Source of the DNA: Nitrososphaerota archaeon | GTDB lineage: Archaea > Thermoproteota > Nitrososphaeria > Nitrososphaerales > UBA57 | DNA length: 9,867 bases | NCBI GenBank assembly: GCA_013378385.1 | Contig: JACAFS010000038.1 | Location: forward strand, 1 to 9,867 | Direction of reading: 5' to 3' | In this document: in pieces, positions 1-9,867 of the stretch | Position numbering within the stretch: the stretch's first letter is position 1 | Layout: each line of letters opens with the position of its first letter | The notes under the pieces: generated by a model | Database searches by the model: none | What the model saw: the letters and a program-made list of their open reading frames with translations, nothing else | What the model was told of the DNA's origin: nothing | Translations under genes and position numbers: made by a program

Positions 1-533
1 ATTTGTTCCAAACTATTGCCATAAGCGATTAAACCATAACGACTAACTAATCCATAGGTTGGTTTCAATCCAACAATACCACAAAAGGAAGCAGGACACC
101 GTATAGAACCACCTGTATCACTGCCCAGGGCAAGGTCTGCCATACCGCCTGCGACAGCAGCGGCGCTGCCACCTGAAGAACCTCCAGGAACTCTTTCAAG
201 ATCATGAGGATTATGTGTTGGTCCAAATGCACTATGTTCGGTACTTGAACCCATTGCAAATTCATCGCAATTTGCTTTTCCTATAATAATTGCGCCATGT
301 TTTTTTATCAATGAAACTGCATGTGCGTCATATGGAGGAACGTAGTTTTCAAGCATTTTTGATGCGCAAGTAGTCCTTAGACCTGAAGTAGATATAGTAT
401 CTTTAACTGCTATGGTTTTTCCAGACAATTTACCGTCAGAGATTGAATCGTCAAGTTGAGAAAAAGTGATATATGCATTAATAGATTTGTTTTTTTCTTT
501 TATTTCCTCAAATTCATCAAGTAAGTTACTCAA
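1..533 (-). CDS. gatA: Asp/Glu-tRNA amidotransferase subunit A (GatA), N-terminal ~177 codons; the 3' end runs off the window
   Basis: Absent from the ORF track because it is open to the window edge. My translation of the minus strand from TTG at 533-531 reads (M)[176 protein letters not shown]. It carries the amidase-signature block ([12 protein letters not shown] ... GSDTGGSIR) and the AVKD lysine. TTG is the only start-like codon after the in-frame TAA at 539-537. Confidence 0.9.
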
Positions 534-536
534 TTT

Positions 537-812
537 TTACATCATCCGTGGGCCCTTGACAAATCTACCTTTCTTTTCAGGAACTACGTCAAGAATTTCA
601 TCGGCAATTGAATCTTTAGGAATATCTTCACGAAAGATGTTAGATAGTGTTTGAGAATCAATATCTTCAGAAGTATCAGCTTTAGATAATAAATCAAAAT
701 ATTCCAAAATCTCTGGGAATTGTTTATCTAATATTTCCATTTCTTGGGGAGAAAGATCAATCTTTGATAATTCAGAGTACTTTTTTGGATCAATAATTTT
801 TTTATCAACCAT
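537..812 (-). CDS. gatC: Asp/Glu-tRNA amidotransferase subunit C (GatC), 91 aa
   Basis: Small acidic protein lying between aspS and gatA. The C-terminal half (DTSEDID...NIFREDIPKDSIADEILDVVPEKKGRFVKGPRMM) matches the usual GatC pattern (DT..V.P...LREDE....L.NAP...G.F.VP). ATG start at 812-810, 6 nt after the aspS stop. Confidence 0.8.
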   Translation of the reverse strand: MVDKKIIDPKKYSELSKIDLSPQEMEILDKQFPEILEYFDLLSKADTSEDIDSQTLSNIFREDIPKDSIADEILDVVPEKKGRFVKGPRMM

Positions 813-818
813 ATACTA

Positions 819-2135
819 TCACGGCATAAGTCTATGTTGATCTCTTGGGAACATACAAACCTCGCGTATATTAGTCTGGTTTGCAATCATCATCATAAGT
901 CTTTCAAATCCTAAACCAAATCCTGCATGAGGAGGCATACCGTAATCAAATACTCTAAGATGGAACTCGAATCCATTAGGATTGAGGTTCTTTTGTTGAA
1001 GTCTATTTTGCAATTCGTCTTTGTCGCTAACACGAGTGCCGCCAGATGCAAGTTCTTTATTGCCATACATTAGATCAAATGACTCGGAATAATCACCTTC
1101 GCATTTAATGTAAAATGGTTTTCCAGCAGAAGGCCAATCAGTGACATAATAGAAATAAGGGTATTTTTTAGATAAGATTTCCATGGATTTGGTAGAAAGA
1201 TCATCGCCCCATTCAATTTTTGGATCTTCAACTTTGATTATATCAATTGCTTCGTTATATGTAACGGCAGGAATACTATCAAAATTAGTCCAGTCCTTTG
1301 AATTCAATATATCTAGATGTTCAGAGCTAGATTGTAAAAGATCGTCCTTAAGATCAATCAATAACTCTTCAATAATTTTAAGAACGTCTTTGTAGTCTAC
1401 AAATGCTTGTTCCATATCTACTGAGATAAATTCGCTAATATGATGCAGGGTTCTACTTTTTTCTGCTCGATATGCATAAGCAATCTCAAAAACTTTTTCA
1501 AAAGGAAGGACTAGTTGTTCTTTGAATAATTGCGGACTCTGAGTCAAAAATGCTTCTTTATCATAATAAAGCATAGGGAAGAGAGCAGATCCTCCTTCAG
1601 TAGCAGTAGCAATAATTTTTGGAGTATTAACTTCAAGATAATCTTTGTCAATGAAGAAGTTTCTTATTGATTGTAATGTTTTAGCACGCAATTTCATTAT
1701 AGATTGAGCAGAAGGACGTCTTAGATCAATAGCACGAATATCAAGTCTTTTATCTATATTTGGGAGTTGACCTCCATAAAGTGAGAAAGGAGGAATTTTA
1801 TTAGTGGTAGATAGAACGGATATCTCTTCAGGATGTAATTCTACACCATTAGGAGCTTTCTCATTTTTCTTAATCGTCCCACGAACTGCAATAGAAGAAT
1901 GCTCCTTCAGAGTTTCAGCTTGAGTGAAAATATCGTCAGGAGAAACGCCTTTTTTTATTATTATTTGAAGTGGACCAGTAGAATCATATAACATCATGAA
2001 ATAAATTTTTCCCTGCTTCCTCATACTGACAATCCAACCGATAACAGTGATATTTTTATTATCAAAATCTACAGAAATATCTTTAGAGTATGATGTCCTA
2101 ATCAATTTTTTTTGGTCATTTTTATCAGCGTTCAT
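819..2135 (-). CDS. aspS: Aspartyl-tRNA synthetase, archaeal/eukaryal type, 438 aa, probably non-discriminating given the adjacent gatCA
   Basis: Class IIb aaRS. The length leaves no room for the bacterial GAD insertion. Motif 2-like YRAEKSRTLHHISEFISVDME, motif 3 GFGLGFERLMM, and the C-terminal FPRDQHRLMP typical of archaeal AspRS. ATG start, TGA stop. Confidence 0.92.
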   Translation of the reverse strand: MNADKNDQKKLIRTSYSKDISVDFDNKNITVIGWIVSMRKQGKIYFMMLYDSTGPLQIIIKKGVSPDDIFTQAETLKEHSSIAVRGTIKKNEKAPNGVELHPEEISVLSTTNKIPPFSLYGGQLPNIDKRLDIRAIDLRRPSAQSIMKLRAKTLQSIRNFFIDKDYLEVNTPKIIATATEGGSALFPMLYYDKEAFLTQSPQLFKEQLVLPFEKVFEIAYAYRAEKSRTLHHISEFISVDMEQAFVDYKDVLKIIEELLIDLKDDLLQSSSEHLDILNSKDWTNFDSIPAVTYNEAIDIIKVEDPKIEWGDDLSTKSMEILSKKYPYFYYVTDWPSAGKPFYIKCEGDYSESFDLMYGNKELASGGTRVSDKDELQNRLQQKNLNPNGFEFHLRVFDYGMPPHAGFGLGFERLMMMIANQTNIREVCMFPRDQHRLMP

Positions 2136-2159
2136 GTCATATGAAAAATGTCGATTAAA

Positions 2160-2167
2160 GTATTAAA
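2160..2167 (-). promoter_or_regulatory. Possible TATA-like box (minus-sense TTTAATAC) upstream of aspS
   Basis: AT-rich 8-mer centred 28.5 nt upstream of the aspS ATG (2135). It overlaps the stop codon of the upstream oxidoreductase. Weak evidence on its own, because TATA-like strings are common in AT-rich DNA. Confidence 0.3.
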
Positions 2168-3194
2168 CTTTGAGTATTACCTTTCCAAAATGTTGACGAT
2201 TTTCAATCAGTTCATGAGCTTTATTTGCATCTTTAAGAGGGTAGACGCTATCTATAACAGGTTTTAATTGACCTGAATTGACAAATTTAAGAAGATGTAA
2301 TAAATCTCCTTTTGAACCCATGAATGAACCCATAAGAGATAATTGTCTACGGTACAATAATCGTATATCAAAATCAGTTTCCGAACCAGTAGTAGTACCG
2401 CAAGTAATCAATCGACCTCCATGAGTAAGAGAATCTATACTTTTAGACCAAGTAATCGCACCAACATGTTCGAATACAACGTCAACGCCAGCACGATTAG
2501 TGTTGTTCCTTACAATTTCTCCAAAGTCCTTATCGTTGTGATTAATAACAAAATCAGCTCCAAGGTCTTTCATTTTATTTAATTTCTCTTCAGTGCCAGC
2601 AGTAGCAAAAACATAACAGTTGAATAATTTGGCAATTTGTATTGCGGCACTTCCAACACCACTAGAACCACCTACAATCAATACAGTTTCTCCATTTTTT
2701 ATCTGTGCACGTTTAACTAACATATTCCAAGCAGTAAGAAAGGTCAAAGGAAGAGATGCGGATTCTTCAAATGAAAGATTTTTAGGTTTGGGTATAATAT
2801 TCGACAAAGGTACGGAAGCAAATTCAGCATAACCGCCTTTCTTCGCCCAGCCTCCAATAATACTATATTCTCTACAAAAATTATCATTTCCTTGAAGGCA
2901 ATGATTGCATCGACCGCAACTAGTTCCTGGAGATACAATAACTTCATCGCCATCGCTAATTCCAGGCGTATTGGAAGAATCCTCTATTATACCGGATATA
3001 TCACATCCAAGCACGTGTGGTAATTTAAGATCAGAATAACCTGTTTTTCCACTCCTAATCCAGAGATCAAGATGATTAATCGAACATGCTTTAACTCTAA
3101 CTAAAACGTCATTACTATTGATTATTGGATCTTCTATATCAGCAAACTCAAGAACGTCAGGAGAACCATGTTTATAGAATATTGAAGCCTTCAA
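2163..3194 (-). CDS. Zinc-type NAD(P)-dependent alcohol dehydrogenase / oxidoreductase (MDR superfamily), 343 aa
   Basis: Structural-zinc lobe CGRCNHCLQGNDNFC, Rossmann glycine motif VLIVGGSSGVGSAAIQ, GroES-like N-terminus MKASIFYKHGSPDVLEF...VRVKACSINHLDLW...PHVLGCDISG. TTG start (3194-3192), with an in-frame TAA 6 codons upstream. Substrate cannot be assigned. Confidence 0.8.
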   Translation of the reverse strand: MKASIFYKHGSPDVLEFADIEDPIINSNDVLVRVKACSINHLDLWIRSGKTGYSDLKLPHVLGCDISGIIEDSSNTPGISDGDEVIVSPGTSCGRCNHCLQGNDNFCREYSIIGGWAKKGGYAEFASVPLSNIIPKPKNLSFEESASLPLTFLTAWNMLVKRAQIKNGETVLIVGGSSGVGSAAIQIAKLFNCYVFATAGTEEKLNKMKDLGADFVINHNDKDFGEIVRNNTNRAGVDVVFEHVGAITWSKSIDSLTHGGRLITCGTTTGSETDFDIRLLYRRQLSLMGSFMGSKGDLLHLLKFVNSGQLKPVIDSVYPLKDANKAHELIENRQHFGKVILKV

Positions 3195-3217
3195 TTTAAT
3201 TAGAAAAACATTTTACT

Positions 3218-3227
3218 AAATATAAAT
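3218..3227 (-). promoter_or_regulatory. Possible TATA-like box (minus-sense ATTTATATTT) upstream of the oxidoreductase gene
   Basis: Centred about 28.5 nt upstream of the TTG at 3194, inside the 38-nt gap after the GT2 stop. Confidence 0.3.
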
Positions 3228-3232
3228 CTCAC

Positions 3233-3946
3233 TTATCTAGAATACCATTGAGAGAAATTTGATTTATCTTTCAATGTAGATTTTCCATGGGTAGATAATT
3301 GAACGGCAATTTTTACGAAATCTCTTGGTTTAAGATTATTTGCACGTCTGGACGAAGTATAAATTGGCTCTCGAATGACAGTGAATTTTTTATCGTTAGA
3401 TTTACCATACTTGCGTATAGCGTATGAAAAGTCTAGGTCTTCAAATGCGAAGATATCTTCATTAAATCCTCCAACTGCATCAAATACAGTTCGTTTACAA
3501 AACATGAATGCTCCAGTAGGGTTAAGATTCAATAAAGGCATAGAGATATTAGTAAATTTCCAAGTAGCCCGCCACCAAAATGGAGAAGAAACAAATTGAA
3601 CAATAGAACTACCTGCAATTGTGTCGTCTTGAGATATTTTATCAAGTAAAGTTTTTACGAGATATTTAGATGGCCATGAATCAGCGTCTATAAAAACGAG
3701 CCATTCGCCATTTGCAATACTAGCACCTTTATTACGTGCTTTAGATATTTGGTTAAATGATTCAAAAATTACTCTAGCTCCAAAATCTTTTGCAATAATT
3801 TGAGTGTCATCAGTGGAATTATTATCACAGACAATTATTTCATAATCAGAAAAACGATTAGATTCAAACGAGTTTTTAATTTTTATTAAATTTTCAAGCA
3901 AATGTAATTCTTCATTATAAGCAGGCACAATTATTGATATTTTCAA
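3233..3946 (-). CDS. Family 2 glycosyltransferase (GT-A fold), 237 aa
   Basis: N-terminal MKISIIVPAYNEE, DNNSTDDT, and a DxD-type FIDADS motif. TTG start (3946-3944), with a TAA two codons upstream. Confidence 0.8.
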   Translation of the reverse strand: MKISIIVPAYNEELHLLENLIKIKNSFESNRFSDYEIIVCDNNSTDDTQIIAKDFGARVIFESFNQISKARNKGASIANGEWLVFIDADSWPSKYLVKTLLDKISQDDTIAGSSIVQFVSSPFWWRATWKFTNISMPLLNLNPTGAFMFCKRTVFDAVGGFNEDIFAFEDLDFSYAIRKYGKSNDKKFTVIREPIYTSSRRANNLKPRDFVKIAVQLSTHGKSTLKDKSNFSQWYSR

Positions 3947-3970
3947 TTGTTATGGCTATCAAATTACATA

Positions 3971-3978
3971 CTTATAAC
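3971..3978 (-). promoter_or_regulatory. TATA-like box (minus-sense GTTATAAG) for the GT2-led gene string
   Basis: Centred 28.5 nt upstream of the TTG at 3946, in the 71-bp divergent intergenic region. The spacing implies a leaderless or near-leaderless mRNA. Confidence 0.45.
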
Positions 3979-3984
3979 CTTACA

Positions 3985-3994
3985 TTTTTTATAG
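3985..3994 (+). promoter_or_regulatory. TATA-like box (TTTTTTATAG) for metG
   Basis: Core TTTTTATA (3986-3993) is centred 28.5 nt upstream of the TTG at 4018, which implies a leaderless or near-leaderless mRNA. Confidence 0.45.
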
Positions 3995-4017
3995 CACTAG
4001 AATGATTAGATATCAAT

Positions 4018-5673
4018 TTGCGTGAAAATTTGGTTAAAGATAACATAGTCATTACAAGTGCGCTACCTTATGCAAATGGAGAGATTCATCTAGGTCACAT
4101 AGTATCAACTTATTTACCTGCAGACATTCTATCACGATTCTTTAGATTATCAGGAAAGAATGTTGTATTCACTTGTGCATCTGACGATTTTGGAACACCA
4201 ATACTTCTTCAATCTGAAAAGCAGAACATAACACCTCAGAAATATGTCGAATATTGGAAAGAGCGCGATTTAAAGGATTTTACAGATCTTGGAATTATGT
4301 TTGATGATTTCCAGAATACTAGTTCAGAAAAAAATATTGAATTAACTCAGTATTTCTTCAACCAGATTCATAATAACGAATTAATTTACAAAAAAGAAAT
4401 TAATCAATTATACTGCAATACTGATGAGAAATATCTTCCAGATAGGTACGTATTGGGAACATGTCCTTATTGTAATGAAGATAATCAATATTCTGATGGG
4501 TGTGAGAAATGTGGAAGGGCTTTCAATCATTCAGAAGTTCTAAAACCAAGATGTGCCATATGTCAAAATCAACCAGTGTTAAAATCAAGTATACATTATT
4601 TCTTCAAACTTTCAGCATTATCAAATAAATTAAAATCGTGGCTCGACAATAATGATAATCTACAAAAAGATGTTAAAAACTACGTAATCAGATGGATAGA
4701 AGATGGATTAAACGACTGGGACATAACCAGAGATATTACATGGGGAGTCAAGATTCCTCTAGAAGAAGCAGACGGAAAGGTCCTGTATGGTTGGTTTGAC
4801 AACCATATATGCTATATTTCAACCACAATCAATTATCTCGAGTCAAAAGGAATAAATGGAAAAGAATTTTGGAATAACTCTACAATATATCATTTCATAG
4901 GAAAAGACATCGTATACCATCATTATTTGTTCTTGACTGCAATGAGACTTGCCCTAAACGAGGAATATAAACTTCCAGATTATATTCCAACAAGAGGACA
5001 TTTAATGCTGCAAGGAGAAAAATTCTCAAAAAGCAGAGGAATGTATATCGGATTGAGGGATTTTTTGAATGATTTTCCAGCAGATTATTTAAGATATTAT
5101 CTAACAAGAATCACCCCCTACGATCAATCTGATGTAAATTTTGATTGGGATGATTTTCAAGTAAAAATAAACAATGAATTAGTAGCAAGTATTGGAAATT
5201 TTATTCATAGAGCATTAAGTTTTACAAATTCAAAATATAGTAATACAATTCCAGAGCCTAAAGAATACGATAAAGATGATCAAGAATTAATAGAATTAAT
5301 TCAAGAATCAAAAAATAAAGTTAGAGAAAATATAGAGAACAATCAAGTAGACAGAGCAATGAAAAATATTTTAGACTTGTCAGACGGTTGTAACAGATAT
5401 TTCCAAAAGAAAGAACCATGGAAAGGAAATAGCGAAAATACAATTTATTTGAGTATAAATGCAGTACATAGTTTAGGAATATTACTTCAACCATTCATGC
5501 CTCACAGCACAGAGAAATTATTCAAGTCAATGAATATTGAAGAAAAAACAGTAAATTGGAACAATTGTGGAGAATTATACATTAAATCCAATCATAAAAT
5601 AAATAAGCCTGAGATTTTATTCAAAAAAATTGAAGATAAAGAAATCAGTGAACAAAAAGAAAAACTAAAATAG
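4018..5673 (+). CDS. metG: Methionyl-tRNA synthetase, 551 aa, short form without an appended C-terminal tRNA-binding domain
   Basis: HIGH motif as EIHLGH, KMSKS motif as KFSKS, zinc knuckles CPYC...CEKC...CAIC in the CP insertion. TTG start (in-frame TGA 5 codons upstream), TAG stop. Confidence 0.93.
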   Translation: MRENLVKDNIVITSALPYANGEIHLGHIVSTYLPADILSRFFRLSGKNVVFTCASDDFGTPILLQSEKQNITPQKYVEYWKERDLKDFTDLGIMFDDFQNTSSEKNIELTQYFFNQIHNNELIYKKEINQLYCNTDEKYLPDRYVLGTCPYCNEDNQYSDGCEKCGRAFNHSEVLKPRCAICQNQPVLKSSIHYFFKLSALSNKLKSWLDNNDNLQKDVKNYVIRWIEDGLNDWDITRDITWGVKIPLEEADGKVLYGWFDNHICYISTTINYLESKGINGKEFWNNSTIYHFIGKDIVYHHYLFLTAMRLALNEEYKLPDYIPTRGHLMLQGEKFSKSRGMYIGLRDFLNDFPADYLRYYLTRITPYDQSDVNFDWDDFQVKINNELVASIGNFIHRALSFTNSKYSNTIPEPKEYDKDDQELIELIQESKNKVRENIENNQVDRAMKNILDLSDGCNRYFQKKEPWKGNSENTIYLSINAVHSLGILLQPFMPHSTEKLFKSMNIEEKTVNWNNCGELYIKSNHKINKPEILFKKIEDKEISEQKEKLK

Positions 5674-5678
5674 ATTTT

Positions 5679-5715
5679 AAAAAAAATATTTAGCCGCTCC
5701 CGAAGGAGCAGCTAA
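5679..5715 (-). terminator. Hairpin plus T8 terminator-like element downstream of PQQ paralog 1, also placed 3' of the convergent metG
   Basis: Minus-sense TTAGCTGCTCC-TTCG-GGAGCGGCTAA (5715..5690): 11 bp with one G.U, closed as a C(UUCG)G tetraloop. It is followed by ATATTTTTTTT (A8 run on plus strand 5679-5686). In plus sense the same position is a C.A mismatch, so the stem is better in the minus-strand transcript. It begins 11 nt after the TAG stop (5729-5727). Confidence 0.6.
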
Positions 5716-5726
5716 GATATATCTAT

Positions 5727-8012
5727 CTATTTTTTGTTGGCTCTAGAGAAGAGTACACCGCCAACTACTGCGAGAACTACACCAAGACCAATTACAACAT
5801 ATGAAATTGGACTGATAACTTCCTCAGTGGTGACGACTTCTACTTCTTCAACAACGGGTACTTCTACCTCTCGGACGACTTCGACTTCAACGATTCGTTC
5901 AGCACCAGGTACTTCTACTTCTCTGATGACTTCGACTTCTTCGATGACTTCGACTTCGACTTCGACTACACGTTCAACTTCTCTGATTTCAATGGCTACA
6001 TCTTGCCAATTGTCTCTCAGACCGTATGCCATAATGGCACCAGGTTGTGATGAACCCATTCCTCGAATTGCACGACCTCCGATAACTCTGAATATCTTCA
6101 TGTTACCATCGCTATCTGCAGCAATTGTAGGTTGGATTACAGCTTGTGAACCTGTGTTGTGTTCATAGAGTAGTTCTCCTGTATCTGCGTCAAGGCCTCT
6201 GGCCCAACCATCAACGGCTGCAAACCATACGACTCCACCACTGACAATGACTCCGCCTCGGAATCCATAACCGTCAATAAAGTATCTCCACTTTTCTTCG
6301 CCAGTGTTGACGTCGAATGCGACGATACTAGAATTGATTATTGGATCGTGAGGTGCAGCTGGATGACCACGTTCTTCTTGACATGCTGCATTACAACCAG
6401 CAAGGCTTACTCCTCGTGTTTCAGCATTACCGACTGATGCCCATTCAGGAAGGTTGTATAAACCAGCATAGATCATGTTTCTGTCAGGATCGAATGCAAA
6501 GTCAGCTTCAAGACAACCTGTTGTTTGACAGTTCATCCAGAATGGTTTTGTGTCAGGATAGTTAGTCCATGGTTTTGTCATATCTGCATCACTTAATGGA
6601 TCATATAATTCACAGATTACTGCACAACGTTGAATGAATGTTGATTCCATTGCATGGTATGCATAGCCTGTTTCTGCATCAAGTACATAAATTATACCGT
6701 TTTTACAGCCTCCAAGAATGACTCGTTTCTCTTCATTGTTTACTACGGTGTCTACCAGCATAGTATTCCATGAACAGTCATAGTCCCAAAGATCTCGTGG
6801 GGCTGTTTGATATGCCCATAAGAATTCTCCATTTTTAGCGTCAAGAGCAACAAATGATGCTCCGAACAATCTTGGACCAGGTGCATGAGTACCGTTTCTA
6901 TCAGGTCCAGCTTGTGCTGTACCATAGTAGATTCTACCATTTTCTTTGTCGATAGGCATCTGTCCCCAGACATTGCTTATACCTGAGTTAGAACGCATGT
7001 CTCCCCAGTCGTTTCTAAGGATATCTTGGTTCATTTCACAAGCTTTGTGAGCAAATGGAGCTTCGGTTACTTTTGGTGAGTACATCCAGATCTTATCACA
7101 GTTATCTACTAACCATTGACCCCAAGCGGCTTTCTCTTCTACGAATAGTGGGCCATCTTTACCAGGACCACATGTTGTAGGATCACCACAAGGAGGTTGT
7201 AAGAAAGTTCTCCAGACTAATTCGCCAGTGTCATAAGTTCTTGCAGAAGCAAAGTGTCTGCCTCCATAAGTTCCTTCAGCATGACCACCGAGTGCATGGT
7301 AAATTAGATTTTCTTCAACCCAAGTAGTTGGAGGATGTGTTCCTCTACTTCTGTATTCGCCACTGTTAGTTGGAATACCCCAGCCAGCTGCATTTAATTT
7401 GCTTGCAGGATACCAACCGTCAGCTGCATTTGTATTTTCAACACATAAGTGAAGAATTTGTTTTGCAACTTCGCCAGTCTTTGGATCATTGAATGTGTAT
7501 TTACATCCAAAGTCTGTTTGCACTAAGAAACCATCACTGTAATACATACCATGAGTGTGGGCTGTATCAACAGAGATAGGATAATCTTTTCGTCCTTGAT
7601 CTTGATCATATTCAGGATGTTCCCATTGCCAAACAACAGTTCCATCTCTTGCATTATATGCGAGAATTGATTTTCGATTTAAGACATTAAAGACAATACC
7701 GTCTACAACCAATTGAGGAGCTTGTGAACCTTCTGCGTTACCCCAACTACCCGCTCCGAATTGTGTTACGGAAGGCATAGGTGCAACCCATTTTAGTTCT
7801 ATAAACTGTGCGTTCTCTTTATTGATTTGTGTTTGAGGATTGTGGTTTGTTCCGAATCGATTATGATTCATGAATTCCCAATTTCGCTCTTCACGGCTGA
7901 GATTGTTTTGTCCTTCAGCTGTTCCCATAGGTGTAACAAGTACCAAAGTAGATGCTACTAATAAATAACCCAATAGGACGGCAGCAAATGCTAACCAATT
8001 TCTATGGTTCAT
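5727..8012 (-). CDS. Quinoprotein (PQQ-type) dehydrogenase family protein, 8-bladed beta-propeller, with N-terminal signal/anchor and C-terminal EV-repeat stalk plus TM anchor (paralog 1, 761 aa)
   Basis: The N-terminal mature region NWEFMNHNRFGTNHNPQTQINKENAQFIELKW resembles the quinoprotein ADH start (NW...G...YSPL.QIN..NV..L..W). Other family matches: PQLVVDGIVF; repeated W-docking-type motifs AxDxxTGxxxW (AYNARDGTVVWQW, TYDTGELVWRT, ALDAKNGEFLWAY, VLDAETGY, AFDVNTGEEKWRY, GLDADTGELLY); GGHAEGTYGGR (compare GSSGAELGVRG); PRDLWDYD (compare PHDEWDYD/WDFA); CKNGIIYVLD. 14 Cys. Confidence 0.8.
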   Translation of the reverse strand: MNHRNWLAFAAVLLGYLLVASTLVLVTPMGTAEGQNNLSREERNWEFMNHNRFGTNHNPQTQINKENAQFIELKWVAPMPSVTQFGAGSWGNAEGSQAPQLVVDGIVFNVLNRKSILAYNARDGTVVWQWEHPEYDQDQGRKDYPISVDTAHTHGMYYSDGFLVQTDFGCKYTFNDPKTGEVAKQILHLCVENTNAADGWYPASKLNAAGWGIPTNSGEYRSRGTHPPTTWVEENLIYHALGGHAEGTYGGRHFASARTYDTGELVWRTFLQPPCGDPTTCGPGKDGPLFVEEKAAWGQWLVDNCDKIWMYSPKVTEAPFAHKACEMNQDILRNDWGDMRSNSGISNVWGQMPIDKENGRIYYGTAQAGPDRNGTHAPGPRLFGASFVALDAKNGEFLWAYQTAPRDLWDYDCSWNTMLVDTVVNNEEKRVILGGCKNGIIYVLDAETGYAYHAMESTFIQRCAVICELYDPLSDADMTKPWTNYPDTKPFWMNCQTTGCLEADFAFDPDRNMIYAGLYNLPEWASVGNAETRGVSLAGCNAACQEERGHPAAPHDPIINSSIVAFDVNTGEEKWRYFIDGYGFRGGVIVSGGVVWFAAVDGWARGLDADTGELLYEHNTGSQAVIQPTIAADSDGNMKIFRVIGGRAIRGMGSSQPGAIMAYGLRDNWQDVAIEIREVERVVEVEVEVIEEVEVIREVEVPGAERIVEVEVVREVEVPVVEEVEVVTTEEVISPISYVVIGLGVVLAVVGGVLFSRANKK
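5730..5816 (-). other. C-terminal anchor of paralog 1: ISPISY motif, TM helix (VVIGLGVVLAVVGGVLF), basic tail SRANKK
   Basis: Residues 733-761. A hydrophobic 17-18 aa stretch followed by R/K residues at the extreme C-terminus. 20/29 residues are identical to the paralog 2 tail. Confidence 0.7.
5817..5993 (-). repeat. In-frame low-complexity repeat encoding a 59-aa Glu/Val-alternating stalk (IEIREVERVVEVEVEVIEEVEVIREVEVPGAERIVEVEVVREVEVPVVEEVEVVTTEEV)
   Basis: The plus strand shows gacttcgacttcgacttcgac and related units, that is minus-sense (GAAGTC)n / GAAGTA units. Composition is essentially E, V, I, R, P, T only. Confidence 0.85.
7917..8012 (-). other. N-terminal signal peptide or signal-anchor of paralog 1
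   Basis: MNHRN (positive n-region), WLAFAAVLLGYLLVASTLVLV (hydrophobic core), then TPMGTA-EG, a small-residue candidate cleavage site. Confidence 0.6.
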
Positions 8013-8032
8013 TGCCGGTATAGTAATGAATG

Positions 8033-8041
8033 TATATTTAA
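8033..8041 (-). promoter_or_regulatory. TATA-like box (minus-sense TTAAATATA) for PQQ paralog 1
   Basis: Centred about 25 nt upstream of the ATG at 8012. No SD-like sequence lies between them, which suggests a leaderless or very short 5' UTR. Confidence 0.4.
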
Positions 8042-8107
8042 GAAATTATAGAAAATATGCAATTACATATAAAGAAGTTCATAAAAATCGCCAAATATTG
8101 AATGAAT

Positions 8108-8127
8108 GTTAAGAAAAGAATCTTAAC
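8108..8127. promoter_or_regulatory. Inverted repeat GTTAAGA-N6-TCTTAAC in the inter-paralog spacer
   Basis: Perfect 7-bp arms (8108-8114 / 8121-8127) about 96-115 nt upstream of the paralog 1 ATG and downstream of the paralog 2 terminator. Candidate regulator-binding palindrome; function unknown. Confidence 0.3.
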
Positions 8128-8146
8128 GATGGTGTTGTGTTTGAAT

Positions 8147-8181
8147 AAAAAAAATATTAGAGCTGCCTATTTCTAGGCAGC
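8147..8181 (-). terminator. Hairpin plus T8 terminator-like element downstream of PQQ paralog 2
   Basis: Minus-sense GCTGCCTA-GAAA-TAGGCAGC (8181..8162): perfect 8 bp with a GNRA-type loop. It is followed by TCTAATATTTTTTTTA (A8 on plus strand 8147-8154) and begins 11 nt after the TAG stop (8195-8193). Confidence 0.6.
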
Positions 8182-8192
8182 GTCTAAAATAA

Positions 8193-9867
8193 CTACTTTG
8201 AGGTTGATCTAGAGTAGATAACGCCAGCTACTACTACTAAGATTACACCTAATCCAATTGCAACGTATGAAATTGGACTGATGACTTCTTCAGTTACAGT
8301 AACTTCTGTCTCTACTTCAACGATTCTTTCGACTTCAACAGGTACTTCCTTTTCAACTATTACTTCGTTGATGATCTCCTTTTCAACAATTCTTTCGACT
8401 TCGACTTCTCGTTCGACGACGACTTCGACTTCTTGAATTATTGTCTCTGGACCATCAGGTAGTTGATCTGGGTTACCAAATGCAGCTAATGAACCTGGAA
8501 GTGCTGTACTAGAGAATAAGAATCCTCCACCACCACCAATGTATAGGAATACTTTGTAGTTTCCATCACTGTCTGCACCAATTGTTGGCATAACACTTAC
8601 TGGAATTCCGAACAATTTCTTGTTAAGAATTTCACCTGTGTCTGCGTCCAACATGTACATGTTTCCATCACTAGCATATGCATATACTACGCCGCCACTA
8701 ACCATGACACCGCCTCTATATGAAACGCCTTCAATGTATGTACTCCATACTTCTCCACCGGTTCTCCAGTCGAATGCATGAATTGTTGAATTCTTTGGTT
8801 CTACTTGTTCAATTGTACTTCCCTGGTTACCAAAGTCAGTTACAGGTTTAATCTGGAACCTTCTTGGAGAGTTCTGTACACCCATGTAGATGTGTTTGTC
8901 ATCAATTGCCATGTCTGATTCGATATGTGCCCATGCGTTTGGACCCACTGCAATACCAGTACATGAATTAGTTTCTCCTGCTGCACAGTCTGGTGAGTTC
9001 TGGTTCATCCAGTCCTTGTTCATGTGTTCAAATGTCATATCACAACATGCGTCTGGGCCGACTACCTGAGCTCCACCGTTACCACTTACACCTAAGCTTG
9101 AGTCACCACCATAGTTCCAACCTTGCATATTACGAGCTATGCTTTTTGGATCGATGATCCATATAGGTTCACCAGTAGCTGAATCAAGTGCGTAAACGAT
9201 ACCGTTCTTGCAAGATGCGATGTAGACTTCTTGATTACCTATGTCTCTCAATGCACCACCCCATGAACAGTCCATGTCCCACAAATCGTGTGGTAAAGCT
9301 GCAAATCCCCAACCGAGTTCGCCGGTTCGAGCGTCAACAGCAATTAATGCACTACCAAAGAGGTTTGGTCCGAATCTGAGAGTACCGTTAGGATAAGGTC
9401 CTACGTCACCTGTTCCCATGTATACTAGACCAGTCTTCTCACTGTAAGGCATGTTGCCCCAGACTACTGAGAATGCACTTGCGGTGTGTATTTCACCGAA
9501 ATGAGGAGTACCTGGTTTCATATTAATCCAATCGTTATTTACTGCATCAACAGGTACATCTCGGCAGTTAACTGCTAGATGTGAGCCTCCTGATTCAATA
9601 TATTTAGGATATTCAAAGTACCATACTTGACCGTTAGTTCTATCACATTGGTCTTGTGCCCATGTTGGTTGACTTCCGTCACCAGGAGGCATTAACCAGT
9701 TACGATAAACTTCAGTTGGAGAAGCTGCGTTACTGATGTCAATTCCAATAAGACTGGAACGTCCACCACGACCACTTGCACCGAATGAAGGCCATACGAC
9801 AATATCGTCAATTATTTGAGGAGGATGGTTCTGAATAGCACTCATGTAACCTTTACTCTTGAATGTA
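8193..9867 (-). CDS. Quinoprotein (PQQ-type) dehydrogenase family protein, paralog 2; the 5' end runs off the window (by eye ~235 aa missing)
   Basis: The ORF track starts at the ATG at 9845, but the frame stays open to the window edge (upstream codons ...TFKSKGY-MSAIQ). By eye its first residues align near residue 237 of paralog 1 (LMPP vs LQPP; NNDW vs RNDW; VVWGNMPYSEKTGLVYMGT vs NVWGQMPIDKENGRIYYGT). Shared motifs: AVDARTGELGW, PHDLWDMDCSW, CKNGIVYALDSATGEPIW, AFDWRTGGEVW, GGVMVSGGVVY, MLDADTGEIL, PTIGADSDGN. Same EV stalk and anchor as paralog 1. Confidence 0.8.
   Translation of the reverse strand, partial: TFKSKGYMSAIQNHPPQIIDDIVVWPSFGASGRGGRSSLIGIDISNAASPTEVYRNWLMPPGDGSQPTWAQDQCDRTNGQVWYFEYPKYIESGGSHLAVNCRDVPVDAVNNDWINMKPGTPHFGEIHTASAFSVVWGNMPYSEKTGLVYMGTGDVGPYPNGTLRFGPNLFGSALIAVDARTGELGWGFAALPHDLWDMDCSWGGALRDIGNQEVYIASCKNGIVYALDSATGEPIWIIDPKSIARNMQGWNYGGDSSLGVSGNGGAQVVGPDACCDMTFEHMNKDWMNQNSPDCAAGETNSCTGIAVGPNAWAHIESDMAIDDKHIYMGVQNSPRRFQIKPVTDFGNQGSTIEQVEPKNSTIHAFDWRTGGEVWSTYIEGVSYRGGVMVSGGVVYAYASDGNMYMLDADTGEILNKKLFGIPVSVMPTIGADSDGNYKVFLYIGGGGGFLFSSTALPGSLAAFGNPDQLPDGPETIIQEVEVVVEREVEVERIVEKEIINEVIVEKEVPVEVERIVEVETEVTVTEEVISPISYVAIGLGVILVVVAGVIYSRSTSK
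8196..8282 (-). other. C-terminal anchor of paralog 2: ISPISY motif, TM helix (VAIGLGVILVVVAGVIY), tail SRSTSK
   Basis: The last 29 residues have the same length and architecture as in paralog 1. Confidence 0.7.
8283..8441 (-). repeat. In-frame low-complexity repeat encoding a 53-aa Glu/Val/Ile-alternating stalk (IIQEVEVVVEREVEVERIVEKEIINEVIVEKEVPVEVERIVEVETEVTVTEEV)
   Basis: The plus strand shows cgacttcgacttctcgttcgacgacgacttcgacttc, that is minus-sense GAAGTC/GAAGTA units. It shares ERIVEVE and TEEV with paralog 1. Confidence 0.85.

Follow-up and report, generated by a model that had tools for sequence, protein, structure and literature searches.

Several families of exported proteins end in a tripartite arrangement, in which a signature motif is followed by a hydrophobic helix and then by basic residues clustered at the very C-terminus. 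PGF-CTERM proteins, which are exported by archaea, carry the PGF signature at the start of the C-terminal helix, preceded by a Thr-rich low-complexity linker and followed by a basic end. The PEP-CTERM/exosortase, GlyGly-CTERM/rhombosortase, MYXO-CTERM/myxosortase and LPXTG/sortase signals are described as likewise tripartite. Bacterial PQQ dehydrogenases (mGDH, XoxF/MxaF and the type I-III alcohol dehydrogenases) share an eight-bladed catalytic propeller, and the membrane anchor of the E. coli-type mGDH consists of N-terminal rather than C-terminal helices. Charged low-complexity spacers are known from the PEVK segment of titin and from the Pro/Glu/Lys-rich rod of TonB.

Ammonia-oxidising Thaumarchaeota (Nitrosopumilus) use PEFG-CTERM, a signal with the same general C-terminal layout, and PEFG-CTERM proteins were detected in Nitrosopumilus proteomes (PMC6593220). 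The window analysed here, a whole stretch of 9,867 nucleotides, comes from the same phylum but from the heterotrophic marine Thaumarchaeota (HMT), and related loci were found in Thaumarchaeota/Nitrososphaerales MAGs. The host is an uncultured deep-sea archaeon, and the carrier organisms described below are uncultured as well. PQQ dehydrogenases fill approximately 3% of the small HMT genomes (PMC7300363, PMC13374868), with 4-19 of them per MAG (PMC7300363).

Tandem PQQ dehydrogenase genes and their C-terminal ends

Two tandem genes for PQQ-dependent dehydrogenases are located on the reverse strand of the window. The gene of paralog 1 (5727..8012) is complete and encodes 761 residues, and the gene of paralog 2 (8193..>9866) has its N-terminus cut off by the window end. 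An exact-sequence database look-up returned no record for the paralog 1 protein. Its translation starts with an N-terminal signal sequence (residues 1-34, 7911..8012) composed of MNHRNW, 20 hydrophobic residues and TPMGTAEG; this call was made by sequence inspection and from the AlphaFold helix at residues 4-26. A full-length orthologue of paralog 2 (L003:5650-7965) has an N-terminal signal sequence too. Full-length carriers of the C-terminal tail begin with a charged n-region followed by about 20 hydrophobic residues, in line with the N-terminal signal sequence named in an earlier note on this DNA. The family consensus shows AEA followed by Q just before the conserved mature N-terminus, which suggests that the signal sequence is cleaved.

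The beta-propeller of paralog 1 (residues 35-665, 6018..7910) matched Pfam PF01011 with E=3.1e-40 and 138.9 bits, and the 465 C-terminal propeller residues of paralog 2 that lie within the window (8472..9866) matched with E=6.5e-25 and 88.3 bits, compared with a gathering cut-off of 26.7. The methanol/ethanol subfamily model TIGR03075 missed its threshold (146.9 versus a cut-off of 480), which places these proteins in a divergent PQQ-dehydrogenase clade. AlphaFold predicted the paralog 1 propeller with confidence (pLDDT mostly >85). The PDB relatives of paralog 1 are methanol, alcohol and glucose dehydrogenases, whose alignments stop by approximately residue 654, and the retrieved bacterial relatives end at a 'GLPD' junction, where the thaumarchaeal spacer starts. 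Unlike mGDH, the thaumarchaeal enzyme has one C-terminal helix as its predicted anchor, set off from the propeller by a long spacer.

This C-terminal end has four parts in both translations, as the earlier note had described. In paralog 1, an acidic, E/V-rich spacer of 63 aa recognised by its composition (residues 666-728, 5829..6017) is followed by the juxtamembrane motif TEEVISPISY (residues 729-738, 5799..5828; S734, P735 and Y738), the hydrophobic 18-mer VVIGLGVVLAVVGGVLFS as the predicted transmembrane core (residues 739-756, 5745..5798) and the basic, putatively cytoplasmic stop RANKK (residues 757-761, 5730..5744), with the stop codon at 5727-5729. A terminator-like hairpin of 11 pairs with a T-run lies behind the gene (5690..5715, same strand). 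Paralog 2 repeats this order with an E/V-rich spacer of 59 aa (8295..8471), the same TEEVISPISY motif (8265..8294), the hydrophobic 18-mer VAIGLGVILVVVAGVIYS (8211..8264), the basic end RSTSK (8196..8210) and the stop codon (8193-8195), again followed by a hairpin terminator with a T-run (8162-8181, same strand). The motif together with the next Val is identical at 11/11 positions, in agreement with the earlier note, whose coordinates and counts were essentially right; its spacer length of 53-59 aa is slightly exceeded when counting starts at the propeller end.

C-terminal segments of 88 and 82 aa from the two window proteins gave no match at E<=10 to the sorting-domain models PGF-CTERM (TIGR04126), PEF-CTERM, PEFG-CTERM, PEP-CTERM (TIGR02595) and LPXTG (TIGR01167). 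Used as a 35-aa query, the paralog 1 tail reached 14.7 bits with LPXTG_anchor (cut-off 15.9), through the helix and basic end only. Weak generic matches were obtained among 32 family tails, namely to LPXTG_anchor (27/32, best E 2.9e-4), PEP_CTERM (4/32), PGF_CTERM (2/32, none of them from the window) and a GGIII-like model. No Pfam family or curated CTERM model matched the tail specifically, and the signature residues of these models are absent, in line with the earlier note, which recognised no known signature in the motif. The literature searched contained no description of the tail, which is so far undescribed.

The tail shares its tripartite layout with the described systems and differs from each of them. 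Compared with PGF-CTERM, the signature is SPxSY, the linker is acidic and Val-rich or Lys/Glu/Val-rich instead of Thr-rich, nearly all carriers belong to one enzyme family and no archaeosortase was found in the flanking DNA searched. The signature also differs from that of PEFG-CTERM, whose model was among those left unmatched by the window's tails at E<=10, and the carriers are mainly PQQ dehydrogenases of non-ammonia-oxidising lineages. With regard to the PEP, GlyGly, MYXO and LPXTG systems, the tails match only the transmembrane and basic parts and lack the signatures; many unrelated substrates in one genome were not seen among the contigs and loci covered, and no cognate enzyme was found in the flanking DNA searched.

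Conservation and carriers of the tail

The tail comprises 34 residues with the consensus VTVETISPISY-xAIGxGVVLxVVAGVLF-sRRKK, which can be generalised to xxVE-T/V-I-SPxSY, a Gly-containing helix of 17-18 residues and R-R/K-K. Between the two paralogs, 24/34 tail positions (71%) are identical, versus 161/413 (39%) in the aligned catalytic body and 35% overall by BLASTP. The positions P+1, Y+4 and G+8 (G742) are invariant in 71/71 homologues, and R+23 is present in 70/71 at a fixed spacing from Y+4, with almost no indels in the tail. Positional identity of the 17-residue hydrophobic core in these homologues was 0.56, compared with 0.20 after within-sequence shuffling. The conserved positions P+1, Y+4, G+8, V+11, V+12, V+15 and V+19 all fall on one helix face, and conservation is periodic as in a helix, peaking at 90-100 degrees (permutation p=0.04). 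These sequence comparisons show that the tail is constrained well beyond the needs of a hydrophobic anchor. The claim of the earlier note that the tail is more conserved than the body holds at long evolutionary distance, where tail identity plateaus near 0.6 and body identity drops to approximately 0.3, but not for close orthologues, in which both diverge about equally (0.74 versus 0.75 for P0004). Identity of the N-terminal signal region among homologues was only about 0.2-0.28. The AlphaFold model of paralog 1 contains a helix at residues 735-758 that begins with the invariant P735. The model places SPISY in the opening turn of this transmembrane helix, which does not support its description in the earlier note as a block ahead of the helix.

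A trivial origin of the resemblance through recent gene conversion, low-complexity composition or an assembly artefact had to be considered, as the genes are adjacent, the spacer DNA is repetitive and some tail-bearing mini-proteins in databases look as if assembly had fused unrelated pieces at such repeats. A codon comparison excluded gene conversion between the two genes: identical residues share their codon in 57% of cases for the body, 62% for the spacer and 58% for the tail, so that tail and body have diverged equally at synonymous positions. Orthologues from five independent MAGs retain the tail variant of their respective paralog, the tail recurs on hundreds of independent contigs, and the identity of its core is far above the expectation from composition. 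An incidental resemblance is thereby effectively refuted and hardly deserves any weight.

A word-indexed search with the 47-aa tail retrieved only one fragment, as this method is unsuited to short tails, and an exhaustive profile search was therefore used. The 34-position profile matched only 91 proteins among 1.84 billion. Nearly all matches reach the C-terminus or stop a few residues short of it, and most exceptions are fragments. Almost all members of the thaumarchaeal clade of PQQ dehydrogenases end in the tail, even where body identity is as low as about 30%, and it was present on nearly all of approximately 65 thaumarchaeal homologue clusters (down to 31% identity). All classifiable carriers in a DNA-level metagenome sample (66/66) were PQQ dehydrogenases, as were more than 90% of carriers altogether; about five non-PQQ clusters occurred among the 91 profile matches. 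These are an NHL/Vgb-lyase-like propeller on two independent contigs (P0188), a PD40+PPC protein (P0170), a DUF3224-like protein (P0194/P0209), small Cys-rich proteins on two contigs (P0159) and a small protein on a mobile-element-like contig (P0166/P0210). They keep the same invariant positions and spacing, some without any spacer. Similarity to known loci yielded no taxonomic placement of their contigs. The occurrence of the tail on unrelated families, a check suggested by the earlier note, thus extends to about five exported proteins, yet the carriers are overwhelmingly of one family. A motif scan of IMG/VR for viral carriage yielded no match. 'Mini-proteins' that consist solely of a signal peptide, a spacer and a tail were dropped as additional carriers since they are probable assembly chimeras joined in repeats; one of them (L016) combines a 5' end with a bacterial-style AGGAG ribosome-binding site and a lipobox with a 3' end of HMT-type tail and flank.

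Retained anchor or sorting signal

On balance, the tail is probably a type-I membrane tether that is portable, specific to this lineage and conserved along one face of its helix, located behind a disordered acidic spacer and retained uncut. A Sec-type N-terminal signal, whose sequence features are present, would export the propeller. The C-terminal helix would then stop transfer and stay in the membrane with its basic end in the cytoplasm, as predicted by the positive-inside rule. Ser-Pro may cap the helix and Tyr may sit at the interface, and the conserved stripe would allow the helix to pack against a common membrane component or against itself. The module appears to be restricted to non-ammonia-oxidising Thaumarchaeota, with vertical inheritance in the PQQ-dehydrogenase clade and presumably occasional transfer to other exported proteins. 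That no processing enzyme turned up in neighbours or flanks was counted for the tether. Counted against it were the fixed-spacing P/Y/G/R pattern on unrelated carriers, which resembles curated sorting-signal models, together with the weak generic CTERM matches and the existence of motif-free anchors in the same genomes; a plain anchor normally keeps hydrophobicity alone.

These counterpoints lead to a rather unlikely alternative, in which the tail is a true sorting signal ('SPxSY-CTERM'). A dedicated membrane enzyme, such as an archaeosortase-like transpeptidase, a rhomboid, a CPBP-type protease or an S24/S26-type peptidase, would recognise motif and helix and remove the helix after export, so that the dehydrogenase would be attached to lipid or envelope or be released under the S-layer. 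The tripartite layout at the extreme C-terminus in combination with an N-terminal signal sequence fits this idea, as do the invariant positions on unrelated carriers, the weak likeness to the transmembrane and basic parts of many sorting-domain models, the outer third of the helix with its small and helix-destabilising residues (S, S, G-x-G) and the use of PEFG-CTERM by ammonia-oxidising relatives (PMC6593220). Several strict-pattern copies, all on PQQ dehydrogenases, exist per genome, with at least four on one 1.01-Mb contig and five on a 522-kb contig. Other C-terminally anchored proteins on similar contigs lack the motif, which is hence not needed merely to anchor proteins in these cells. 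On the other hand, almost all carriers are of a single family, no unrelated carriers were found together in one genome, and P0211, a close homologue of a non-PQQ carrier, keeps the spacer although its tail is degenerate. The literature searched yielded no proteomic data on C-termini.

The search for a partner enzyme also speaks against a sorting signal. Six annotated contexts and 82 metagenome loci revealed no conserved neighbour gene and no recurrent non-PQQ membrane enzyme; recurrent neighbours were other PQQ dehydrogenases and repeated genes of shared orthologous loci, none of them identified as a membrane enzyme. Among multi-TM ORFs in approximately 0.7 Mb of flanks, no match to exosortases or archaeosortases was obtained. 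A 280-aa 7-TM protein upstream in L003 was rejected as an archaeosortase: it gave no Pfam or NCBIfam match and is part of a MoxR-DUF58 cluster. The only exosortase group among the orthologue groups listed in the available part of Data Set S3 of PMC7300363 covers three species with a non-HMT representative. The same part contains a rhomboid group with an HMT representative (nine species) and an S24-type signal-peptidase-like group (six species), which stand amid HMT-represented groups in a stretch that resembles the 'gained in HMT' sheet. Both groups would suit a sorting signal, but rhomboids and signal peptidases are near-universal and their presence says little.

The more specific proposal that SPxSY-CTERM represents a real archaeal sorting signal overlooked until now and served by a non-archaeosortase membrane enzyme (rhomboid or S24-type as candidates), with the spacer re-tuned genome-wide, is graded a little lower and is considered unlikely. 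Were it true, the signal would control how a globally distributed archaeon of the deep ocean displays its most highly expressed energy enzymes on the surface or releases them, and the spacer would be re-tuned across all paralogs to envelope or habitat (acidic EV versus zwitterionic KEV by lineage). The data raise the testable question whether Thaumarchaeota possess a sorting or partner system that departs from the archaeosortase paradigm. With the searchable tail model, members of this enzyme clade and other proteins displayed likewise can be recognised.

The spacer and the position of the enzyme

A different function of the helix, specific to the PQQ dehydrogenases, is quite improbable: it would either dock the enzyme to a quinone-reducing partner or an electron acceptor in the membrane, or drive dimerisation, and would not serve anchoring or sorting in general. 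The predominance of PQQ dehydrogenases among the carriers and the conservation of one helix face, Gly residues included, are compatible with such a role, and HMT are reported to be without cytochrome c, which leaves the electron route to the respiratory chain open (PMC7300363). However, the same tail is found on non-redox proteins (the NHL-like propeller, the PD40+PPC protein and the small Cys-rich proteins), and other PQQ-dehydrogenase subfamilies in the same genomes have generic anchors. Moreover, a disordered spacer of 30-80 residues parts the helix from the catalytic domain, so the helix cannot position the active site for electron transfer. With the preferred retained tether, the spacer would allow the enzyme to float at a distance of several nanometres from the membrane and beneath the S-layer, where it may oxidise external substrates and pass electrons to a separate carrier, which an enzyme on a long flexible spacer needs. 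The analysis thereby supplies a concrete predicted topology, a dehydrogenase on a long flexible tether.

The paralog 1 spacer contains 19 E, 22 V, 5 I and 6 R (27 V/I) and has a net charge of -15, and that of paralog 2 contains 17 E and 23 V/I with a net charge of -14. The underlying DNA consists of imperfect 6- and 18-nt tandem repeats in paralog 1 and of a period-6 tandem repeat in paralog 2. AlphaFold assigned the paralog 1 spacer a pLDDT <50 and no secondary structure, and the beta-strand suggested by the earlier note is not predicted. Spacer length ranges from 29 to 83 aa among homologues and differs even between close orthologues through repeat turnover. EV, KEV, PGPER-EV and Ala/Glu-rich types interchange, which rules against the spacer as part of a fixed module with the tail, and their distribution is scattered across the catalytic-domain tree. 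The C-terminal tether is thus best explained as a disordered acidic low-complexity spacer combined with a conserved anchor module of 34 residues, each independent of the other. With an anchor that stays fixed and a spacer type that ignores the catalytic-domain tree, these envelope proteins clearly illustrate modular evolution. Unrelated bacterial proteins, among them DUF2760, DnaJ-domain and response-regulator proteins, commonly contain KEV-type repeats as linkers. The thaumarchaeal spacer resembles these linkers, titin PEVK and the TonB rod in that Glu/Val-rich repeats with or without Lys and Pro, predicted to be disordered or extended, stand between a membrane anchor and a folded domain; the likeness is one of composition only and implies neither homology nor a mechanical role.

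C-termini of the two PQQ dehydrogenases

Besides genes for GatC, AspRS, a Zn-dependent dehydrogenase, a family-2 glycosyltransferase and MetRS, the window encodes two tandem PQQ-dependent dehydrogenases, paralog 1 (5727..8012 (-), 761 aa) and paralog 2 (8193..>9866 (-), truncated by the window end). Relatives with 85-90% identity were found on Thaumarchaeota/Nitrososphaerales MAG contigs, ATL and ALOHA genomes among them, and the window was therefore assigned to the heterotrophic marine Thaumarchaeota (HMT). Next to its PQQ-dehydrogenase gene, a relative with 73% identity (L013:12368-15905) keeps the same neighbourhood of MetRS, glycosyltransferase and Zn-dehydrogenase (2163..5673 in the window). 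HMT are already known for numerous, highly expressed, 'membrane-bound' PQQ dehydrogenases, often encoded as adjacent pairs, and the C-terminal tail is undescribed in this literature (PMC7300363, PMC10640624, PMC13374868).

An earlier note had described a four-part C-terminus on both paralogs and all four parts were recovered: a spacer of 63 (paralog 1) or 59 (paralog 2) residues, mainly Glu and Val/Ile, with a net charge of -15 or -14; the motif TEEVISPISY(V), identical in both; a hydrophobic stretch of 18 residues; and a basic end before the stop codon, RANKK in one paralog and RSTSK in the other. By standard rules, a signal peptide would place the enzyme outside, the helix in the membrane and the basic end inside. 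A hairpin and a T-run lie 3' of each gene. A 144-aa Thr/Ser-rich ORF (5734..6168 (+)) was rejected as an antisense shadow of the EV-repeat coding DNA.

The 34-residue tail, comprising motif, helix and basic end, is identical at 24/34 positions between the paralogs versus 39% in the aligned propeller. Such likeness could stem from an artefact or from gene conversion. As the same codon is used at 58% of identical residues in the tail and at 57% in the body, the likeness is kept at the protein level and not by recent gene conversion, and this explanation can be considered excluded. Each paralog-specific tail variant is also retained in orthologues from five MAGs.

In an AlphaFold model of paralog 1, built with 43 homologues, the propeller is confident, the spacer stays below a pLDDT of 50 and a helix spans Pro735 to residue 758. 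With the helix starting at Pro735, SPISY makes up the first turn of the membrane-spanning helix in this model. The idea that the EV stalk adopts a beta-strand was not borne out, as the spacer was modelled without secondary structure. With a long disordered spacer lying between it and the propeller, the helix cannot take a direct part in electron transfer, and the enzyme must use a separate carrier. In the catalytic body, paralog 1 contains WDYDCSW (residues 409-415, 6768..6788 (-)), including the Asp-Tyr-Asp motif tied to lanthanide-dependent methanol dehydrogenases (PMC7300363), and paralog 2 has WDMDCSW at the matching site; judged from these residues, metal or substrate may differ between the two.

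Constant tail and variable spacer

A full-length search yielded approximately 65 thaumarchaeal homologue clusters (E<1e-71, identity down to 31%), followed by a sharp drop to bacterial alcohol dehydrogenases, which stop where the thaumarchaeal spacer starts. Almost all thaumarchaeal members end with the 34-residue module (consensus VTVETISPISY-xAIGxGVVLxVVAGVLF-sRRKK). Pro+1, Tyr+4 and Gly+8 are invariant (71/71 sequences), Arg+23 is present in 70/71 and there are practically no indels. The view that the tail is more conserved than the body holds at a distance, between the paralogs and among remote homologues, where tail identity plateaus at about 0.6 (motif 0.7) while the body drops to 0.3; among close orthologues the tail tracks the body. 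Shared identity is just 0.2-0.28 in the N-terminal signal region of tail-bearing homologues. Positional identity of the hydrophobic core is 0.56 versus 0.20 for within-sequence shuffles, and conservation shows a periodicity that peaks at 90-100 degrees per residue (permutation p=0.04) and places P+1, Y+4, G+8, V+11/12, V+15 and V+19 on one helix face.

The stalks of homologues P0002-P0066 and P0122-P0201 were compared and four spacer types, 29-83 residues long, were found to precede the same tail: EV (window 5829..6017 and 8295..8471), KEVIKEVP, PGPERIVEV and an Ala/Glu-rich, helix-like type. When the catalytic domains are arranged in a neighbour-joining tree, these types interleave repeatedly while the tail is constant, in agreement with the report that several subfamilies are common to marine and soil lineages (PMC10640624). 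Protein 1 of the window has 45-49% identity to KEV-bearing proteins versus 35% to its EV-bearing neighbour. These comparisons suggest that spacer type tracks the organism and not the orthogroup, with spacers evolving genome-wide rather than gene by gene. Spacer DNA is an imperfect 6/18-nt repeat and its length differs even between 90%-identical orthologues. KEV-type repeats serve as linkers in many unrelated bacterial proteins too, so the spacer is no unique invention. In the same organisms, a neighbour protein encoded at L024:2019-3026 (+) and at eight similar loci has a further charged low-complexity spacer, made of (EPEPVVQ)n repeats behind an N-terminal membrane helix.

Carriers of the tail

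A profile built from 32 tails and searched against 1.84 billion representative proteins gave just 91 matches at E<=1e-3. Nearly all of these lie at the very C-terminal end of the protein, and the majority are PQQ dehydrogenases or fragments thereof. The invariant positions and their spacing are retained in clear non-PQQ carriers: an NHL/Vgb-lyase-like propeller with a poly-Pro and KEV spacer (P0188, two independent contigs), a protein with PD40 repeats, a PPC domain and a PGPER spacer (P0170), a DUF3224-like protein without spacer (P0194/P0209), a small Cys-rich protein without spacer (P0159, two independent contigs) and a small protein from a contig of many short unannotated ORFs with a weak integrase match (P0166/P0210). 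An independent DNA-pattern scan of JGI metagenomes returned 82 loci, in which all classifiable carriers (66/66) were PQQ dehydrogenases; two long contigs held 4 and 5 strict-pattern tail copies. Non-PQQ carriers are therefore real but rare, and the occurrence of the tail on unrelated families, raised in the earlier note, is confined to about five cases. A PQQ-specific docking role of the helix is quite improbable given the non-redox carriers.

That the helix is conserved to this degree and on one side, and is kept on unrelated carriers, speaks for a contact made with it. We lean towards a stable partner or self-association as this contact. The C-terminus can firmly be described as a tether in two parts: a disordered spacer that is disposable, and an anchor module that is conserved, portable and specific to non-ammonia-oxidising Thaumarchaeota. 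Adjoining tail-bearing genes lie other subfamilies of PQQ dehydrogenase and an exported protein of 683 aa (L082:455-2431 (-), L035:6632-8656 (-), L038:2098-4149 (-), L003:3150-5201 (+)), which have ordinary basic-ended C-terminal helices but neither SPxSY nor an EV spacer. P0211, a 55%-identical NHL-like homologue of P0188, keeps the poly-Pro and KEV spacer but has a degenerate tail, its helix lacking the motif Pro and spacing (GSITYSDIRYVVIGAVIG...KRKG); the tail can thus decay, presumably with anchoring retained.

A small protein with membrane signal, KEV spacer and SPVSY tail is encoded at L009:843-1148 (+), on a contig (1..8245) that carries some 20 short ORFs without annotation as well as a weak integrase match, and that may be a mobile element or provirus; the tail motif was not found in an IMG/VR scan. 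Four mini-ORFs combining a lipobox signal peptide, EV spacer and tail on contigs of 0.5-0.8 kb (P0130, P0133, P0142, P0168; L016:86-373 (+)) were discarded as extra carriers. In L016, an AGGAG ribosome-binding site at the 5' end is combined with a tail and hairpin resembling those of HMT at the 3' end, and the mini-ORFs are probably assembly chimeras joined within (GAAGTC)n repeats, in which case co-occurring bacteria possess lipoproteins with EV-type linkers. Repeats of the form '...SVSPVSYTHLDVYKRQ...', making up all of P0196 and the C-terminus of P0007, produce a spurious weak match to the tail profile; we take them to be translated sequencing-adapter artefacts in protein databases.

Sorting-domain models and candidate partner enzymes

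In-silico CTERM-type domains are numerous. For the long C-terminal segments of the window proteins, no match at E<=10 was obtained in NCBIfam or Pfam. Many sorting-domain models, among them LPXTG_anchor, GGIII-like, PEP-CTERM and PGF-CTERM, were weakly matched by short tails, but only over the helix and the basic end; no model signature was matched. This agrees with the initial reading, which recognised no known signature in the motif. The tail shares the look and putative working of the tripartite C-terminal domains of sortase-, exosortase-, archaeosortase- and rhombosortase-type systems, but belongs to no curated family because these signatures are absent. Among such domains, PEFG-CTERM, found in ammonia oxidisers, comes from the most closely related organisms (PMC6593220). 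What chiefly defines these systems is a range of unrelated substrates within one genome, together with a cognate enzyme. The tail is regarded here as an undescribed C-terminal anchor peculiar to its lineage, or a candidate sorting domain. The enzymes that carry it matter ecologically and are highly expressed, and its role lends itself readily to testing.

Contact with, and removal of, the helix by a processing enzyme is a less likely alternative to a stable partner or self-association. The anticipated co-occurrence with a partner enzyme was not seen: beside tail-bearing genes no gene recurred except more PQQ dehydrogenases and the repeated genes of shared orthologous loci, and no membrane enzyme was identified among these neighbours. 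About 0.7 Mb of retrieved DNA was screened for multi-TM ORFs; these included DUF92, transporters, NrfD, an M50 peptidase and several proteins without annotation, and none matched an exosortase or archaeosortase. Among the orthologue groups listed in the part of PMC7300363 Data Set S3 that was available, exosortase appears as only one group (three species, non-HMT representative), together with a rhomboid group (9 species, HMT representative) and an S24-type signal-peptidase-like group (6 species). The latter two sit in a stretch of HMT-represented groups that looks like the 'gained in HMT' sheet, and are leads only as processing-enzyme candidates. Directly upstream of HMT PQQ-dehydrogenase genes lies a conserved cluster of a MoxR-type AAA ATPase, DUF58, an unannotated 7-TM protein (280 aa) and a large exported protein (L003:127-5201 and L013:2414-9510, with one and three MoxR ORFs visible, respectively).

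Follow-up and report, generated by a model that had tools for sequence, protein, structure and literature searches.

A conserved D-x-D motif in PQQ dehydrogenases of heterotrophic marine Thaumarchaeota and its possible relation to lanthanides

Described PQQ dehydrogenases and the published lanthanide hint

Heterotrophic marine Thaumarchaeota (HMT) form a lineage that is widespread and abundant in the dark ocean. The DYD/DXD motif of their PQQ dehydrogenases and its link to lanthanides have been described (Aylward and Santoro, 2020, mSystems, PMC7300363), and the link was repeated in a 2024 review (PMC11845868), so the hint for the HMT enzymes is already in print and is not new here. HMT genomes encode PQQ synthesis and plastocyanin-like proteins and lack cytochrome c, PQQ dehydrogenases make up about 3% of these small genomes and are among the most expressed genes, and the vicinal Cys-Cys is absent from all HMT enzymes (PMC7300363). 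What is added here concerns the other ligand positions, a swap between the Glu and Asn positions, an invariant cysteine pair, and the placement of the clade with respect to the reference enzymes.

Among the bacterial enzymes, lanthanide (Ln) function of XoxF1 and ExaF requires an extra aspartate (bioRxiv 10.1101/2020.02.25.964783), and the known Ln ligand sets have been tabulated (PMC11845868). The membrane-bound glucose dehydrogenase (mGDH) of E. coli accepts Ca, Mg, Zn or Sr as its metal (cited in PMC11996626), mGDH is predicted to be facultatively Ln-dependent (PMC11996626), and the enzyme of structure 4cvb is Ca-dependent (PMC11996626).

The gene pair and its place among PQQ enzymes

The window, that is, the whole 9,867-nucleotide stretch analysed here, carries two PQQ dehydrogenase genes with 35% identity to each other; both genes, and all features described below, lie on the minus strand. 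Paralog 1 (5727..8012; Pfam PF01011, 3e-40) is a complete open reading frame of 761 amino acids. Paralog 2 (8193..9867) has the same linker and anchor and its 5′ end lies beyond the window; the frame is still open where the window stops, so that the protein lacks about 210 residues at its N-terminus. A 765-residue full-length ortholog of paralog 2 is found at L007:7524-9821, in a locus syntenic with the window. Relatives of paralog 1 were gathered by a pattern scan, which found orthologs of 85-90% identity in five Thaumarchaeota/Nitrososphaerales MAGs, including “isolate ATL,” and places the origin of the window in HMT; paralog 1 itself had no exact match in public assemblies. Lineage, signal peptide with transmembrane anchor, lack of Cys-Cys, and DYD/DXD are all shared with the described HMT enzymes (PMC7300363), from which the window proteins differ in no essential respect: they are members of the HMT/thaumarchaeal PQQ dehydrogenase clade. 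An earlier note on this DNA had taken the genes for archaeal and had seen the extra Asp in both copies, and both statements are supported.

The remaining genes of the window are gatC, aspS, a Zn-ADH-type oxidoreductase, a GT2 glycosyltransferase and metG. No xoxG/xoxJ-like gene and no known gene for Ln handling or Ca insertion was found within the window, and an Rfam search of the window returned nothing. Two MoxR ATPases and a DUF58 gene, which recall mxaR/mxaS, lie upstream of the gene pair in the syntenic locus L007; they are missing next to the ortholog in L004, and for this reason they were dropped as a metal-insertion context and are not counted as evidence. Horizontal transfer was likewise rejected as the reason why the PQQ genes are richer in GC, the difference lying mostly in codon positions 1 and 2 and thus reflecting amino-acid composition.

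Paralog 1 consists, in order, of a signal peptide, an eight-bladed β-propeller, an acidic linker and a C-terminal membrane anchor. Its AF2 model (pLDDT 78.7, pTM 0.79) has the eight-bladed PQQ β-propeller fold, and a Foldseek search with this model matched all PQQ ADH/MDH structures (E 1e-34 to 1e-28) with no preference in rank for Ln over Ca enzymes, the best matches being Ca-type quinohemoprotein ADHs. By hhalign, the bacterial methanol/ethanol-family enzymes were matched with 100% probability (E 1e-68). A Sec signal peptide is predicted from sequence and alignment at residues 1-34 (7911..8012; MNHRNW...GTAEG, followed by Q), with a helix at 3-26 in the model; cleavage would take place after residue 34, and the clade consensus ends in AEA before the same Q. 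The Glu/Val-rich low-complexity linker (residues 676-731, 5820..5987) has pLDDT below 50, and its DNA shows TRF periods of 6 and 18 nt. The C-terminal anchor (residues 732-761, 5730..5819) comprises a conserved SPISY, a transmembrane helix (735-758 in the model) and a basic tail; P735, Y738, G742, and R757 are invariant in the clade alignment, and the anchor had no significant match among NCBIfam sorting-signal models.

In a neighbor-joining tree built with our own script on 498 columns, a rough method with long branches and with PedH and ExaF not included, the archaeal proteins formed their own deep clade in 200/200 bootstraps, XoxF was their sister in 0/200, and the clade stood apart from all methanol/ethanol-family sequences in 142/200. 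Identity of the clade to every reference is 22-28%, with XoxF as distant as mGDH. Family models agree in direction: against the 480-bit cut-off of TIGR03075 (methanol/ethanol family), paralog 1 scores 147, the truncated paralog 2 73 and its full-length ortholog 123 bits, compared to 534-683 bits for the nearest bacterial relatives, and against the 833-bit cut-off of TIGR03074 (mGDH family) the scores are 106 and 108 bits. Among the NCBIfam models, “acido-empty-quinoprotein” ranks second.

Two identities can be set aside on these grounds. Compared with XoxF and ExaF/PedH (4MAE, 6DAM, 6OC6, 6ZCW), the window proteins have 22-25% identity, a separate clade, family scores below the cut-off, a C-terminal helix as membrane anchor, and no partner genes for cytochrome cL (XoxG) or XoxJ; these scores and the clade, together with the lack of the canonical ligand set and of Cys-Cys, led us to reject the XoxF/PedH-like identity named in the earlier note. 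A membrane-bound glucose/quinate/shikimate dehydrogenase is rejected as well (106 bits vs. 833): the window proteins are 22-23% identical to mGDH and, where that enzyme begins with a membrane domain of five helices, they carry a single hydrophobic N-terminal helix, predicted to be a cleavable signal peptide, and an anchor at the C-terminus.

The D-x-D motif and the neighboring ligand positions

Codons read on the reverse complement within the two frames confirm the motif in both paralogs where it had first been noticed: GAC TAT GAC for D410-Y-D412 of paralog 1 (6777..6785), inside PRDLWDYDCSW (P405 to W415, 6768..6800), and GAC ATG GAC for D-M-D of paralog 2 (9270-9278), in the W-D-M-D-C-S-W (9261..9281) of PHDLWDMDCSW. 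The block of paralog 1 aligns with the catalytic blocks TPHDEWDYDGIN of XoxF, HDEWDYAG of MxaF, and HHDLWDMDLPA of mGDH, and with each of four methods (phmmer, hmmsearch, MAFFT, and hhalign) both motifs fall on D299-Y-D301 of XoxF, bearing out the proposal that the second Asp occupies the Ln-Asp position of XoxF/PedH. The same column reads D-Y-D in XoxF (4mae, 6dam), D-Y-A in MxaF, D-Y-T in quinohemoprotein ADHs, D466-M-D468 in E. coli mGDH, and D-S-E in the Ca-containing 4cvb; the MxaF block given earlier as D-F-A is PHDEWD-Y-A in the references. By alignment, D410 occupies the place of the catalytic base, D299 in SolV and D303 in MxaF, and D412, a candidate ligand, that of the Ln ligand D301.

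The second Asp is invariant in the archaeal clade (67/67). Asp stands at this +2 position also in 53 of the 55 nearest bacterial relatives, which are uncharacterised, and among 89 more distant 50%-cluster representatives it is Asp or Glu in 83; the canonical catalytic Asp is kept in 67 of these 89 and is thus less conserved than the +2 acid, D412 being retained even where Ser, Gly, Asn or Glu replaces D410. The Ca-type D-x-(A/S/T) did not occur in any of the 67 clade members or the 89 distant representatives, which leaves the clade with no contrasting state for the motif to act as a lanthanide-type discriminator, as had been suggested. The caution given along with that suggestion, that mGDH has WDMD and that the motif needs clade context, proved sound: E. 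coli mGDH has W-D466-M-D468, and the catalytic block of paralog 2 has 7/11 identities to mGDH vs. 6/11 to XoxF. Given the separate clade, the non-canonical site, the mGDH motif and the majority state in the bacterial relatives, D-x-D does not discriminate metals here, and the metal used by the window enzymes cannot be read from sequence alone.

[quoted passage not shown] At the position of Asn256 (SolV) or Asn261 (MxaF), paralog 1 has Q367 (6912..6914), its GTAQAGP aligning gap-free to G(S/T)GNP, and paralog 2 has the Asp of GTGDVGP (9405..9407), also in a gap-free alignment; across the 67 clade members this residue is Gln in 57, Asp in nine, and Asn in one. E246 of paralog 1 (7275..7277) is a candidate equivalent of the metal ligand Glu172/177, in a loop two to three residues longer than that of the references, with the reference Glu one to two columns off in every aligner and no exact match by the four alignment methods. 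In paralog 2 the corresponding loop is GASGRGGR (9759..9782), and the Glu-bearing AEGT residues of paralog 1 are deleted. The two positions covary: an acid occurs at 245/246 in 56/56 Gln/Asn-367 sequences that cover the loop (55 Gln and one Asn, two further Gln-367 sequences being N-terminally truncated and excluded), and in none of the nine Asp-367 sequences, which form one sub-clade (197/200 bootstraps). Loss of the Glu with an Asn-to-Asp swap also arose independently in the bacterial group P0077/P0120. This covariation is a charge-conserving swap of putative ligands.

Around the site, W349 (6966..6968), the equivalent of the PQQ-stacking Trp243 of MxaF, is invariant, and K437, in C436-K437 (6702..6707), takes the place of Arg331 of MxaF and of the active-site Lys of the ADHs and mGDH. 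C413 (6774-6776) and C436 form a clade-specific pair and would be joined by a disulfide; C413, C436 and K437 are each found in 67/67 clade members. H152-T-H154 (7551..7559) replaces the Cys-Cys...Arg109 segment of MDH/ADH, with H154 aligned to Arg109, so that in the alignment A-H-T-H stands where the vicinal Cys-Cys over PQQ would be.

With XoxF and ExaF/PedH, the window proteins share the propeller, W-D-Y-D with both Asp, and the PQQ-stacking Trp, and paralog 1 alone also an acidic residue near the Glu ligand. They differ in that Asn becomes Gln or Asp, Glu is displaced or deleted, Arg109 becomes His and Arg331 Lys, the vicinal Cys-Cys is missing, and accessory residues of the Gly171/Thr259 type have no counterpart. 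Hence of the “XoxF/PedH-like” signature claimed in the earlier note the position of the second Asp stands, whereas clade, ligand set and Cys-Cys speak against it. E. coli Gcd (TIGR03074) shares the HDLWD-M-D block (PHDLWDMD in paralog 2, HHDLWDMD in Gcd), the longer loop at the Glu position, the lack of Cys-Cys, the membrane-bound state with a presumed quinone link, and a Lys at the Arg331 position, Lys493 in E. coli, which is aligned with K437; at the Asn position it has Thr instead of Gln or Asp. MxaF and the type II/III quinohemoprotein ADHs (1W6S, 9ISM, 1KB0, 1YIQ, 8GY2) share fold, catalytic Asp and Trp243, and the quinohemoprotein ADHs also the Lys at the Arg331 position; unlike the window proteins, they have Ala or Thr at +2, the canonical Glu and Asn, Cys-Cys, and a small subunit or a cytochrome c domain.

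Lanthanide or divalent metal

Lanthanide use by the window enzymes is plausible, at somewhat less than even chances, and the explanation that we tentatively favor is that of secreted, anchored PQQ dehydrogenases with a non-canonical lanthanide-type site. Both genes would encode eight-bladed enzymes on the outer face of the cell membrane, with an acidic stalk and C-terminal helix as their tether, in a clade specific to Thaumarchaeota and represented here by the HMT lineage; the probable substrate would be some extracellular alcohol, sugar or aldehyde, with a blue-copper protein or the quinone pool as probable electron acceptor. By homology, D410 would act as catalytic base and D412 as an extra carboxylate ligand of a metal beside the C5=O of PQQ. 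The carboxylates of E246, D410, and D412 plus Gln367 would make up the site of paralog 1, and three carboxylates, the Asp at the 367 position and the two of the motif, that of paralog 2, and Ln3+ would serve as the Lewis acid, as it does in XoxF/PedH. In favor of such a site we count the PQQ propeller fold, the D-Y-D alignment, the invariance of D412 and the high conservation of the +2 acid in distant relatives, the ligand swap and its independent bacterial parallel, the retained equivalents of W243 and Arg331/Lys, the need for the extra Asp in XoxF1 and ExaF, and, in HMT, PQQ synthesis, plastocyanin-like proteins, the lack of cytochrome c, and high expression. Against it we count the distance from XoxF, the low family scores, the neutrality of Foldseek, the non-canonical ligands, D466-M-D468 of mGDH, D-S-E of 4cvb, the paralog 2 block being nearer to mGDH, and the lack of Ln genes in the window.

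The same architecture with active-site Ca2+ or Mg2+, both abundant in seawater, is only slightly less likely. Here D-x-D would be ancestral to the eight-bladed PQQ superfamily and silent on lanthanides outside the methanol/ethanol clades, with D412 compensating for the changed Asn and Glu ligands. The distribution of the +2 Asp in the archaeal clade, mGDH, and 53/55 of the nearest bacterial relatives fits such an ancestral residue, lost only in MxaF and the type II/III ADHs; mGDH with its D466-M-D468 is a divalent-metal enzyme (cited in PMC11996626), and the Ca2+ enzyme 4cvb combines Glu at +2 with Gly at the Asn position. The separation from the methanol/ethanol-family sequences (142/200) and the window's lack of Ln-related genes point the same way. 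On the other hand, all Ln-tested eight-bladed D-x-D enzymes in the cited literature use Ln (PMC11845868, PMC11996626), mGDH itself is predicted to do so facultatively (PMC11996626), and three conserved carboxylates round a divalent ion and an anionic PQQ would be electrostatically unfavorable.

It is improbable that D412 is no metal ligand at all and instead has a structural or substrate role, such as positioning the Cys413-Cys436 pair or binding a polyol, or that the proteins are cofactor-less, non-redox propellers. The second-best match to the “acido-empty-quinoprotein” model, the change of Arg109 to His with loss of Cys-Cys, and the retention of D412 without D410 in distant relatives, pointing to a function not wholly tied to the classical base, would suit such a reading; yet the equivalents of W243 and Lys/Arg331, D410, and a ligand at the Asn position are conserved in the window proteins, HMT have the genes for PQQ synthesis, expression of the dehydrogenases is high (PMC7300363), and the +2 position faces the metal in all solved homologues (PMC11845868). 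As for a chance tripeptide of no function, bare D-x-D is not rare: it turns up six times in paralog 1, where chance alone would give 2.4, and three times in paralog 2, counts not far from random expectation, so that the significance of the motif lies in its position only, and a motif in the most conserved block, on the catalytic block of every reference and invariant in 67/67, already refutes this idea by its conservation.

Returning to the lanthanide-type site, the signal at present is a published hint by sequence only; its “XoxF-like” reading does not hold here, the other ligand positions being non-canonical, and concrete targets for mutagenesis lie in the swap between the Glu and Asn positions and in the two invariant Cys. 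It is possible, at somewhat under even chances, that these are surface PQQ dehydrogenases that take Ln3+ directly from seawater, which would make them the first lanthanide enzymes demonstrated in Archaea, with a coordination sphere unlike XoxF: Glu, Gln and two Asp, or three Asp without Glu or Asn, together with His for Arg109 and the Cys413-Cys436 pair for the vicinal disulfide. If these enzymes need rare-earth metals, carbon oxidation by deep-sea archaea would be tied to a picomolar lanthanide pool, and lanthanide biochemistry would span two domains of life, with a coordination sphere that is new.

Two tandem quinoprotein genes and the position of the motif

Paralog 1 is a complete 761-aa ORF on the minus strand (5727-8012), and paralog 2 lies in tandem on the same strand from 8193 to the window end, its frame still open at nt 9867. 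The two share 35% identity across ~590 residues, and both match the PQQ enzyme propeller of Pfam (PF01011). A D-x-D motif had been reported in each, and both copies are read from the reverse complement: D410-Y-D412 within PRDLWDYDCSW of paralog 1 (6777-6785, minus strand; GAC TAT GAC) and D-M-D within PHDLWDMDCSW of paralog 2 (9270-9278, minus strand; GAC ATG GAC). As a bare tripeptide D-x-D is common, occurring six times in paralog 1 against 2.4 expected, so its meaning rests on position only. Four alignment methods were used, namely phmmer against PDB, a family profile against PDB, a 130-sequence MAFFT alignment, and hhalign against an alignment of the bacterial family (100% probability, E 1e-68). 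In all four, D410 coincides with the catalytic Asp, numbered D299 in SolV XoxF and D303 in MxaF, and D412 with the XoxF lanthanide ligand D301, a column occupied by Ala in MxaF and Thr in type II/III alcohol dehydrogenases (ADHs). The alignments agree with the catalytic-block position and ligand column claimed in the earlier note, although the MxaF block, quoted there as D-F-A, is D-Y-A as aligned here. Its caveat that membrane glucose dehydrogenase (mGDH) carries WDMD is also factually correct, since W465-D466-M467-D468 of E. coli Gcd falls in the same columns. The motif observation is real and functional, and chance is excluded.

Modelled with AlphaFold2 on 28 family members (pLDDT 78.7, pTM 0.79), paralog 1 folds into an all-beta core with a helix at each end, the C-terminal one spanning 735-758, and is disordered at 678-735. 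Foldseek matched the model near-equally to every solved eight-bladed PQQ alcohol/methanol dehydrogenase (E 1e-34 to 1e-28), with the Ca-type quinohemoprotein ADHs (8gy2, 1kv9, 1yiq) and 4cvb ranking above XoxF 6dam. The N-terminal residues resemble a Sec signal peptide, predicted to end AEG/Q (AEA/Q in the consensus of the archaeal clade), and at the C-terminus a Glu/Val-rich linker is followed by conserved SPISY residues that lead into a transmembrane helix with a basic tail. This stalk and anchor are common to both paralogs, and the anchor found no match among known sorting-signal models. Given the signal-peptide-like N-terminus and the C-terminal anchor, both paralogs are extracytoplasmic, membrane-tethered quinoproteins. 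The low-complexity stalk (5820-5987 in paralog 1, about 8300-8450 in paralog 2) shows 6- and 18-nt periodicity in the DNA, and a Thr/Ser-rich antisense ORF of 144 aa opposite it (5734-6168, plus strand) most probably arises as a side effect of the repeat.

A deep archaeal lineage and its genomic setting

A word-indexed search retrieved 65 thaumarchaeal proteins at E < 1e-71 before falling to bacterial enzymes at ~1e-27, and an exhaustive profile search found more divergent relatives occupying this gap. TIGR03075 (cut-off 480) scored 147 bits for paralog 1, 73 for paralog 2 and 123 for a full-length paralog 2 ortholog, whereas the nearest bacterial matches passed it at 534-683 bits; for TIGR03074 (mGDH, cut-off 833) the corresponding scores were 106, 66 and 108. 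In a neighbor-joining tree (498 columns, 200 bootstraps), which is rough, being a distance method with long branches and with PedH and ExaF left out, the archaeal clade was monophyletic in 200/200 bootstraps and sister to XoxF in 0/200, and in 142/200 MxaF, XoxF, type II/III ADHs and uncharacterised methanol/ethanol-family clades grouped without the archaeal clade and mGDH. Together with 22-28% identity to each reference, the low family scores and this placement argue that the proteins are neither XoxF/PedH-like, as they had been labelled, nor mGDH; on this rough tree they form a third deep lineage.

Relatives at 85-90% identity come from MAGs labelled Thaumarchaeota or Nitrososphaerales archaeon, including "isolate ATL" and UBA223, and comparison locus L007 is syntenic across the whole window (PQQ-PQQ-metG-GT2-ZnADH-aspS-(gatC)-amidase). 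The lineage is that of the heterotrophic marine Thaumarchaeota (HMT) described by Aylward and Santoro, who mention an HMT_ATL MAG (PMC7300363). At the left edge, gatC (537-812) is followed by a partial minus-strand ORF (1-536), probably a gatA-type amidase subunit, in the position where L007 has a 446-aa amidase (L007:17479-18819). GC content is 0.43 in the PQQ genes (5727-9867) versus 0.31-0.36 in the housekeeping neighbours (1-5673); most of the gap lies in codon positions 1+2 (0.49 versus 0.34-0.43), with GC3 slightly raised (0.28-0.31 versus 0.19-0.25). Horizontal acquisition of the HMT PQQ dehydrogenase genes has been suggested (PMC13374868, 2026).

Upstream of its PQQ pair, on the paralog 2 side, L007 encodes a pair of AAA_3 ATPases of the MoxR type together with a DUF58 protein (L007:1052-4323), an arrangement that may be likened to mxaR/mxaS in the cluster for metal insertion into methanol dehydrogenase. 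This adjacency was not found in locus L004, so it may be coincidence.

The metal site around the second Asp

The +2 Asp is invariant in the clade (67/67) and also present in 53/55 nearest bacterial relatives, one haloarchaeal enzyme and mGDH. A set of 89 more distant representatives of 50% clusters has Asp/Glu at +2 in 83 cases and Asp at the "catalytic" position in only 67, and the Ca-type D-x-(Ala/Ser/Thr) is absent; the lineage therefore offers no Ca/Ln contrast like that of MxaF and XoxF or PedE and PedH, and D-x-D was not found to discriminate metals in it. Several representatives (P0131, P0143, P0136, P0139, P0153 and others) keep the +2 Asp with the catalytic Asp replaced (S-N-D-C, G-W-D-C, E-x-D), and a few have lost both (G-F-G-C) along with the active-site Lys; these may be non-catalytic offshoots.

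The metal ligands described are Glu177 and Asn261 in Ca-MxaF, and Glu172, Asn256, Asp299 and Asp301 in Ln-XoxF (PMC11845868). In a 2026 preprint the canonical Ln set is labelled "2D-1E-1N" and the Ca set "1D-1E-1N" (10.64898/2026.07.14.738520). In gap-free alignments paralog 1 fills the Asn position with Gln367, within GTAQAGP, and paralog 2 with Asp, within GTGDVGP. For the Glu ligand, paralog 1 offers an ambiguous candidate, the conserved E246 in a loop 2-3 residues longer than in the references, whose Glu lies 1-2 columns off with all aligners; in paralog 2 this segment is deleted, leaving no acid at the Glu position. Across the clade, 56/67 sequences combine an acid at 245/246 with Gln/Asn at 367, and 9/67 combine its absence with Asp at 367, two N-terminally truncated sequences standing outside these counts. 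The nine form a single sub-clade (197/200 bootstraps), pointing to one event, and an independent recurrence of this pairing, with Glu changed to Ser/Gln and Asn to Asp, is seen in the bacterial group P0077, P0108 and P0120. The pairing supports E246 and position 367 being part of the same site, and would represent a charge-conserving ligand swap keeping three carboxylates at the metal.

W349 (Trp243 of MxaF) and K437 (the Arg331 position; Lys in ADHs and mGDH) are invariant in the clade. The vicinal Cys-Cys is missing from the window proteins: where MDH/ADH enzymes have Cys-Cys...Arg109, paralog 1 has H152-T-H154 (7551-7559), with near-invariant H154 in the column of the PQQ-binding Arg109. 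C413 (6774-6776), immediately after D-x-D, and C436 (6705-6707), immediately before the active-site Lys, are invariant (67/67), with counterparts WDMDC (9261-9281) and SCKNG (9201-9215) in paralog 2, and may form a clade-specific disulfide standing in for the absent pair. In 4cvb, a Cys likewise immediately follows D-S-E.

Mechanism and the identity of the metal

The mechanism with most support is that of a PQQ dehydrogenase working outside the cytoplasm, where D410 would serve as the base and D412 as an additional carboxylate ligand on the active-site metal. That this metal is a trivalent lanthanide is a slightly less than even prospect: XoxF1 and ExaF need the extra Asp to function with Ln (bioRxiv 10.1101/2020.02.25.964783), and according to Voutsinos et al. 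evidence so far favours the motif being necessary and sufficient, with verification needed in unknown enzymes (PMC11996626). A divalent site (Ca/Mg) is almost as likely; Ca-containing 4cvb has D-S-E at the motif columns, and mGDH is reported functional with Ca, Mg, Zn or Sr, while Voutsinos et al. predict facultative Ln dependence for it (PMC11996626). A non-ligand role for D412, or a non-catalytic protein, is improbable.

A haloarchaeal PQQ dehydrogenase with the canonical GGE / ANP / D-Y-D ligand set (L003:2191-4089, Natrinema thermotolerans plasmid CP031304.1) adjoins a gene annotated plastocyanin, in keeping with archaeal quinoproteins passing their electrons to a blue-copper protein. In two PQQ dehydrogenases with D-F-D from bacterial metagenomes (P0067, P0076), the C-terminus carries a fused amicyanin/cupredoxin domain (PF00127; TIGR02657 2.5e-12).

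Aylward and Santoro (2020) had already described DYD/DXD motifs in HMT PQQ dehydrogenases and connected them with lanthanides (PMC7300363), as a 2024 review does again. Three archaeal proteins are named in the 2026 preprint as candidates having a canonical 2D-1E-1N pocket, one of them from Nitrososphaerales. The D-x-D finding correctly repeats what had been published, and its novelty is accordingly low. In the literature searched, no experimental lanthanide test of any archaeal eight-bladed PQQ dehydrogenase was found.
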